Shown here in pieces: positions 1 through 64,000 of a stretch of 64,000 nt of DNA; position 1 is the stretch's first letter; every line of letters begins with the position of its first letter. The notes beneath the pieces were generated by a model. That model saw nothing but the letters and a program-made list of their open reading frames with translations. It was not told the DNA's origin and did no database searches. The stretch comes from an uncultured Gemmatimonadales bacterium (lineage in GTDB: Bacteria > Gemmatimonadota > Gemmatimonadetes > Gemmatimonadales > Gemmatimonadaceae). Both the position numbers and the translations under genes were made by a program. The stretch lies in the NCBI GenBank assembly GCA_963793305.1, contig CAWBZV010000012.1, forward strand, positions 32,001 to 96,000. Reading direction: 5' to 3'.

Positions 1-1584
1 CCGGGGTGAACGACGGGTGGCAGGACTCCGTGAACCGGCCATGGAATGACTTCGCCAACGTCGCGCGTGAGAACGCACGCCACGTGAACGGCGGCGTCAC
101 CATCAACTGGCAGCCCAAGCCGATCTGGGCGACGCACATCACGGGTGGCGTCGACGCGGTCGACCAGACGTTCGGCGACATGAGCATCCTGGCGCCATCA
201 CTGGGGTCCGACAGCGCCATCACCTACGATCATACGCGTCTCACCCAGTACACGGCGGACGCCGGCGCGACCCTGACGGTGGGCGACTCGGTCGCCCGAT
301 CGCAGACGACATTCGGGCTGCAGTATCTGGCCGAGCACTTCCGGGACTCGTCGTATCGGTTCGCCGGATTTCCCGGGACGTTCAACCAAGGCTTCGAGAA
401 TATCGCGGCCGGCAGCCAGGATCGAAGCGCTTACGCGCGCGAGGTGGCGACGCTCGCCAATCATTTCGTGCTCGCCGGCGGCGCGCGGTACGACGACCAG
501 CGGCTCCACGCGGCCCATCTCAACTCGTCGACACTCAACCCCTCGTTCGACGTCAACTGGGCCATCCTCGGTTCGGTGGCGGACCCTCGCCTTCGTATTC
601 GCGGCGCGATGGGGCAGACCACGACGCTCCTCGACGCCCGGCAGCTTGGCTCGGTGGCTGCCCTGGATGTAGCGCAGCTCGGGTGTCTGCCGTTTACCGC
701 GTGCTCGCCACCGCCGATCCATCCCGAGCGCCAACGCGAGTGGGAGACGGGGTTCGATGCATCACTCCCGCATGACCGGTGGACGATCGGGCTCTCGCTC
801 TACTCGAAGCGTAGCATTGGTGTGCGTGTGCCCTTTGACACCATACTGGTTCCACAGGCCATCACATCCGATCGCGGCGTGGAGTTCGAAACCCGAGCCA
901 GGCTGATCGATCGGCCGACGTTCGGCTGGAACTTCGCGTTCGACGCGTCGCAGAACACGGATAAGGTGCTTCGCATGAGCAGTCTCGCGAGCCATCTCTC
1001 TATCGGCGATCCGGTCGGCGCCGTGGTTGGCCATCCACTCGCGGGCGTGTGGCAAAACACGTACACGTACAGCGACGCCAATCACGACGGCGTGATCGAG
1101 CCGAGCGAGGTCCACGTCGACGGTACGACGACGCTCGGTCAGTATGTCGGGTCCGCTGTGCCAACGCATTCTCGCATCCGCATCGACGTTGATCGAGATG
1201 TTCCATCGCCAACTGCGGCTGGCGACGCTGTTCGACTATCGAGGGGGATACGTGCTTCCCGATCTCTCGCTCGAAGAGCACTACGGCTTGGGAGCGCGTG
1301 CGATCAATGCGCCTGGTGCATTGCTCGCCCAACAGGCGGCCATCCTCGCCATTAGCCAGGCCGGAGATCCACCAATGCAGCGCGTCTCAGCGCTGCGCTG
1401 GCGCGAGTTATCGGCGACGGTCGGGACGCCCGGGGTGCACACCGTGCAATTGACGCTCGCGGTCCGGAACCTCAGGCTCTGGACGCATTACCAGGGCGAT
1501 CCCGATTGGCTGCTCACGCCCGTGCAGGAGGAGCAATTGCCCGAGCCGAGGACGTGGCTGCTACGGCTGACCGCCGGGTTCTGA
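1..1584 (+). CDS. SusC/RagA-like TonB-dependent outer-membrane receptor, C-terminal part (5' truncated by window; +1 frameshift near 1170)
   Basis: Beta-barrel motifs (PERQREWETGFD, GVEFE, YSDANHDGVIEPSEV) in frame 6..1355 continue in frame 1144..1584 (LFDYRGGY...PRTWLLRLTAGF), which ends in the typical OMP terminal Phe. One extra T in CATT joins the frames. Confidence 0.8.
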
Positions 1585-3339
1585 CCTGAACACGATACGT
1601 GCCGCGCCTGGCGGCGCGTGCACGATGATTGTGTGCGGACTCGTGGTGCCCGCTGGCCGCACCGTGACACCGACGTCGGCGCTGACGTAGCTCCACGATG
1701 CCGGCACCGAGATCGGCAGTCCGTCGATGGCCTGCTGAGCGTTGAGGTGCAGCGTGATCGTTGGACCCTCGGCGGTCACGTCGCAGCCGACCGCGTCGCG
1801 CGCCGCCCACCAGCGACCGTAACCCGACACGGTACCAAACCAGGCGGTCGATCGGAGCGCCCCAACGAACCCCTGTTCGAATTTGAGCTTGTAGTCCGTG
1901 ACGTTCGGATGGATCAACACGACCATCTCGCCGCCGTAGCGGGACACCCGCCGCGCGACGTTGAGCGCGTCGTTGATCCGCGCGTCCATCCGAGGGAGCG
2001 CCTCGTCCTCGATAGAGACCGGAAACTCGAAGATGCCACTCTCGGCCTCGCCCGCCCGATCATCCGTGAGCGCGAACGGCAGATGCGTGAGCGACGCATT
2101 CGCGGTCGTCGATGAGCTGAAGCGATAGCCGACCGCGGCGAGCGCCTGGGGCAGTACGCGAGGCTCGGCGAGATAGCCGGGCCGGAATGCCGTGACGGTG
2201 TCGGGCGCGATCGATTCCAGGAGATATTTGCTGATCCGGAGCTCGCCGAGCACCGTTGCACCCGTTGTCGCCGTCGCGTTCTGCACGAACGGCCGATAGC
2301 CCGGAAAGCGCTCGTCACCCGTGCCGACCGGGAGGGTGGCAAATTGGCGCGAGTGGGCGACCGAGTGACTGGCGAGCTCCAGCCCGGCCATGGCGAGCTG
2401 TCGGAGCTTCGGCGACGCCGCATCATTGAAGAACACGTCATCGTTATAGTCGCGCACATACTTGGTCTGCACGAAGTACGTCGCCGGAATGCCCGCGGCG
2501 TGCTCGAAGTCGGCGTAGGCCTGCGAGTTGTCGACGGAGCGCAGGTAGTCCACGTCATGGGTGATCATCACCGCGAGCGGCTTGCCGTCGGGTACGGTGC
2601 CGAGCGTGACCGCGTGCGGCTCACCGTCGACATAGAGCTGTCGTATCACGCGGAGCCAGACGTCGATCGTCGGCTCGAATTGGTTATCGTAGGCTCGCGC
2701 GAGCGTCTCGTCATGACCGCCATAGCCGGTCTCGAGCAGCGCGCCGAGATCGACGCCGAGTGCATAGGCATGGCCATGGACCGTGATGGCCGCGGTGCCA
2801 TCGTCGAATGTCGCGAGCGGCGGTTCAATCGGTTTCGTGTACCCATACGCAGGTGGCGCTCGGAGCGTCGACTCGCGAGGATCATCGAGGCCGAAGCGCT
2901 TGATCGCACCTGGCGCAAAAGTGATCGCTGAGCGAGTGCGCGATGGGACGGCCTCGGCAAACCCGAACGTTTCGGCCAACCCACCACCCAGCACGTTGGT
3001 CGCGATCAAGGTCCCATGGTATTCGGTGAGCGCATGCAGTGCGTCGGCGGAGAGGGTACGGCCAGAGATAATGGGGTACACCAACACGACCCGATGCGTC
3101 AGGGCCGCGTGATAGTCACGCGTGATGACAAACGGGATGCCGATGGTACGGAGCCCGTGCGCGAGGGGCAGCCATGGGGCGGATGAGTCGGTGAGGAGCA
3201 CCGCCAACCGACTGGCGCCGCCAGTGGAGAACGATTGCCATTGGGCAGCCGTCGCATGCCGGATATGCGTCGCGTTCGCCGGCCCGGGACCAGGCAATAC
3301 CGCCGCAGCGGCGAGGCTCGCCGCGAAGAGTCCGCGCAT
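1561..3339 (-). CDS. Secreted polysaccharide deacetylase family protein
   Basis: Signal peptide; NodB-like motifs ITHDVD, ATYFVQ, ASHSVAH, FRPGYL, VVLIHP. Confidence 0.8.
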   Translation of the reverse strand: MRGLFAASLAAAAVLPGPGPANATHIRHATAAQWQSFSTGGASRLAVLLTDSSAPWLPLAHGLRTIGIPFVITRDYHAALTHRVVLVYPIISGRTLSADALHALTEYHGTLIATNVLGGGLAETFGFAEAVPSRTRSAITFAPGAIKRFGLDDPRESTLRAPPAYGYTKPIEPPLATFDDGTAAITVHGHAYALGVDLGALLETGYGGHDETLARAYDNQFEPTIDVWLRVIRQLYVDGEPHAVTLGTVPDGKPLAVMITHDVDYLRSVDNSQAYADFEHAAGIPATYFVQTKYVRDYNDDVFFNDAASPKLRQLAMAGLELASHSVAHSRQFATLPVGTGDERFPGYRPFVQNATATTGATVLGELRISKYLLESIAPDTVTAFRPGYLAEPRVLPQALAAVGYRFSSSTTANASLTHLPFALTDDRAGEAESGIFEFPVSIEDEALPRMDARINDALNVARRVSRYGGEMVVLIHPNVTDYKLKFEQGFVGALRSTAWFGTVSGYGRWWAARDAVGCDVTAEGPTITLHLNAQQAIDGLPISVPASWSYVSADVGVTVRPAGTTSPHTIIVHAPPGAARIVFRSEPGGQP

Positions 3340-3360
3340 ATGGTGAATGACGACTGACGC

Positions 3361-3783
3361 CTAGGCCGGTCGCGACCGGCCGTCGGCCGCGGCGCAGCGC
3401 TCGCGGACGATGGCCGACAATTCCTCGATATCGAACGGCTTGAGGAGCACCGGGCACCCAGTGGCTTGCAGCGTGGCGTGCGTCGAGGCCGCGATATCGC
3501 CCGTAATGAAGATCGTGCGCTCTTTGAGGTGCGGCTGCACACTCTGCGCGTACTCGAAGAGCAGGTCGCCGCGCACGTCCGGGATCCGATAGTCGAGGAT
3601 GAGGCAATCGATCTGCTTCTCGCCGAGCGTGCGTTCGGCGGCCTCGCCAGACGAAGCGACGTTGACGACGTAGCCGTCCCGCATCAGCAGCGTCGCGAAT
3701 GCCAGTCGGATCGACGGCTCATCGTCGACGAGCAGGATGCGCAGCCCGCCGCCGCGGCGCGGCTTATCCGCGTCCGGCAGCAC
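3361..3783 (-). CDS. Stand-alone response regulator (receiver domain)
   Basis: ILLVDDE, LILD (phospho-Asp), ITG, LLKPF. Confidence 0.9.
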   Translation of the reverse strand: MLPDADKPRRGGGLRILLVDDEPSIRLAFATLLMRDGYVVNVASSGEAAERTLGEKQIDCLILDYRIPDVRGDLLFEYAQSVQPHLKERTIFITGDIAASTHATLQATGCPVLLKPFDIEELSAIVRERCAAADGRSRPA

Positions 3784-4600
3784 GGCGGAGAATGGTGAGG
3801 ACGGGTGGCGCGGCTGGCGCGCGGCCGACGACGAGCTTGGCGAGGGACTCGGCGACGCATTGATCGGGCGTGACGATCCGTCGCCACGCCGCGAACCGGC
3901 GGCCGCTCATCTGGCGCACGTGGGCGGCGAAGATGCGCGGGTCGGCGTATCCCAACCGCAGCGCGACGTTGGACATTGAGAGCGCGGGATTCTGGGCGTA
4001 CTGGTAGCCGCGGAGCACGCGCGCCGCGAGCACCAGCGTGCGGGCCGGGGCGAGTCCCAAGCGTTCCAGCCAGCGGTTGACGTTGCGCCGCGGCATCTCG
4101 GCCGCGACCGCGATGTCCGTCGCGCTGCGGAACCGCGTGGGCCGGCGAAACAACAACTCCACCGCGCCGACCAGCGCGGGCGGGGCGTCGCCGGCGACGA
4201 GCGCGACGCGGAGGGCGCCCAAGATGCGCTCCTCGATCCCGGTCGCGCGCAGCGTCTCCAGCCGATCGCGGAATCGCGTCGGCTCATCGTCGAAGCCGCG
4301 GAGGACGCAGTGGCGCACGCCGAGCTCGCCGAGCGAGAGCATCGCGCGCGTCGATTCGGCGGTGATGTTCGTGTACACCAGGACGGCGACGGCCGGGAAC
4401 CCAGCGCGGATCGCGCGCACCGCTTCGGTATCAGCTGATCCATCGACGCAGGGATCGACGACGGTCACCTCGACGGGTCTGGCCCGCAGCACGCCGGCCA
4501 GGGCCGGCCAACTCGACGCGGCCAGCACGGTGTGCTCGTCCCCGGCGACTATGCGGAGGTGGGACAACATGGCTGGAGTGAGGCGGGCGACTACGAGCAT
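3764..4600 (-). CDS. AraC-family transcriptional regulator with N-terminal receiver-like domain
   Basis: C-terminal AraC double HTH (SATDIAVAAEMPRRNVNRWL...SMSNVALRLGYADPRIFAAHVRQMSG). Start placed at ATG 4600 because the 420-aa ORF overlaps the opposite-strand lipopeptide gene. Confidence 0.8.
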   Translation of the reverse strand: MLVVARLTPAMLSHLRIVAGDEHTVLAASSWPALAGVLRARPVEVTVVDPCVDGSADTEAVRAIRAGFPAVAVLVYTNITAESTRAMLSLGELGVRHCVLRGFDDEPTRFRDRLETLRATGIEERILGALRVALVAGDAPPALVGAVELLFRRPTRFRSATDIAVAAEMPRRNVNRWLERLGLAPARTLVLAARVLRGYQYAQNPALSMSNVALRLGYADPRIFAAHVRQMSGRRFAAWRRIVTPDQCVAESLAKLVVGRAPAAPPVLTILRRAAGRG

Positions 4601-4720
4601 GGGGCCCGCCGCCCGAATGCACCGTCCTTTGTCCCGAATCGCGATTGGCACGACAGATGGAGCAGCCGAGTATAGGTGCACCAAATACGGCTCAGCTGCC
4701 CAATCGCTTCCGAGGTGTAC

Positions 4721-4915
4721 ATGCTCGTTCGCTTCACACTCGCCGCCGCGCTCCTTGCTCTCGCCACTGCCTGCACCAGTCCGACCGCGCCGGTAGCGAA
4801 CTCGAACAGCGCAGTGCACGGCGGCATGTCTGGCGGTGGGGTAATGCCAGGATCCGGCGGCCACACGACCACGACAACACCGGACGACGGCGTGATGCCG
4901 GGGTCCGGCGGTTGA
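4721..4915 (+). CDS. Small (64 aa) predicted lipoprotein/secreted peptide with two GVMPGSGG repeats
   Basis: GAGGTG RBS before ATG 4721; hydrophobic leader ending LATA-C; the repeats differ only at synonymous positions. Confidence 0.75.
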   Translation: MLVRFTLAAALLALATACTSPTAPVANSNSAVHGGMSGGGVMPGSGGHTTTTTPDDGVMPGSGG

Positions 4916-4994
4916 ACGGCTAAATACCTCGCGGGCCGCTCCATGTCCGTCGGTTCGAGTACCTGATCTCCGTACTGCACGTGGCCGTTGCCGG

Positions 4995-6290
4995 CTAACC
5001 GCCGGCCGCGGCGAGTAGTCGCGCACCGTGTATTGCTTCAGCCACCCGGTTCACCCGAGCCGGCCGGGGGGACGCAATCGTGTGTCGTGGCGGCACCAAG
5101 GCGCGACCAGCGCTGAGAGCCGCCAATGCTGCCTGCGCGCGACGGAGAATATCGGCCAGTCCGTACCGTTGCGCGACGGTGACCGCCCGGTCGAACGCCG
5201 CCGCGGCGAGTGACGGCTGGCCGAACGCCAAGTGGCCCTGCCCCACGTAATAGTCGAATTCCGTCGCGAGTGACGGCGGGAGGCCGATGCCGCCCAACGC
5301 GCGCCGATGCCGCATGAAATCGAGCTCGCGCCGCTCGATCGTCGCGATCTCAATCATATTGATCGTGGCCGCCCACCGCGTGAACGGCTCTTGCGCGGTC
5401 TCGGCGAGCAACGCGTTGGCTTCGCGCGCCACGTCGGGATAGCCGGCCTGCAAGAGGAGTGTCGCCAGTGACACGAGGACGCGCTCGCGCTCGATCACAT
5501 CGGTCATGGCGGTCCACGCTTCATACGCGTAGGTGATCGCATCGTCCGGGTGGCCGAGCTGCGCAGCGACGAGGGAGAGGTCGTGAAACGCCATCGCGCG
5601 CACCTCGCCACAGTCGGTTCCGGTCGCGCCCGCAATGATCGCGGCGAGACGCTCATGCGCCACCGACAGATCGCCCCGTCCGACTGAGATCTTCGCTTCG
5701 CCGAGGTTCGCCCGCAACACGCTACGCTCATCACCTCGCGTCGCGGCGAGCTTGCCAGCGGCGCGGTACGCCTGCAGGGCGCGTTCGACGTCGCCCATCG
5801 TGCGGTAGCACACGCCGAGATAGATCGCCGTGGCGGTCGCGACCTCGCCATCCAGCGGCCCGATGACGCCATCGCCGACGTACGAATCCCAGACGATGGC
5901 GTAGACGTTGGCGGCGAGACCCCACGCCGAGCGGATGTGGAGCGCGCGGGCGTAGGCGAACAATGGCGCGACGAGGCGTGGGGGCTCGCCATCGTGCGCG
6001 GCAACGATCCGCGCGACGATCGAGCTCAGGAGCCGGCGCTCGGCGCCTTTCGTCGGCAGCTCCGCGATCACGCTTTGGACCGCGTCGACCTCATACTTGA
6101 AGGCCTTCTCTTGGGCACGCAGCGTGGCGAGCGAAGATTGCGCGCCATTGCCGTACTCGCTCCACGCATTGAGGAGGCGGAGCGCGACCAGGCCGGCACG
6201 GGCGGCACGCCATGCATTGCTGGCTTCGTCGGTCGTCGCCAGGACGTTGAAGAACGCGCGATGGCGCAGCGTCCCGTTTGTATCAATCAT
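4995..6290 (-). CDS. Tetratricopeptide-repeat (TPR) protein
   Basis: TPR-like helices (YLGVCYRTMGDVERALQAYRAA, FHDLSLVAAQLGHPDDAITYAYEA, YVGQGHLAFGQPSLAAAAFDRA). Start uncertain between 6290 and 6389. Confidence 0.75.
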   Translation of the reverse strand: MIDTNGTLRHRAFFNVLATTDEASNAWRAARAGLVALRLLNAWSEYGNGAQSSLATLRAQEKAFKYEVDAVQSVIAELPTKGAERRLLSSIVARIVAAHDGEPPRLVAPLFAYARALHIRSAWGLAANVYAIVWDSYVGDGVIGPLDGEVATATAIYLGVCYRTMGDVERALQAYRAAGKLAATRGDERSVLRANLGEAKISVGRGDLSVAHERLAAIIAGATGTDCGEVRAMAFHDLSLVAAQLGHPDDAITYAYEAWTAMTDVIERERVLVSLATLLLQAGYPDVAREANALLAETAQEPFTRWAATINMIEIATIERRELDFMRHRRALGGIGLPPSLATEFDYYVGQGHLAFGQPSLAAAAFDRAVTVAQRYGLADILRRAQAALAALSAGRALVPPRHTIASPRPARVNRVAEAIHGARLLAAAGG

Positions 6291-6475
6291 AGGTAGCACC
6301 ATCGGGATCCGGTTTCTCGGATGAAGGCTACGATACGGTAATGCGGCGGATTCTGCCATGCCGTGATGCCTCCCACAGCCGGAGCACACCGTCCCGCTTT
6401 GGGACAGTAGCGATCCCGGGCACCGTCGCCTATATCGTTGCCAGATAAGGTGTTGCGTTTCGGCACGTCACATGC

Positions 6476-8884
6476 TTGGAACTGAGCTCACCTGTGCGCG
6501 CCCTACTGAATGACGTACGCGTGGCGATTCGGATACTCGCCAGATCTTGGTCGTTTTCACTGACAGTTATAGCGACACTAACGCTAGGTATTGGCGCCAG
6601 TATAGCGACTTTCAGCGTCGTTAGTGGTGTTTTGTTGCACCCGCTCCCGTATGCTGGCGCCGACCGCCTGGTGGTCCTGACCGGCGGCAACCGGGTCTCG
6701 ATTCCTGATGGCATTGATTGGCGCGAGCGCGGCCGGTCGTTCTCTGACATTGCCTTGTTCTTGAGCTCCTGGGATTTTGACTTGAGCGCGCCGGCCGAGC
6801 GCATTAATGGCGCCGTCGTCGAACCACGGTTCTTCCATGTGATGGGACTCCATGCCGAACGAGGGCGCGAGCTCGAGGCCGCCGACAACGTTGCCGGTGG
6901 TCCGCGGGTGGTCGTGATCGCTCATCGGCTCTGGGTGCGACGGTTCAACGCTGACACCGCGGTCGTCGGCCGCGCGATTCTGTTGAGCGGGAAACCCGCG
7001 ACGATTGTTGGCGTGATGCCCGACGCCGCTGATGTCTTCGAGGCCGGGGTCGATCTCTGGGGGGTCGAAGCGATCGAGACCCCCTGGGCGCGTGACAATC
7101 GCGGCACAAACAACTTCGACGCCATCGCCCGCCTCGCTCCGGGCGTCACGCTCGATGGCGCGCGAAGGGAGATCAGCGCGATCTCGCGGGAACTCGCCGC
7201 GCAGTATCCGGAGAGCAACGAAGGCAAGATCGCCGGCGCCACGCGACTCATTGATGCATTGGTGGGGCCGGTGCGCGCGCCGCTCGTGCTGCTGCTGGGT
7301 GCGATCACCCTGGCCCTGCTCCTCGCCAGCGCGAATCTCGCCGGCCTCTTGCTGGCGCGCGCCGAGACGCGCCGGGCCGAAATCGCGCTCCGGCGGGCGC
7401 TCGGCGGCGGGCGCGCCGCGATCATCCGGCAGCTCATGACCGAGGGATTCGTACTCGTCTCGGTCGGCACCGCGCTCGGGCTCGTCCTCGCGGCCGCCGG
7501 TCGCAGCGCGCTTGTGAGCGCCGCGCCTGCATCATTGCCGCGCGTCGCGGAAATTGGCATCGACGCGCGCGTGATCGCGTTCTCCGTCGCCCTCGCCGTT
7601 CTCACGGGTGTGTTGTTCACGCTCGGTCCCGCGATCGCGCTCGTGCGGGCGTCGCCGGCCGAGAGTCTCTCCGCCCGCGGCCAACTCGCGCCGCATTCGC
7701 GTAACGTGTTGCGTGGGCTCGTCGTGGCCGAATTGGTCGCGGGACTCGTGCTCGTCACCGGCGCGGCGTTGCTCGTTCGTAGTGTCGTGAGCCTCGAGCA
7801 CGTCGACCTGGGATTCGATCCCGCGGGCGTCGTCACCGCTGACCTCGTGCTGCCCGAAGCCCGCTACGGGACCCGCGCACAGCAGACCGCGGCGTTCCGC
7901 GCGGTCGTGCAGGCCCTCGTGACATTACCGGGCGTGGATGCCGCGGGCTCCGTCATCGGGGCGCCGCTCTCGGCGACCGGTCACGTTGGTCATACACTCG
8001 CGGTCGAAGGTCGTCCGCCATTGCCGGCCGGCGCCGATGGCGCAGCGGATCGCCCGGTCGTCGGGAGTTATTTCCGCGCGCTCCGGATCCCGATCACGGC
8101 TGGGCGTGCGTTCACCGAAGCGGATCGCGAGGAGACACTCCCGGTCACCATCGTCAATCATGCGCTGGCCGAGAGACTCTGGCCGGGCGCGTCGCCGCTC
8201 GGCGCCCGCATCAAATGGATTCGCGTCGACGGCAACCCGGGATGGATGACGGTGATTGGCGTCGCGGGAGATGTCGCTGGCAGCGATCCCGCGACCCCGG
8301 ACGAACCGGCCGTGTACATGCCCTACGCACAGCGGACCGAGACCTGGCAGCGATTCGGCACGCTCGTCGTCCGTGCGCGCGATGCCCGACGCGGCGCCGC
8401 GGCGCTCCGCGAGGCGATCGCGCGCGTCGACGCCGATGTGCCGCTGGCTCATGTGGGCTCGATGCTCGACCACAGGGGCGCGACGATCGCGCAGCAGCGC
8501 TTCGACGCGATGGCGCTCGCCGTGTTCGCGCTCGGCGCTCTGGTGCTCGCGGTGCAAGGCGTGTACGGCACGGTCAGCTATCTCGTCGAGCACCGCCGCC
8601 GCGAATTTGGCGTGCGGGTAGCGGTCGGGGCGACCAAGGGCGACGTGGTGCGCCTCGTCCTTGGCGACGCCGCGCGCGTCGCGCTGGTCGGCTTGAGTGT
8701 AGGATCTCTCGTGGCGCTCCTGGCGACGCGACTCCTCTCCGGGCTCCTGTACGGCGTGGCGCCCGATGACTTCTCCACGCACGTCGCTGCCGCCATCACG
8801 CTCGCCGCCGCGGCACTCGGCGGCGCCTACTTCCCCGCCCGGCGGGCGGCTCGCGCCGACCCCGCGACATCCCTCCGTCAGTAG
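6476..8884 (+). CDS. ABC transporter permease, duplicated MacB/FtsX (ADOP-type orphan permease)
   Basis: LTLGIGASIATFSVV, LHPLPYAGADRLV, RRAEIALRRALGG, RRREFGVRVAVGA, PARRAARADP. Confidence 0.9.
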   Translation: MELSSPVRALLNDVRVAIRILARSWSFSLTVIATLTLGIGASIATFSVVSGVLLHPLPYAGADRLVVLTGGNRVSIPDGIDWRERGRSFSDIALFLSSWDFDLSAPAERINGAVVEPRFFHVMGLHAERGRELEAADNVAGGPRVVVIAHRLWVRRFNADTAVVGRAILLSGKPATIVGVMPDAADVFEAGVDLWGVEAIETPWARDNRGTNNFDAIARLAPGVTLDGARREISAISRELAAQYPESNEGKIAGATRLIDALVGPVRAPLVLLLGAITLALLLASANLAGLLLARAETRRAEIALRRALGGGRAAIIRQLMTEGFVLVSVGTALGLVLAAAGRSALVSAAPASLPRVAEIGIDARVIAFSVALAVLTGVLFTLGPAIALVRASPAESLSARGQLAPHSRNVLRGLVVAELVAGLVLVTGAALLVRSVVSLEHVDLGFDPAGVVTADLVLPEARYGTRAQQTAAFRAVVQALVTLPGVDAAGSVIGAPLSATGHVGHTLAVEGRPPLPAGADGAADRPVVGSYFRALRIPITAGRAFTEADREETLPVTIVNHALAERLWPGASPLGARIKWIRVDGNPGWMTVIGVAGDVAGSDPATPDEPAVYMPYAQRTETWQRFGTLVVRARDARRGAAALREAIARVDADVPLAHVGSMLDHRGATIAQQRFDAMALAVFALGALVLAVQGVYGTVSYLVEHRRREFGVRVAVGATKGDVVRLVLGDAARVALVGLSVGSLVALLATRLLSGLLYGVAPDDFSTHVAAAITLAAAALGGAYFPARRAARADPATSLRQ

Positions 8885-8899
8885 CGTATACTGCGCGCC

Positions 8900-10258
8900 G
8901 TGTCTCCGGCGCGCGCTGTGCTGATCCTCATCGCCGCGACGACGGCCGCGCGCATCGCGCTGGCGCTGACCGTCGGCCTCGGCGTCGATGAGTCGTACGC
9001 CGCCTCCGTCGCGCATCCCATCGCGCTCAGCTACTTCGATCATCCACCGCTGCATTTCTGGATCGCGGCGGCGGCCGAGTTGCACAGGGGAGCGAGTCCG
9101 CTGGCCGATCTGGCGGTTCGGTCGCCGTTCATCGCGCTATTCGCGCTGACGACGTGGCTCATGTACCTGGTCACCACGCGCGTGTTCGACGCCCGCGCGG
9201 GGATGTATGCGGCGCTTGCGCTCAATGTCTCGCCCGTGTTCAGCGTGAGCACCGGCGGTTGGGTGCTTCCCGACGGGCCCTTGATGTGCGCGTGGCTCGC
9301 GGCGGTGTACTGCGTCCTTCGCGCGGAGGACTCCCCCTGGTGGTGGCTGGGCGCCGGCGTCACCACGGGGCTGGCGCTGCTGTCGAAATACCACGGCGTG
9401 CTGCTCATGGGCGGGATTTTTATCTACTTGCTCATCGCTGCGCGCCAGTGGCTGGCTCGTCCGTGGCCGTACCTCGCGGCATTGATTGCACTGGCGATGT
9501 TCACGCCGGTTATCGTCTGGAACGCCGAGCACCAGTGGATCTCATTTGCGTTTCAACTCGGCCGCAACACCGAGTCCCACGCGCCCCGACTCCTGGCGCT
9601 CGCCGAGAATATCGGCGGTCAGGTCGCACTGGTCACGCCGTGGGTGTGGATACCGCTCATCATCTCCGCCTGGCACGAGCGCCGGTCGTCGCCGCTCTGC
9701 GCGATCCTCGGCGTCATTCCGATCGCGTTGTTCACACTCGCGTCGCTGGGCGGCAACCCGGGGCAGCCGCATTGGCCAGCGCCGGGCTATCTCATGCTGT
9801 TCCCATTCCTCGGGCATGCCGCGTCCAGGTATCCGCTGCGAACGCGCCACTGGCTCGCCGTGTCGGGATGCATACTGGCATTCGGGGTGACGGCCGTCGC
9901 CGTACTCCAACCGGTCGAGGACTTGATCGACTGGCGAGGCCTCGACGCGGCTGGCGAGGCGTTCGTTGCGGCGCCCAGTTGGATCCAGGCGGGCAAGGCG
10001 TCGTGGGCGCTGGGCCCCGATGTGCCCGTCATCTGTCTGTGCACGGCACCGCACCAGTTCGCCTTCACTCGCGACCAGGGCGAGTTTGTCGGGCATGATG
10101 CGATCATCGTGATGCGACCGAAGACCGCGGTGCAGATGTTGCCGCGGTATCAGCCGTATTTCGCGTCGATCACGCCGCTACGCGAGATGCACATCCACGG
10201 GACGCTGACGGTCGATCTGTATCTGGCGAAGAATTTTCAGAGACTGTTCCCGAGGTGA
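8900..10258 (+). CDS. Glycosyltransferase family 39 / ArnT-like membrane glycosyltransferase
   Basis: DESY, YFDHPPL, PDGPL, LALLSKY motifs; multiple TM helices; TATACT box 7 nt before GTG. Confidence 0.85.
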   Translation: MSPARAVLILIAATTAARIALALTVGLGVDESYAASVAHPIALSYFDHPPLHFWIAAAAELHRGASPLADLAVRSPFIALFALTTWLMYLVTTRVFDARAGMYAALALNVSPVFSVSTGGWVLPDGPLMCAWLAAVYCVLRAEDSPWWWLGAGVTTGLALLSKYHGVLLMGGIFIYLLIAARQWLARPWPYLAALIALAMFTPVIVWNAEHQWISFAFQLGRNTESHAPRLLALAENIGGQVALVTPWVWIPLIISAWHERRSSPLCAILGVIPIALFTLASLGGNPGQPHWPAPGYLMLFPFLGHAASRYPLRTRHWLAVSGCILAFGVTAVAVLQPVEDLIDWRGLDAAGEAFVAAPSWIQAGKASWALGPDVPVICLCTAPHQFAFTRDQGEFVGHDAIIVMRPKTAVQMLPRYQPYFASITPLREMHIHGTLTVDLYLAKNFQRLFPR

Positions 10259-12585
10259 AAGAGATAGGTGACTTTCACGAAGAAACTATCGGACGTGCGC
10301 GTCAGGCCGGTGAAGTTGAAGGCCCACGGCTCGGAGTAGGCGCCGCCGTACCCCAGAAAGAAGACCGTGCCCGGCGTTGGTTGATACGAAAATAAAAAGT
10401 TGCTACTGACGGAGTTGGACACGTAGTGCAGCGCCGGCGTATATGCCCCGGTGGTCGGATCGCGGATCACGATCGGATCATTCGTGCGTCCATCGTCCCG
10501 CAGATTGGCTTGCGCCGCCGAGTTGTACTGGCCGATGAAGCGAACGTAGATGGGCCGCGAGAGCTGGTAGGCGATCTCGAGGTAGGGCACGCGCTGCACG
10601 TAGACTTGCGTGTTGTCCGATCGCCGGACGTATTGATTCTGCGCGTAGATGAGCGAGATGCGCGCGCGATCGTTCGGGCGCCAATCGATCGTCGAGTTGA
10701 CGAAGAAGATCCACGCCGACGACCACTCGTAGAAATTGTCGTCGAACCCCGAGAGGATCTGCACGGACGCATCGAAGCGCTTCCAGTTCGGCGTGGCAAA
10801 CCCGGTGACGATGTCGAGGTTGGGCAGGTTCCCCGTCGTCTTCCCCGCATTGTACGGCACGGTGTCGTGACCCGCGACGTAGTAGTAGTTGGCGTAGAGC
10901 GTCGGGTCGTAGCCGTACGTCTCGACGAAGACATTCCCATACAGCTGCCACCCGCCGCGCAACGCGACGGTGTTGCTGAAGTGCCAGCGGACGTCCTCGC
11001 CGCGATGCAGCGCCTCGAAGTGATTGTAGACCCACGTGGTGACTTGGGCGAAGTCGAATGTGTAGCTCTGAAAGAGCCCGTCGGGTTTCCCGTAGAAGAT
11101 CAGCGCGTTGTCGAACGTCGTGTTGACGATGCCGGCGCGCGAGATGAACCCGTCCTGATCGACGAAGTGCGGATCGATGGCGTTGATCGCCCAGGTGAGC
11201 CGCAGGTGATGGCCGTTGCGCTCGAACAGCGCGTTCCACAAGCCGCCCAGTCCGCGGACCGAGTCGGAGTGCGTCGAGCTCATCACGCCTTGCAGGCGGA
11301 GATCGTAGATGCCACCGAACACGGTGCGGGTATCGATCCCGGCGACGTGATTGTACAGTGAGGCGTCTTCGCGATCGGCGCCGAGGAGGCCGATGGTCGT
11401 CCCGAAGCCGATTTCGCGGCGCGCGCGCAGGATGTTGACGTACGGGTGATCCTGTCCGGTCAGCGATGCACTCGATGCGTCGACGGCAGACAGGAGGCCG
11501 ACGCTCGCGCCGGCAAGCTCGCCGCTGACCTTGGCGGCGCCATCTGGTTGCAGGATGCGACGCGTGTACACCAGGCCTGACGGCGTGTCGAACTGCTCGA
11601 GCCCATCGAGGAAAAACGGGCGCTTCTCGGGGAAAAACAACGCATTGCGCGGGTCGTAGGATATCTGCGGAACGTCCGACTCGACTTGTGAGAAGTCGGG
11701 ACGTACGGTCCCATCCAATGTCAAATTGTCAGTAATTCCCCAGCGAACGTTGCCGCCGGGGTGGAGCGGCTGGACGCCGTACTTCCAGCCGTTTGGCCCG
11801 GGATTGCCGTCGGTCGTCGAGGTGAGCTCCGGATTGACGTTGAGCACCGTTCCGCGACTCAGACCGGTCAATCCTTCGAGCGTCCCCGATTGCGCGAGAA
11901 ATGACGCGGCGGCGAGTCGGGCTGGCGCCCAGGTGTCCTGAAAGCCGGAATGTTGGACCTGGCGCACGATGTTCAAGCGCCATTGTTGTTCACCGGACGT
12001 GAACCGGATGCTGGCAAACGGAATCTTGACCTCGACCTCGTAGCCGAAATCGGTCACGTGGCCCCGCGACTCCCACGTGTAATCGGTCGAGAAGTCCACC
12101 GTGTCGCGCGAGCTTGCGGCGGCGCCGAGGCCCGAACCACGGCTCTGCATGCCTTCGCTCAGGATACCATCGGCTTGAATGCCCAGCGGATTGACCCCGA
12201 AGACGTAGGCCGTCCGGTGGTCGTGCGACGTGTCGAGGATGATCTGCACGTAGTCGTCGGCCGCGATCTTGTCCCGGTCGGCGAGGGTCGCATGCACAGG
12301 ACCGTGGGCCTCGTACGCCCGAATGCCGAAGTAGATGGCGCGCTTCGAGTAAAAGACCAGCACGACGGTCGAGTCGGCGGCCGGAAGACCATCCACTGGA
12401 AGGAATTGCGAGAATCCCGTGAGGCGCGCCGCCTGGCCCCACGCGGGCTCGTCGAGCACGCCATTGACCGTGATATCGGCGTCGACGCGTGGCGCATGCA
12501 CCGTGACTTGGCCGGCCCGCCCGTCGTACACGGGCGCTGGCTCACCGTGCAAAACGGAGAGCAACGAGATGATAGAGGAGATCAC
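10237..12585 (-). CDS. CBM9-like / DUF5916 outer-membrane protein
   Basis: NGVLDEPAW, FGVNPLGIQAD, VEVKIPFASIRF, PDFSQVESD, FPEKRPFFL. Start set at GTG 12585, which has CATACT 5 nt upstream. Confidence 0.85.
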   Translation of the reverse strand: MISSIISLLSVLHGEPAPVYDGRAGQVTVHAPRVDADITVNGVLDEPAWGQAARLTGFSQFLPVDGLPAADSTVVLVFYSKRAIYFGIRAYEAHGPVHATLADRDKIAADDYVQIILDTSHDHRTAYVFGVNPLGIQADGILSEGMQSRGSGLGAAASSRDTVDFSTDYTWESRGHVTDFGYEVEVKIPFASIRFTSGEQQWRLNIVRQVQHSGFQDTWAPARLAAASFLAQSGTLEGLTGLSRGTVLNVNPELTSTTDGNPGPNGWKYGVQPLHPGGNVRWGITDNLTLDGTVRPDFSQVESDVPQISYDPRNALFFPEKRPFFLDGLEQFDTPSGLVYTRRILQPDGAAKVSGELAGASVGLLSAVDASSASLTGQDHPYVNILRARREIGFGTTIGLLGADREDASLYNHVAGIDTRTVFGGIYDLRLQGVMSSTHSDSVRGLGGLWNALFERNGHHLRLTWAINAIDPHFVDQDGFISRAGIVNTTFDNALIFYGKPDGLFQSYTFDFAQVTTWVYNHFEALHRGEDVRWHFSNTVALRGGWQLYGNVFVETYGYDPTLYANYYYVAGHDTVPYNAGKTTGNLPNLDIVTGFATPNWKRFDASVQILSGFDDNFYEWSSAWIFFVNSTIDWRPNDRARISLIYAQNQYVRRSDNTQVYVQRVPYLEIAYQLSRPIYVRFIGQYNSAAQANLRDDGRTNDPIVIRDPTTGAYTPALHYVSNSVSSNFLFSYQPTPGTVFFLGYGGAYSEPWAFNFTGLTRTSDSFFVKVTYLFHLGNSL

Positions 12586-12704
12586 GCGACAGTATGAGGA
12601 ATGCGCGGTCGGAAGAACAGAGACCGATGTATACAAACAGAATACTAGGGTCCGGTCTCGTTAATCATTTGCTTCAAACAATTTATCGTCGCGATGTCCT
12701 ATTA

Positions 12705-12733
12705 TTGACAGTTCTTCCACCGCGCGTTACTGA
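12705..12733 (+). promoter_or_regulatory. Putative sigma70 promoter for susCD
   Basis: Perfect TTGACA, 17-nt spacer, imperfect -10 TACTGA in an AT-rich intergenic region; GAGGAGG RBS downstream. Confidence 0.4.
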
Positions 12734-12762
12734 ATCCCTGACTTTATTAGAGGAGGATTGGA

Positions 12763-15735
12763 GTGAGACGATTAATAGTGAGATCGCTCGGGCTCCTAGG
12801 GCTGTTGGTGGTTGCAGGACCGGCATCGGCACAGGAGCCGGGTGCCCGTCTCGTGGGTCACGTGATCGACGTGGCTGACAAAGTGCCAGTCCCCGCCGCG
12901 CAGGTGTCCGTGACCGGTACCACGATCGGCGCGCTGACGAACGACAGTGGGATGTTCGCGCTCCGCTTGCCGAGCGATGCGAAATCGCTGACGGTGCGCC
13001 GTATTGGCTACCGCCAGACGACGATCGCGGTGACTGCCGGGCAGACCGAGATCACGATCGCGCTCGAGAAAGACGTGCTCAAACTCGAGCAACAGGTGAT
13101 TACGGGCGTCGCGACGACCGTTTCCTCTCGGAATTCGGCCAACGACGTGGCGGTGGTGAACTCGCAGCAAGTGAACGAAGTGCCGGCACCGACCGTCGAA
13201 AGCGCCCTCCAGGGCAAGATCGCCGGCGCCGTGATCCAGGAGAACAACGGCGGCGCGCCGGGCGGCGGACTCCAGGTGCAGATCCGCGGCATCACTTCGA
13301 TCAACGCGAATGCCGAGCCGCTCTACGTCATTGACGGCGTGATCGTCAACAACGAGACGGTCAACAACGACATCAACGCCATCAATAATTCCGGCGGTGG
13401 TCAGACCTCGACCGGCCAGAACGCCGCCAACGCGCCGAGCTTCGAGGACAGCGGTGTCAACCGCATCGCGGACATCAATCCCGCGGACATCGAGACGATC
13501 GAAGTGCTCAAGGGCGCGTCGGCGTCCGCGATCTACGGGTCGAAGGCGTCAGCCGGCGTCGTCGTCATCACGACAAAGCACGGCACGGCCGGCAAGCCGA
13601 AGTGGGACCTCTCGACCAAGGTCGGCCACTTCGAGGACGCGAACACCCTCCCGCTCCGGCAGTTCCCGACGCTCCAAAGTGCGCTCGCCTGGGGCGCCGA
13701 GTATGGCCATCCGGCCGACTCGATCAAGAAGTACTACGCGGGCCCGCAGAACTATCAAAGTCAGCTCTTCGGCAGCCAAGCGGCGTCGTACTCCGCCGAC
13801 CTGAGCGTCTCGGGGACGGCCGGTGCCACGCAGTACTTCCTATCGGGCAGCACGAAGTACGACAATGGCCTCGAGAACAACACCGGATACAACAAACAGT
13901 CGATCCGGTCCAACGTCGCACAGGAGCTCGGGTCCAACCTCAAGGTCTCGGCGAACCTGAGCTACATGCACGACCTCACGCGCCGCGGCATCACCGGGAA
14001 CGACAACATCGGCGTCAGCCCGTACAACGTGTTCTCGTATACGCCGCAGTTCGTGAAGATGAACGCGCAGAGCGCCAACGGCAGCTGGCCGTGGAACGGA
14101 TTCGGCCCGGCCAACCCGTTCGCCGATGCGGCCGAGATCCAGACGCCCGAGCAGGTGAGCCGCTTCATCGGCGGTGGGACGGTCGACTGGACGATCTTCC
14201 AGCAAGAGCACCAGTCGCTCAAGCTGAACATCCAAGGCGGGGCCGACTTGACGAGCGTCAGCGACCTGCTGTACGCGCCGCCCGACCTGCAGGTCGAGCA
14301 GCTGGAGCCCAGCGCTCTTCCGGGCACGTCAGTCTCGAACTCGGCGACCACGAACTACTTCAACTACGGGTTCAACCTCAGCCACACGTACACGGGCCTG
14401 TCGTTCCTCGAAGCCACGACCTCCGTCGGCTACAACCGCGATCGCCGGTCGACGCTCAATCCCGTGACGGTCGGACAAAATCTGCTGGCCGGCGTCAGCT
14501 CGCCGACCGTCGGCACCGTGCAGGAGAACTTCCTGTATCACACGGAGCAGTACGATCAGTCGTTCTATGGGCAGGAGCAGTTGCAGTTCCTGCAGCGCGT
14601 GACCGTCACGGGCGGCATCACCGCCGAGCGGTCGACCAGCGACGGATTCGTCGACCAGTGGTACTACTATCCGCGCTTTTCGGGCTCGTTCCTGGTGCCC
14701 GAGTTCTCCCACGCGGTCAATGAGCTCAAGTTCCGCGCGGCATACGGGCAGTCGGGCAACCTGCCGAACTACGGCGTCAAATACACGCCGTACCTCCCGA
14801 CGCAGGATGGCGGCTTGAATGGCCTCGGCGCGAACTCGCTGCATGGCGCCACGAACATTCGGCCGGAGTCGGAAACGGAGATCGAGGCGGGCCTGGACCT
14901 CACACTGTTCGACTCGCGCGTCCAGATCTCCCCGACTGTGTATCAGAAGCGCCTGACCGACCTGCTCCTGCAGGCGAGCGTCGCGCCATCGCTCGGATAC
15001 CAGAACCAGTGGTTCAACGGCGGCCAGTTCACGAACCGCGGTATCGAAGTCGCACTCACGATGACGCCGATCCAGATGAAGGGCGGCAGCTGGGTGTCGA
15101 CGACCACGTTCTATCGGAACTACAGCCGGGTCGACGCGCTGCCGACGACGCCCGGTCTGATCGGCAACACGTATGGATTCGGCGAAGGCTACGTGGCGGT
15201 CGGCCGGTCGGTGTCGGAGATCGTGAACACCGCGGCGAACCTCCCGAGTGGCTTGCCCGTGCAAGTCGGCGACTTCCAGCCGGCCTACCGGATGAGCTTC
15301 AGCAACGAGTTCAACGTCGGACCGTTCCGGCTCTTTGCGTTAGTTGATTGGAGCCGTGGCGGTCAAACCATCAACCTCACCGATCTCTACTTCGACGGCG
15401 GGCCGGGCCTGTGGGGCGACTCGGCGGTATCCGCGAAGCGGTTCGCCAGCTTCGCGGGCGGCGCCACCGCGTATGTCGAGCCGGCGGATTACCTCAAACT
15501 GCGCCAGGTGTCCTTCAGCTACTCGCTCCCCTCGCAGCTCTTTGCGTTCACGCACGGGCGCATCTCGAACGCCAAGCTCTCGATCACGGGCCGCAACCTC
15601 CTCGCGCAGTTCAAGTACGACGGCTTGGACCCTGAGCTCAGCACGAATGGAAACCAGACGGTGACTCGCGGCCAGGAAATCACGAACTACCCGCCGGCCC
15701 GCAGCTATTTCCTCGGCCTCGAACTCGGATTCTAA
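12763..15735 (+). CDS. susC: SusC/RagA family TonB-linked outer-membrane protein
   Basis: Signal peptide, carboxypeptidase-regulatory-like N-domain, plug motifs (EPLYVIDGV, DINPADIETIEVLKGASASAIYGSKASAGVVVITTK), terminal Phe. Confidence 0.95.
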   Translation: MRRLIVRSLGLLGLLVVAGPASAQEPGARLVGHVIDVADKVPVPAAQVSVTGTTIGALTNDSGMFALRLPSDAKSLTVRRIGYRQTTIAVTAGQTEITIALEKDVLKLEQQVITGVATTVSSRNSANDVAVVNSQQVNEVPAPTVESALQGKIAGAVIQENNGGAPGGGLQVQIRGITSINANAEPLYVIDGVIVNNETVNNDINAINNSGGGQTSTGQNAANAPSFEDSGVNRIADINPADIETIEVLKGASASAIYGSKASAGVVVITTKHGTAGKPKWDLSTKVGHFEDANTLPLRQFPTLQSALAWGAEYGHPADSIKKYYAGPQNYQSQLFGSQAASYSADLSVSGTAGATQYFLSGSTKYDNGLENNTGYNKQSIRSNVAQELGSNLKVSANLSYMHDLTRRGITGNDNIGVSPYNVFSYTPQFVKMNAQSANGSWPWNGFGPANPFADAAEIQTPEQVSRFIGGGTVDWTIFQQEHQSLKLNIQGGADLTSVSDLLYAPPDLQVEQLEPSALPGTSVSNSATTNYFNYGFNLSHTYTGLSFLEATTSVGYNRDRRSTLNPVTVGQNLLAGVSSPTVGTVQENFLYHTEQYDQSFYGQEQLQFLQRVTVTGGITAERSTSDGFVDQWYYYPRFSGSFLVPEFSHAVNELKFRAAYGQSGNLPNYGVKYTPYLPTQDGGLNGLGANSLHGATNIRPESETEIEAGLDLTLFDSRVQISPTVYQKRLTDLLLQASVAPSLGYQNQWFNGGQFTNRGIEVALTMTPIQMKGGSWVSTTTFYRNYSRVDALPTTPGLIGNTYGFGEGYVAVGRSVSEIVNTAANLPSGLPVQVGDFQPAYRMSFSNEFNVGPFRLFALVDWSRGGQTINLTDLYFDGGPGLWGDSAVSAKRFASFAGGATAYVEPADYLKLRQVSFSYSLPSQLFAFTHGRISNAKLSITGRNLLAQFKYDGLDPELSTNGNQTVTRGQEITNYPPARSYFLGLELGF

Positions 15736-15737
15736 CG

Positions 15738-17177
15738 ATGAGACGCATACTTCTTCTCAGCCTCGCCGGCACCGCGCTCGTCGGGTGCAAGGACTCGAAC
15801 GTCCCGTTCCTCACGGCGCCGACGAACATTCCGAACTCGACGGCGGGCATTCAGAATGCCGTGACGGGCCTCATCAGCGGCTCACGCAACGACGTGCAGA
15901 GTTACATGGTCGATGCGGCGGCCTTCGCGCGCGACGGTGGCAACTACACCAACACTGAGCCACGCTTTATCACCTACGAGTTGGGCCTCGACCCGATCAA
16001 TCCGGCGTGGTCGAGTACGTGGACATTCAGCTACGCCAACATTCTGCAGGCGCACCAGATCATCAGCACGGTGCCGCAGATCGCGCCCACGTTGTCGACC
16101 GCCCAGGCGGCGGCCCTCACGGGGGTGGTGCAGACCATCGAGGCGTACAACTACATGAACGTGGCCGAGGATCATGACTCGCTCGGCATGGCGATCCTCC
16201 CGGCGCAGACCACCGGGACGACGCCACCACCAGCGGTGTGCTTCAAGGATGGCTGGAAGTACATCACGGCACTCCTCGACTCCGCCTACACGAACCTGCA
16301 GGCTGGCGGCGGCGGAGCACTGCCCGTTAAGCTCCCGGACGGATTCAGCGCAGTGAGCGCCTCTGGGACCGCGTTTGCGTCTTTCAACCGCGCGCTCGCG
16401 GGCAAGGCGTACCTCGAGTATGCCTACGCGATCGCTCGGAGCTCCGGCGGCTCGGCACCGACGCCGACGACCGCTGGCTCGCCGGACCTGACAGCCTTGA
16501 CCGCGGCGGACAACGCTCTCGCACTATCGGCGTTGCTCGACACGACCAAGCTCACGGTCAACTCCCCGGCCGGCTTCACACCCGACGGCTATAGCGTGCT
16601 CCATAACTTCAGCGGCAAGTCGGGCGATGCCGTCAACCCGATGAACGGCCTATTCGGCACGTTCCGCATCCTCAACACGATCCCGTCGAGCCAGGATACG
16701 GTGAAGGATGCCCGCTGGCTGGCGAAGTTCCAGATCACGACCGCCGCCCCACAGCAGCAGACGTACGACGCGCCCGTGTCACCGTATATCTATACGATGT
16801 ACGCCACCACAGACTCGTATATCCCGATCGTTCGGAACGAAGAGCTGGCGCTCGTGCGCGCGCAGATCCAGCTTGGCCTGGGGAACTACGCGACCGCGGC
16901 GAACTACATTAATGCCGTACGGACCAGAGTCGGCAAGTTGCCGGCGGCGGTGATCGCCGCGACCTACCTCTCGACCCGCGACGCACTGCTCCACGAGCAG
17001 CAAATCTCGACCGCGCTCGAGGCGAGCGGCGACCGCATGATCGCCCTGCGCATGTACGACCTGGAAGTGCAGCAGGATACGACGTGGGGCAAAAACGACC
17101 TCCACACAACCGTCCAACCCATTCCGTTCGCGGAGACCACCGCGCGCGGCGGTAGCTTCACCACCACCTGTCCGTAG
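15738..17177 (+). CDS. susD: SusD/RagB family lipoprotein
   Basis: Lipobox LVGC; IPIVRNEELALVRAQ and INAVRTR motifs; directly downstream of susC. Confidence 0.9.
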   Translation: MRRILLLSLAGTALVGCKDSNVPFLTAPTNIPNSTAGIQNAVTGLISGSRNDVQSYMVDAAAFARDGGNYTNTEPRFITYELGLDPINPAWSSTWTFSYANILQAHQIISTVPQIAPTLSTAQAAALTGVVQTIEAYNYMNVAEDHDSLGMAILPAQTTGTTPPPAVCFKDGWKYITALLDSAYTNLQAGGGGALPVKLPDGFSAVSASGTAFASFNRALAGKAYLEYAYAIARSSGGSAPTPTTAGSPDLTALTAADNALALSALLDTTKLTVNSPAGFTPDGYSVLHNFSGKSGDAVNPMNGLFGTFRILNTIPSSQDTVKDARWLAKFQITTAAPQQQTYDAPVSPYIYTMYATTDSYIPIVRNEELALVRAQIQLGLGNYATAANYINAVRTRVGKLPAAVIAATYLSTRDALLHEQQISTALEASGDRMIALRMYDLEVQQDTTWGKNDLHTTVQPIPFAETTARGGSFTTTCP

Positions 17178-17184
17178 GTCGCGC

Positions 17185-17955
17185 TTAGCGCGGCGGCGAC
17201 GAATCCTCTTTCGTCGCCGCCGTGTCGGCGGCTGTCTCCGGACCGACGCCCATCGTCCGCAGATAGAGATTCAGCGAGCCGAACGTCAGCTTCGACTTGA
17301 TCTGCAGCACCGCCCGCGTCGAATCGTCCGAGACCCACACCTCGGCGTGCCCGCCCTCTGAAAAAATTCCCGGCGTCTTGAAGATCGGCTGCACGACGAT
17401 CGCGTCGAACGTCCCCGCCGGCACCGTGACCTTCTCTTTCCGCAGCACCTTCAGGATGACGGGGTTGATCTTCGGCCGGAAATACCGGTCGTACTGATAC
17501 GTCTGCCCCACGACGAGCGGCTGGGTCCTCACAAAATACAAGAACGTCGCGTCGTCCAACGGATTCGGCACCGAGGGCTCGGGCTGCTTCCCTTCCTGCT
17601 GCATCGTCTGCGACTCGGGATAGAACTCGAATCGCCGATGCACGTGATGCCCGCCCTCGTTGACGTCCTGCCAGAACCGGAACAACGTCATCGTCGACGG
17701 ATCGAACCAGCTCTCGGTCGTGTCGTTCACGTGATATAACAACGCGCTCCCCTGCACCGCGAACAAGACGTGCAACACGTCCTTCCCGTGCACCGTGTCA
17801 CCGCCGGTCAGCGCGAGCGTCGCGTGCCCCACGCGCAGGGAGCCAAATTTCACGTTGTACGTGAAGCGCTCCCCTGCTTTGAACGGGATCGGGTCCGTCT
17901 GCGCCGCGACGGTCCGGGCCGCGAGCGCGAGACCCGCAATGAGGGAAAACCGCAC
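17185..17955 (-). CDS. DUF3108-domain secreted protein
   Basis: PFKAGERFTY, EKVTVPAGTFDA, EVWVSDD; signal peptide from GTG 17955. Confidence 0.8.
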   Translation of the reverse strand: MRFSLIAGLALAARTVAAQTDPIPFKAGERFTYNVKFGSLRVGHATLALTGGDTVHGKDVLHVLFAVQGSALLYHVNDTTESWFDPSTMTLFRFWQDVNEGGHHVHRRFEFYPESQTMQQEGKQPEPSVPNPLDDATFLYFVRTQPLVVGQTYQYDRYFRPKINPVILKVLRKEKVTVPAGTFDAIVVQPIFKTPGIFSEGGHAEVWVSDDSTRAVLQIKSKLTFGSLNLYLRTMGVGPETAADTAATKEDSSPPR

Positions 17956-17956
17956 G

Positions 17957-19144
17957 TCAGGCCAACGCGGGCTCGGCGCGGAGCCGGCGACGGAGCGCGA
18001 AGCGCCTCCGCGCGAGCGCGAGCCCAATCAACATCGCGGCCGTCACCAGAATGCTGGAGCGGAGCGCCCATGTCTTCGGGCCATCGAGCTGTGCTCCGGG
18101 CCGCGCCAACTTCTTGCCATCATATCGCACAATCGGATTCAAGAACATGAGCGTATGGGGTGTCGAGATCACCGTGCGCACATATGGATCACCGGGCTGG
18201 ATGGCATACGATGCCGACTGGACACCGAACGCCCGAGCGAGCAATCGGCCACCTTGCCCGATAAAGTCAATGCGCGACACGGGTCCCTCACAGGTCACGG
18301 TGAGTGTATCACCGCGAACCGCAATCTGTTCCGGATGCGCGTCGCTTCTCGCTTGATGTCCAGCCACCGCATAGGTCCGCCCGGCTTTGAGCGCCTCAAC
18401 GACGTCGGCGGCTCTCGTGCTCGGCGTCAGAATTTCCGTCCACATCGCGCCAGTCTGCCCGGCGTCCGTGATGTTGTGCGAGTCGTCACTGCCGATCGCC
18501 CAGACGGCGTGCCCGCTCGAGAGCGCGACATCCCACAGTGAGTCCGAGACCACGAAGTGGTTGAGCACTTCGAAGAGCTGATAGTGCGTCAGAAAGCGAA
18601 GATCGTCTCGCGAATACCCGCCGCGTAACGCGGGATGCGCGAGCGCGACCAATGACGCGTCGCCGGCGACCCGATCAATGACGTACTGCTTCTCCGAGCG
18701 CGACTGGGGCAGCGGAAAGTCGAACCAGACGACATGCCGCGCGTTGATCCCCAAGAGATGCGTCTTGAGCGCATTGACCCCATGCTCGTACACGGGCACG
18801 AACGACGAATCGGTCCGATGGTGATCGATGTGCAGGTAATCCGACACGCCCGCGATGTCGTAGCCCAACTTGTTATAGTAGTAATCGACGATGGCGCTGT
18901 CTGTTTGGCGCCCCTCGGTGAGCCCACCCCACGCCCGGCCATGCGCATGGAAGTTCGCGGTCCGCCAGTGCGCGCCAGCGGGGGCATCGGCGTACGGATT
19001 ATAAAAGGCCGTGCCGCTGAACGGGGCTGGTGTTGGAAAGCGATATACCGGACCAATCGCATACGGCGCGATCGCGATCCCCAGCGGGACCCCGATCACG
19101 ATCAGCGCTGCCCATTTCACGAACGCGACTATACGCTGCACCAT
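17957..19144 (-). CDS. Membrane-anchored PHP-domain metallo-phosphoesterase
   Basis: NFHAH, SDY, EHG, AHP, GSDDSH metal motifs; TM helices at both ends; start may be GTG 19141. Confidence 0.75.
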   Translation of the reverse strand: MVQRIVAFVKWAALIVIGVPLGIAIAPYAIGPVYRFPTPAPFSGTAFYNPYADAPAGAHWRTANFHAHGRAWGGLTEGRQTDSAIVDYYYNKLGYDIAGVSDYLHIDHHRTDSSFVPVYEHGVNALKTHLLGINARHVVWFDFPLPQSRSEKQYVIDRVAGDASLVALAHPALRGGYSRDDLRFLTHYQLFEVLNHFVVSDSLWDVALSSGHAVWAIGSDDSHNITDAGQTGAMWTEILTPSTRAADVVEALKAGRTYAVAGHQARSDAHPEQIAVRGDTLTVTCEGPVSRIDFIGQGGRLLARAFGVQSASYAIQPGDPYVRTVISTPHTLMFLNPIVRYDGKKLARPGAQLDGPKTWALRSSILVTAAMLIGLALARRRFALRRRLRAEPALA

Positions 19145-19163
19145 GGAAAGCTATATTGGCTCC

Positions 19164-20258
19164 ATGACGAGCACACGTGGCGCGGCCATCGTCTACCGTC
19201 TCTATGATGTGGGCTTCGAAATCGATCTCAATCGCGCGGCCGAGCTGCTCACGGCGGCGCGCGATGCGGGCGAGCCCTTGCGTGTGCGACCGGTGCGTGG
19301 GGAGGCCCAAGCGATTCAGATCGCGAACCCACCGATCACGGTGGCGCTCGGCGCCGAGTCGCTGGGGGTTCCCGGCGCCGCAGGGCCCGCGGAGGTCTCG
19401 ACCAGGATCTTCGACTTTGGCGTCGTCTCGCTGCGGATCACGATCCCCGCCGCCGAGATGACGTGGGCCGAGTTCACGGCTTTTGGCAATGCGGTGGACG
19501 TGGGGTTCGACCTGACGCCGATATTCGACCGCCAGCTGGCGTCGCTGCTGGCCTGCATCGGGCCGGCGGTCGAGCGACAGGAGGTCAAGAAGGTCACCGA
19601 AGACTACGTCGTCTTTCGCATCACCTCGCGCCTGAGTCCGGATACCTGGCGCGATGAGAACATTGTCCCGTTGTTGCTCAACGAGCGGCGAGCGCTCTCC
19701 GACATCGCGCGGAGCGAGCTCCTGCCGCATCGGTTCTCGTACTACACCGATGACCTGACCATCCTCACGTGGGACAACGCGCTCATCGTCGAGCCGTCGG
19801 CGGACGACGCGGACGTCCAATACATCCTCGAGTTCGCCAACGCGCAACTGCTCGAGCTCCGCGTGTACGATGCGATTCTCGACGCCGAGTTGCCGAAGAT
19901 GTACGATCGCGTTGCCGTGGCGCGGCCGCGGGGCGCCGGCCTCTTGCGCGGGCGATACGCGCTCATCCTCGCCGATTTGCAGGCGCTCGTCGCGGATTCG
20001 ACGGAGCTGGTCGAGCGCGTCGAGAGCGCGCTCAAGGTCACGGACGACGTCTATCTCGCGCGGATCTACACGGCGGCGCTGGAGATTTTCCGGGGTCGCG
20101 AGTGGCGCGCCGCGATCGACCGCAAGTTGTCGATCATTCGCGAGACGTACGACATGCTGAATGCGGAGTCGCAGGCCGCCCGCTCGGAGGCTCTCGAGCT
20201 CTTGATCGTGGTGTTGATCATGCTCGAGATCCTCCTCGCGATTCTACTCCGCCATTAG
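19164..20258 (+). CDS. RMD1/DUF155-like protein with C-terminal TM helix
   Basis: LYDVGFEIDL, IFDFGVVSL, LEFANAQLLELRVYD, LELLIVVLIMLEI; TATATT box 6 nt before ATG. Confidence 0.7.
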   Translation: MTSTRGAAIVYRLYDVGFEIDLNRAAELLTAARDAGEPLRVRPVRGEAQAIQIANPPITVALGAESLGVPGAAGPAEVSTRIFDFGVVSLRITIPAAEMTWAEFTAFGNAVDVGFDLTPIFDRQLASLLACIGPAVERQEVKKVTEDYVVFRITSRLSPDTWRDENIVPLLLNERRALSDIARSELLPHRFSYYTDDLTILTWDNALIVEPSADDADVQYILEFANAQLLELRVYDAILDAELPKMYDRVAVARPRGAGLLRGRYALILADLQALVADSTELVERVESALKVTDDVYLARIYTAALEIFRGREWRAAIDRKLSIIRETYDMLNAESQAARSEALELLIVVLIMLEILLAILLRH

Positions 20259-20271
20259 CGCGCGGCTCGTC

Positions 20272-23200
20272 CTACTTGCATTTCGCCAAGTACGCTTTGA
20301 TCACCTGCACCGCGACGCCCAGCCGCCAGAGATCCTGCCAGCCGTAGTACCCGCCTCCCCGTGGCACGTAGTGCTCTATGCCGAGGCAGCCGAATAACCC
20401 CGTGGTGGGCTTGTTCGGCAGCGCAGCATACGGGTTGAACGTCGCCATCGGATCCGCCCCTCCAACGTTGGGGGTGTTCTCGAAGATCGAGATCGAACCA
20501 CCGATCGCGCTCGTCGGGCCAGGAATGCACGCGGTCGGAACCGTCTGACACAACTGGTATGCGGCCACCGTCGAGTCGGCCTTGGTCCCCGGGGGCGGGA
20601 ACATCGGATTGCTACCGGTGATGTCGCCGGCAGTGCAAGACGGCAGGTTGATGCTGCAGTACCCTTGATTCGGCGTGAACGCGCAGTCCTGCCCAGGCAG
20701 GTTGCACGTCGGACCGGGAATTCCGCCGCTACTGGCTGGAGCGGGGCCGTTGCCGGGCGGGCCATTGCTGGCTCCCGGAGCCGTTGGGCCGGGGCCAGGA
20801 TCGCCGGATCCGGGCGGTATGTCGCTCCATCCACTACCATCGCAGACCGCGAACTCCCCGTTCCCGCAGAAGAACGTGCCGCTCGCATCCGTCGAATTGA
20901 TCGGATCTCCACCGCCGAACGCGTATTGGTTGATGCCCCCCGACAGCCCGAGCGGATCCGGCAACAGGAAACGCCGGGTGACGGGGTCGTACCAGCGCGC
21001 CCGCATGTAATACAGCGACGTGACCCCATCCTCGTACAACAAGGACTTCCACCGCAGCGGTGTCGTATCGCTGGTGGTGGCGACGCGAGCGTTCCCCCAG
21101 GGATCGTATTGAATCGAGTCTTCGATCCCCGAGCTATTGAACTGGCCGATGACATTGCCGCCCGCATCGAGCGCATAGTAGTGCACCGTCGACGAGCCTT
21201 TCGCGCCCTTGATGCGTATCAGCGGATAATCCGCTGTGCCGGGATAGTACGCGAACTCGGACAAGCGGGTATTCGCCGAACCGTCGAGGATCGCCATCAA
21301 CTGATTGTTGTCCCAGAGATAGTACCGATCCACCGTGCCGTTCGTGGTGCGACGCGCGAGCTGACCGTAGTTGTCGTAGTCGTAGATCCGCGTGGTGTCG
21401 CCCGATACGATCTGCGCCAGGCGACCGTCCGCGCTCCACGTATACTGCCTCGTGGTGGAACCACTCGTCATACCAGAACGGTCGCCGTCCGAGTCGACGG
21501 TGAACGTGAGCGCGCCCCACGCGGTCAATCGACCATCGGACCCGACGGTGCCGATGGTGTCCGCCGAACCCACGACAACAGTGTCGAGACTCCCGGCCGC
21601 GTCGAACCTGTAGCCGTCCGTCTCGTCCGTCTGCACGACACGCGTCTCGTTTACCGTGCAGCCGTTGCCGTACAGCTGGTTCCCCGGACACGAGGTGATA
21701 TTGTCGTTCCACTGACCGATCTGTCGTTGCTGGAGCTCGCCCACCCCATCGTACGAATAGAACTCGACGGAGTCCGGCTTCACCACACCGTGATCGAGCT
21801 CAATCACGTGGGAGAGATTGTCGTACCCGTAGCCTCGATACAGGTTGAACCCGGTCCACGTCGTGTTTCCGAGCATGCCGAAGGACGTATAGGCATCGAT
21901 GCGGCTCCCACTGACGCCGGTAAACAGCATCGTGTCCGTTCGGAACACCGGGTCGCGACGGAATGAGATCGTGTCGGGGCCGACGACGACGTGATCCAGC
22001 GTCCCGGTCGTCGCGTTGTAGAGGAATTTCCGCGTGTACGGATCGATCCCGGTGACGTTGCTGCTGACCGTGGTCGTCATGGAATCGACGCGATCGTGCG
22101 AGTCGTAGAAGTACGTCCGCTTGTACGACCGATTACCGGCCAGCAGAAAAATGGTGGTCGACGAATCGACATTGCCCGTGCTGGGCGAGAGGTAGCTAAT
22201 CTCGCGCGTGACCGGATTCCAGGCGTTGACCGTGTCGCCCAGCTTGGAGTACGTGATGATCTCCAACGTATCGAGCTCGCCGGTGAAGCTCGGCGGCCGG
22301 TGCACGTGCGTCACCCGGCCCAGCAGATCGTAGAGATACTTGACCATCTGGCCCTGCCGATTCGTCGTCGTCGCCGTCGTCAACCTCGACGTATACGTGG
22401 TCGTCTCCGTGCGATTCGCCGGATCGGTCTGCGTGACGGGCAGATTCACCGCGTTGTATGTGGCGCTGAACACTTCCCCTTTGGGATTCGTCAGGGATGT
22501 GACGTTGAGGCCATCGCGCTGGTAGATCGTCGGGTTCGCGTGCACCCCATCGAACACGGAGTCCACCCGGTTTAGGAGATCGTACAGCGTCGTCGTCACC
22601 TGCGTGGTGATCTGACTCGTGTTGCTGTAGGCGCTCAGCGTCACCACTGAGTCCCGGCCGAAGCGGTCGAACCGCCTGGCGGTGAAGTGCTGACTGGATT
22701 TCAGCATGACCGTGTCTACGTTGCCGGTCCAGCTGTCGTACACAAAGCGCGTCGTATCGCGAACGCCGTCGACCATCGAGGTGTCCCGCAGCCGCGCGTC
22801 GGGGTGGTAGCGCGTCGTGTCGCCTCCCACCACGGTCGAATCGATGTGCCCGCGCGTCCCGATGAAGAACTGCTGCGTGGGCTGGTTGGTACCGGAGATC
22901 TGGAGCGGTTGGTCGAATGCGCCGTACTGGTAACTCGTCGCAACCTGTCCGGCCGGCTGACTGAAGACGAGCAGCGGCCCGCTATACTGGTACTCATCGA
23001 CGCCTCCGACCGGGTGGGTCACCGTCGCCGGGTATCCGTTCTGATCGTAGGTCACGCTCATCTGGATCCCCATGTTCGTGGTCGAGACGAGCGGCTGTCC
23101 CCACCGATCGGCCGTGAACTGGGTCGTGTCACCGCCGGCGGTCACCACCATGCTTTGGACGAGGTCCGCCTCGACGGGCGTTGCGGGTGTCGTACTCGTC

Positions 23201-25165
23201 AGGCCGGTCGGCACGCCGACGGTCTGCCATGGCGTATAGGTCGTCACGAGGTGAATCGTGCTCAACGTCCCGGTCGAATTGAAGTCGAGCGGCACCTTCG
23301 GCGTGCTCGCCGTCGCCAGCTTCGACGTGATCGGCTCGAACGTGTAGGTCGTGACGTTGCCATTGCGATCGGTGAGGGAGTCGAGTCGACCCGATGAATC
23401 GTAGCCGAACTTCGTGCTATCCCCATCGGGGTCCGTCCATTTCCGCAGGAAACCGCTCGCATCGACCGAGACCAACGTCACCCGGCCGCTGTCGGGCGCG
23501 TTGTCGTTCCCGCGGGGCTCCACGATTTTCGCCAGATGGCCGTTCGCGTCGTAGTGGAGCGTGATGTGCGTGTGCGCCCCATGGTACATCCGCAAAGGGT
23601 CGGAGATGGTGAGCACGCGCGCCTCCGGTCCGAGGCTATCGTCGGTAAACCACACCGTGTCCTTCGCCGTCCGATCCACGACATATCCGGCGGTCTGGCC
23701 GTTCGTCGCGCCCCATACCTCCTTCGAGGAGTCGGGATAGTCCCGCTCCGGACTTCTCGGTACGCCCAGGCTGTCGTGGCTGTTGATCAAGGAGAACACT
23801 CCCGGCGGATCCGTCGTGCCACACGAACACGCGTTCGTGGTGGGATACGTGATCTCGCCGCCGTCGCCGGTCGCCGCCAGGTACTTCGTTTGGTCGACCG
23901 TGCCGTTCGCGTGAAAGTAGCTGTAGAGTTTCGGCGCGCCGGAGAGCGTCCAACCGCGCGCGTACGGCGACGCGCGCTCGTTCAAGACAGCCAGCGTGTG
24001 GGAGGTGTCGGTCACCTGCTCCGTGTGGCCGTCGGCGAAGATCGCCGTCACCACGAGTTGCATCTCGTACGCACCGGAGACGAATCCCGAGGGCAACGTG
24101 GCGTCGACGTTGATCGCGCCGGCGAGTCGGAACGGCTTAGTCGTGCCGTTCGCGGGGGAAGCGCTGAAATTGAGAATCGTCTCGCCGTTCGTGAACGTCG
24201 CCCAGGTGCCGTGCACCAGCGCCTGGAACGTGTACTTCGTCACGGACGGGGCGCCGCTGACCAACGTGACATCCGCGTAGACCACCGGACGAAGCGCGAC
24301 CCGATCGCCGTTGTACACGAGGCGCACTCGATTCGCGGCACCGCTGGTGATGTACCCGGGCGTGCTCATCGATGCGGTCATCGCGAAGCAATTGACGGCG
24401 CAGCGCTTGACGTTCTTGGTCATCTTGATTCGTGTAGCTCGTCGATACGAGGAACGAGTGCCCGATGGTGTAGGCGTAGCTGCCCGTCGCGCTCGCACCG
24501 CTCAAGCTCGCCGTGAGCCGAATGGCCCCTGTCGCGCCGACCGAATCGGTGACGGCGAAGTGCACCGCGACGTTGGAGGAGCCTTGCGCGCCGACCGTCA
24601 CGGATGACGGCGCGGTGCAACTCGCGATGCCTCCAGGCGAGGGCGTGCAACTGAGGCTGAGGGCGAAGTTCTCGCTCACGCTCATCTGACTCGTGACTTT
24701 GAAGACGACCGAGTCACTCGTGCGGGAGATGAGCGTGATACCACTGTCAGCCGGCGTGACCACCGCCGGTGGATGGTTGATCGTCAGATTGAAGTTGCCA
24801 CACGAGCCATTCATGCCGTTGCCGAACCCGCTACACGCGGTGACCGCAAACGTGTTGGTGCCCGGTATCAGCGTGTAGGTGCCCGAGCTCGTGTCGCACG
24901 AGACGCCGCCGAAGGAAAGCGCCGCGCCATTGAACGTTCCTGACGCGCTTTGGAGCGGCGCCCCGGCGGGACAGACCGAGATGGTCTCGGTGATGGTGGG
25001 CGCAGTGACCGTAGTGATCGACGGATTGAACGTCACCGTCGGTGGCGGGTTGTGACAGGTATCGCACATGAAGTACGGTCGTGGGTGCGCTTGCTGTGCG
25101 AGCACCCCGGTGGCGAACGCGCACAGGGTGACGAGCAGCGCTAGGGCGAGCGAACGAACGGACAT
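20272..25165 (-). CDS. rhs: Sec-signal-bearing RHS/YD-repeat protein with RHS-associated core (+1 frameshift near 24416)
   Basis: YD repeats; core end YYMRARWYDPVTRRFLLPDPLGLSGGINQYAFGGGDPINSTDASG. ORF 24137..25165 supplies the signal peptide and RBS and joins at DDQ/NVKRC. Confidence 0.85.
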
Positions 25166-25283
25166 CGGCTCCTCGGGCTACGAGAGGGGAACTGCGGACC
25201 CCCCTCTCATTAGGCACCGGATGTGCCGGGCCAGATCGCGGCGCAACCTGCAGTAGGATCACGCGTTGCGTCTCACGGCCACC

Positions 25284-25349
25284 TTCGCCGTTCGCGTTAT
25301 TCGCAGGGCGCGCGTGCGAATTCGCGCGACAAAATGCGAAAAACGCGAA
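25284..25349. promoter_or_regulatory. Inverted-repeat array of TTCGC boxes upstream of rhs
   Basis: TTCGCGTTATTCGCA (25291-25305) against TGCGAAAAACGCGAA (25335-25349), 14/15 complementary, around a central GCGAATTCGC. Confidence 0.5.
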
Positions 25350-25360
25350 TGGGCGGCGAG

Positions 25361-25873
25361 CTAGCGAGACTGCCGCGCCAACTGCTGGGTCAGCGCCGGG
25401 ACGACGCCGGCGCCGCGGAGATACGCGGTGAGTTGGCCGCGATGGTGCGACTCGTGGCCGATCACGAACCACAGGCCGGATAAGCGACTCATCGCGCCAG
25501 AAGGAACCAGGCGGCTCGGCTGCGTGTCCGAGATAAGCCGCTCGCCGTGTTGGCGTATTCGACCTCGCACTTCGTCACCCGTCGTCCGAAGCAGCGCGAT
25601 GAGCTCGGCCTTGGTGCGCACGCGCGGCAGCGCGGCGCGTACGGCATCCATCACAGCGGGCTTGAAGAGATTGCCGAAGTTACACTCGGGGGCGAGCAAC
25701 TCGTTGGTGAACGCGATGCCGTGCTCGGCGACGTGTTGGCCGATCTCGCGGATCGACCGCGCCTGCGGGTCGGGTCGGTAGTCGAGTTGATCCTCGGAGA
25801 CGAGATCGATCTCCGACATCACGCCATTCCGCGTCGCTTCCCAGACCGCCAGCGCTTCGTCAACGAGACCCAT
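25361..25873 (-). CDS. DinB family protein
   Basis: SIREIGQH and HESHHRGQLTAYLR. Confidence 0.9.
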   Translation of the reverse strand: MGLVDEALAVWEATRNGVMSEIDLVSEDQLDYRPDPQARSIREIGQHVAEHGIAFTNELLAPECNFGNLFKPAVMDAVRAALPRVRTKAELIALLRTTGDEVRGRIRQHGERLISDTQPSRLVPSGAMSRLSGLWFVIGHESHHRGQLTAYLRGAGVVPALTQQLARQSR

Positions 25874-25874
25874 G

Positions 25875-27359
25875 TTACCCCGGCGGCAAGTATCTCCGCA
25901 GGAAATCTATCACGTGCTCCGCCGCCTGCTGGCTCTCGGCCGGCGTAAGGCCATTCGGCGAGCCGGGGTACACGTCCGTCTCGTGCGGGACGTTGTACTT
26001 GGTCAGCATCGCATCCAATCGCCGGGCTTCGGTGATGGGCACGAACGTGCTTGCTTCGCCGCCAACGATCAGCACCGGCGGTAGCTTGCCGGCGTTCGCG
26101 GGGTCGCGCACGCGATACACGCCGAAATAGTCGACGACCGCCTTGACGCGTTTGTCCACCTGCGCTCGATGGAGCGCGAGCGCCGCACCGACGTTGATGC
26201 CGACGAGTCCGATCTTCGTCGAGTCCACGCCGGGCGCCGTCTGGAGCTGCGTGATCGCGTCGCCGAGAGAGCGCATCCACTGGCCGAAGTCCGCGCGCTG
26301 GTCGCCGACATCCGCTACGATCGTCTTCGTGCGGTCGAAGTACTGCAGGATCTCGACGACGTACCCGTGTGCAGCCAGCTTCTTCGCGGCCTCCCGCAGC
26401 ACAGAGTCCTCGGCCGGCACACCGCCGGCGCCGTGCAGCAGGATCAGCGCCGGGTGTGGTCCGTGAGACTTGCTGAGTGCCTCGAAACGTTCCCAGCTGA
26501 CCGGCACGCTGTCACTGATCACAGTGCCCTTCTCGAATCCCGCCGGTTTCGGCGCCGCTGGCTTTGGCTCGACGGGCTTCGGCGGCTCGGCCTTCGGTGG
26601 CTCGGGCTTCTGTGCGACCACAACCATCGAGTCCACGGCCGCCCGCGCGGCGGGCGCCGCACCCCAAATAGAGTCGGGATTGTCCGAGACAAAAACCCGA
26701 GCCTCGAGCATCCACCCGAACACCCTCGGCTTGAACACGCCGGCGACGGCGTCGCAGCCCGCTTGGGTATCGATCACGCTCTCAGGCCCGAAGACGGGCT
26801 TACCGTCCGCCCCCACCTCCGACCACCTCGCGGTGTCGTCCGGCTTGGGCACGCATAAATCCACGTGCTGGTGCCACTGCGCCACGCTCAATGGCACGCG
26901 CTGATCCAGCACCTCCTCAGTGCTCGCACCGGGAGCCATATACGTGGCGCCGAGCAGTCGATATCCGTTCCTGCCCCGACGATAGATGAGCGCCGCGGGC
27001 TTCGCGGGATTGAAACGGACGGCTTCCTCGATCGCATAGCGCCAATTGAACACGTGGACAATGGCCCTCGCCGTGGTATCGCCGTCATGGAGCTCCCGAT
27101 ACCCGTCGCGCGCCGCGAGGTCAGGCGTCGCGTACTTGCCGATCGCGTCGCGAATGGCGACCACCAGCTCGTCGGCGCGCAGCGAATCCACCGCGCTGGC
27201 GGGCCGCCGGTCGGTCGTGAGCAGGTGCGCGGTCTCGCCGCTAGCCATCGCCCGGACCGCCGCAACGACCGCCGGATTATCATGGTCGTCGATCGGCGCC
27301 GCGTCACCTGGCCGGCAAGCCGCGACTCCCACCATGAGGACCAGAACGTGGCGGCGCAT
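25875..27359 (-). CDS. Lipoprotein: uncharacterised N-domain, Pro/Lys linker and dienelactone-hydrolase-like alpha/beta domain with degenerate triad
   Basis: Lipobox VAAC; LLHGAGG; nucleophile elbow reads GINVG and the His loop reads PGSPNGL. Confidence 0.7.
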   Translation of the reverse strand: MRRHVLVLMVGVAACRPGDAAPIDDHDNPAVVAAVRAMASGETAHLLTTDRRPASAVDSLRADELVVAIRDAIGKYATPDLAARDGYRELHDGDTTARAIVHVFNWRYAIEEAVRFNPAKPAALIYRRGRNGYRLLGATYMAPGASTEEVLDQRVPLSVAQWHQHVDLCVPKPDDTARWSEVGADGKPVFGPESVIDTQAGCDAVAGVFKPRVFGWMLEARVFVSDNPDSIWGAAPAARAAVDSMVVVAQKPEPPKAEPPKPVEPKPAAPKPAGFEKGTVISDSVPVSWERFEALSKSHGPHPALILLHGAGGVPAEDSVLREAAKKLAAHGYVVEILQYFDRTKTIVADVGDQRADFGQWMRSLGDAITQLQTAPGVDSTKIGLVGINVGAALALHRAQVDKRVKAVVDYFGVYRVRDPANAGKLPPVLIVGGEASTFVPITEARRLDAMLTKYNVPHETDVYPGSPNGLTPAESQQAAEHVIDFLRRYLPPG

Positions 27360-27389
27360 ACCCTGTATACGCTACCCGGGTGGCTCAGG

Positions 27390-28598
27390 TCACAGGCGTG
27401 ACAGGCCCGCGACGGCGGCGATGAACCGGTCGACCTCCTCCGCGGTCGTGTAGCACGCGCAGCCGGCTCGAACCAGGCCTTCCGGGGCATGCCCGACCCG
27501 GGCGATCACCGTCGAGGCATAAAAATCCCCGCTCGACGCGAATATCGCCGACCCAGCCAGCCGCTCGGCCACCGTCCGCGGGAGCATATGACGGTAGGCG
27601 AAGGACAGCGTCGCGGTCCGGGGTCGCCCCGGAGGCGGCCCATAGAGCCTCACGCATGGAAGCGTCTCGAGCCCCCGCCAAAGCCTCGCGACTAGCGCTT
27701 GACCCTCGCGATCCAACCGAGTCATCGCGTCCACCAGCCGCTCCCGTCGTGTCGCCCCTGTCTCTCCGAGGGACGCGAGGAAGTCGATAGCGGCACGGGT
27801 GCCGACAATGCCCTCGTGGTTCAGGGTTCCGGTCTCGAGCCGCTCGGGTGCCTCGTTCGACGCCGGCTCGAGCTTAGGCACGTCGAGGTCTTGTAGCAGC
27901 TCCCTCCGTCCATAGAGCACACCGACATGTGGCCCGTAAAATTTGTAGGCCGAGCACGCCAGAAAATCGCAACCCCAAGCTTTGACGTCCATGACCGCGT
28001 GAGGCGCATAGTGGACCGCGTCGACGAAGACGAGGGCCCCGGCGCTGCGGGCGAGCTTGGCGATCGCCGCCACGTCGTTGACGGTGCCGAGTGCATTCAA
28101 TGCCGCGCCGATGGCGACCAACCGCGTGCGCGGCGAAAGCAGTCGGCCAAACTCGGCCAGATCGAGCTCTCCGGTCGCGGGATCGAACGGAACGACGCGA
28201 ATCGTGATGCCGCGCTCGCGCTCGATGGCGCGCCAGGGGGCAACATTGCCCTGGTGATCGAGGTCCGTGACGATGACCTCATCGCCGGCTTTCCACCCGC
28301 GCCCGAGCGAGCGGGCAACGTGGAATGTGAGCGTGGTCATGTTCGCGCCGAACGCGACCTCGGAGGGCGATGCGTTGAGCAGGTCCGCCGCCGCCTCGCG
28401 CGCCGCATGAATCATCGCGTCAGTCTCTTCGCTCGACGGATAGGCCCAATCGGTGTTGGCGTTGTGATGGTACAGGTAGTCGGTCATGGCCTGACCGACC
28501 GCGAGCGGCGCCTGCGTGCCACCCGGGCCGTCGAAGTACGCGACCGGCCGACCATTGTGGCACCGCGCGAGCGCGGGGAATTGTTCTCGAATCGACAT
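27390..28598 (-). CDS. Cysteine desulfurase-like protein (class V PLP enzyme)
   Basis: FDGPGGTQ, GANMTTL, DHQGN, VDAVHYAPH, CSAYKFYGPH. Confidence 0.9.
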   Translation of the reverse strand: MSIREQFPALARCHNGRPVAYFDGPGGTQAPLAVGQAMTDYLYHHNANTDWAYPSSEETDAMIHAAREAAADLLNASPSEVAFGANMTTLTFHVARSLGRGWKAGDEVIVTDLDHQGNVAPWRAIERERGITIRVVPFDPATGELDLAEFGRLLSPRTRLVAIGAALNALGTVNDVAAIAKLARSAGALVFVDAVHYAPHAVMDVKAWGCDFLACSAYKFYGPHVGVLYGRRELLQDLDVPKLEPASNEAPERLETGTLNHEGIVGTRAAIDFLASLGETGATRRERLVDAMTRLDREGQALVARLWRGLETLPCVRLYGPPPGRPRTATLSFAYRHMLPRTVAERLAGSAIFASSGDFYASTVIARVGHAPEGLVRAGCACYTTAEEVDRFIAAVAGLSRL

Positions 28599-28612
28599 GA
28601 TAGGCAGGAGTA

Positions 28613-29818
28613 CTATGACCAGAAGCGCCACGCAACGGCGATGGTGACGAGCTGGGCGCCGATGACGAGGGCGACGCACCCGGGCCACCCGGCCCATCGC
28701 CACAGGAGGCCGGGCAGCTCTCCGCCGACGCTGCCGCCGAGGTAATAGAAGGCGACGTACAGCCCAGCCGCCGACGACCGGGTCGCGAGCGGCGCCGCGT
28801 GTTGGAGGTAGCTCGTCGACGAGGACTGGCAGACGAAGACCGCCGAGCTGCACACGGCGAGGCCAATCGCGACGAGCGCGAGATTGTGGGTCAGGGTCAG
28901 CGGCATGATGGCCGCCGAGATGAGCAATGCCCCGGTCAGCGTCCTTCTCGATCCGAATCGATCAATCCACTGTCCCGCGACGGGCGTCACGAACACGCCG
29001 ACGAGGTAGACGACAAAGATGCTGGACAGGAGCGCCGGACCGAGCGAGAAGGGTGGGTCGGCCAGGTAAAAGTTCACGTAGGTGAACGTCGCGACGAGCG
29101 AGAACAGCACACTGAATCCAACCGCATAGGTCGCGATCAATCGCCGATTCCGCAGGTGCGGCATAATGGCGAAGGGGGCGGCGTGCGGTGTGAAATGTCG
29201 CTCCGTGGGGAGCCACGCCCACGTGACCAGCGCACCGACGACGTTGAGGACGCCGAGGACGACAAATGCCATGCGCCAGTCGGCGACCGACGTGACCAGC
29301 CCGGCAATCACCCGCCCGGAAAATCCACCGAGGACATTCCCGGTCACGAGCGCCGCCATCGCTGCTCCGACACCGCGTCCCGCGAATTCCTCGGTCACGT
29401 ACGCGATCATGACGGCGAATACCGCGGGCATGACCAACCCTTGTAGAAACCGCCAGACGACGAGCGCGAACAGCGTGTGCGCGGTCGCCGCCAGCATCGT
29501 CGGAATGGCGAGCACGAACATCGCGGGCACGATGACGCGCTTCCGGCCGAGGCGATCGGCCGCGAGTCCGACGAACGGAGCGGCCAGCGCGACGGCCGCC
29601 GTCGACACGCTCACCGTGAGGCTGGCGCCGGCTTTGCTGACATTGAACTGATGTTCGAGGGTCGGTAGCAGCGGCTGTGTGGCGTAGAGATCCAGGAACG
29701 CGCACATGCCGCTGACCCCGACCGCGAGCCGCGCCGCTCCGCGGCGCGTCGATGCAGCGCTATCGCGCTGCTCGACTGGTCTGTTCGCCAAGAGATCTCC
29801 TTCGTCGATCTCTCTCAT
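28613..29818 (-). CDS. MFS transporter (YnfM-like)
   Basis: LYATQPLLP, ADRLGRKRV, YYLGGSVG; ATGA overlap with the upstream gene. Confidence 0.9.
   Translation of the reverse strand: MREIDEGDLLANRPVEQRDSAASTRRGAARLAVGVSGMCAFLDLYATQPLLPTLEHQFNVSKAGASLTVSVSTAAVALAAPFVGLAADRLGRKRVIVPAMFVLAIPTMLAATAHTLFALVVWRFLQGLVMPAVFAVMIAYVTEEFAGRGVGAAMAALVTGNVLGGFSGRVIAGLVTSVADWRMAFVVLGVLNVVGALVTWAWLPTERHFTPHAAPFAIMPHLRNRRLIATYAVGFSVLFSLVATFTYVNFYLADPPFSLGPALLSSIFVVYLVGVFVTPVAGQWIDRFGSRRTLTGALLISAAIMPLTLTHNLALVAIGLAVCSSAVFVCQSSSTSYLQHAAPLATRSSAAGLYVAFYYLGGSVGGELPGLLWRWAGWPGCVALVIGAQLVTIAVAWRFWS
29732..29812. repeat. 81-bp three-hairpin dispersed element, copy A (in the MFS N-terminus)
   Basis: 25-nt and 17-nt blocks identical to copy B, plus a shared GAGATC-N9-GATCTC. 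Confidence 0.9.
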
Positions 29819-31202
29819 TCGGCGCGGACGGTCTCGACGAGGCGATCAATGTCGTCTGGAGTCGTCAGGTGATTCACGAAGCAGGCGCGGAGCCAGAATC
29901 GCCCGTCGAGGATGGTGCTGGACAAGAACGCCTGCCCGCCAAGCTGGATGGTCCGTAGGGCCACGCGATTTCTTTCGTCACTCCCCTTGAATCGAAAACA
30001 CACGATACTGAGTGACGTCGGCTCCCATACCTCGAGCTCCGGTCTCGCGCGAACCAACTCGGCCAGCCGCCCGGCCAGCGTGCAGTCGTGCGCGATCCGT
30101 TCTGCGTAGCCCTCGACGCCATGGTATCGCAGCGCCATCCACGTCTTGAGCGCGCGAAATCCTCTCGTCTGTTGGATACCGTACTCGCTGAGCCACGGCT
30201 CGTCGTCGGTGCGCAAATATGGCGGCACGAGGCTGAACGTATCGCGCATGAGGTTGGAATCTCGCACAATGACGAGCCCATTCTCGACGGGTACCGACAA
30301 CCACTTATGTGGGTCCACGGCGAGACTGTCAGCCCGATTGATGGCTCTCAGAGCCGTCGCGTACGCCTTCGTGAGCACCGCCGGCGCGCCGTACGCACCA
30401 TCGATATGCAGCCACACGCCGTGTCGCGCACAAATGTCCGCGATGTCATCAATCGGGTCGATGGCCCCAGTGTTGACGGTCCCGGCGCTCGCGATGACGG
30501 CCATAGGCTGGTGCCCGGCCACCAGATCCTCGCGAATCATCGCGTCGAGCGCATCGGGTCTCGCTCGCAAAGCCGCATCGGATGGCACGACCCGCATCGC
30601 CTTGCGACCCAGGCCAAGCAACTCGATCGCTTTCGTGTGGCACGAGTGTGCCTCGGCTGTCGCGTACACGCGAAGCGTGACGCGTCGGCAGCCCATCGGC
30701 GCGAACGTCATGTCCGATATGTTGGCAGGCGTGCAGGCGAGCAACCGCGAGCCCGGTGAGCGCGGCGACCGAGCTGCCGCTCACGAGCAACCCCATCGTG
30801 CCCGCTGGAAACCCCAGCATCTCGGCAAACCAGCGAACGACTTGTCGCTCGACGTAGACGGCGGCATGGTCCCCGCCGGCGACGCTGGGATTCATCGCGG
30901 CCGCGAGCGCGTCGGCGAAGATCCCGATCTCGGTGGGTGGAGAGTTCACCCAAGCCGAAGAAACGGGGATGCCCGTTGCCAAATGGGTACGGCGCAATGT
31001 CACGAGCGAACGCGTCGAGGATGTCGTCGCTCGATTGACAGGCGGTCGGCAGCGGCGCATGCTGCCAGGCCTCGACGAGCTCCCGCGGAACCGGTTTCCA
31101 TACGGGTCCGTCGCCGAGCTGCTCCAAATAGCGGGCAATGAGATCGACGACTTTAGCACCGACGCGGCGCACCTCGGCAGCCGACCAACCTTTACCGTTC
31201 AT
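29815..31202 (-). CDS. PLP-dependent group II (aromatic-amino-acid/DABA-type) decarboxylase; two +1 frameshifts (~30952, ~30685)
   Basis: GHPRFFG/WVNSPP, GLLVSGSS, AGTVNTGAIDP, HIDGAYG and DPHKW spread over three consecutive frames. Confidence 0.85.
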
Positions 31203-31253
31203 GGCGAAAAAAAGCCTTGCATCCGGCCGTCTAAACGGCGACTCTGTGTAACA

Positions 31254-31907
31254 ATGGAGTCACAGCCAGTCCCCGCCACAGACGGCGCGGCGCCAGCCGC
31301 CGACGCTACCCCAGCCGCGCCGAATGAACAACCGCGCCCGCGCGTTCGCCGCACCGCGCGCACGCCGTCGTACGCGCTCGACCTGCTGATCGTGCGCCAC
31401 GGGCCGGCCGGCGACCGCGACGAGTGGGCAAAAACCGGACAGGACGACGACGAGCGCCCACTCACCTCGAGCGGCATCCGCGAGATGCGCCGTGCCGCGC
31501 GCGGGCTGCGGCAGCTCGTGGGCTCGGTTGACGCGATCGGTACGAGTCCGCTCGTGCGCGCGAGGGAGACCGCGGAGATCTTGGGTCGGGCGTTCAACGT
31601 CACGCCGGTCGAAGCGCCCGCGATCGGCGACGGCGACCGGCACGGCATTCTGCGTTGGGTACGCAGCGCCGCGGCGGTGCGCGCGAAAAAACGCCGTGGT
31701 GAGCGCATCACGATCGCCATCGTCGGGCACGAGCCGGACCTGAGTGCGTCGATCTGTTGGCTCCTGACGGGACGGCCCACGGAACCATGGACAGAGATGA
31801 AGAAAGGCGGGGGGTGCCTGCTCTCGTTCACCGGTCGCCCGAAACCGCGCCAGGCGCATCTGCGCTGGCTCCTGACTCGCTCGCAATTGGAACGTCTCGC
31901 ACGCTAA
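31254..31907 (+). CDS. sixA: SixA-like phosphohistidine phosphatase
   Basis: IVRHG, RPLT, TSPLVRARETAE, VGHEPDL. Confidence 0.85.
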   Translation: MESQPVPATDGAAPAADATPAAPNEQPRPRVRRTARTPSYALDLLIVRHGPAGDRDEWAKTGQDDDERPLTSSGIREMRRAARGLRQLVGSVDAIGTSPLVRARETAEILGRAFNVTPVEAPAIGDGDRHGILRWVRSAAAVRAKKRRGERITIAIVGHEPDLSASICWLLTGRPTEPWTEMKKGGGCLLSFTGRPKPRQAHLRWLLTRSQLERLAR

Positions 31908-33305
31908 TGGAACTCCCGAAGGACTTTCTCGACCAACCCGTCGAGCGGGCCTCACGCATCGTCGCCCTCGATCTCCTGCGCGGCGTCGACGCGACTCGTC
32001 TGCGTCTCATCGATCCGACCGACATCGAAGCGCTCCACGATTTCCGCGTGGCGGTCCGCCGGCTGCGGAGTTGGACCCGCGCGTTCCGCCCGTACGTGTC
32101 GAGCAGCGTCGGCAAGAAAGATCGTCGGCGTTTACAGCGCGTGGCGGATGCCACGAGCACCGCGCGCGATACGGAAGTGCAGCTGGAGTGGCTCCTCGCG
32201 CGCGAGGAGCAGTTGGAGCCGGCCGAGCGCGTGGGGGCAGCGCACTTGCGGCGCCGCCTGGAGCTCAGGAAGTACGACGCGGACGCGTCTTTGCACCAGG
32301 AGATCGCCCGCGACCTGGCGCGGGCCGTCGACTCGCTCAGCCTGTCGCTCCCGGTGTACGCGATTCGCTCCCGCGTCGACGAGCCGCCGCGCATCCACCC
32401 CATGTCGGCCGCGCTGGCCGATCTCGTGGCGCGTCACGCGGGTGCCTTACGCGACCGCCTGCGTCACGTCCGGTCGGTCGATGATCAGACGCTGGCGCAC
32501 GACGCGCGGATCGAGGGCAAGCGGCTCCGCTATCTCCTCGAGCCGGTGTGCGACATCATCGAGGGCGCCGACAATGTCATCGCCGACCTCAAGGTGCTGC
32601 AGAACGTGATCGGCGAGATGCACGATGCCTATGTCCTCTCGCGCGAAGTCATGGCCGAGGCCGAGACCTCCGCGCCGACCGATGTCGGCCGCCCGGGCAT
32701 CGTCGCGCTGGCCCGCGCGCTCCGCGAGCGCGAGATCGCGGCCTTCGAGGTGCTCGGCCGCGATTGGCTCGAGGGGAACGCCCTGTCTCTCGCATTCTTC
32801 GCCTCGGTCGCCCAGCTGACCGCCCGTCTCGCGGCCCACAAACCGCGCGACACGGAGATCGAGCGCAAGTATCTCCTCCACGCATTGCCGGACCGTGCCC
32901 ACGACGCGCCGTCCGAGGACATCGAGCAGGGCTACGTTCCGGGCGAGCATCTCGGCCGAACGCCTGCGCCGCGTGCGCCAGAACGGCGACGTGCACTGCT
33001 ACCGCACCGTGAAACTCGGCTCGGGGATCCAGCGCACGGAAATCGAAGAAGAAGCGCCGCCGGCTCTCTTCGACGCGATGTGGCCCCTCACCGAGGGTCA
33101 TCGCATCACCAAGCGCCGCTACGCGATCGCCGACGAGCCGTTCGTCTGGGAGATCGACGAGTTCACCGACCGCGAGCTCGTGCTCGCCGAGGTCGAGCTC
33201 TCAGACGCGGCAACCCTCGTCGCCCCTCCCGACTGGCTCGCGCCCTACATCGTGCGCGAGGTCACGGGAGAGCCGGAGTACCTGAACATCAATCTCGCCG
33301 GCTAG
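31907..33305 (+). CDS. CHAD-CYTH fusion protein (+1 frameshift near 32954)
   Basis: EALHDFRVAVRRLRS and HDARIEGKRLRY (CHAD); EIERKYL, IEQGY, then KRRY, WEIDEF, LAEVEL in the next frame (CYTH). Confidence 0.85.
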
Positions 33306-33409
33306 CCGACTCCGTCTTTGCCGTGGATGTGCATCAAGACGTCGGACGTATCGACACGGAGCATGCAATAGTATTGGCGCGTCGTGTCGCCGGACTCCAC
33401 TGTGCGGAC

Positions 33410-34927
33410 ATGATGAGCCCAACCCGCGCGATCTCCATGACGTTCATGGCCGGCGTCCTCGCCACCAGCGCCGCCGCGCAAATTCCCTCGTGGGGTGTCG
33501 ACTCGTTCCACGTGCCGTCCGACCCGCATTGGGCGGTCGTCACCGCGCGTGACGTGGGGGCGGCGTACATCCTGCTGCGCGACAACCATCCTGGCGGCGC
33601 GTCCGAGCTGCACGACATGGATTTTCAGCATCGCTTGGCGCACGGACATCACGTGGCACTCGAGCGCGCGCGGACGGTCACGTCGTACCAGGGCTACATG
33701 GCCGTCCTGACCGGCTTCGCCACCGCGATGGGCGACAAGCACATATGGAGTCGCCCGACCTTCGTGGTCAACACGCCGCGTTGGCCCCGGTTCATTGTCA
33801 GCAAGCGTGGCGACAACTGGGTCGTGACCGACGCGGACCCGCCAGAGACCTCCCTCGTCGGCGCGGCGTTGATCAGTTGCGATGGCCAGGGGGTCGACGA
33901 TCTGGCACGCCGGAGTGTGGGTGAATTTCGCGCTAACTGGGATATCGGAGCGCAGCAAGCCCAATTCGCTCCATGGCTCCTCGTGAACGAAGGGAATCCG
34001 TTCATCGCCCGTCCCAAGGCATGCGTCGTCGATACCAGCGGCCAGCGGCAGACTGTCACGCTCGATTGGGTGCGCATCAAACGCGAGACGCTGTTGCCGC
34101 GCCTCAAGAAGGCTGGAGGAGCCGGGCAGGCAGGCTACGGCATTCGCCAGGTCGGCAGTGGCTACTGGATCGCCATTCAGGACTTGTACACTGCTCGGGC
34201 CCTCGAGGTCGCCAAGGCCGTCGAGCAACAGAAAGCGGCGCTGAGAAGCGCGCCATTCGTCGTGCTCGACGTCCGTGGAAACGGCGGCGGTTCCTCATTG
34301 ATGGAACGCGAGATCGCGGCGTCACTCTTCGGCGCACCCTACGTTGACGCCCGCCTCGCATCGGGGACGGCGAATGAATGTGGCAATCCCGACGGCGCGT
34401 GGCGCGTCAGTCAGAACAACATCACCAATCTCGAGTACCTGCGGCGCACGGCAGACTTCGTGATGCAGGGCGGGCCGGAGGTCCGGCAGATGGTGGAAGC
34501 GACGCTGCACAACTTGCGCGATGCGCTCGCGCACGGTCGGGCATTTTCCGGGGCCACCCACTGTGCGCAGGCATCGCCCCCGCCGGCTGGGGCCCTGACG
34601 ACGCCGTCGGAAATGAAAGGCCGTCTCTTGCTGCTCACCGACAACCTGTGTTTCAGCGCCTGTCTCTCGCTTGCGGATGATTTTCGGCAGCTCGGCGCGT
34701 TTCACATTGGCCAGACCACGGACGCCGCCACCCACTACGTCGACGTGCGCGAGCAGACTCTCCCCTCAGGGTATTCGATCTTCTCGACGCTCCAGTCGCT
34801 GGATCCGGCTGCGCCGGTGCAAGTTGGGCCGTACAAGCCCGCCCTGATCTACAATGGCGATATCGCTGATTCGGCGACGCTCGAGAAGTGGGTCGTCGAT
34901 AGCGCCGTTCCGGCGGCGAGTCGATAG
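33410..34927 (+). CDS. Secreted S41-family peptidase-like protein
   Basis: Signal peptide; DNHPG, VLDVRGNGGGS, LTDNLCFSACL, IGQTT. Confidence 0.75.
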   Translation: MMSPTRAISMTFMAGVLATSAAAQIPSWGVDSFHVPSDPHWAVVTARDVGAAYILLRDNHPGGASELHDMDFQHRLAHGHHVALERARTVTSYQGYMAVLTGFATAMGDKHIWSRPTFVVNTPRWPRFIVSKRGDNWVVTDADPPETSLVGAALISCDGQGVDDLARRSVGEFRANWDIGAQQAQFAPWLLVNEGNPFIARPKACVVDTSGQRQTVTLDWVRIKRETLLPRLKKAGGAGQAGYGIRQVGSGYWIAIQDLYTARALEVAKAVEQQKAALRSAPFVVLDVRGNGGGSSLMEREIAASLFGAPYVDARLASGTANECGNPDGAWRVSQNNITNLEYLRRTADFVMQGGPEVRQMVEATLHNLRDALAHGRAFSGATHCAQASPPPAGALTTPSEMKGRLLLLTDNLCFSACLSLADDFRQLGAFHIGQTTDAATHYVDVREQTLPSGYSIFSTLQSLDPAAPVQVGPYKPALIYNGDIADSATLEKWVVDSAVPAASR

Positions 34928-34990
34928 CGATGCTGGCAGGGTTATATTTGCGCGATCTCGATGGCAATGTCCTCTCATGTGTGACCTCGG

Positions 34991-35792
34991 ATGAATGTTC
35001 ACCTGATTTGTTCGCCGTACGACTCGGGCCGCCGCGGCGAGCGCAACGGCGCCGGCCCGGCCGCGTTGAGCGATGCGCTCCGTGGACGGGCCGAGAGCGT
35101 CGAGGAGATCGAACTGACCGACTATCTGGCCGAGGTCAGCGTTGCGTTCGGGGTCGCGCGCGAGTTGTCGGTGCGCGTCCGCGATTGTCTTGCGAAAGGT
35201 GCGTTTCCGATAGTCCTTTCCGGCAACTGTTGCGCGTCCCTCGGCACGATATCGGGATGCGGATGCGCCAACACGGACGTTCGTGTGGTTCGACGGCCAC
35301 GGTGAAGGGATGACACCCGACACGACCTCGAGTGGATTCCTGGATGGTATGGGGATCAGCGTGCTCACGGGTCGATCGTGGCGGACGATTGCCGGATCGA
35401 TTCCCGGATTCGCGCCCATGCCGGGCAAGCAGATCGTGCTCGCGGGCGGTCACGATTGCGAGCCCGCCGAGCTGGCACTGCTCGATGAGGTGGGCGTCGA
35501 GCGGGTACGGACGGTCGCCGCGCTGAAGGACTCGAAGGTGTTGAACCAGCATGTGCTCGACGGTGTCTACGTTCACCTGGACCTCGACGTGCTGGACTCG
35601 CGCGAAGCGATGGCGAACGTGTGGGCGACGCCGGACGGCTGGAAGGTGGACGATCTCGTCGCAGCCATCCGGATCGTCAAAGAGCGGCGCCGGATCAAAG
35701 CCGTCGGGGTCGCGTCATACGACCCTCAGGCGGACCGCGACGGACGAGCCGCGCATGCCATTGTCCGTATCATTGACCTGATCACCGGCTGA
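34991..35792 (+). CDS. Arginase/ureohydrolase family protein (+1 frameshift near 35281)
   Basis: PYDSG, LSGNC, VWFDGHGE, SGFLDGM, YVHLDLDVLD. Confidence 0.85.
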
Positions 35793-35947
35793 GCGTGTGC
35801 GGGGTTGCAGCCAACTGGTCCCGTCCAGCGTTCGCATGCTGACGAGAGTCGCGGTATCGGTGGGTTGGGAGGCGCTCAGCCATCTCTAGCGGCGGCCAAA
35901 TGTGCGCGCTATTGTCTAGCTCCTCTCGACCTTGATAGCGAGGCACT

Positions 35948-36301
35948 GTGATCGAGATCCCGGAATGGATGGAAGGCGCGGAGATCGTGATCGAGCTCTA
36001 CGGAGCGGATCGAACCACGGCCAATAACCTTCGCGAGTTGTTCACTGACGAAAGCAATGATGTCGCGTTTTCGCACGCCTTCGGTGGTGCGGACTGCGTC
36101 ATCATCATCACCGTTCTCGCCAAGCCGGTCTTCGATAAGCTGATCGAATACTGGACGAAGACGCGCACATTCACTCCGAAAACGACGGTCAAAATCCGCA
36201 ACACCTCAATCACCATTGCCGGATTCGGGCGTGAAGATGTCGAAACACTGCTGGCAAATCCGGCCTTTCAAAACGCGGTCAAAGCCGCCAAAAGTAAATG
36301 A
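35948..36301 (+). CDS. Small protein resembling effector-associated constant component EACC1
   Basis: 117 aa; GG plus hydrophobic helix, W-x-K-T-R, short beta hairpin, DVETLL; GAGG RBS; ATGA coupling to the next gene. Family call is from recalled pattern only. Confidence 0.5.
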   Translation: MIEIPEWMEGAEIVIELYGADRTTANNLRELFTDESNDVAFSHAFGGADCVIIITVLAKPVFDKLIEYWTKTRTFTPKTTVKIRNTSITIAGFGREDVETLLANPAFQNAVKAAKSK

Positions 36302-37449
36302 CCCGGCAAGAGGCCGTCGCCAGGTGCATCGAACGGCTTCGCCCGAACGCCAAGTTCACCGTCATCACGCATTCGAGCGAGCATTTTGGGGACCTCTTGG
36401 GAGATGGCTTTTTCACGGCCCATCTCTACGATGAACAGATCGACGCCAATATGATCACCACGAAACACGGGATGGTGGTCATCCAGAACAGCTATATCGC
36501 GTCGTTTGCCTACAACGTCTTCTTGTGCTGGCTACACCATCGCCGCCTCCGTTCGTCCGCCGAGTCGCTCGACCGCCTCCTCGCGTACAACTTCAAGAAG
36601 TTCTTGGCCGAACAGTTCTATCACTATAAGAACTGCATCTACTCGCGGACCCTGCTCCTCGAGACGCTGCTGTTCCAGGAACACCGGATGGTGCACGTCT
36701 TCGCCGCCAAGGACGCGGACTCCACGCTGTCCGCCGATGCAGACGCCGGCGCCAATATCATGCTCTCGGCGTTATTGATGCACGAAGTCAGTCACTATTT
36801 TCTCGATGCGAAGCCGGAGCTCTGGCCAGATCTGATGCGGTCCGAGGACGATGCGATCACATCGTGCGCCGCGCGCATGCAATCGACGTGTCGTCCGGCG
36901 ATCTGGCCGGAGCTTCAATGCGACGCGCTCGCCCTGAAGCAATGCTTGGTAGACCACGGCCAGCATGCCGGGGTGAAGTTTGCATTGCGGGCCTTTGCAT
37001 TCGCTTATGCGGCATACGCGGCTATGTATACGGCCCGCGCCACCGCGGAGGTCACTGCCTGGCAGTTGAATACGGACCCTCCTGACAGTGTCGACTTCCT
37101 GGATATTGCTCCAATGCCACACGCCGTATGGCGGTATACATTGGCCGTCGATGGCGAATTCGTGGAACGCGCGCGATTGGTCCTGGACCTGTGTGGGGAG
37201 CTCGCCAGCCAGCACGCATTCGAGCTGTTCGGCGACGATGATCCTTTTCCACTGCCGGCGACGATCGTGGACGACCTGTTGGCCTACGTTCCGCGCGCGT
37301 TTGCTTATGAAGTAGAGAACGACCGCAAGATGTCCCAACTGGTCGCCAGGGCGCTGCATGATCATCCCGAGGGCATGGAATACCTGTATCTGAGGTCCAA
37401 AACTTTCCGAACTGAGCGAACCGAGCCGCTGACCGTTCGGCCCGGCTAG
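36298..37449 (+). CDS. HExxH zinc metallopeptidase-like protein
   Basis: LLMHEVSHY followed about 40 aa later by ELQCDALA; no signal peptide. Confidence 0.7.
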   Translation: MTRQEAVARCIERLRPNAKFTVITHSSEHFGDLLGDGFFTAHLYDEQIDANMITTKHGMVVIQNSYIASFAYNVFLCWLHHRRLRSSAESLDRLLAYNFKKFLAEQFYHYKNCIYSRTLLLETLLFQEHRMVHVFAAKDADSTLSADADAGANIMLSALLMHEVSHYFLDAKPELWPDLMRSEDDAITSCAARMQSTCRPAIWPELQCDALALKQCLVDHGQHAGVKFALRAFAFAYAAYAAMYTARATAEVTAWQLNTDPPDSVDFLDIAPMPHAVWRYTLAVDGEFVERARLVLDLCGELASQHAFELFGDDDPFPLPATIVDDLLAYVPRAFAYEVENDRKMSQLVARALHDHPEGMEYLYLRSKTFRTERTEPLTVRPG

Positions 37450-37454
37450 CGCAC

Positions 37455-38003
37455 CTAGCGCGCGAGACGGTATTCCAGAAGGACGACCCTATCATCAAGA
37501 ACGGTGGTCTCTATGAGCTCAAGTGCGGCCAGCGACAAATCCGCGTAGATAGGCTCTCGGCCTCGGTCGCCGAGGATCACGGGAAACACCATGAGGCGGA
37601 GCCGATCAATCAGTCCGGCCTTGAACATGCTTGTGACCAGATGGATGCTGCCAAAGGAGTGCAGCGGATCCCCGTCCTGCTGTTTGAGTGCGGCGATCTC
37701 CTCCGCGGCGATGCCGCTGATTAGCCGCGTGTTTTTCCACATGAGGGGCTCTTTGAGTGTGCTGGAAAACACCACTTTCGGTGTCTCGCGCATCTTGGTA
37801 CTGACTGGATCGGTGCCGGATGCGGCGAATTGAGCAAACGCCTCATATGTGGCTCTGCCCATCACGATGATCCGCGGCTGGTCAAGATTCGCGTGGACCC
37901 ACTCTTCGAGGTCGGGGCCTAAGTACCCGAAGTACGGGGGTTGATCCACGCCAGACGCAAAGCCATCAAGCGAGACGAACAGGTCAGCGGTGAATTCTCG
38001 CAT
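37455..38003 (-). CDS. RibD C-terminal / dihydrofolate reductase family protein
   Basis: FVSLDGF, MGRATYE, GSIHLV, VFPVILG. Confidence 0.9.
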   Translation of the reverse strand: MREFTADLFVSLDGFASGVDQPPYFGYLGPDLEEWVHANLDQPRIIVMGRATYEAFAQFAASGTDPVSTKMRETPKVVFSSTLKEPLMWKNTRLISGIAAEEIAALKQQDGDPLHSFGSIHLVTSMFKAGLIDRLRLMVFPVILGDRGREPIYADLSLAALELIETTVLDDRVVLLEYRLAR

Positions 38004-38008
38004 GAATA

Positions 38009-38077
38009 GGCGACGAACGACGGGACCGCAAATCGACACGCTCAGCCGTGTCGATTTCCGCGACTCCGTTCGTCGCC
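38009..38077. promoter_or_regulatory. Back-to-back ECF-sigma-type promoters (TGTCGA-N16/17-CGTC on each strand)
   Basis: Plus strand: TGTCGA 38049-54, CGTC 38071-74. Minus strand: TGTCGA 38038-33, CGTC 38015-12. Each faces a DHFR-like gene. Confidence 0.7.
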
Positions 38078-38119
38078 AAGGTAGAGACATCGAAAAACAC
38101 CTAACAAAGGCGACTCGAA

Positions 38120-38704
38120 ATGCGAAAAATTAGAATCTTCGAACACACCTCACTGGACGGTGTGATCCAGATGCCCGACGGACTCGAAGGCGGCGAGTAC
38201 CTGTATGGTGACTGGACGGCACGGTATCGCAGTCCAACCGGCGCCGCAGCCCTCGCCGACAGATACGGGAAAAGCTACGATCTGCTGCTCGGCCGCCGTA
38301 CCTACGATGGCTGGTCTGGCTTTTGGCCGAAGGTCAAAGGCGGTCCGTTCGCGGACGCCATTAACGCGGCGACGAAATATGTAGCCACCCACCGGCCGGC
38401 GAGCCTCGAGTGGGGACCAGTCAAGGCGGTCGGGCCGGACATCGCGGAGGACGTTCGCCGCGTCAAGGCGACGGACGGCCACGACCTGATCGTCTGCGGC
38501 AGCTCGACGCTGACGCCGGTGCTGATCGACCAGGGATTGGTCGACGAATTGGTGCTGATCGTCTATCCGGTCTTGCTGGGCCAGGGCAAACGATTCTTTC
38601 CGAGTAGCGCTGACGCACGCGAGCTCGCTTTCGTCAGCACGAACACGACGCCCACGGGTGTGGTCGTCAACACGTATCGGTACGTTGGCTCGCTAACGAA
38701 GTAA
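38120..38704 (+). CDS. RibD C-terminal / dihydrofolate reductase family protein
   Basis: TSLDGVIQ, LLGRRTYD, GSSTL, YPVLLGQGKRFF. Confidence 0.9.
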   Translation: MRKIRIFEHTSLDGVIQMPDGLEGGEYLYGDWTARYRSPTGAAALADRYGKSYDLLLGRRTYDGWSGFWPKVKGGPFADAINAATKYVATHRPASLEWGPVKAVGPDIAEDVRRVKATDGHDLIVCGSSTLTPVLIDQGLVDELVLIVYPVLLGQGKRFFPSSADARELAFVSTNTTPTGVVVNTYRYVGSLTK

Positions 38705-38728
38705 GCGCGGTCCGAACATATTGGGGGC

Positions 38729-39289
38729 ATGAGCGGCTTCAGTTTCGACGCATCCTGGCCTCTAATCGCATTCCCACTAGCAGTGATCGTGGTCATCGTC
38801 GGGGTGACCATGTCACTCGCTCGGTGGGGGAGAGCATCCATGAACGGTTCGACGCGCGCGCCAGAAGTGTACGGGTACACCGTCTGTCTCATCGCCGTCA
38901 TCGTGGCGCTCATCAGCGTGAGTGGCTTGCTCGATGCGGCATTCACGATCGCTGATCCACTCGGCGGCGAGAGCAGCGGCGCATGGAACGAGATGGGTCA
39001 AGCGCAGTCATTGCGCTCGCTCGATGCCTTTCGGGCATCGGCCACGAAGACCTCGACGGGCGCATACGTCTTCAGGCATCAGGTGTTCGGAATGAACGGC
39101 GTAACGGCGATCGCCGACACACTCAACGACGCCCAAGTGCTGGCGCGTTATGAAACGCTGCGCGCCGACCGGCTGTCGGAGCAGCGGTTCAAGGCGATCA
39201 AGGGGTTCGTGACGAACACGATCATGCTCGTGATCGCACTGGCGCTGTTCGCCTGGCACTGGCGATGGCTCCGGCGGCCGACTTCCTAG
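38729..39289 (+). CDS. Hypothetical membrane protein (3 TM)
   Basis: Hydrophobic segments; VYGYTVCLIAV and LFAWHWRWLR. Confidence 0.7.
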   Translation: MSGFSFDASWPLIAFPLAVIVVIVGVTMSLARWGRASMNGSTRAPEVYGYTVCLIAVIVALISVSGLLDAAFTIADPLGGESSGAWNEMGQAQSLRSLDAFRASATKTSTGAYVFRHQVFGMNGVTAIADTLNDAQVLARYETLRADRLSEQRFKAIKGFVTNTIMLVIALALFAWHWRWLRRPTS

Positions 39290-39829
39290 ATGCCGTCGCG
39301 TCTCACTGAGATCAGCGAGGTGCTGCGCGAGGTCTCGGCGCGGGCCGAGGCCCTCGGCGCATCGCTCGGCGCCGAGCAGATGCTCCGGCGGCCGGAGCCG
39401 AACCGGTGGTCTCCGGCCGAGTGCCTCGCGCATCTGACCGTCACCGCCAACGCCTACGCGCCGGTGTGGCGCGACGCTTTTGCCGCCGCGAGACAACGCG
39501 GCGCGCGCGGCGGTGAGCCCTATCGCATGGATTTTATCGGGCGCATGCTGAACTGGTCACTCAAGCCGGGGAGAAATCGGTATAAAGCGCCGGCGCACAT
39601 GCAACCCATTAGCGTCGCCTCCGGCGAAGCGGCGCTCGCGGCCTTTCTCGACTCGCAGCGGATGGTGCAACAGTTCGTGATCGAGGGCGCCGGGCTACCG
39701 CTCGACCGCATGAAGATCGCGTCGCCGGCGGTGGCGAGCATACGCTACAGCGTCTGGTCCAGCTTCGTGATCATCGGCACCCACGGACAACGCCACCTGG
39801 CACAGGCCGAAGTTACCGCGACGTCGTAG
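39290..39829 (+). CDS. DinB family protein
   Basis: WSPAECLAHL and HGQRHLAQA. Confidence 0.85.
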   Translation: MPSRLTEISEVLREVSARAEALGASLGAEQMLRRPEPNRWSPAECLAHLTVTANAYAPVWRDAFAAARQRGARGGEPYRMDFIGRMLNWSLKPGRNRYKAPAHMQPISVASGEAALAAFLDSQRMVQQFVIEGAGLPLDRMKIASPAVASIRYSVWSSFVIIGTHGQRHLAQAEVTATS

Positions 39830-41299
39830 GCCGGTCGTTGGCATCGGCGATCCTGCCGTCTTCGGTCAGCCAGAATGCGGTATTCCATACCCCCATGCGC
39901 GAACGTCGCGGTGTAGATGTCAGCGCCACCGGGTCCGACTCCCTTGAACGTCAGCGACTCCAGCGCACCGAGCGACGCGAGCTTCGCCTGGGATTCCGCC
40001 AGCTGCTCACGGAACGTCCTCCGCCAATGCGGAGCTCATGAGCTCATAGTTCGGTTTGCCGAGCCGCAATTCGCCGATCAGTCGGCGTAGCGCCGCCTCA
40101 CTCCCCACGGCCGGCGTCTGATCCTTGAATCGCTTGGCGAACGCGGCCGCCGCCGCGGCGTTCCGGGCTTCGACCACGCGCGCAAGCATGTCAGTTGCCA
40201 GGCGACTGGGGTTCTCCTTTCCTCCTACAACGTTCCGAAACAGCACGACGCCGACCTGCGCGCCTCGGTCGAAGTACATATAAGCGACGTACCCCGCGAC
40301 GCCCCCGCTATGCCCGACCCATGTCAGCGTGTCGCGGCGCATCGCCATAAAGCCCAAGCCGTATCCTTGCTCGAAGTCGGCGGACGTGGCCACGAATCCA
40401 CCGTATGCCGACTCCAGACGCGCAGGCGACAACACGCTGGCCGGCCCGTGGCCGAGCTCGAACGCAACGAAGCGGGCCAGGTCATCAACCGTTGTGAAGA
40501 TCGCACCGTTGGGCACTTTGAAGCCGCGTCCGTCGCGCCCCTCGTGCGCCGCCGTCGAATCATCCAGCGTGCCATCGTCGTTGACCATGTATCCCGTCGC
40601 GAGATCCGGCGCGATCGTTGGATCAATCTCGAACCGCGTTCGCTGCATGCCGAGCGGCTCGAAGACGCGCGTGCGTTCCCATTCGGTGTACGGCACGCCG
40701 GCGACGTGGGACAGTGCCGCACCGAGGATGGCGTAGCCGATGTTGGAATAGGAGTACTCGGTGCCCGGGAACGATCGGTAGTCCGTGTGCGGCAACGCAG
40801 CGATCAACGTCTTTTGCCAGTCCGCCACCGGCCCGGTCCAGAACGGGCCTTCCTCACGGGGCTCTCGCGCGAGTCCGGCGGTCATCGTCGCCAACTGGAG
40901 GAACGTGAACGGCGGCGCGCCCGGTGGCTTGGAGCCGATCTGCTTGATCTCCGGTACATAGCGCTCGACCGGATCCGACAGTTGGATCTTGCCGGCAGCG
41001 ATCAACTGCATCAGCATGACCGCGGTGAACATCTTCGTGATCGAGCCGATTCTGTAGACTGTGCCGCGGTTGGCGAGCCGGTGCGTCTTTATGTCGGCGA
41101 AACCATAGCTGTGCGTCCACACCAGCTGTGATCCCGCGATCACGCCAGCGGTGATGCTGCCAAGGCTGTCCTTCGCGAACTCGGCGTTGATCAGCGAGTC
41201 GATGCCGGAGAGTACCGGCGCCGCTATGGACGGCGCACTCTGCGGACGAGCGAGCGGTGCGCACAGCAAGCATGCCAGACCGCCAACGTACAACTTCAC
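39813..41299 (-). CDS. Serine hydrolase, beta-lactamase class C-like, with C-terminal extra domain hidden by two +1 frameshifts (~40012, ~39874)
   Basis: SITK, YSN, HSG motifs. Shifted frames give REQLAESQAKLASLGALESLTFKGVGPGGADIY...RI/WLTEDGRIADANDRP to TAA 39813. GTG start overlaps the upstream TGA. Confidence 0.8.
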
Positions 41300-43746
41300 T
41301 GCGAGCGCATCGCGATGATCGGGTCTACGCGCGCCGCTCGACGCGCTGGGAGCCAGGAGGCGATGGCCCCGACGGTGACGAACACGAGACACACCAGCGC
41401 GAGCGTCGGTGGATCCAGCGGCTCGATGCCGAATAGCAGACTGTGGATCGCGCGCGTGAAGAACAGTGCGCCGAGCAGACCCGAACCCACACCGGGCAGG
41501 ATGAGGAGCGCGCCGCGTCTCAACACGAGGGTCATCACATCGTACGGACGCGCGCCGAGCGCGGCTCGAATCCCGAAGTCCCGCGTCTGCTGACTCACTG
41601 CGTATGAGACTACCCCGTACACGCCGAGCGTGGCAAGCAGCAGTGCAATGGCGGCAAAGGCGGCGAGCAACAGGGTGTAGAAGCGTGACTGCGACACCGA
41701 CTCCGCGACGGCCGCATTCATGGTTCCCAGCTCATACGTCGGCACGTAGGGATCGACCGACGCGACCACGCGCCGGATCTGCGGCTCCAGCGCCGAGGGT
41801 GGGAGCGCGGTGCGCAGGAGGAAAGTCGATCCGAGCGGGAAACGGCGGTATGGCAGGTATGTCGCCGGCTCGGGCTTGGCCTTGGGCGACCCGTAATAGG
41901 CATTGCGCACGACACCGACGATCTCTCCATGGGGATGGACGGCGCTGTCTCCCGGCGCGCCGGAGCCGCCGTGCCAGAAGGCGAACGTCAGGTGCTTGCC
42001 GATCGGGTTCTGTCCCGGGAAGTAGCGGTCTGCCAGGGCTTGGTTGATGACCATCACCGGGGCCGCCTCGCGCCGGTTCTCATCGTCCGTAAAGATGCGC
42101 CCGCCGAGCAGCGTCATCCCTATTGTGTTAAAGAATGCGGGGGAGACGGGATGGAGCCGTGACTCTGGCTCCGTGCCCGGCACCGGTGGCGGTGTGCCAT
42201 CGATAGTGAACGACGTCGAAGGGCTAGAATTTTCCGGGTCGAACGGGCGGTTGGCCGCCACGGCCACGCGCTCGACGCCTGGTAGCGCCGCCAGCCCGGC
42301 TTGCACACGATCGGCGAAGTCGTTCACCGGCGCGTCATGATCGTACTTGGGGGTCGCAAGGGCGACATCGAATACCACGAGGTGATCTGCCCGGAAACCC
42401 GGATCCACGTCGATCAACCGTTGGAAGCTGCGGATGAGGAGTCCCGCCGACACCAATAACACGGTGCCCAGCGCGAGCTCCGTCATGACGAGGATGGAAC
42501 GAACGCGGCTGCTTCCGGAGGTCCCGCCACCCCTGCCCGAGCGGAGCAGGTGCGCGAGATCCCAGCTGGAGATATGGAGCGCGGGGACGAGGCCGAAGGT
42601 CAGGCCAGTGGCGACGGCAAGCGCTGCCGAAAACGCGAGCACGCGCATATCGACGCCGACATCCTGCATGCGCGGCAACGGCAGCGCGTTCCCCGCCGCC
42701 AGCAGATGCACGACGAGCACCGCGATCACCGCGCCGAGCACCGCCCCGCTCAGAGCGATGAGCATGCTCTCGGCGAGCGATTCGCCGAGGATCTGTCGCC
42801 GCCCTGCTCCCAGGGCGGAGCGCACCGCCACTTCGGACGCTCGCGAGGCCGCTCGAACGAGCAACAAGTTCGCCACGTTTGCGCAGGCGATCAGCAGCAC
42901 GAATATGACGGCGCCCAGCATGGCCCAGAGCGGAGCCTCGACTTCCCCGACGATCTGCTGCCGCAGCGGGACCGCCGCCACGCCGATTCCCGCTTCGTCC
43001 TTGGGGAATGCCTGAGAGATTCCGCGTGCGATCGTGCTCAGATCGCGCTGTGCACTTCCGAGCGTGATGCCATCGCGTAGGCGAGCGATCGCCGCGGCAG
43101 AATGATTGCCGCGGCCAATGTCGCCGATCTCCCAGGCTTCCCAGACCGCCGGGTACCAGAGCTCGGCGTTGTCGGGGAACGTGAGCCGCGGCGGCGCCAC
43201 GCCAACCACGACGTACGGGTCGCCGTTGAGCGTGACCTGCGTTCCCACAATCCCGGGACTCGCGCCGAAATAGCGCCTCCAGGCGCCATCGGAGAGGACG
43301 AGGACCTTGGTTGCCGTTCTCGCATCTTCTCCAAGCGCGAACGTTCGCCCGAGCTGCGCGTGCGTGCCCAGCACGGAAAAGAACTCGGCGCCCACCCGCG
43401 CCGCGTTGACGCGGAGTGCGGGAGCTCCGGCGCGGAGCAGGTTGAGGCTCTGCCGACTTTCGAATGGAACGACAGTCGTGAAGCTGTGCGTTTGGCTACG
43501 GAAGTCGATCAGATCCTGCGGCGCGATCCCCATCGCCGTTCCCCGCGCATCCGTCCCGTGGAGGTACACGAGTCGGTCCGGTCGCTCGAAGCCCAGTGGC
43601 TTGAGCAGCACGCCGTCGACAAAACTGAACGCCGCGGTGCTGGCGCCGATCGCGAGCGACAGGGTGGCGATCGCGATCAGTGTGAACGCGGGCGTGCGCG
43701 CGAGTCGGCGCGCGGCGTAGCGCAGGTGCTGGATGGCTGCGTCCAT
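41296..43746 (-). CDS. ABC transporter permease, duplicated MacB/FtsX (ADOP-type orphan permease)
   Basis: LRYAARRLARTPAF, LLIACANVANLLL, PARRAARVDP. Confidence 0.9.
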   Translation of the reverse strand: MDAAIQHLRYAARRLARTPAFTLIAIATLSLAIGASTAAFSFVDGVLLKPLGFERPDRLVYLHGTDARGTAMGIAPQDLIDFRSQTHSFTTVVPFESRQSLNLLRAGAPALRVNAARVGAEFFSVLGTHAQLGRTFALGEDARTATKVLVLSDGAWRRYFGASPGIVGTQVTLNGDPYVVVGVAPPRLTFPDNAELWYPAVWEAWEIGDIGRGNHSAAAIARLRDGITLGSAQRDLSTIARGISQAFPKDEAGIGVAAVPLRQQIVGEVEAPLWAMLGAVIFVLLIACANVANLLLVRAASRASEVAVRSALGAGRRQILGESLAESMLIALSGAVLGAVIAVLVVHLLAAGNALPLPRMQDVGVDMRVLAFSAALAVATGLTFGLVPALHISSWDLAHLLRSGRGGGTSGSSRVRSILVMTELALGTVLLVSAGLLIRSFQRLIDVDPGFRADHLVVFDVALATPKYDHDAPVNDFADRVQAGLAALPGVERVAVAANRPFDPENSSPSTSFTIDGTPPPVPGTEPESRLHPVSPAFFNTIGMTLLGGRIFTDDENRREAAPVMVINQALADRYFPGQNPIGKHLTFAFWHGGSGAPGDSAVHPHGEIVGVVRNAYYGSPKAKPEPATYLPYRRFPLGSTFLLRTALPPSALEPQIRRVVASVDPYVPTYELGTMNAAVAESVSQSRFYTLLLAAFAAIALLLATLGVYGVVSYAVSQQTRDFGIRAALGARPYDVMTLVLRRGALLILPGVGSGLLGALFFTRAIHSLLFGIEPLDPPTLALVCLVFVTVGAIASWLPARRAARVDPIIAMRSQ

Positions 43747-43854
43747 ATGTTCAGATATGACAACGCCTTGGCGGGATAGGTTTGAACCCCGAATGCGACC
43801 CAGTCGTCCCTGTCGGATTGCACGCGGCGGGCGCTGGTTGCTCATTTTCGCGCC

Positions 43855-44791
43855 ATGCACTTGATCGCGGCCCTAACGCTGGCCGTCGGCTTCCGACAGG
43901 TGATGGTCGGACCGATGGCCGTCAATATCTGGTATCCGAGCGACGGTCACACGACTCAGGTACCGGCTGGCTTGTATAGCCAGGCGGTCGTGGTGAACGG
44001 GCCGATTCGCGGACGGGACCTGCCGCTCATCGTCATGTCGCACGGCGTGAGCGGGAGCGGCTTCAGCGACTACAACGTCGCGCTGGCGCTCGCCAATGCC
44101 GGGTATGTCGTCGCTGCGGTGACCCACCCGGGCGACAACTATCAGGACCAGAGCGCCGTCGGCAAGAGCCAGAATCTCATCGACCGCCCGCGCCACATCC
44201 AACGACTCGTCGATTACATGGTGACGCACTGGCCGGTCGACACCAAGCGCCTCGGCGCCTTCGGCTTCTCCCTCGGCGGCTTCACGGCACTGGTGCTGGC
44301 GGGTGGCACGCCGGATCTCAGGCAGAGCGCGCGGCTCTGTCGCGAACGCCCGGACGCACCGGAGTGCGCATTCGTCGCGCAGCGCCACGGCAACCCACTC
44401 GATTCGACCGCGGTGCCGGACTCAGTGTGGGATCACGACGCGCGCATCAAGGCCATCGCGCTCGCGTCACCGGCGGTGCTGGTCATGTTCCGATCCGGCG
44501 GCCTGCGCGACGTGCACGTCCCGGTGCTTCTCTGGCGCGGCACCGCCGACCCAAACGCACCAGACGCGTGGAACGCGGCCGTGCTCCGATCGGGACTGCC
44601 GATCACCACCCGAGGAGCACGTCGTGCCGAACGCCGGCCACTTCGTGTTCACGCCGCTATGCAGCGACGCGACTGCCAAGCAGGTACCGTTTCTCTGCGA
44701 CGATCCACCAGGCGTAGACCGCGCCGCGGTCCTCCGTGAATTCGAGCCGAGCGTGGTCGCGTTCTTCGACGCACATCTCACATCCCATTGA
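43855..44791 (+). CDS. Alpha/beta hydrolase (dienelactone hydrolase / PAF-AH-like); +1 frameshift near 44602
   Basis: SHG, GFSLGG nucleophile elbow, GTAD; catalytic His (NAGHFVF) lies in the next frame. Confidence 0.85.
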
Positions 44792-44816
44792 CGCGCACGC
44801 CATCGGGCGCGGCGCC

Positions 44817-45007
44817 ATGACGAACGTAGTTGGACCGCGTACGAGGTCGCCAAACGATCGCGCGGTCGTCTTGCGGAGCGTTCGCTCTATCGTTTGGTCG
44901 AACGCCGCGGACAAGTTGAATCCGTGTCCGCAAAGACGTTGGATACGCTCTGTGAGATCCTTGGCATTGGACCCGGCGAGCTTATCGAGGTTCAAAGCGC
45001 CCGGTGA
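44817..45007 (+). CDS. Small XRE/Cro-C1-type HTH regulator lacking an in-frame start (frameshifted or truncated)
   Basis: Frame from 44819 reads DERSWTAYEVAKRSRGRLAERSLYRLVERRGQVESVSAKTLDTLCEILGIGPGELIEVQSAR*; ATG 44817 is out of frame by one base. Confidence 0.7.
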
Positions 45008-45117
45008 GGCAATCACGCTGAGTCTTACCTCGCCTAGCGAGACTCTCTTGCGATCACAGCCGCATGATTGCAAGATCGGACGTGACCACATCGCGGTTTC
45101 AGCTCCGGGACGCGGGC

Positions 45118-45146
45118 TTGGCGCCCGGCCGGATCAACCGTATAAT
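45118..45146 (+). promoter_or_regulatory. Sigma70 promoter driving riboswitch and phosphatase
   Basis: TTGGCG-N17-TATAAT. Confidence 0.75.
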
Positions 45147-45167
45147 CTGGCACCAACAATTCGCGAA

Positions 45168-45268
45168 TGTGTCTAGGGTTCCGCCAATCATCGCGATTGG
45201 GTCCGTGACCGAGCGACACCAACGGCTCGCGATGAGCCGCACAACTTACGGCATAAAAAGCCTGAGGT
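45168..45268 (+). ncRNA. ykkC-yxkD family riboswitch, variant (not guanidine-I consensus)
   Basis: P1 GTGTC/GACAC enclosing TAGGGTTCCG, hairpin CCAATC/GATTGG and GACCGAG; P2 CGGCTC/GAGCCG; linker CACA; P3 CTTACGGC-ATAAAAA-GCCTGAG; lies in a 5' UTR. Confidence 0.85.
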
Positions 45269-45296
45269 CCTTCCTACCCAAACGGTCGGAGCAGCC

Positions 45297-46964
45297 TTGG
45301 CTTTGCCTGAGATCGCCGTACTCGCCGCGTTGTCGCTCATGACAAAAGTGCCGGATCGCACACCGAATCTCATCATCGTGATCTCGGTCGACATGCTGTC
45401 CGGCGAGATCATGGACCGCTACACAGACCATCTCCCGGGAGGATTGGGGCGCATCCTCAGAGAAGGCGCGGTCTTCGAGAATGCTTACCAGGAGCACGCA
45501 TTCACCGAAACGTGCCCTGGTCACTCCACGTTGCTCTCCGGACGACATCCCTCGTCCACCGGAATAGGCACCAATAGCTGGATCGACTCGATCACCGGCA
45601 AGCCGATCTACTGCGTCCAAGACGACCACGTCAGCACCATCGGTGTGCCGCCAGGCACGCCTGGATCGAGTGACGTGCAATTTCGGGGGACCACGTTCGG
45701 TACCTGGCTCAAAGACCAAATCCCGGGCAGCAGAGTCTTTGCGGTAGCGGGCAAGGATCGGTCGGCGATCATGATGGCCGGCCCCAAGACCGATGGCGTG
45801 TACTGGTTCCAGGAAGGATTTGGCTTCACTACGTCGACGGCGTACGCGCCGGCGATCCCACCATGGCTGGTTGCCGTCAATGCGAGGCTCATGCGGCGTC
45901 TGCGCACCGAGACGCTCACCTGGGTGCCCATCGGCCCGTCCGATGGACTCACCTATCCGGGAGAATGGAAAGCCGACATCACGGGCGCGCCGATCGTGAG
46001 TCGCCTCCCACGGCTGATCCAGACGCAGGGATTTCCGGATGCCCCGAAACCCGGCTTCGTGCTCAATGAGACCCAGGACGGCGGCTTCTGGAACCGATAT
46101 CGGGCCTCGCCGTTCTGGGACGATGACATCTTCGATGCCGCCGAAGCCTTGATCTCGCACGAACACCTTGGCGACGGCCCGCATCCCGATCTCCTCTGCC
46201 TCGGACTGTCGGCCACGAACGCGGCCGAACACGCGTTCGGCAACGCCGGACCGGAAATGCAGGATCTCATTCGTCGGCTGGATCGGCGGCTCGGCCTCTT
46301 CCTCGACAGAGCCCAGCACAACGGGAAGCGAGTCGTCGTCGTGCTCAGTGCCGATCACGGCGGTCTGGATTTCGCCGAGCGACTGAGGAGTCAGGGCGTT
46401 CCGGCGCGGCGGGTCGATGTCGACGCTTGGATGAAGGAGCTGCAGGCGCGCGTGCAGCGGGAGCTCGGCACCGACCAGCCACTCGTGCGTGACGGCGACG
46501 AACACATCACCGTCGACCACCAGGTCGCGGCAACCCTCGGTGATGTCCGAGACGTCATCGCCCGGATCACGTCCGTCGTGCGAACGATGCCGGAGGTCGC
46601 CGACGCGGCGTCGCTCGAGGAACTTCGCGCGCTACCCGAACGCCGCTTCGACGATCCGCGTGAGGAGGATCTGCGCTATCGGCTGAAGTTCGCGGCGGCG
46701 CCCGGACGATCCGCCGACATCCTCTTCGCCTTCAATCCGCTCGTCGAGCGAGACGGTCCGCCACGGCACGATCCGGCGCAGCACGGCACTCCCTGGGATT
46801 ATGATCGTCGGGTCCCGATCATCTTCTGGGGACTCTGGAGAGCCGAACGGCGCACCGATCCGGCGAGCACCGTGGATATCGCGCCGACTCTGGCGAGAGC
46901 TCTGGGCATCACGCCAGCACAACATCTCGACGGCGTGCCACTCACCCTCACTCGTCTGCGCTAG
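45297..46964 (+). CDS. Alkaline phosphatase superfamily protein (PafA / nucleotide pyrophosphatase-like)
   Basis: [20 protein letters not shown] (Thr nucleophile), [22 protein letters not shown]. Confidence 0.9.
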
Positions 46965-47365
46965 GCGGACGACGGTGATGCGTCGCCTGCTCATACGAGT
47001 AAGCGAGTCGAAATAGCCCCCCCTCGCTCCACGGCCGGCCAAAGAGCTGGAGGCCGGCCGGGAGCCTGTTTCCCCGTAGGAACCCCATCGGCACCGTGAT
47101 CGCGGGGAACCCCGTCGCCGGCGAGAAAATCTGGTTATTGTCGCCCGCCGGCGTGTTGAGATCGCCGATGAGCCGCGTTGGGTTGCTCCACGTCGGGTAG
47201 ACAGTGCGTCCAACTTGCGCTCATCCATGAGCCGCGATACCGCGACGCGCAGATGCGCCCGCACGTCTTCGTCGGTCCGACGCCGGCGTCTCCTCTGGGA
47301 CCCGATCGAATTGTTGCGCATCAGCGAGACGCGCCTCGATCGATGGGTGAAATTTGCCGGACTCT
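46948..47365 (-). pseudogene. Amidase (amidase-signature family) C-terminal remnant
   Basis: SGKFHPSIEARL / [10 protein letters not shown] / VYPTWSNP...[12 protein letters not shown]...[34 protein letters not shown] over three segments with two frameshifts; no N-terminal catalytic part. Confidence 0.8.
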
Positions 47366-47597
47366 GTCGGGATTCGCTGACGGTCACCTGACGGTGATGT
47401 GTAGTAGTCACGCATGGTGTGAACCCGTAAGCGCAGCAACTCATCGGGGCGCGAGCACCATCGACGCGACTCGCCGTAACCGGCGTGGCGAACACGGGGG
47501 CAGTTGCAACGCTCTCAGTCAGACTCTTTATCTTGACCGTCATTCCGAGCGCGGCCCTCATGCTGATCACCTTTAGGGATAGGAAGCGGTAATCAAT

Positions 47598-47744
47598 ATG
47601 GATAGAGACACCATCGAGTTGCTCGTGATCTCCTTCGTGTCCGTGTTCGCCTTCTGCGGCCTCGCGGAGGCCTATTTCTCGTTCCGGCGCCGGTCGTCAT
47701 CCGACGCCGAGGCGGAAACCAGCGAGCGTGAACAAGACCCGTGA
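47598..47744 (+). CDS. Small single-TM protein (48 aa)
   Basis: MDRDTIELLVISFVSVFAFCGLAEAYFSFRRRSSSDAEAETSEREQDP; purine-rich upstream sequence; below the ORF-track cutoff. Confidence 0.5.
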   Translation: MDRDTIELLVISFVSVFAFCGLAEAYFSFRRRSSSDAEAETSEREQDP

Positions 47745-47769
47745 TCGCTACGGCCAGCTAGCCACGCAA

Positions 47770-48930
47770 TTAGCTGGGTGTCTCGTCGAGCGCCGCGTCA
47801 TAGAGTGCGTCGAGGCGCTCACTCACGGCGCGCGACTCGTGGAGCGCCTGGAATCGCGCCAGTGCGCCGACGCTCCATCGCTCGATCCGTTCGGGGTCCT
47901 CGATGATGGCCGTGAGCTGAGAGACGAGTTGCGCCGCTAGCGCATCGTAGGTCTCCATCAGGAGATCCCAGTAGTCGTTGTCCTGGCGACGGGAGAGGCC
48001 GGTCCACTGGCTCCACTCGTCCGATGGCAGGGCGAGGCGCGCGCCGGCGTCGGTGGGGACGAGTTCCGGCATGGCGCAAATGTCGGACACGAGAGCCGGC
48101 AGTCCGGTGGAGAGCCCTTCGACGACGCTGTAGCCGAACGTGTCGTCGAGCGTCGGCAACAGTTGGACATGCGCGTTGGCCATGGCCGCCAGGACGTCCG
48201 CGTTGGGGCGGCGACCGTGAAACGTTACGGCAGGATCGGCGAGCGCGCGGAGGTCCGCGGCGTAGCGGGGCTCATCGACGTGATCGGCGTAGACACCACG
48301 GCCGATTTTCAGTGCGGAAAAGATCTCGAGGCGTACGGGCAGGCCGAGTGCGGTGGCGCGCGTTATCGCGCGGAGCGCGGCGATCCCGCCCTTTTGCGCG
48401 AAGTGATTGCCGACGAAGATGACGCGGAGCGGTTCGCCCCGATGGTATTGGCGTGTCGTGGCCGGCCGCGCCGGGAAGTGCGGGTAGACGACCGTCACCT
48501 TGCGCAACACCGTGTCCAGCGCCGGCCAGTCGCGATTGGCTTTTGCGAATCGCCGGGTCGCGTACCGCGACATGGCGATCAGCGCGCGACAGTTGGGCCG
48601 CGTCATCCGGTCGCGCAGCATGCTCCCCAGCTGTGCGCCACCGGGCCCGAGGGTCCGCGGGAGCACCGACTCGAAGGTCGTGATCCACGGCTTGGCCGTG
48701 AGTGGGATGGCGTTGAAACTGTGCACGAGGTCGTACCGCGCCCAGCGCGGGTGTGGCCAGGATAGTCCCGCGAGCGGGCGCCACAACTTCTCCAACGCGC
48801 GGCGCGTGACGAAGCGCAGCCGTTGATTCGGTTCAATGATGAGCGTATGGCGGGATGGGTTGGGCGCGTTCGGGCGCACCATGGGGCGCGTGCCAGTCAG
48901 GAAGACCGTGTAACGATGCGGCTGGATCAC
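47770..48930 (-). CDS. Glycosyltransferase family 4 (GT-B)
   Basis: FVGNHFAQKGG and DTFGYSVVEGLSTGLPAL. Confidence 0.9.
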   Translation of the reverse strand: MIQPHRYTVFLTGTRPMVRPNAPNPSRHTLIIEPNQRLRFVTRRALEKLWRPLAGLSWPHPRWARYDLVHSFNAIPLTAKPWITTFESVLPRTLGPGGAQLGSMLRDRMTRPNCRALIAMSRYATRRFAKANRDWPALDTVLRKVTVVYPHFPARPATTRQYHRGEPLRVIFVGNHFAQKGGIAALRAITRATALGLPVRLEIFSALKIGRGVYADHVDEPRYAADLRALADPAVTFHGRRPNADVLAAMANAHVQLLPTLDDTFGYSVVEGLSTGLPALVSDICAMPELVPTDAGARLALPSDEWSQWTGLSRRQDNDYWDLLMETYDALAAQLVSQLTAIIEDPERIERWSVGALARFQALHESRAVSERLDALYDAALDETPS

Positions 48931-48950
48931 GATCCGTCAAACTTAGGGCG

Positions 48951-49112
48951 TCACCCTCCCAATCCGTACAGGGAGAGCAGGAAAGCCACCAGGACTAGCC
49001 ACCACAGCAACGGGCACGCCAGTACAACGGCGACGAACCCAGCCCGCGACGCGCGCAGGGCTCGCGCGGACAGCGACACCGAGCCAAGGAAGGGTGCGCC
49101 GCGGCGCGTCAT
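48951..49112 (-). CDS. Possible small membrane protein
   Basis: Hydrophobic C-terminal stretch only. Confidence 0.3.
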   Translation of the reverse strand: MTRRGAPFLGSVSLSARALRASRAGFVAVVLACPLLWWLVLVAFLLSLYGLGG

Positions 49113-49221
49113 CGTCTCCCATGCTCGATAGACGACTCGCGAGGTCCCGTTCGTCACGCCCCAGTCCCGCGCGGCCCTTCGAGTTGGCTCGTTCACCCGG
49201 TCGGCGCTAACGTATGCGCCC

Positions 49222-50943
49222 ATGAATAGAAGAACGTTTCTGAAATACTCGGGCGGCGCATCGCTGGTCGGGCTGTGGCCGCGCAGCCTGGTGGTACCGT
49301 CGCGGATACGCCGCGTGCGCCCGTCGGATCCGGGCTGGCCGTCGCCAGACGCATGGAAGCGCCTCAACGACTCGGTCGACGGCAACCTGATTCGGGTCGA
49401 GTTCCCGATCAACACGACGCTCCCCGCGGATATCAAAAACCCCTATTACATCGGCGACAGTCCTGGCCTGACGCAAACCCTGGGGTGGGTCGACGCGTGG
49501 ACGACGAAGCCCAGCGTGTATGCGGTGGCCGCACGAAACGCACAGGATATCGCGGCCGCGGTGAATTTTGCGCGCGAGCACGACCTGCGCGTGGTCGTCA
49601 AAGGCGGAGGCCACAGTTATCAAGGCACGTCGAATGCACCCGACTCGCTACTGATTTGGACCCGCCACATGCAAGACGTCAGCGTGGCGAATGGAACGGT
49701 CACGGTCGGCTCGGGAACCATCTGGGACCAAGCCTACGACGCGGTCACGACCAAGGGTGGCGCGTACGTGCAAGGCGGCGGTTGCACGACGGTAGGCGTT
49801 GCCGGGTTGATCCAAAGCGGAGGGTTCGGCAGTTTCTCCAAACACTTCGGCATGGCGGCGGGAAGCTTGCTCGAAGCCGAAGTGGTCACCGCTGATGGCC
49901 AGGTTCGTATCGCGAACGCCTCCACCAATCCCGACCTCTTCTGGGCTCTGAAAGGTGGCGGAGGCGGCACATTCGGCGCGGTCAGTCGATTGACCTTGCG
50001 TACACATGATCTTCCCGAGTTCGGCGGCGGCGCCAACTTTACGGTGAAAGCGGCGTCCGACGACGCGTATCGCCGCCTGATCCGGCGGTTTGTTGCGTTC
50101 TACCGGGAAGCGCTTTTCAACGACCATTGGGGCGAACAGGCGCACGTGACGCCGGAGAACACGCTCGAGATCAGCATGGTGCATATCGGGTTGACCACGG
50201 AGCAATCACGAGACATCTGGCAGCCATTTCTCGATTGGGTGCGATCGTCGGGTGGCTACACGATTCCCTCTGAGCCAGAGATCGGCAGCATGCCCCTCCG
50301 GCATTGGTGGGACGTCGATTGGCGCGCCGAGCACCATCACGACGTGTTCAAGAGCGATGCACGCTCCGGAGCGAGTCCGAAGAACGTGTGGTGGAAGGGA
50401 GATGCCGGCCAAGTCGGTTGGGTCGTGTGGGGGCTCGAGTCGCTCTGGCTGCCGGCATCGTTGCTGGACGATGACTCGCAACAGAAATTGGCCGATGCGC
50501 TCTTCGCCGCGTCGCGCCACAGTGAGGTCGAGATGCACTTCAACAAGGGGTTGGCGGGCGCGCCCGCGGACGTCGTCGAAGCGGCGAAAGACACAGCCAT
50601 GAATCCCGCGGTGTGCAATGCATTCGCTCTCGCCATTATCGCTGACGGGCAAGGGGCTGCGTATCCTGGCGTCGTCGGTCACGAGCCCGACCTGGCGCGG
50701 GGGCGGAAAGGCGCCAACAATGTGCATTTGGCGATGAACGAGCTTCGCGCCGTCGCGCCCAACGGTGGAGCCTACGTGTCCGAGAGCAACTTCTTTGAAT
50801 CCGACTTCCAACATGCCTACTGGGGCACCAATCACGCCCGCCTCGCTAAAGTGAAAAAGAGATACGATCCCGACGGACTCTTTTTTGTCCACAACGGAGT
50901 CGGCTCCGAGCAATGGAGCGCCGACGGGTTCACCCAACGCTGA
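49222..50943 (+). CDS. Tat-exported FAD-linked oxidase (berberine-bridge-enzyme-like)
   Basis: NRRTFLK twin-arginine signal; KGGGHSY; LFWALKGGGG; YWGTNHARLAKVKKRYDP. Confidence 0.9.
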   Translation: MNRRTFLKYSGGASLVGLWPRSLVVPSRIRRVRPSDPGWPSPDAWKRLNDSVDGNLIRVEFPINTTLPADIKNPYYIGDSPGLTQTLGWVDAWTTKPSVYAVAARNAQDIAAAVNFAREHDLRVVVKGGGHSYQGTSNAPDSLLIWTRHMQDVSVANGTVTVGSGTIWDQAYDAVTTKGGAYVQGGGCTTVGVAGLIQSGGFGSFSKHFGMAAGSLLEAEVVTADGQVRIANASTNPDLFWALKGGGGGTFGAVSRLTLRTHDLPEFGGGANFTVKAASDDAYRRLIRRFVAFYREALFNDHWGEQAHVTPENTLEISMVHIGLTTEQSRDIWQPFLDWVRSSGGYTIPSEPEIGSMPLRHWWDVDWRAEHHHDVFKSDARSGASPKNVWWKGDAGQVGWVVWGLESLWLPASLLDDDSQQKLADALFAASRHSEVEMHFNKGLAGAPADVVEAAKDTAMNPAVCNAFALAIIADGQGAAYPGVVGHEPDLARGRKGANNVHLAMNELRAVAPNGGAYVSESNFFESDFQHAYWGTNHARLAKVKKRYDPDGLFFVHNGVGSEQWSADGFTQR

Positions 50944-50948
50944 CTGAG

Positions 50949-51598
50949 ATGCGCCACTGGCTCCCGGCGATTGTCTGGGGCGTCTTAGGCGCGGCGACCG
51001 GTCGTGCCCAAAGCGCTGTTGGCGCGATCGAGGGCGTCGTGCGCGACAGGGCCGGGCCGATCAGCGAAGTCTGGGTCGGGATCAGGGGGACCGTGCTTCG
51101 CACGACGACGGATACATTGGGGCGCTATCGCATTGAGGGCGTGTCGCCCGGCCTCGTGACGCTCGTCGCGTTGCGGCGCTCGAGTTCGCACCTGCCGGAG
51201 TGGGGCTCATTCGGGATCGCGCGACATGGGATGCCGTGACGCGCCGGTTCCGCAAAAGGCACGGGGTCGTGCCGCGCGATTCCGCCCGCATCGACTGGAA
51301 TCGCGAGATGGTGTTGCTCTTGAGCTATGGCCCCGGGCCGGCGGAGTTCGAAGAGCACTGGGGCTTCAATCGCGCCGAGCTGCGCGACGGTGAGCTCGTC
51401 ATTACGCTCGGACCGGATAGCCTGGTCGGAAAACGGAACGTCTTCATCGATGGGACCATGTTCCCGGACGCGATCGCTCTGCCGCAATCCGATGTGACGG
51501 TGCGCTATGACAAGCGCGTCGAGGACGGTTGGATACCACCGGCCGTCGACTGGCGGGCCGTCGCCGACACAACGCCACGAAGCCGAGGCTTCCCCTGA
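50949..51598 (+). CDS. Secreted protein: carboxypeptidase-regulatory-like domain plus PrcB-C-like domain (frameshift in G run near 51203)
   Basis: IEGVVRD...TDTLGRYRIEGV, then LIRDRATW...IDWNREMV in another frame. Confidence 0.55.
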
Positions 51599-51608
51599 TC
51601 CCACACAG

Positions 51609-51974
51609 CTACCGCTTCTTCTTGCTCGCGAGATTGAAGGCCACGGCCTCTTTAATGAGCTTCTTCAGGGCGGACCCATTGATCTCGTCATCCTGGTGGA
51701 TGTCGATGGCGCGCCTGACGTTCCCCTCGAGACTCGAGTTGAAGAGCTTCGAGGGATCCTCGAGTGAAGCCCCTTTGGCGAACGTCAGCTTGACCGCGCT
51801 CTTGTAGGTCTCACCCGTGCAGATGATCCCGCCATGAGACCAGGTGGGCGTTCCGCCCCACTTCTTCTCTTCGACGGCCTCGGGATCTGCCTCTTTGATG
51901 AGTTGGCGCACCTTGGCGAGCGTCCGCTCACGCCAGTCCCCCAACTCCTCGATGCGCTTATCAACGCTCATCAT
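51609..51974 (-). CDS. DUF1801 (YdhG-like) protein
   Basis: DWRERTL, EEKKWG, VKLTFAKGASLEDP, RRAIDI. Confidence 0.9.
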   Translation of the reverse strand: MMSVDKRIEELGDWRERTLAKVRQLIKEADPEAVEEKKWGGTPTWSHGGIICTGETYKSAVKLTFAKGASLEDPSKLFNSSLEGNVRRAIDIHQDDEINGSALKKLIKEAVAFNLASKKKR

Positions 51975-52387
51975 TTCGTGCGGGTCGCTTCGAGCTTCCC
52001 CTTCGCGACGCCACCCGACGCGTAGTGGGCCTCGAACCATCCGGTCCCTTTGTCGCCCTGGTAGTGCAAGACGCTACGGAGGAGCGTCACCGTTTGACCC
52101 GGGCGCAGCGAGCTGGGAAACGGACCGGCTTCCGTGACGATGCTGTCTCCGCCAACCGCGACGACCCGAAGGGCGACGGGGTTCGGTTGGCTGGGACTCT
52201 TCATGATCCATTTGTCCTTATCGGCCGACGCCACAATCACGTTGATCAGCGCGATGCTGTCCTTTGGACCGACCAGAATCTTCGTGTTCCACTTCCCCGC
52301 GACTGAGGCAAGCGTGACGGTCTGGGCACTGGCGGGGACCGCGCAGAGCGCGATCAGGGCGGCGGACAGCAAAACGGCTCGGCGCAT
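51971..52387 (-). CDS. Hypothetical secreted protein
   Basis: Signal peptide ending ASA; GAGG RBS; ATGA overlap with the DUF1801 gene. Confidence 0.75.
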   Translation of the reverse strand: MRRAVLLSAALIALCAVPASAQTVTLASVAGKWNTKILVGPKDSIALINVIVASADKDKWIMKSPSQPNPVALRVVAVGGDSIVTEAGPFPSSLRPGQTVTLLRSVLHYQGDKGTGWFEAHYASGGVAKGKLEATRTK

Positions 52388-52471
52388 AGGACGTTCCTCG
52401 AGAGATAGAGACTTGCCCGATGTGGCGCCAACGTATCCATTCTTGGCCTCGCGGGCAAGCTCGCATACATG

Positions 52472-54214
52472 TCACGGCACGACCTGTACCTCGAGGTAAC
52501 TCGGCTCCGCGCGATCCACCCAGATCCGCTCAGTCGCCTTGATGAAATCTGACGAGTCGGCCTCATAGATATTCGGCACGTATTTCTGCGGGTTCCGATC
52601 GAACGCCGGAAACCAGGAGCTCTGCACCTGGACCATGATGCGATGCCCGGGACGGAACGTGTGCAGCACGTCCTGGAGCTGGAACGCCACTGGCGTGATC
52701 GCGTCCGGCCGCATGGGCTCGGGCTCGGCGAACGACTGCCGAAATCGCGCGCGCATGATCTCACCGCGCACGAGTGGCGCGTACCCGGCGTTGACCGAGT
52801 CCGTCTGCGGGTAGACGTCGATGAGCTTGACGACGTAGTCGGCATCCGTGCCCGTCGTGCTGACGTTGAGCCGCGCCCAGATCGCGCCGCCGAACGTGAC
52901 GTCCGCGGTCAGCGGCGCGGTCTCGAACGTCACGACATCAGGACGTGACCGGTAGCACCGCTGATCATCGCTCATGTAGTGGTTGAGCGTCCCGTCCTCG
53001 ATGGTCTGCCCCTTGCATCGGCTCGGCACCGGCTGCGCGGGATCGCTCACGTACGACAGCGACGCCTGTCGCTCCGTGGGCACGGTCGGCGAGAGGGAGC
53101 TGTCGGCGTGAAAATAAAATCGACGCGTGGTCGCCTCACGGGCCGGCCACGACGTGAAGCGCCGCCACTGCTTGCGGCCCGTGTCGAACAGCAAGGCCGC
53201 CGGCAGATCCGTCGTGCCGTCGCCCTTGAGGTACGCCCGAAAATACGGCGCTTCGACATCGCGCTGAAATGCTTCCAGCGAATCGACGTTCGGCACTTCC
53301 CAGCCGTTATGTCGCCACGGGCCCATGACGAGCGTGACTTTCGCCGCCGTGTCTTGCCGCACGAGCGCCTTGTACGTGGCGAGCGTCCCATACAAGTTCT
53401 CGGCGTCGAACCAGCCGCCGGCGATGAGCATCGCGCTGTGGATCCCGGTCAAGTCGGGCGGAACGGCGCGCGACTGCCAGTACGCATCGTAGTTCGGGTG
53501 CGCGACGATGTCCCGCCAGAACGCATTGTCCTTGTAGTACTTCTCGGTCGTGTTCTCGAGCGGGCCGAGCGCGAGTTGGAAGGCGTAGTCGTTCTCCGTG
53601 CCGTCGGTCACGACCGGCCCAGGGCGCGCACCGACGAAGTACGGATAGCCGTAGAAATATCCCTGGGTCAGTGCGCCGTTGTGATGAAAGTCCTCGAAAT
53701 ACGAGTCGGTGGCTGGCGCTTGTGGCGAGGCCATGACGAGCGCGGGATGGTGCGACAGCGCGGCCATGCTCGCCAAGAATCCCGCGTAGCTCGTGCCCCA
53801 CGCGCCGACACGGCCAGTGTTGTGCGGGACGTGCGCGACCAGCCACGCGATCGTGTCGTACGCATCTGTCGCCTCGCTGATCGAGTCGGCGACATAGGGA
53901 CGCATGACCACGAACTTGCCCTCGGACATGTAGCGGCCGCGGATGTCCTGGTAGGCGAAGATGTACTTATCGTGCATCACGTACGCGTTGGGGCCGAGCA
54001 ACTTCGGGTACGCGTCGCCGTACGGAGCGACCGAGAACATGGTCCGTTTGAGAAGGATCGGATACCGGTTCGCGTCCGACGCGTCTTTTGGGATGTACAC
54101 GACCGTGTAGAGCTTGACCCCATCGCGCATGGGCACCCGGTACTCGAATTTCGTGTACTTTCCGCGGGCGCACGCGGTGGACACGAGCAGGATCGCGAGC
54201 CAGCAAGGTCGCAT
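52472..54214 (-). CDS. CocE/NonD family hydrolase (alpha-amino acid ester hydrolase-like)
   Basis: PMRDGVKL, QDIRGRYMSEG, WGTSYAG, GWFDAE, GPWRH. Confidence 0.9.
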   Translation of the reverse strand: MRPCWLAILLVSTACARGKYTKFEYRVPMRDGVKLYTVVYIPKDASDANRYPILLKRTMFSVAPYGDAYPKLLGPNAYVMHDKYIFAYQDIRGRYMSEGKFVVMRPYVADSISEATDAYDTIAWLVAHVPHNTGRVGAWGTSYAGFLASMAALSHHPALVMASPQAPATDSYFEDFHHNGALTQGYFYGYPYFVGARPGPVVTDGTENDYAFQLALGPLENTTEKYYKDNAFWRDIVAHPNYDAYWQSRAVPPDLTGIHSAMLIAGGWFDAENLYGTLATYKALVRQDTAAKVTLVMGPWRHNGWEVPNVDSLEAFQRDVEAPYFRAYLKGDGTTDLPAALLFDTGRKQWRRFTSWPAREATTRRFYFHADSSLSPTVPTERQASLSYVSDPAQPVPSRCKGQTIEDGTLNHYMSDDQRCYRSRPDVVTFETAPLTADVTFGGAIWARLNVSTTGTDADYVVKLIDVYPQTDSVNAGYAPLVRGEIMRARFRQSFAEPEPMRPDAITPVAFQLQDVLHTFRPGHRIMVQVQSSWFPAFDRNPQKYVPNIYEADSSDFIKATERIWVDRAEPSYLEVQVVP

Positions 54215-54216
54215 AG

Positions 54217-54582
54217 CTAGCGCGGGTTCCGACCCCGGTTGGAAATAGATATCGAATTGCCGGCGGGATCCCTGGCGTTGGCGAACTGAATGCCGCGTAC
54301 GTCGTGAACGACCCCGAATTTCAGACCTTGGGCCGCTCGCTCGGCCTTGAACGCGTGGATGTCGTCGACGCCGAACACCAGCTTGATCTCTGAGCCGCGC
54401 TTTTGCCCTTTGCTCGCCTGGTGTAGCGCGAGCGTACATCCGCCCGAAGGCGATGCGAGCTCGAGCCAACCTGGCTCGTCACTCGCCATCGGCATGAATC
54501 CGAAGTGCGTCTGATAAAATGCCGCGACCTTTGGGATGTCGCGCACGTACAGGATGATGCGTGACAGCGGTGGAGGCGCCAT
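54217..54582 (-). CDS. VOC/glyoxalase family protein
   Basis: ILYVRD...AFY, LVFGVDDI, RDPAGN. Confidence 0.85.
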   Translation of the reverse strand: MAPPPLSRIILYVRDIPKVAAFYQTHFGFMPMASDEPGWLELASPSGGCTLALHQASKGQKRGSEIKLVFGVDDIHAFKAERAAQGLKFGVVHDVRGIQFANARDPAGNSISISNRGRNPR

Positions 54583-54603
54583 GCCGGAATCTATAGCGCC
54601 ATG

Positions 54604-54882
54604 CTATCGCGCGTTCACCTCCAAAGCCTGGTCGCCGCCCTTGGTCGTTAACACAGGGCTGGCATTCACAAGGCTTTCGCCGTATTCCCGGAGCGCTCGC
54701 CCGTCGGCGATCACCGCGCTCATGTCGCGACTGAGTCGATCCAAGAGCTCGGCAAGATCGGGCCGGCTGTTCAGCGCCAATGCTGCCTTTCGCATCTCCC
54801 AGCGAAAGAGTAGCCAGGGGCTTAGCAGCATAGCATAGAGGACACAACCTATGATTATCACCACTCCATAACGCTCCATCAT
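54604..54882 (-). CDS. Hypothetical single-TM protein
   Basis: N-terminal hydrophobic helix; ATGA coupling to the upstream gene; GGAGG RBS. Confidence 0.6.
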   Translation of the reverse strand: MMERYGVVIIIGCVLYAMLLSPWLLFRWEMRKAALALNSRPDLAELLDRLSRDMSAVIADGRALREYGESLVNASPVLTTKGGDQALEVNAR

Positions 54883-55325
54883 TTGACCCCCTCCGCACGA
54901 CTGACAAAGGTTATCGCCATGAGCACCGCACTACACAGCACGCTGAGACCAAAGAATACGAGCGAAATTTTGGGAACGAGCGACCTTCGCCCGATCGCGC
55001 CTGCGTGAATGGTGCCGTACGTCAGCGTGTCGATGACAACCCAGACAAGGCAGGCTACGGCAAAGAGCGCTTCCATGCGCGGCCACGTGGACTGCCTGCC
55101 AACGCGTTCACCGAGCGCGCTAGCGCTGATAGAGCAGGCGATCAACAACAGCTCGCCGTCGCCAATGGTCGAGCCGAGAATGCGCCACACGTTCGCCGAG
55201 CGCGGCGTGTGTAGGTACGCCAATATAACGTGAACAATCAGCGGCAAAAGGCTGACTAGTACACCGTACAACAGCCACCGCGTGAGATTGTCGCCGACCA
55301 ATGCGCGCCGACTGACAGGAGCCAT
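54879..55325 (-). CDS. Hypothetical 4-TM membrane protein
   Basis: Four hydrophobic helices; TAGACT box 6 nt before ATG. Confidence 0.7.
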   Translation of the reverse strand: MAPVSRRALVGDNLTRWLLYGVLVSLLPLIVHVILAYLHTPRSANVWRILGSTIGDGELLLIACSISASALGERVGRQSTWPRMEALFAVACLVWVVIDTLTYGTIHAGAIGRRSLVPKISLVFFGLSVLCSAVLMAITFVSRAEGVK

Positions 55326-55455
55326 GTCACGAGTCTAAGCCGCAGCGTCAGTCGATCGTCAGCTTCGCCCCCTCGAGCATCGCACCGGTTTTTGACCGCG
55401 ATGGCGAATGGTCACCAGCGGCCAGCGCAACGAGTATAGGGCGCGTAATTTGAAG

Positions 55456-55980
55456 ATGATCCGACGCTGCACGGATGGCGACCTCGCCACGATCGAGTCG
55501 ATTATCAACGAAGCCGCCGACGTGTACCGCGGCGTGATTCCGCTCGACTGCTGGCACGACCCCTATATGCCGCGCGACGAGCTCGTGGCCGAGGTCGCGG
55601 CGGGGGTTGAGTTCTGGGGGTGGGACGAGGCGGGCGCGCTCGTCGGCGTCATGGGGCTGCAGCGCGTGCGGGACGCCACGCTCATCCGTCACGCCTATGT
55701 GCGGCGCTCGCACCAGAGTCGCGGCATCGGACGACAGCTCCTCGATACGCTCGCAACGCGCGCATCCGGACAGCTACTGGTCGGAACGTGGGCGGCCGCC
55801 ACCTGGGCAATTCGATTTTATGAGCGCCACGGATTTCGGCTCGTCTCGGCCGTGGAGAAGGATCGGCTGCTCGATACGTACTGGACTATCTCGGCGCGCC
55901 AGCGGGATACGTCAGTTGTGCTCGAGCGTCGAGTACGCGATCCCGTCCGGCCAGGCGCCGACGGGGAGAGTCAAGAGTAA
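55456..55980 (+). CDS. GNAT family N-acetyltransferase
   Basis: YVRRSHQSRGIGRQLL and AIRFYERHGF. Confidence 0.9.
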   Translation: MIRRCTDGDLATIESIINEAADVYRGVIPLDCWHDPYMPRDELVAEVAAGVEFWGWDEAGALVGVMGLQRVRDATLIRHAYVRRSHQSRGIGRQLLDTLATRASGQLLVGTWAAATWAIRFYERHGFRLVSAVEKDRLLDTYWTISARQRDTSVVLERRVRDPVRPGADGESQE

Positions 55981-56907
55981 CGTCCGGGTCGCAACGTCGA
56001 CCGCCGCCACGGCATTGCGACCCTGCAGCGTGACGAACACGGTCCGACCGTCAGGCGCCATGCTCAACCCTTCGGGACAGGGCGACTTCGGAAACTCGGC
56101 CGTCGCAACGACATCGGTCGCCGGAATCGCCACGCGCCCGATCTCGGTATGCGTGCCAACGTCCATGAAGCGGAGCTCACCGCGACCGGGATCGCTTACC
56201 ACCGCCGTGCGGCCATCAGGCGTGATGGCGATCCGATAGGGGAACCCGAAGTCCGGTACTGTCGTCGTGACAGTCCCCGATGACGTCGGGACAACGCTCA
56301 CGGTCTTGACGCTGTCGCTCCCGACCCAGACCTCGGCCCCGTTCGGCGTGACGCCAATGCCCTCGACGAGCGGCGCGACATTGAATGAGCGCACGAACGC
56401 GCGAGCGGTGATGTCGAGCTCGGACACGGTCCCGTCGGCGACGTTGCTCGTGTACGCGTGCCGGCCGTCGGCCGTGAGCGCGACCATGTGCGTCGCGCGA
56501 CCGTGCGTCGGGATCGACGCGTCGACCGTGCCACGCGGCACGTTGACGACCATCACGGCCTGCGCCGTCTGCACCGTCACTAACAGCGTCGTGTCGCCCG
56601 GCAGAAACGCCGAGCCATGCGGCCGCTTGTTGTCGGCGCCGAGGTCGATCGTGCGGACGACCACCGGGACACGCGGCGCCAGGTCGATCACCGTCAGCGT
56701 GTGACCCGGCGACTGCTGTGGGCCATAGTTCGAGACGACCGCCCAACGTCCATTGTGCGAGATCGCCACCTCGTGCGGCCCCGCACCCGTCGGCAACGTG
56801 GCGATCGTGCGGTGCGTCGCGAGATCAATGATCGTGGCCGTGTTGTCGTTCATGTTGGCGACCACGACCATCCCATGGAGCGTCGCCGCGAGCAGCGCAA
56901 TCATCAT
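55912..56907 (-). CDS. YncE/YVTN-type beta-propeller protein
   Basis: Repeated PHEVAISHNGR / ITPDGR / VAAVDVATR blades; ATGA overlap with the NHase accessory gene. Confidence 0.85.
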   Translation of the reverse strand: MMIALLAATLHGMVVVANMNDNTATIIDLATHRTIATLPTGAGPHEVAISHNGRWAVVSNYGPQQSPGHTLTVIDLAPRVPVVVRTIDLGADNKRPHGSAFLPGDTTLLVTVQTAQAVMVVNVPRGTVDASIPTHGRATHMVALTADGRHAYTSNVADGTVSELDITARAFVRSFNVAPLVEGIGVTPNGAEVWVGSDSVKTVSVVPTSSGTVTTTVPDFGFPYRIAITPDGRTAVVSDPGRGELRFMDVGTHTEIGRVAIPATDVVATAEFPKSPCPEGLSMAPDGRTVFVTLQGRNAVAAVDVATRTLLLTLPVGAWPDGIAYSTLEHN

Positions 56908-57287
56908 GGGAGCACCACTGGCTTGCCGTGCGGGGTATGCCGATACGCATCAGCCCAAGCGTGTTTGCGATCGAGCAACGCCGCGACATCGGTCAGACCT
57001 TTGGCGGTCGCCAAGCGCTCGAGCGTGGCGAGCCAGTGCTCGTAGTAGTGCGTGCCATCGTCACCCTTCCCTTTCAACGCCGCTCCGCGGCGCGTCGATG
57101 CATCGCTTTCAGCGCTGCTCGACTGGTCGGTCGGACCGAGATCGGCTGCGCCGATCTCCTCGGCCAGCGCTGCGGACCACTCGGGCCAGGTAAAATATCC
57201 GCGCTCGGAGAGCGCGAGGGCCATCGCGAACGCCTGGGCGTGCCAGGGTTCGGCGAATACCTGCTCAGGTGGATTCGAGGTAGTCAT
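56904..57287 (-). CDS. Nitrile hydratase accessory (activator, P14K/NhlE-like) protein
   Basis: FAEPWHAQAFAMA, FTWPEW, YYEHWLATLERL, TPHGKPV. Confidence 0.9.
   Translation of the reverse strand: MTTSNPPEQVFAEPWHAQAFAMALALSERGYFTWPEWSAALAEEIGAADLGPTDQSSSAESDASTRRGAALKGKGDDGTHYYEHWLATLERLATAKGLTDVAALLDRKHAWADAYRHTPHGKPVVLP
57078..57158. repeat. 81-bp three-hairpin dispersed element, copy B (in the NHase accessory gene)
   Basis: Same orientation and length as copy A at 29732-29812. Confidence 0.9.
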
Positions 57288-57924
57288 CCCAGAGATCAAT
57301 GTAGAGGGAATCGTTCGGCGAGACCTGGTCGCCCCATACATCTCGCGCGGCGAAGCGCACAGAGTAGACGTGCTGCGGCTTCTCGCCGAGAAAATGGGCG
57401 TTCGTGTCTGGAAAAACGAAGACGCCATGGTCGCGGTCGATCACACCGGTTCGGCCACGCACGTACCGTGGCAATCGGGTATGGCCGACCGGGTTGATGG
57501 TGCGGGCACGCACGCGCTGCCCCACTTGGAACCGCGGCGACACGGGTACAGCGCGGCTTGTGGGAGCGCCCTTGGCTATGAGCGACGCGGCCTTCGCGGG
57601 GGTAAGCGCAGGCGTTGCCTTCGCCGCGCCCGACGCGGGCAACCCGCGCTCGATCTCGGCGCGGGTCACCAGCCCGACCTGCACCATGAGCTCGAGGAAC
57701 GCGACGAATTGACGTGCGTAGTAGCTCAGCTCCAGATACTCGGCGGGCGGTACGAGCTCGACGGAGTGGCGCGTGGCATCAATGTTCCACTTGCCCCACG
57801 CACCCATCGCCCGGCGCAGCGCGAACACGCGCGCCTCCCACGCCTCGTGGAACACAGGCTCGTTCGGCTCAATAACCACGGGCCCCATGCCATGCATGCC
57901 GCCCATGTCGTGCACACCGTTCAT
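57265..57924 (-). CDS. nthB: Nitrile hydratase beta subunit
   Basis: [27 protein letters not shown]. Confidence 0.95.
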
Positions 57925-58541
57925 GCCACAACCCTGGCGACGCCGACCATGGAGTCTCGTGTCACGAGCTCGGCCAACGCCTCTTCGCTCATGCCGTCTG
58001 TACCAGCCGGCCGCTCCGGCAGCACGAGATACCGGATCTCGGCCGTGCTATCCCACACACGAACCTCAACGTCCGGACTGACCTCGAAGCCCAGGTCCTT
58101 GAGCAGCCCACGCGGATCGATCACCGCGCGCGCGCGATACGGCGCCGACTTGTACCAGACCGGAGGCAGCCCCAAGACCGGCCACGGATAACACGAGCAC
58201 AGCGTGCAGACGACGAGGTTGTGCACACGCGGCGTGTTCTCCACGACAACCATGTGCTCGCCTTGCATCCCGCCAAAGCCGAGCTCACCGATCGCTGAAT
58301 CCGCATCGGCGAGCAGTCGTTGCTTGTAGGCCGAATCCGACCAGGCGCGAGCAACCACGCGCGCCCCGTTGCGCGGGCCGATTTTGTGCTCATAACTATC
58401 GACGAGCACGTCGAGCGCGCGCTGGTCAACCAAGCCCTTCTCGACCAGCAGAGACTCGAGTGATTTGACGCGCAGGGCAAAATCTGACGGGACGGCCTGA
58501 TGATCGTGGTCGTGATCGTGGTGCAACGTGTTGGGTCCCAT
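57921..58541 (-). CDS. nthA: Nitrile hydratase alpha subunit, cobalt type
   Basis: [10 protein letters not shown] metal motif (Thr/Tyr marks Co-type); TATCTT box 5 nt before ATG 58541. Confidence 0.95.
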
Positions 58542-58567
58542 GCTGCAAGATACCAACTCCAGAGGCT

Positions 58568-59956
58568 ATGACAATCGACACGGATGTTCTGATCGTCGGC
58601 GCCGGACCCGTCGGGCTGTTTCTGGCGAACGAGTGCGCCCGCCGCGGCCTCCGGTCGCGGATCGTCGAAGCCCGGTCCGCGCAGTCGGACCACTCGAAGG
58701 CGCTGGCGATCTTTCCGCGCACGCTCGAGATCTTCGACATGGCGGGCGTCGTGCAACCGTTTCTCGACGCGGCGAATCGCGTCACCTGGGTCGCGGTGGC
58801 GAATCACGAGCGACAGCTGGCGCGATTGCAGTTCACACCGCCGGACACACCCTACTCCTTCGTCGCCATGGTCCCGCAAGACGTGACCGAGCGACTGCTG
58901 GCGGAGGCGCTCACGCGGCGAGGCGGAGTCGTCGAGTACAACACGACGTGTACCGGCGCGGAGCAGCACGACGACCACGTCAGCGTCACCGTCGAGCGAA
59001 ACGGCCAACCCCTCACCATCACCGCGACATTCGTCGTGGGCTGCGACGGTGCGCACAGCACGATCCGCCACGTGCTCAATCTGCCGTTCGAGGGTGGCGC
59101 GTACGACGCCGAGTACATGCTGGCCGACATCGAATCGAATGACACACTCCCCGCGGACGAGATGCAGCTCTGCCCGAGCGCGCTCGGCCCGGTGGCCATA
59201 TTCCCGATGAGCGCCACGCGCCGGCGGGTCGTGGCGATGATGCACAGCGCGCCCAAGGAAGACGCGCCGACCCTCGACACCGTGCGCGAGGTCCTCCAGC
59301 GCTCGCCGGCCGGGTTGGAAGCACGCGCGGTCAATTGGAGCACGTACTTTCGCATCCATCACCGCCAGGTGCAGCAGATGCGGGTCGGACGCATCTTCGT
59401 CGCCGGCGATGCGGCGCACATTCATAGCCCGTTCGGCGGCCAGGGCATGAATACCGGACTGGGGGACGCGTGGAATCTCGCCTGGAAACTCGACTTGGCC
59501 GTGCGCGGTCACGGGAACGAGCACCTGCTCGATAGCTACACGGCCGAACGCCGGCCCGTGATCAAGCAGGTCATCGACCTGACGCACTTCATGACGACCG
59601 CGCTCGGCGCGCCGAGCAAGATCGCGCAAGCCATCCGCGACATGGTCATCCCCGTCGTCTGGCGCTTGCCACCATTTCAACACTTCTTCGTGCGACGGCT
59701 GTCAGGGCTCGGCGTCGCGTCCGGCGGCAAGCGGTACTTCGACGACTCGCTCCGCGGTGGGACCGGGATACAGAGCCGTTTTCTGCTCATGGCTTTCGAT
59801 CCGGCCAATGGATCGACGATCGCCCAGGCGTTTCCGGACATCGTCGAGGTGCGGCCGACGTGGCAGCAGGGCCTCACGCTCGTCCGGCCGGACGGATACG
59901 TCGCGGCCACCGCCATCGACTCCATACGCGACGTCCTGGCGCGGCAGACGACCTAG
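58568..59956 (+). CDS. FAD-dependent monooxygenase (PHBH/RdmE-like)
   Basis: GAGPVG, GCDGAHS, AGDAAHIHSPFGGQGMNTG. Confidence 0.9.
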   Translation: MTIDTDVLIVGAGPVGLFLANECARRGLRSRIVEARSAQSDHSKALAIFPRTLEIFDMAGVVQPFLDAANRVTWVAVANHERQLARLQFTPPDTPYSFVAMVPQDVTERLLAEALTRRGGVVEYNTTCTGAEQHDDHVSVTVERNGQPLTITATFVVGCDGAHSTIRHVLNLPFEGGAYDAEYMLADIESNDTLPADEMQLCPSALGPVAIFPMSATRRRVVAMMHSAPKEDAPTLDTVREVLQRSPAGLEARAVNWSTYFRIHHRQVQQMRVGRIFVAGDAAHIHSPFGGQGMNTGLGDAWNLAWKLDLAVRGHGNEHLLDSYTAERRPVIKQVIDLTHFMTTALGAPSKIAQAIRDMVIPVVWRLPPFQHFFVRRLSGLGVASGGKRYFDDSLRGGTGIQSRFLLMAFDPANGSTIAQAFPDIVEVRPTWQQGLTLVRPDGYVAATAIDSIRDVLARQTT

Positions 59957-59970
59957 CGTCAAGTTAGCGA

Positions 59971-61281
59971 GTGTCCGACGACGGGCTCGTTCGCTCGTTA
60001 GGCCTCACGGCAATGACGGCGAACGTCGTCAACTGCATCGTCGCATCCGGTATTTTCGTGCTGCCGGCCGCCGTCGCGGCGATTCTCGGACCCGGTTGGC
60101 TCGTCGCCTACGTGATCTGCGCGGTCGCGATCACGCTCGTCTTCCTCTCGCTGGCCGAAGCCGCGAGCCGCGTGTCCGAGACCGGCGGACCCTATCGGTA
60201 CGTCAATGTCGCGTTCGGCCCGTACGCCGGCGTGCTACTCGGCGCCGTCATCTGGTTCAGTGCCGTCGCATCGAGCGCCGCGGTCGTGAACATCTTCGCC
60301 GGGACGCTCGCCGCCGTCGCCCCCGTGCTCGGCACCACCGTGGGGCGCGTCGCGCTGCTCATCGCGACGTACACGGTCTTGGCCGCGATCAATATTCGCG
60401 GCGTGCGCGCGGGCGCACTGGTCGTCGAGGTCGTGACGATCGCGAAAGTCGCACCGCTCGTCTTGCTCGTTGCCGTCGGCCTCTTCGTGCTCCGCGGCCA
60501 ACATGTGCCGGTATCGGGTCACGCTCCGATCGGCACCATCGGACGCGCCACGCTCGAGCTCTTCTTCGCGTTCACCGGCATCGAAGTCGCGCTGACGCCG
60601 GCGGGCGAGGTGTCGAATCCTGCTCGCACCATGCCCCGCGCGGTGCTCCTGGCCTTAGGCGTCGTGACGGCGCTCTACATCGGAGTGCACTACGTCGCCC
60701 AAGGGGTGCTCGGCCCGGGCCTCGCTGCCGATCAAGTCGCGCCGCTCGCCGCGACCGCCGACCACCTCTTCGGCCCACGCGGCAAGGCGCTGATGCTCGC
60801 CGCGGCCGCGCTCTCGACGTTCGCCTACGTCAGTGGCGATATTCTCGCGTCGCCGCGCATCATGTTCGCGTTTGGCCAGGACGGGTACCTGCCAGCGATG
60901 ATGGGCACGGTGCACGCACGCCACCGCACGCCGCACGTCGCGATCATCGCCTATGCCGTCGTCGCCTGCGCGCTTGCCATCTATGGGACATTTCCCGTCA
61001 TGGCCGCGCTGGGGGCGATCTCCGCCGTGATTATCTATCTCGGCAGCTGCCTGGCCCTGCTGGTGCTCCGGCGGCGCGATATACGCACGCACGGGCAGCC
61101 CTTTCTCGTGCCGGGCGGGCCCATCGTTCCCCTGCTCGCCTGCGTCGTGCTGCTCTGGCTGCTCGTCCAAGCGACTCGCGATGAACTGCTCGCGATGGGT
61201 CTCGTGATCGTGACCGCGTCGGTGCTCTATCTAGCTCGCTCGAAACGCAACGTTGCGCGCGGGGGTGAGGCGCTTGAGTAG
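59971..61281 (+). CDS. APC family amino acid permease
   Basis: SGIFVLP, GGPYRYV, FAFTGIE, AGEVSNP; about 12 TM helices. Confidence 0.9.
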   Translation: MSDDGLVRSLGLTAMTANVVNCIVASGIFVLPAAVAAILGPGWLVAYVICAVAITLVFLSLAEAASRVSETGGPYRYVNVAFGPYAGVLLGAVIWFSAVASSAAVVNIFAGTLAAVAPVLGTTVGRVALLIATYTVLAAINIRGVRAGALVVEVVTIAKVAPLVLLVAVGLFVLRGQHVPVSGHAPIGTIGRATLELFFAFTGIEVALTPAGEVSNPARTMPRAVLLALGVVTALYIGVHYVAQGVLGPGLAADQVAPLAATADHLFGPRGKALMLAAAALSTFAYVSGDILASPRIMFAFGQDGYLPAMMGTVHARHRTPHVAIIAYAVVACALAIYGTFPVMAALGAISAVIIYLGSCLALLVLRRRDIRTHGQPFLVPGGPIVPLLACVVLLWLLVQATRDELLAMGLVIVTASVLYLARSKRNVARGGEALE

Positions 61282-62661
61282 AACCTCGATCGCGGCGCGG
61301 CGCACCGTGCCGCGCGGCGGCATGCGCGTCCACGGCTGCTGCGCGTGGGGCTGCTCGGCGAACAACAGGTCACCCGTCTTCGAGACGACCAGGATCTCTT
61401 CGGGGTCCTGCGGGCTCATCATCATCCGAACCACGTAGACGCCGTCCGTCTCGCGGACCTGCGTCTGCCAGATGGTCCACTTGCCGTCGTACGGGCGATA
61501 CACGGCGACCGGATGGGTCAGGTTGTCGTGCGGAATGGTCAGCAGCACCGGCACCAACATCTCTTGGTTCATCGCATCGCTGATCGCCCAGGTCACCGCG
61601 GGCACCGCGATTGTGGTGTCGCGCCCGTCGCGGCGCACGAACAAGGAGTCGCCATGGCGCTCGACGTGGCGCACGGTGCAGCAACGGGACGCGGTATCGG
61701 ACCACACGGCATCGTAGCTGACGGGCCGTCCGCCGGCGAACCGCTCGCTCGCCGTGCGCACCCACCCATCGGGCCGCGCGAGACCCGCATCGATCTCATC
61801 GCCGACGTGCTGCACAGTGTGGAGGAACAACACACCCCGCGCATTTGTCGTGATGCTCGTGTCGCGGCCCGGCATGGCGCGGGCGAGCACGTGGGCGCGC
61901 TCGCTGGTGATCGTTCGATCTTTGAGGTCTAACGTGAGGCCCGCCGGGAGCGTGTCGAGTCCGCCGTTCCCGTTCGGGATCGTCCCCCAGCCGGACAGCC
62001 GCGCGGTCGCGAAGTTGCTCACGATGCGGCCGGCTCCCATATCGAACCAGTGCGTCTCGCGTACGGTGCCGGAGACCTCGAGCCAGAACACGCGCTGCGC
62101 GATCGTCAACGTCGAATCGGCGTGAAACGAGCCGTGCAACTTCATGGTCCCATCGCCGACGATCTCGGCCAGATGTCGACCCTGATTGTCCCAGAAGCGC
62201 TCGACGTGGTACATCTGGTGTGCCTCGACGACGACGCCGCCCGAGTCCAGCGCGCTCGAGTCGGTCCATTGCATGCCAACGGCGAGCGGACGGTTCGGCA
62301 GTGCGATGACATTGTGTTGGAAGCGGTGCGCGCCGGCGACCAACTCGCCCCGGGGCGAGACCGTGAACGTGTCGACCGTATGGCAGCTCGCCGCGCCAAC
62401 GCACAGCTGCTGCTGCGCCACGCGCAGGCCTTCGGCCGCGTCGGTCCACTCTTGCGCGCGCACGAGAAAGGTCTGGCCGGGGATGCGCAGCGTGTCGCGG
62501 CCGCGCACGTAGTAGAGCGAGTGCTCTTGCCAGAATCCGTAGTACAGCGTGTCGGCCGACGACAGATACCGCGTGCCGTTCGGGGCCGGCGCCGTGCCGG
62601 GATGTTGAGGCGCGGATGCGCAACCGCAGAGCACGAGAGTAACCGTGATGGCTCGCCGCAT
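61231..62661 (-). CDS. Hypothetical lipoprotein
   Basis: Lipobox LCGC; beta-rich; no family recognised. Confidence 0.65.
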   Translation of the reverse strand: MRRAITVTLVLCGCASAPQHPGTAPAPNGTRYLSSADTLYYGFWQEHSLYYVRGRDTLRIPGQTFLVRAQEWTDAAEGLRVAQQQLCVGAASCHTVDTFTVSPRGELVAGAHRFQHNVIALPNRPLAVGMQWTDSSALDSGGVVVEAHQMYHVERFWDNQGRHLAEIVGDGTMKLHGSFHADSTLTIAQRVFWLEVSGTVRETHWFDMGAGRIVSNFATARLSGWGTIPNGNGGLDTLPAGLTLDLKDRTITSERAHVLARAMPGRDTSITTNARGVLFLHTVQHVGDEIDAGLARPDGWVRTASERFAGGRPVSYDAVWSDTASRCCTVRHVERHGDSLFVRRDGRDTTIAVPAVTWAISDAMNQEMLVPVLLTIPHDNLTHPVAVYRPYDGKWTIWQTQVRETDGVYVVRMMMSPQDPEEILVVSKTGDLLFAEQPHAQQPWTRMPPRGTVRRAAIEVLLKRLTPARNVAFRAS

Positions 62662-62695
62662 ACAGTACAGACGCCCGCGCGCCGCGGGCGGTCAC

Positions 62696-63217
62696 TCAGA
62701 TCGCGTACTCTGTTTGGACCATGCCACTCGCATATGAGCGCGTGGCAACGTGTTGCAAGCGAATGTCACGAGAGAGCGTGCCAAACAGCGGAATGCCGCT
62801 CCCGAGGAGGACGGGAATACGCGTCACGACAATGCGCTGAATCAGACCCGCTTCCAGAAAGCCCTGGATCGTCTCGCCGCCATCAATGTACACGTGCTTG
62901 TGTCCGCGTTGCATGAGCCGCCGCGCGATCTCGTTGGGCGTGCCGGACATCACTTCGCACACGGCGCCGTCCGGCGGGCTCACGTTCGATAGCGTGGTGC
63001 TGAGCACGAAGACCGGCTTCGCGCCATAGGGCCACGCCGGGAATGCCGCGACGACTTCGTACGTCTTGCGCCCGATGACGAGGGCGTCGACCGACGCGAA
63101 GAACGCGGTGTAGCCGTGCTCTTCGACGACGTCATCGGGGGGCAGCCAGTCCAGCGCGCCGTCTGGCCGCGCGATGTACCCATCGACGCTCGTCGCGATG
63201 AATACGGATGCTTTCAT
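62696..63217 (-). CDS. RibD C-terminal / dihydrofolate reductase family protein
   Basis: IATSVDGYIA, GRKTYE, YIDGG, IPVLLGSGIPLF. Confidence 0.9.
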   Translation of the reverse strand: MKASVFIATSVDGYIARPDGALDWLPPDDVVEEHGYTAFFASVDALVIGRKTYEVVAAFPAWPYGAKPVFVLSTTLSNVSPPDGAVCEVMSGTPNEIARRLMQRGHKHVYIDGGETIQGFLEAGLIQRIVVTRIPVLLGSGIPLFGTLSRDIRLQHVATRSYASGMVQTEYAI

Positions 63218-63312
63218 GCCGGAATATAGTCCCCCGGAATAAAGGCCCCATGGAGGGCATCTGGCGCTCACACGCCTGTGCACGTGCTGGCCACTAGATT
63301 CCACCGCCGGAT

Positions 63313-63591
63313 ATGAAACGCCTCTATATGATCGTCGAGCATTTCCGCCAGGGAGATGCCGTCCCGGTGTATCGCCGGTTTCGCGCCCAGGGACGATTGG
63401 CCCCCGAGGGGCTCACCTATGTCTCGAGTTGGGTCGACGAGCGCCTCGAGCAATGCTACCAGGTCATGGAGACGCACGACCGTGCGTTGCTCGACCAGTG
63501 GATCGCCAACTGGAGCGACCTCGTGGAGTTCGAGGTGCATCCCGTGATCACGTCGGCCGAGGCGGCCGAGCGAGTCGCGCCACGACTATGA
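63313..63591 (+). CDS. DUF3303 family protein
   Basis: YMIVEHF, PEGLTYVSSWV, CYQVMET, WSDLVEFEVHPV. Confidence 0.8.
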   Translation: MKRLYMIVEHFRQGDAVPVYRRFRAQGRLAPEGLTYVSSWVDERLEQCYQVMETHDRALLDQWIANWSDLVEFEVHPVITSAEAAERVAPRL

Positions 63592-64000
63592 CGGTCGTGA
63601 TTCGGCCCTACGCGAGCGAAGACTACGCCGAGTGGCGGCGGATGCGGACGGCGTTGTGGCCGGATCAGACTGAGGGCGACATGGCCGCGTGGCTGGCGCG
63701 GAACGACACCGCCGTCATTGTCGCGGTGCGCACGGCAGGGTCATTGTGTGGCTTTGTCGAAGTCGGCGAGCGAACCAACGCTGACGGGTGCGAGTCGAGT
63801 CCGGTCGCTTACGTCGAGGGGTGGTGGGTGGACGCCGATGTGCGCCGGCAGCGGATCGGCGCGCGGCTCATCGAGGCCGCCGAGTCATTCGCCCGGTCGC
63901 GCGGGTACCGCGAGCTGGCGTCGGATACGGAGCTGCACAACGTGATCTCGCAACGCGCGCACCAAAGACTGGGCTTCGAGGAGCTGGATCGCGTGGTGCT
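63588..64000 (+). CDS. aac(6'): AAC(6')-I-like aminoglycoside N-acetyltransferase (GNAT), 3' truncated by window; absent from the ORF track
   Basis: Manual translation: EWRRMRTALWP...GFVEVGER..ADGCESSPVAYVEGWWV...ELASDTELHNVISQRAHQRLGFEE. Confidence 0.75.
   Translation, partial: MTVVIRPYASEDYAEWRRMRTALWPDQTEGDMAAWLARNDTAVIVAVRTAGSLCGFVEVGERTNADGCESSPVAYVEGWWVDADVRRQRIGARLIEAAESFARSRGYRELASDTELHNVISQRAHQRLGFEELDRVV

Follow-up and report, generated by a model that had tools for sequence, protein, structure and literature searches.

A dispersed family of short multi-hairpin repeats in a Gemmatimonadaceae genus, found between genes and in frame within unrelated proteins

The window, a stretch of 64,000 nucleotides from the genome of an uncultured Gemmatimonadaceae bacterium (G000), carries two copies of a short multi-hairpin repeat, each lying in frame in the gene of a different, unrelated protein. 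The two belong to a dispersed and apparently undescribed family without a gene of its own, for which empty and filled orthologous sites exist in close relatives, and whose copies have one precise and one ragged junction. Judging from these features, the mobile form of the family is probably a single, folded DNA strand that becomes attached precisely at one end and is patched by host repair at the other. In-frame palindromic repeats are themselves already known (RPE, BRE and intragenic REPs), and the value of the present family lies mainly in what its junctions tell about the movement of such repeats. The literature on them, in the parts consulted, names no enzyme and says little on junctions. 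Here, dozens of empty/filled pairs in close relatives make the insertion step directly readable as a precise end, a repaired end, DNA-type loops and a coding-strand bias, and turn the long-standing question of how such repeats move into concrete tests.

The window copies (Table 1) share a 25-mer (at 29732 and 57078), a 17-mer (29765 and 57112) and a GAGATC-N9-GATCTC block (29792 and 57138), as described in an earlier note on this DNA. They align at 84% (E 5e-17) with two 1-nt gaps, which are the compensating indels of that description, and both fold into the three hairpins it proposed together with a weak fourth (z −3.5 to −5.5 versus shuffles, both strands). In-frame placement in the same orientation relative to the host gene was likewise confirmed. 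The 81 bp given for the element holds as the span of both window copies but not as a fixed length, as type A copies range from 66 to 106 bp and the net gain of copy 1 over the empty allele of G004 is 78 bp. In hairpin 1 of this copy the outermost pair co-varies with the junction base. The start of the MFS gene is credible from the sequence, since the stop of the PLP decarboxylase gene lying upstream overlaps it and orthologues begin at the same place. In the NHase accessory protein the loop holding the insert has 43 residues, versus 17–22 in 117 of the 118 homologues that could be parsed (120 fetched). AlphaFold2 (mean pLDDT 64.7) keeps the flanking helices and assigns residues 50–76 values below 50, and the insert is predicted to be a disordered loop extension. 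Contigs of two public runs also skip this insert; the RNA run X20 yielded short, scattered contigs only. Elsewhere in the window, an RHS-repeat gene (20272–25165) is split or frameshifted, its apparent N-terminal part (24137–25165) being off-frame from the main ORF (20272–24423).

Table 1. Positions of the two repeat copies, their parts and their host genes in the window
Feature	Position	Strand	Remarks
Repeat copy 1, type A	29732..29812	-	minus strand carries the GNA loops and encodes the host protein
Copy 1 hairpin 1	29732..29746	-	precise end of element; GGA triloop on minus strand
Copy 1 hairpin 2	29748..29776	-	central, variable; 4-nt G..A loop on minus strand
Copy 1 linker	29777..29790	+	conserved, single-stranded; family core GTC(G/T)GTT plus 4-6 variable nt
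Copy 1 hairpin 3	29791..29813	-	ragged end; outer arm in part similar to host sequence
Host gene 1, MFS transporter (PF07690)	28613..29818	-	element forms codons 3-29
Repeat copy 2, type A	57078..57158	-	net gain 78 bp
Copy 2 hairpin 1	57078..57092
Copy 2 hairpin 2	57094..57123
Copy 2 linker	57124..57137
Copy 2 hairpin 3	57138..57158
Host gene 2, nitrile hydratase (NHase) accessory protein (PF21006)	56904..57287	-	element forms codons 44-70

Both copies of the original pair are real, but they are not alone. BLAST and an iterated profile gave 105 matches in G000, 103 of them at E ≤1e-3, and module-only profiles added 19 more distant copies at E <0.1. Type A (75/103; median 78 bp) consists of hairpin 1, hairpin 2, a linker and hairpin 3, and in type B (28/103; median 95 bp) a G/C-run module takes the place of hairpin 3; at least one of these labels is wrong (C3:693023 is type A). 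In three type B copies (G000:C19:10038-10200, L065 and G000:C14:29893-30042) extra hairpins are nested inside the loop of the module, giving lengths of up to about 165 bp with no ORF in any. Two near-identical genes (G000:C21:6550-7329 and C6:1469-2248) carry an element at the same C-terminal position, which indicates that gene and element were duplicated together. That one of the window copies might be an assembly chimera or other artefact has next to no credibility. No independent contig with both flanks was seen across either of them; against this, four other G000 copies recur with their flanks in metagenome contigs at 99.9–100% identity (the sample is possibly the same as that of G000), at least 32 sites are shared with relatives, and G001 retains a 17-nt remnant of the MFS copy.

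Among the relatives, exact 13-mer counts were 31 in G001, 11 in G004, 10 in G005, 1 in G003 and 0 in G002, with 0 for the reversed control; three of five pattern matches in G002 are true copies. G003 possesses a two-hairpin subfamily of its own (71 pattern matches, part of them overlapping, against 1 in the control), which forms head-to-tail arrays of 62–69 bp units. Four such arrays of 4–6 or more units lie at G003:C1:2607156-2607495, 3407106-3407440, 4078037-4078259 and 4117046-4117269 (L381, L378, L307 and L382); their units have GATC- or CTAG-centred arms at both ends, and older subfamilies may accordingly have a 4-nt core in common at their two ends. The type A pattern matched 23 times in G000 and nowhere in 400 further genomes sampled from the phylum. 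A search through 185,579 species genomes returned 59 loci, mostly titled Gemmatimonadaceae; of 17 inspected under other titles 13 were chance matches and four true copies, two of the latter in records of other taxa that are probably mis-binned. Within the searches made, the family was thus found only in one genus. The window and four loci gave no match in Rfam, and neither there nor in the literature searched were the repeat family, its loop pattern or the build of its junctions found, in agreement with the earlier note's view of an undescribed element. That literature, covering few subscription journals, reported no such repeat in Gemmatimonadota and no GNA loops tied to such repeats, and the sections consulted of PMC3184786, PMC3116915, PMC3110155, PMC3733652, PMC10969869, PMC2229807 and PMC3333891 do not describe the family.

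Empty alleles establish the repeat as an insertion. In all five hosts checked (MFS, NHase accessory, polA, smc and meaB) the insert is absent in relatives: from 4/4 aligned orthologues of polA (net 75 bp) and of smc (net 63 bp), from 5/5 of meaB (net 75 bp), and from the NHase accessory gene of G001 and G004 (net 78 bp, 26 codons). In the MFS gene, the site is empty in G004, the element is missing from G003 and G017, G005 is ambiguous, and G001 holds an in-frame remnant of 17–18 nt. The earlier inference of a coding-compatible mobile palindromic element, conserved at the nucleotide level, is borne out by these empty sites and by the copy number; the opposite outcome, in which only two copies exist or distant orthologues carry the same segment, is contradicted by the 103 copies and by the 117 NHase accessory homologues without it. 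Thirty G000 copies are fully contained in ORFs, at internal (15), C-terminal (12) and N-terminal (3) positions, and the MFS copy, missed by the gene caller, makes 31. These calls come from our own hexamer caller (87% coding), and the 15 terminal cases may be mis-called. With 72/103 copies not contained in a called ORF, the family is depleted from genes (31/103 versus 87% coding density). In-frame copies occur internally in PolA, Smc, transketolase, MeaB and MazG, and hosts further include an alcohol dehydrogenase and enzymes of the arginase and PLD families; the copies use several reading frames and both orientations, one frame dominating (17/30).

The loops carry a strand-specific signature. 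Of 221 triloops, 167 are C-GNA-G on the strand corresponding to window minus versus 2 on the complement, where bulk DNA gives 2.7% and 2.2%; 98 of the 167 are GGA, nearly all from hairpin 1, and once hairpin 1 is left out all four bases occur at N (46/45/43/11) versus 3 loops on the other strand, although loop and pairing counts are not independent, the copies being related by descent. The G003 subfamily has the same signature. According to the portion of PMC13037366 consulted, GCGNAGC/GCGNNAGC sequences form extra-stable, nuclease-resistant DNA mini-hairpins, the RNA counterparts being much weaker. The stems co-vary heavily, with compensatory changes. Template switching can yield such co-variation without selection (PMC5941160, as far as consulted), and the stems are less telling than the loops. 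The GNA strand coincides with the host coding strand in 26:4 ORF copies (p 6e-5) and is co-directional in 23:7 type A copies located between co-directional genes (p 0.005), while open frames are equally many on both element strands. Type B shows no orientation bias (10:9). With respect to replication the strands divide 32:17, with 28 copies in weak skew. The GNA loops and the coding-strand bias speak more for a single-stranded DNA element under selection for frame than for an RNA module.

The intragenic RNA-structure module put forward in the earlier note, or a selected peptide module, consequently appears highly improbable. Strong folding with compensatory changes, the dominance of one frame and the retention of the full MFS copy in G000 would suit it. 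It is opposed by the location of most copies outside ORFs, in several frames and on both strands, by the DNA-type loops, by unrelated hosts whose orthologues manage without the element, by the in-frame deletion remnant at the MFS site of G001 and by the lack of an Rfam match.

The junctions were compared by placing at least 120 metagenome loci and about 50 loci from relatives on G000. Among the matches listed, at least 127 were metagenomic, 21 of which could not be placed, and at least 83 sites were represented, 51 of them empty in G000 and 32 shared. The hairpin 1 end, which is the 3' end on the GNA strand, is precise: 90/103 copies begin with the intact 13-nt hairpin. In 69/90 copies the adjoining outer base forms a pair with element position +14, where 20,000 shuffles gave at most 56. 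Of the 33 empty sites listed, 27 are well aligned; at the precise junction, the base is the same as in the filled allele in 22 of these and is able to pair with position +14 in 20. By eye, among five genic sites filled in G000, this base is clearly shared with the empty allele at polA only. Target positions −3/−2 are mostly purines in empty sites, amounting to a weak R-R-N preference only; the C at −4 that we take to mark a topoisomerase-I-like motif was not seen there. Conversely, at the other end host bases are lost, replaced or duplicated, also at sites with flanks 96–98% identical. Among the empty sites listed, identity over the first 10 nt was 0.89 on the left and 0.48 on the right for type B (n=9), and 0.83 and 0.73 for type A (n=24); in shared copies left-side identity also dips, to 0.83–0.84. 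The outer arm of hairpin 3 matches host DNA at 71% versus 32% when shuffled (n=15), a suggestive likeness in a comparison that is biased since the arm end was chosen by best folding. Terminal inverted repeats are absent (best 12-nt end-to-end match mostly 7–8 over 65 registers), as is a fixed target duplication, exact flanking duplications being at control level. The element is therefore not a MITE, which would have both, and the duplications seen with type B are variable and spacer-separated.

In several CTAG-type copies (G000:C5:1302475, C11:122559 and C3:1417835; L307) the first stem appears to extend by up to 8–14 bp into apparent host DNA and takes in a stop codon, as if one arm had been copied from the flank. 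At two sites (L229 against G000:C3:1368433 and L182 against G000:C9:73061) the rewritten or duplicated DNA of the ragged end retains promoter-like −35/−10 hexamers, the intervening bases being changed. One G003 copy (L028, G003:C1:340766) directly follows what is presumably the 3' end of a 23S rRNA gene; the corresponding G000 site is empty.

Type B insertions carry a further trace. Upstream host DNA is duplicated after a spacer in 16/59 distinct flanks versus 6/590 controls, with duplications of about 13–118 nt (the longest being tandem units) and spacers of 0–35 nt. Spacers have 51% GC in their first 15 nt (intergenic DNA 62%), and 41/59 begin with A. At one junction, three genomes hold three different spacer/duplication sets, and tandem re-insertions occur. 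A captured donor flank or phage DNA was discarded as the origin of the spacers: searches of G000 returned own or orthologous sites and chance-level 16–18-mers only, viral sequences gave 0 matches for one spacer and 0 for the type B module, and 21 viral pattern matches included one weak profile match only. Spacer and duplication might alternatively stem from one-sided recombination that swaps filled alleles between strains, the spacer being intergenic DNA of the donor. Duplications often begin at a functional boundary (a stop codon at L061/L271, a start codon at L160, a −35 box at L182), and the right copy is in some cases more diverged than the left one, or similar to the allele of a relative, as such an exchange would predict. 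Still, the 53-nt right copy in G001 (L030) is nearly identical to its own left copy, the spacers at one junction are mutually unrelated and lower in GC than intergenic DNA, they resemble neither upstream host DNA nor other G000 loci, and first insertions are left unexplained; allele exchange is accordingly regarded as unlikely, and as somewhat less likely than the enzymatic alternative considered next.

A RAYT, IS200/IS605 or IS110 transposase flanked by the same ends, anticipated in the earlier note, did not turn up in the genus genomes searched. These comprised six genomes, five of them incomplete assemblies. Profiles for Y1 (PF01797) and RAYT (NF047646) matched 0/6, the single-contig G003 included, and TnpB (PF07282) none of five, control genomes being matched in these searches; a Y2 profile gave 0/6 and matched no control genome either. 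IS110 occurs in G000, G003 and G005 and was not found in the element-rich G001; an IS110-dependent element was rejected, as no IS110 recombinase with the same ends was seen. No element lies within the IS110, reverse transcriptase (RT), recombinase and HNH loci examined (30 recombinase matches as loci); tyrosine recombinases and HNH proteins gave no candidate mobiliser in these loci, and no mobile-type gene lies between paired copies. Among 601 proteins beside copies in relatives, 39 have no close G000 homologue, and no transposase was recognized by eye among these 39. DUF559 (in 1/5 genomes) and Ku (in all five, and hence not discriminating) were dismissed. So was a GIY-YIG gene with a type B copy just upstream, which is a conserved UvrC-like gene in all five genomes, G002 and G005 lacking that copy. 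In total, no element-linked enzyme was found in the genus genomes searched.

The main rival to the proposed movement is a REP/BIME-like element moved cleanly by a Y1 transposase (RAYT or IS200/IS605) that was lost or missed in the assemblies, with the ragged end, spacers and stem co-variation arising later through repair, template switching and local amplification. It keeps this place because five of the six assemblies are incomplete, but we consider it unlikely. The single-strand hairpin anatomy, missing terminal inverted repeats and tandem arrays are as for TnpA(REP), whose gene was lost late in some strains (PMC3333891, consulted in part); CGTC REPs are likewise without a dedicated transposase (PMC3733652, in part), and the fact that one junction was used repeatedly suggests a nick at the end of the element itself. 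The profile results above weigh against this account, as do the lack of a GTAG/CGTC tag at the ends and of a repeat-flanked Y1 gene in the six genomes, by which a REP/REPIN with RAYT was rejected, and the lack of a fixed 4–5 nt target, by which, together with the missing TnpB, an IS200/IS605 derivative was rejected. The ragged ends at sites with near-identical flanks are a further difficulty.

A SINE-like route, in which reverse transcription primed at the target copies in a piece of mRNA that has its end at hairpin 1, would fit the precise 3' end, the variable 5' end, the extra bases, the variable duplications and the 1-nt identity at the precise joint, and at most sites the GNA strand corresponds to the mRNA. 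It is nevertheless improbable: no match to PF00078 was found in G000, G001, G002, G004 or G005, the two RTs of G003 lie in a mobile region that has no copy of the element close by, and the GNA triloop is a motif of DNA rather than of RNA. That region (G003:C1:129000-254000; L311, L293, L296, L397 and L398) contains IS110 copies, the two RT genes, which are group II intron-like, and an integron-integrase-like fragment; its genes are little similar to G000, and it is possibly a foreign island or contamination.

Under the preferred reading, movement as a folded single strand, the mobile form would be the GNA-loop DNA strand, whose 3' end (hairpin 1) would be joined by ligation to the 5' side of a nick in the target, preferentially in the non-template strand exposed by transcription. 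The freed host 3' end would then be trimmed or extended and patched to the 5' end of the element, leaving deletions, extra bases or a variable duplication. Joining could be due to an HUH-like strand transferase acting in trans or to a host enzyme; because no mobilising enzyme was found, we can only infer the chemistry. Insertion would be blind to frame, and genic copies would persist if the ragged end happens to give a multiple of three, and only at a tolerant loop or terminus, which would make the encoded peptides passengers. The net insertion is a multiple of three in 11/13 genic type A copies from relatives; as a counter-point, this is so also in 15/24 intergenic type A copies, which is above chance and not predicted by a pure filter. 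A bolder version, which we advance as a tentative and rather doubtful one, is that the family is transposase-free selfish DNA: a chain of nuclease-resistant GNA mini-hairpins, joined one-endedly by host enzymes into transcription-exposed DNA, which re-nicks its own boundary and writes 10–35 untemplated bases and variable duplications per event. If true, this would be a mode of mobility unlike that of IS, MITE, REP-RAYT and retroelements, and would keep supplying new loops to proteins.

By analogy, the family may work like RPE and BRE (in frame, transposase-less) and like YPAL (variable duplications, no terminal inverted repeats). Comparison with the systems below rests on the portions of the cited papers that were consulted. 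Rickettsia palindromic elements (RPE) are 105–146 bp long with one long stem and a 12-bp terminal inverted repeat, in AT-rich endosymbionts (PMC10969869, PMC2229807). The present family resembles them as a short non-autonomous palindromic repeat that is intergenic as well as fused in frame in unrelated conserved proteins, multi-copy and absent from the orthologues. Unlike RPE, it has 63–95 bp, two or three separate hairpins and no terminal inverted repeat in a GC-rich free-living genus, and does not belong to RPE proper; no sequence link was seen, RPE being compared via reviews. Betaproteobacterial repeat elements (BRE) are 75–91 bp, GC-rich, intergenic and wholly intragenic, occur in head-to-tail arrays and have no transposase named (PMC3110155). 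By eye, the first BRE hairpin matches hairpin 1 at 10/13 positions and a C-run/G-run block is similar to type B, but module order differs, the GTCGGTT linker is missing from BRE and the phylum is another. Yersinia YPAL/RU-2 elements (about 168 bp, described as intergenic, with target duplications of 3–26 bp; PMC2229807) likewise have no terminal inverted repeats or TA ends, internal hairpins, variable duplications, and empty and filled sites; unlike theirs, the Gemmatimonadaceae duplications reach 53–118 nt, are spacer-separated and occur almost only with type B. Hairpin DNA, absence of terminal inverted repeats, strand asymmetry, tandem amplification and intragenic copies in repair genes are shared with REP/BIME/REPIN-RAYT and IS200/IS605 (PMC3333891, PMC3733652, PMC3116915), and housekeeping hosts include polA types, as for intragenic REPs (PMC3733652). 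Inverted doublets, a GTAG/CGTC end tag and, in the genus genomes searched, a Y1 gene are, in contrast to these systems, not found, and the junction is ragged with duplications.

For the host proteins, the result is that core proteins of a free-living soil lineage (PolA, Smc and transketolase, and a pyruvate kinase-like protein in G003) carry predicted inserts of 20–50 residues, and insert peptides and terminal overlaps will mislead annotation in the genus. The G003 subfamily entered other proteins independently, in steps of about 21 codons. In PolA (G000:C3:375528-378485, L350), the element landed inside a lineage-specific extension of the genus at about residues 390–450.

Follow-up and report, generated by a model that had tools for sequence, protein, structure and literature searches.

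The RNA leader of the hydrolase gene at 45297..46964 in the 64,000-nucleotide stretch of DNA analysed here (the window) is confirmed by comparative sequence analysis as a real member of the ykkC family. It probably belongs to the orphan subtype 2d or to a sub-branch of it, an assignment that rests on a marker nucleotide, on the register of the P3 helix and on the partner genes. Our overall explanation, which we put forward tentatively, is that it acts as a 2d-type translational ON switch for a small phosphonate. All features of the window described below lie on the + strand.

Results

The aptamer, of ykkC subtype 2 and 2d-like, occupies 45162..45268 and is defined by a match to RF00442 (Rfam Guanidine-I), by covariation and by a model of our own. 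A first-pass annotation, made from the sequence alone, had described a complete ykkC-yxkD architecture, and this holds at every named motif: CTAGGGTTCCG lies at 45173-45183, GACCGAG at 45207-45213, the ACA linker at 45241-45243 and P3 at 45244-45267. The Rfam covariance-model search proposed there as a check aligned 45162-45268 with RF00442 over its whole length (model positions 1-107/107; 45.3 bits, E 6.9e-7), the sole such match across the genome; the score falls short of the gathering score of 63 bits, and at that threshold Rfam has no match in the whole window. Folded as a single sequence, the RNA is modestly better than its shuffled versions (z -1.5 to -2.1), and it is because of the comparative support, that is, the compensatory changes among relatives, and not because of lone-strand folding that we take its structure to be real. 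In an alignment of 25 sequences of the sub-group around the window RNA, 95.6% of cells are paired and covariation reaches 0.300 against 0.124 after shuffling (0 of 500 shuffles as high), dropping to at most 0.083 once pairing partners are slid; in the wider family of 53 sequences it is 0.268 against 0.147. The same 25 sequences, from three phyla, share 47 invariant columns, the P3 portion of which is partly circular since P3 letters, but not those of P1 and P2, were part of the search patterns. With the model built from these RNAs the window RNA, itself among the training sequences, scores 102.3 bits.

P1, with P1a and P1b, spans 45169..45219 by the RF00442 match and covariation, with G48 at 45213 and C49 at 45214 (T. 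mathranii numbering). The P2 hairpin follows at 45223..45239, drawn from folding and covariation, with four of its five pairs changed on both sides, and the ACA linker plus P3 take up 45241..45267, where C75 is 45242, A77 is 45244, C78 is 45245 and an extra base sits at 45249. The 3' side of P3 is one base short, which leaves the bulged G96 of other subtypes without a counterpart in a register inferred by alignment with the T. mathranii row (H19) in the accessible part of PMC9881157 Table S2 and from column counts.

Comparing the pocket letters with the known subtypes, the second check that had been proposed, identifies a non-guanidine subtype-2 RNA unlike 2a, 2b and 2c. C49 is the marker of subtype 2, and G48, C49, C75 and C78 make contacts in the PRPP aptamer, according to the accessible text of PMC6031431; the window RNA has C49 and keeps G48, C75 and C78, which together form the 5-phosphate and M1 metal site of that aptamer, and C75 is a C in 49 of the 53 family sequences. 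With guanidine-I (RF00442) it shares the whole-model match, the P1-P3 architecture and the lack of P0. It departs from guanidine-I, as had been claimed for its P3 and tail, in the sub-threshold score (45.3 vs 63 bits), in the A46 that follows GAG, which is a C at 45214, in the S-turn G88/G89/G90, replaced by one variable base and one G, and in having no guanidine exporter or carboxylase as partner. G48, C49, C75 and C78 are common to it and to the 2b (PRPP) and 2a (ppGpp) RNAs (PMC6031431, in part), whereas it has, in the inferred register, no G96 bulge, no P0 helix (G6, G104, G105) and no G6/A101/A103/G104/G105 pyrophosphate module, carries A for C77 and the extra P3 base, and is translational in its predicted control, not terminator-based. 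The remaining 3'-strand position where G96 would be is T in 20, G in 19, A in 8 and C in 6 of the 53 sequences, again with the register inferred. G6 is missing at all 15 sub-group loci; the window RNA has A at position 6 and no AGG tail, and its 5'/3' duplex (P0) has a calculated energy of +0.1 kcal/mol against about -9 in the 2A78-type EamA group described below. The (d)ADP/(d)CDP subtype 2c, represented by the five rows that best fit a 2c model in the accessible part of PMC9881157 Table S2 (H23, H24, H52, H57 and H81), resembles it in the six bases that separate the linker and the upper P3, in the shortened 3' strand and in having hydrolase partners; in contrast, 2c has G49, CCUAUU, a long conserved P0 tail and NUDIX or HAD hydrolases, where the window RNA has C49, ACUUAC, no P0 and no NUDIX or HAD partner.

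Subtype 2d is defined by its EamA (phn_DUF6) and TauE partners and has an orphan ligand (PMC7266159; PMC5912903, both in their accessible portions). The window RNA shares with the 2d candidate described there (section 16 of PMC7266159; PMC5912903) the ykkC fold, a pyrimidine at 49 and the lack of a conserved 5'/3' (P0) extension, and RNAs with its P3 precede phn_DUF6-like EamA and TauE genes; such a gene is not found at the window locus, but it is at 40 of the 55 genome loci that share this P3. Because the P3 type is common to EamA/TauE-linked RNAs, the window RNA is most likely 2d or a sub-branch and not a separate new class. The likeness to 2d is set by the published descriptions, and none of rows H14-H101 in the accessible part of PMC9881157 Table S2 best fits 2d. 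What distinguishes the sub-group is A77 together with a U after G100, found at 15 of 15 sub-group loci vs 2 of 40 EamA/TauE loci (L091, L093), and a set of partners (GNAT, MFS, PhnA and a PhoK-like enzyme) none of which is given for 2d in the accessible portions of PMC7266159 and PMC5912903.

A pattern for the P3 type returned 65 genome loci, of which 10 without a match to the 5' core were dropped and 55 counted; set aside from a 59-locus set were chance CTTA matches in guanidine-I and PRPP RNAs and a shorter, xpt-linked PRPP type. First genes, assigned by motif and Pfam-checked on a subset at loci that are species representatives and not independent events, are EamA of 2A78 type (16), phn_DUF6-like EamA (16), TauE (8), GNAT (8), MFS (3), PhnA (2) and PhoK-like (2). 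Within the sub-group GNAT leads as first gene, at 8 of 15 genome loci, and a narrower pattern gave 21 metagenome loci with GNAT at 9, MFS at 6, PhoK-like at 5 and one cut off. Looking for homologues before phosphatases, as had been advised, found the same RNA at 4 of 5 loci encoding relatives of the window enzyme; the RNA is, however, not phosphatase-specific. At two loci (L003 and L004, the same as L125 and L127) a GNAT gene stands between the RNA and the PhoK-like gene, and there the latter is broken over two frames, at differing places, which may be long-read errors.

The sub-group, new here, spans Gemmatimonadota, Acidobacteria and Eremiobacterota. It is thinly spread: searches with our own model matched the window's genome alone among 151 Gemmatimonadota genomes and three among 151 Acidobacteriota genomes (the seed, an EamA-linked variant and L171), and the viral contigs searched gave no match. 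One Eremiobacterota RNA (L111, among the ten loci dropped from the count), with an altered 5' core, an intact P3 and a downstream gene that was not recognised, looks like a true, diverged copy. Another ykkC variant (L172; G278:C1:333986-334088) precedes an EamA gene and has a different, five-base P3 5' strand and a P0-like tail. Of the 16 loci with 2A78-type EamA genes (L067, L073, L074, L078, L079, L082, L085, L092, L095, L105, L107, L110, L115, L117, L119 and L129), 13 have P0 and the AGG tail. The family is mixed, and this group may sense something else and possibly forms a separate orphan class within so-called 2d.

TIGR03340, 'phosphonate utilization associated', is the best-scoring model for all eight phn_DUF6-like EamA partners tested, at 97-127 bits, all far below its cut-off of 288. 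Of 229 picked neighbouring ORFs, 196 were scanned with Pfam, and none belonged to a C-P lyase, PhnW or PhnX family; two PEP_mutase neighbours were discarded as phosphonate genes, their best score being methylisocitrate lyase. Six of the eight GNAT-first genome loci have no hydrolase within 3 kb, and the nearest solved relatives of the GNAT have no phosphonate link. MFS homologues on plasmids were set aside as a clue to cargo, their neighbours being LysR and SDR genes or an ars operon across IS26, and a likeness of the MFS partner to fosmidomycin exporters was not confirmed. A GNAT of the riboswitch-linked type is fused to a DinB domain (P0121; L173:11913-12416), and a gene for a similar DinB protein is found some 3 kb away from the riboswitch of L171.

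In L084/L126 the gene immediately after the RNA is that of PhnA, which scores 531.7 bits with TIGR02335 (phosphonoacetate hydrolase PhnA; cut-off 407.55 bits) and matches 3szy with E 1.5e-124, and an NPP gene comes next; in L171, too, PhnA follows the RNA with no gene between, here lacking a signal peptide (468.8 bits; L173). The L171 and L084 enzymes are 50% identical and represent two lineages, and both Lys of the K-x-K motif are retained in the PhnA partners. In L137, GNAT and PhnA lie in a single frame behind the RNA, and the 701-aa GNAT-PhnA protein P0123 (522.5 bits with TIGR02335, 84% identity to L137) is one of four long GNAT relatives found; its linker contains a signal-like stretch, so that it may be two genes run together. 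By eye, the PhnA of L084, L137, L164 and L166 carries an apparent signal peptide, as of secreted phosphonoacetate hydrolases. Among 401 genomes of one Acidobacteriota class, PhnA occurs in 18 and the RNA pattern in one, the seed genome, and repeated adjacency of the two is therefore not expected by chance. The phosphonate reading is nevertheless weakened: the window's genome has no PhnA (best 23.9 bits), nor do four of five other RNA-bearing genomes tested have one above the cut-off; at the majority of GNAT loci no neighbour is phosphonate-related; and the RNA is missing from 17 of 18 sampled phnA loci and, among eight enzymes closely related to that of L084, from the loci of six.

The window gene (45297..46964) encodes a 555-aa hydrolase of the alkaline-phosphatase superfamily, PhoK/PafA-like by homology and by its structure model. 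It aligns with PhoK/SPAP (3q3q) at 32% identity (E 3.6e-71), and the model (pLDDT 91.8) superposes on 3q3q with TM 0.83, a figure that speaks for the fold only and not for metal-site geometry; its NCBIfam PhoY and PafA scores, 409 of 1000 and 207.6 of 650 bits, are below the cut-offs. An alkaline-phosphatase/nucleotide-pyrophosphatase gene had been annotated here, of which homology and structure uphold the first half and not the second, and its description as an atypical partner is borne out, no such partner for ykkC being catalogued in the literature searched. The enzyme retains D32, T72, N93, K153, R155, H312, D353, H354 and H496 and thus shares with PhoK/SPAP and PafA the fold, the Thr nucleophile, the Asn/Lys/Arg monoester-binding residues and the Zn2 ligands; it differs from them at Zn1, where N308-x-x-E311-H312 replaces D-Y-[VI]-G-H and the Asp ligand is lost. 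This is a feature of its clade, taken as the best 83 of 120 listed matches (P0001-P0083), in which Asn stands for the Zn1 Asp in 83 of 83 and Glu three residues on in 82 of 83, whereas 34 of the next 37 keep Asp and Gly. Members are named in Gemmatimonadaceae, Bryobacteraceae and Mucilaginibacter, and the one enzyme of this Asn/Glu clade in the 401 Acidobacteriota-class genomes has no RNA nearby. The start region of the window gene resembles that of the GNAT genes, which, with the RNA-GNAT-enzyme order in L125/L127, suggests that the window arrangement arose by loss of a GNAT gene.

A sigma-70-type promoter, TTGGCG-17-TATAAT, precedes the aptamer at 45118..45146 (-35 at 45118-45123, -10 at 45141-45146). 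The hexamers are in place as first annotated and, judged by eye, similar ones recur at the same distance in most of the 20 relatives compared, but by itself the match is at chance level (1 found vs 0.7 expected). Promoter, riboswitch and gene lie within a block of 1,906 bases (45102..47007) that has 98.7-98.9% identity in L001, L142 and L147; homology to the window stops exactly at both its ends and the surroundings differ, and on this comparison the 1.9-kb block is one that moves between sites as a unit. Loci of the family sit among DinB, RibD_C and GNAT genes, regions where shuffling is common, with DinB and RibD_C near both the window locus and L171. Just outside the block, a Cro/C1-type HTH frame (44792-45008; PF13443, E 8.7e-8) has no start codon after the preceding stop and is probably a 5'-truncated gene, and before it an alpha/beta hydrolase (43855-44791) is split over two frames near 44600 by a frameshift or an assembly error. 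A soil RNA contig (depth 2.8) covers 45203-45438; it is uninformative on start, strand or level and deviates, possibly in error, at 45304, inside the second candidate start.

Control had been proposed to be translational, and the predicted OFF fold agrees: a hairpin at 45250..45307 ties up the ribosome-binding site GGAG (45288-45291) and both candidate starts, TTG 45297 and TTG 45303, in pairs with the strands of P3 and the tail. The second of these starts aligns with the ATG of relatives and may be where the gene begins; P0002 is called at the equivalent of 45297. The aptamer tail GAGG, thought earlier to compete with the hairpin that hides the ribosome-binding site, is instead predicted to lengthen it, GAGGU pairing with GCCUU across the start codon. 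In the minimum-energy structures of 23 sub-group loci, P3 or its tail is paired with the region of the ribosome-binding site and start codon, and these structures lie 3-13 kcal/mol below the P3-enforced fold. In the window 16 P3 bases find downstream partners, compared with 4.5 in shuffled sequences, of which 1 in 100 does as well; such pairing exceeds the shuffled mean at 22 of 23 loci and reaches 5 in 100 or better at just five of the 23, the window included. The pairing partner changes along with the tail among loci, and a loop change in L171 is matched in its start region. On these predicted folds, we consider an ON switch likely to be the direction of control.

Discussion

In the mechanism that we propose, the P3 strands would, when ligand is absent, be paired with the ribosome-binding site and start codon; when ligand is bound, P3 would be held docked on P1, which would free the ribosome-binding site and start codon. 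Binding would take place at the metal site of G48, C49 and C78, which takes the 5-phosphate of PRPP. The pocket would keep one phosphate site and lose those for ribose and pyrophosphate, which would suit a small anion with a single phosphonyl or phosphoryl group, and the controlled genes would remove the compound by exporting it (EamA, TauE, MFS), N-acetylating it (GNAT) or hydrolysing it (PhnA, PhoK-like). Our best guess for the ligand, held with some reserve, is phosphonoacetate or a close phosphonate. The first-pass annotation had expected a phosphorylated ligand, which we would narrow: the missing P0 module speaks against a pyrophosphorylated nucleotide, and a phosphonate is suggested over a phosphate ester because the partner set includes PhnA and the phn_DUF6-like EamA. 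Phosphonoacetate is a pyrophosphate analogue (PMC12288639, accessible text) and would suit the ykkC scaffold because the other subtype-2 ligands are pyrophosphates. PhnA, in the accessible text of PMC10574752, shows high specificity for phosphonoacetate, which normally induces it through PhnR, while PhnO, a different GNAT, detoxifies aminophosphonates. If the phosphonate reading holds, PhnA expression here would be substrate-induced as under the LysR-type PhnR of Pseudomonas fluorescens 23F (PMC10574752, in part), with the difference that a protein senses the compound there and an RNA would do so here.

Several other readings have to be weighed. One keeps the 2d-type ON switch and, though rather unlikely in our judgement, would make its ligand a sulfonate (sulfoacetate), a phosphate ester, a phosphoramidate or pyrophosphate. 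TauE/SafE partners at 8 of 55 loci speak for it, SafE being a sulfoacetate exporter, as do TauD beside L077 and L088, the monoesterase residues N93, K153 and R155 retained by the window enzyme and the NPP gene behind PhnA in L084/L126. However, neither a pyrophosphatase nor a sulfonate lyase occurs as first gene in the partner survey, and PhnA, alone among the partners in having a narrow substrate that is known, cleaves phosphonoacetate (PMC10574752, in part).

A small amine or cation, detoxified by GNAT and exporters, the hydrolases having joined as second genes or through GNAT deletion in regions of gene shuffling, would account for the prevalence of GNAT in the sub-group, for the RNA-GNAT-hydrolase order in L125, L127 and L137 and for the GNAT-like start region of the window gene; it would also sit well with the DinB and RibD_C genes near the window and L171, with a block that moves between sites and with the guanidine-like toxic compound proposed for 2d (PMC5912903, accessible text). 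We nonetheless regard it as unlikely: genes of three different alkaline-phosphatase-superfamily lineages immediately follow the RNA with the OFF pairing preserved, the L171 loop change is matched by a start-region change, and the RNA has neither the A46 nor the S-turn that belong to the guanidinium pocket.

Also unlikely is a nucleotide derivative, be it a guanine nucleotide that pairs with C75 (ppGpp-like), an NDP (2c-like) or a nucleotidylated phosphonate. G96 is absent and C75 kept, a combination that allows ppGpp to pair with C75, the P3 strand lengths equal those of the five 2c rows, and NMP-phosphonoacetate is a proposed natural intermediate (PMC12288639, accessible text), with NPP behind PhnA in L084. 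Such a ligand has against it the G missing from position 6 throughout the sub-group, the missing AGG tail and a duplex at +0.1 kcal/mol, and the 2c rows carry G49 and the long conserved tail. Finally, that the RNA is what remains of a guanidine-I riboswitch and no longer functions, as its sub-threshold RF00442 score and its rare, patchy occurrence (1/151 and 3/151 genomes of the two phyla) could suggest, is very improbable in view of the 47 invariant columns (circular in their P3 part), the compensatory changes, and the conserved promoter spacing and start-codon pairing.

The literature searched on ykkC variants and phosphonate riboswitches, subscription papers lying outside its scope, contained no 2d ligand and no PhnA, GNAT or phosphatase partner. 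The RNA is a real ykkC subtype-2 riboswitch, probably the orphan 2d or a sub-branch of it, and what is new is a set of partner genes that makes a phosphonate ligand directly testable. The 2d ligand stayed open because the known partners are transporters of unknown cargo, whereas PhnA is a partner with a narrow known substrate, reached in two enzyme lineages and as a GNAT fusion, and it narrows the 2d ligand question to a short panel of cheap compounds. A riboswitch for a phosphonate, which we hold to be possible though doubtful, would identify what the last orphan ykkC subtype, or one of its sub-branches, binds, and would make the PhoK clade a new phosphonate-related hydrolase. If true, the ykkC scaffold would gain a further class of ligand, the RNA would be a natural sensor of a carbon-phosphorus compound, the phn_DUF6 label would be explained, and there would be hints to the substrates of a GNAT family that is so far uncharacterised and of a PhoK-like clade, in soil bacteria, whose metal site is rebuilt.
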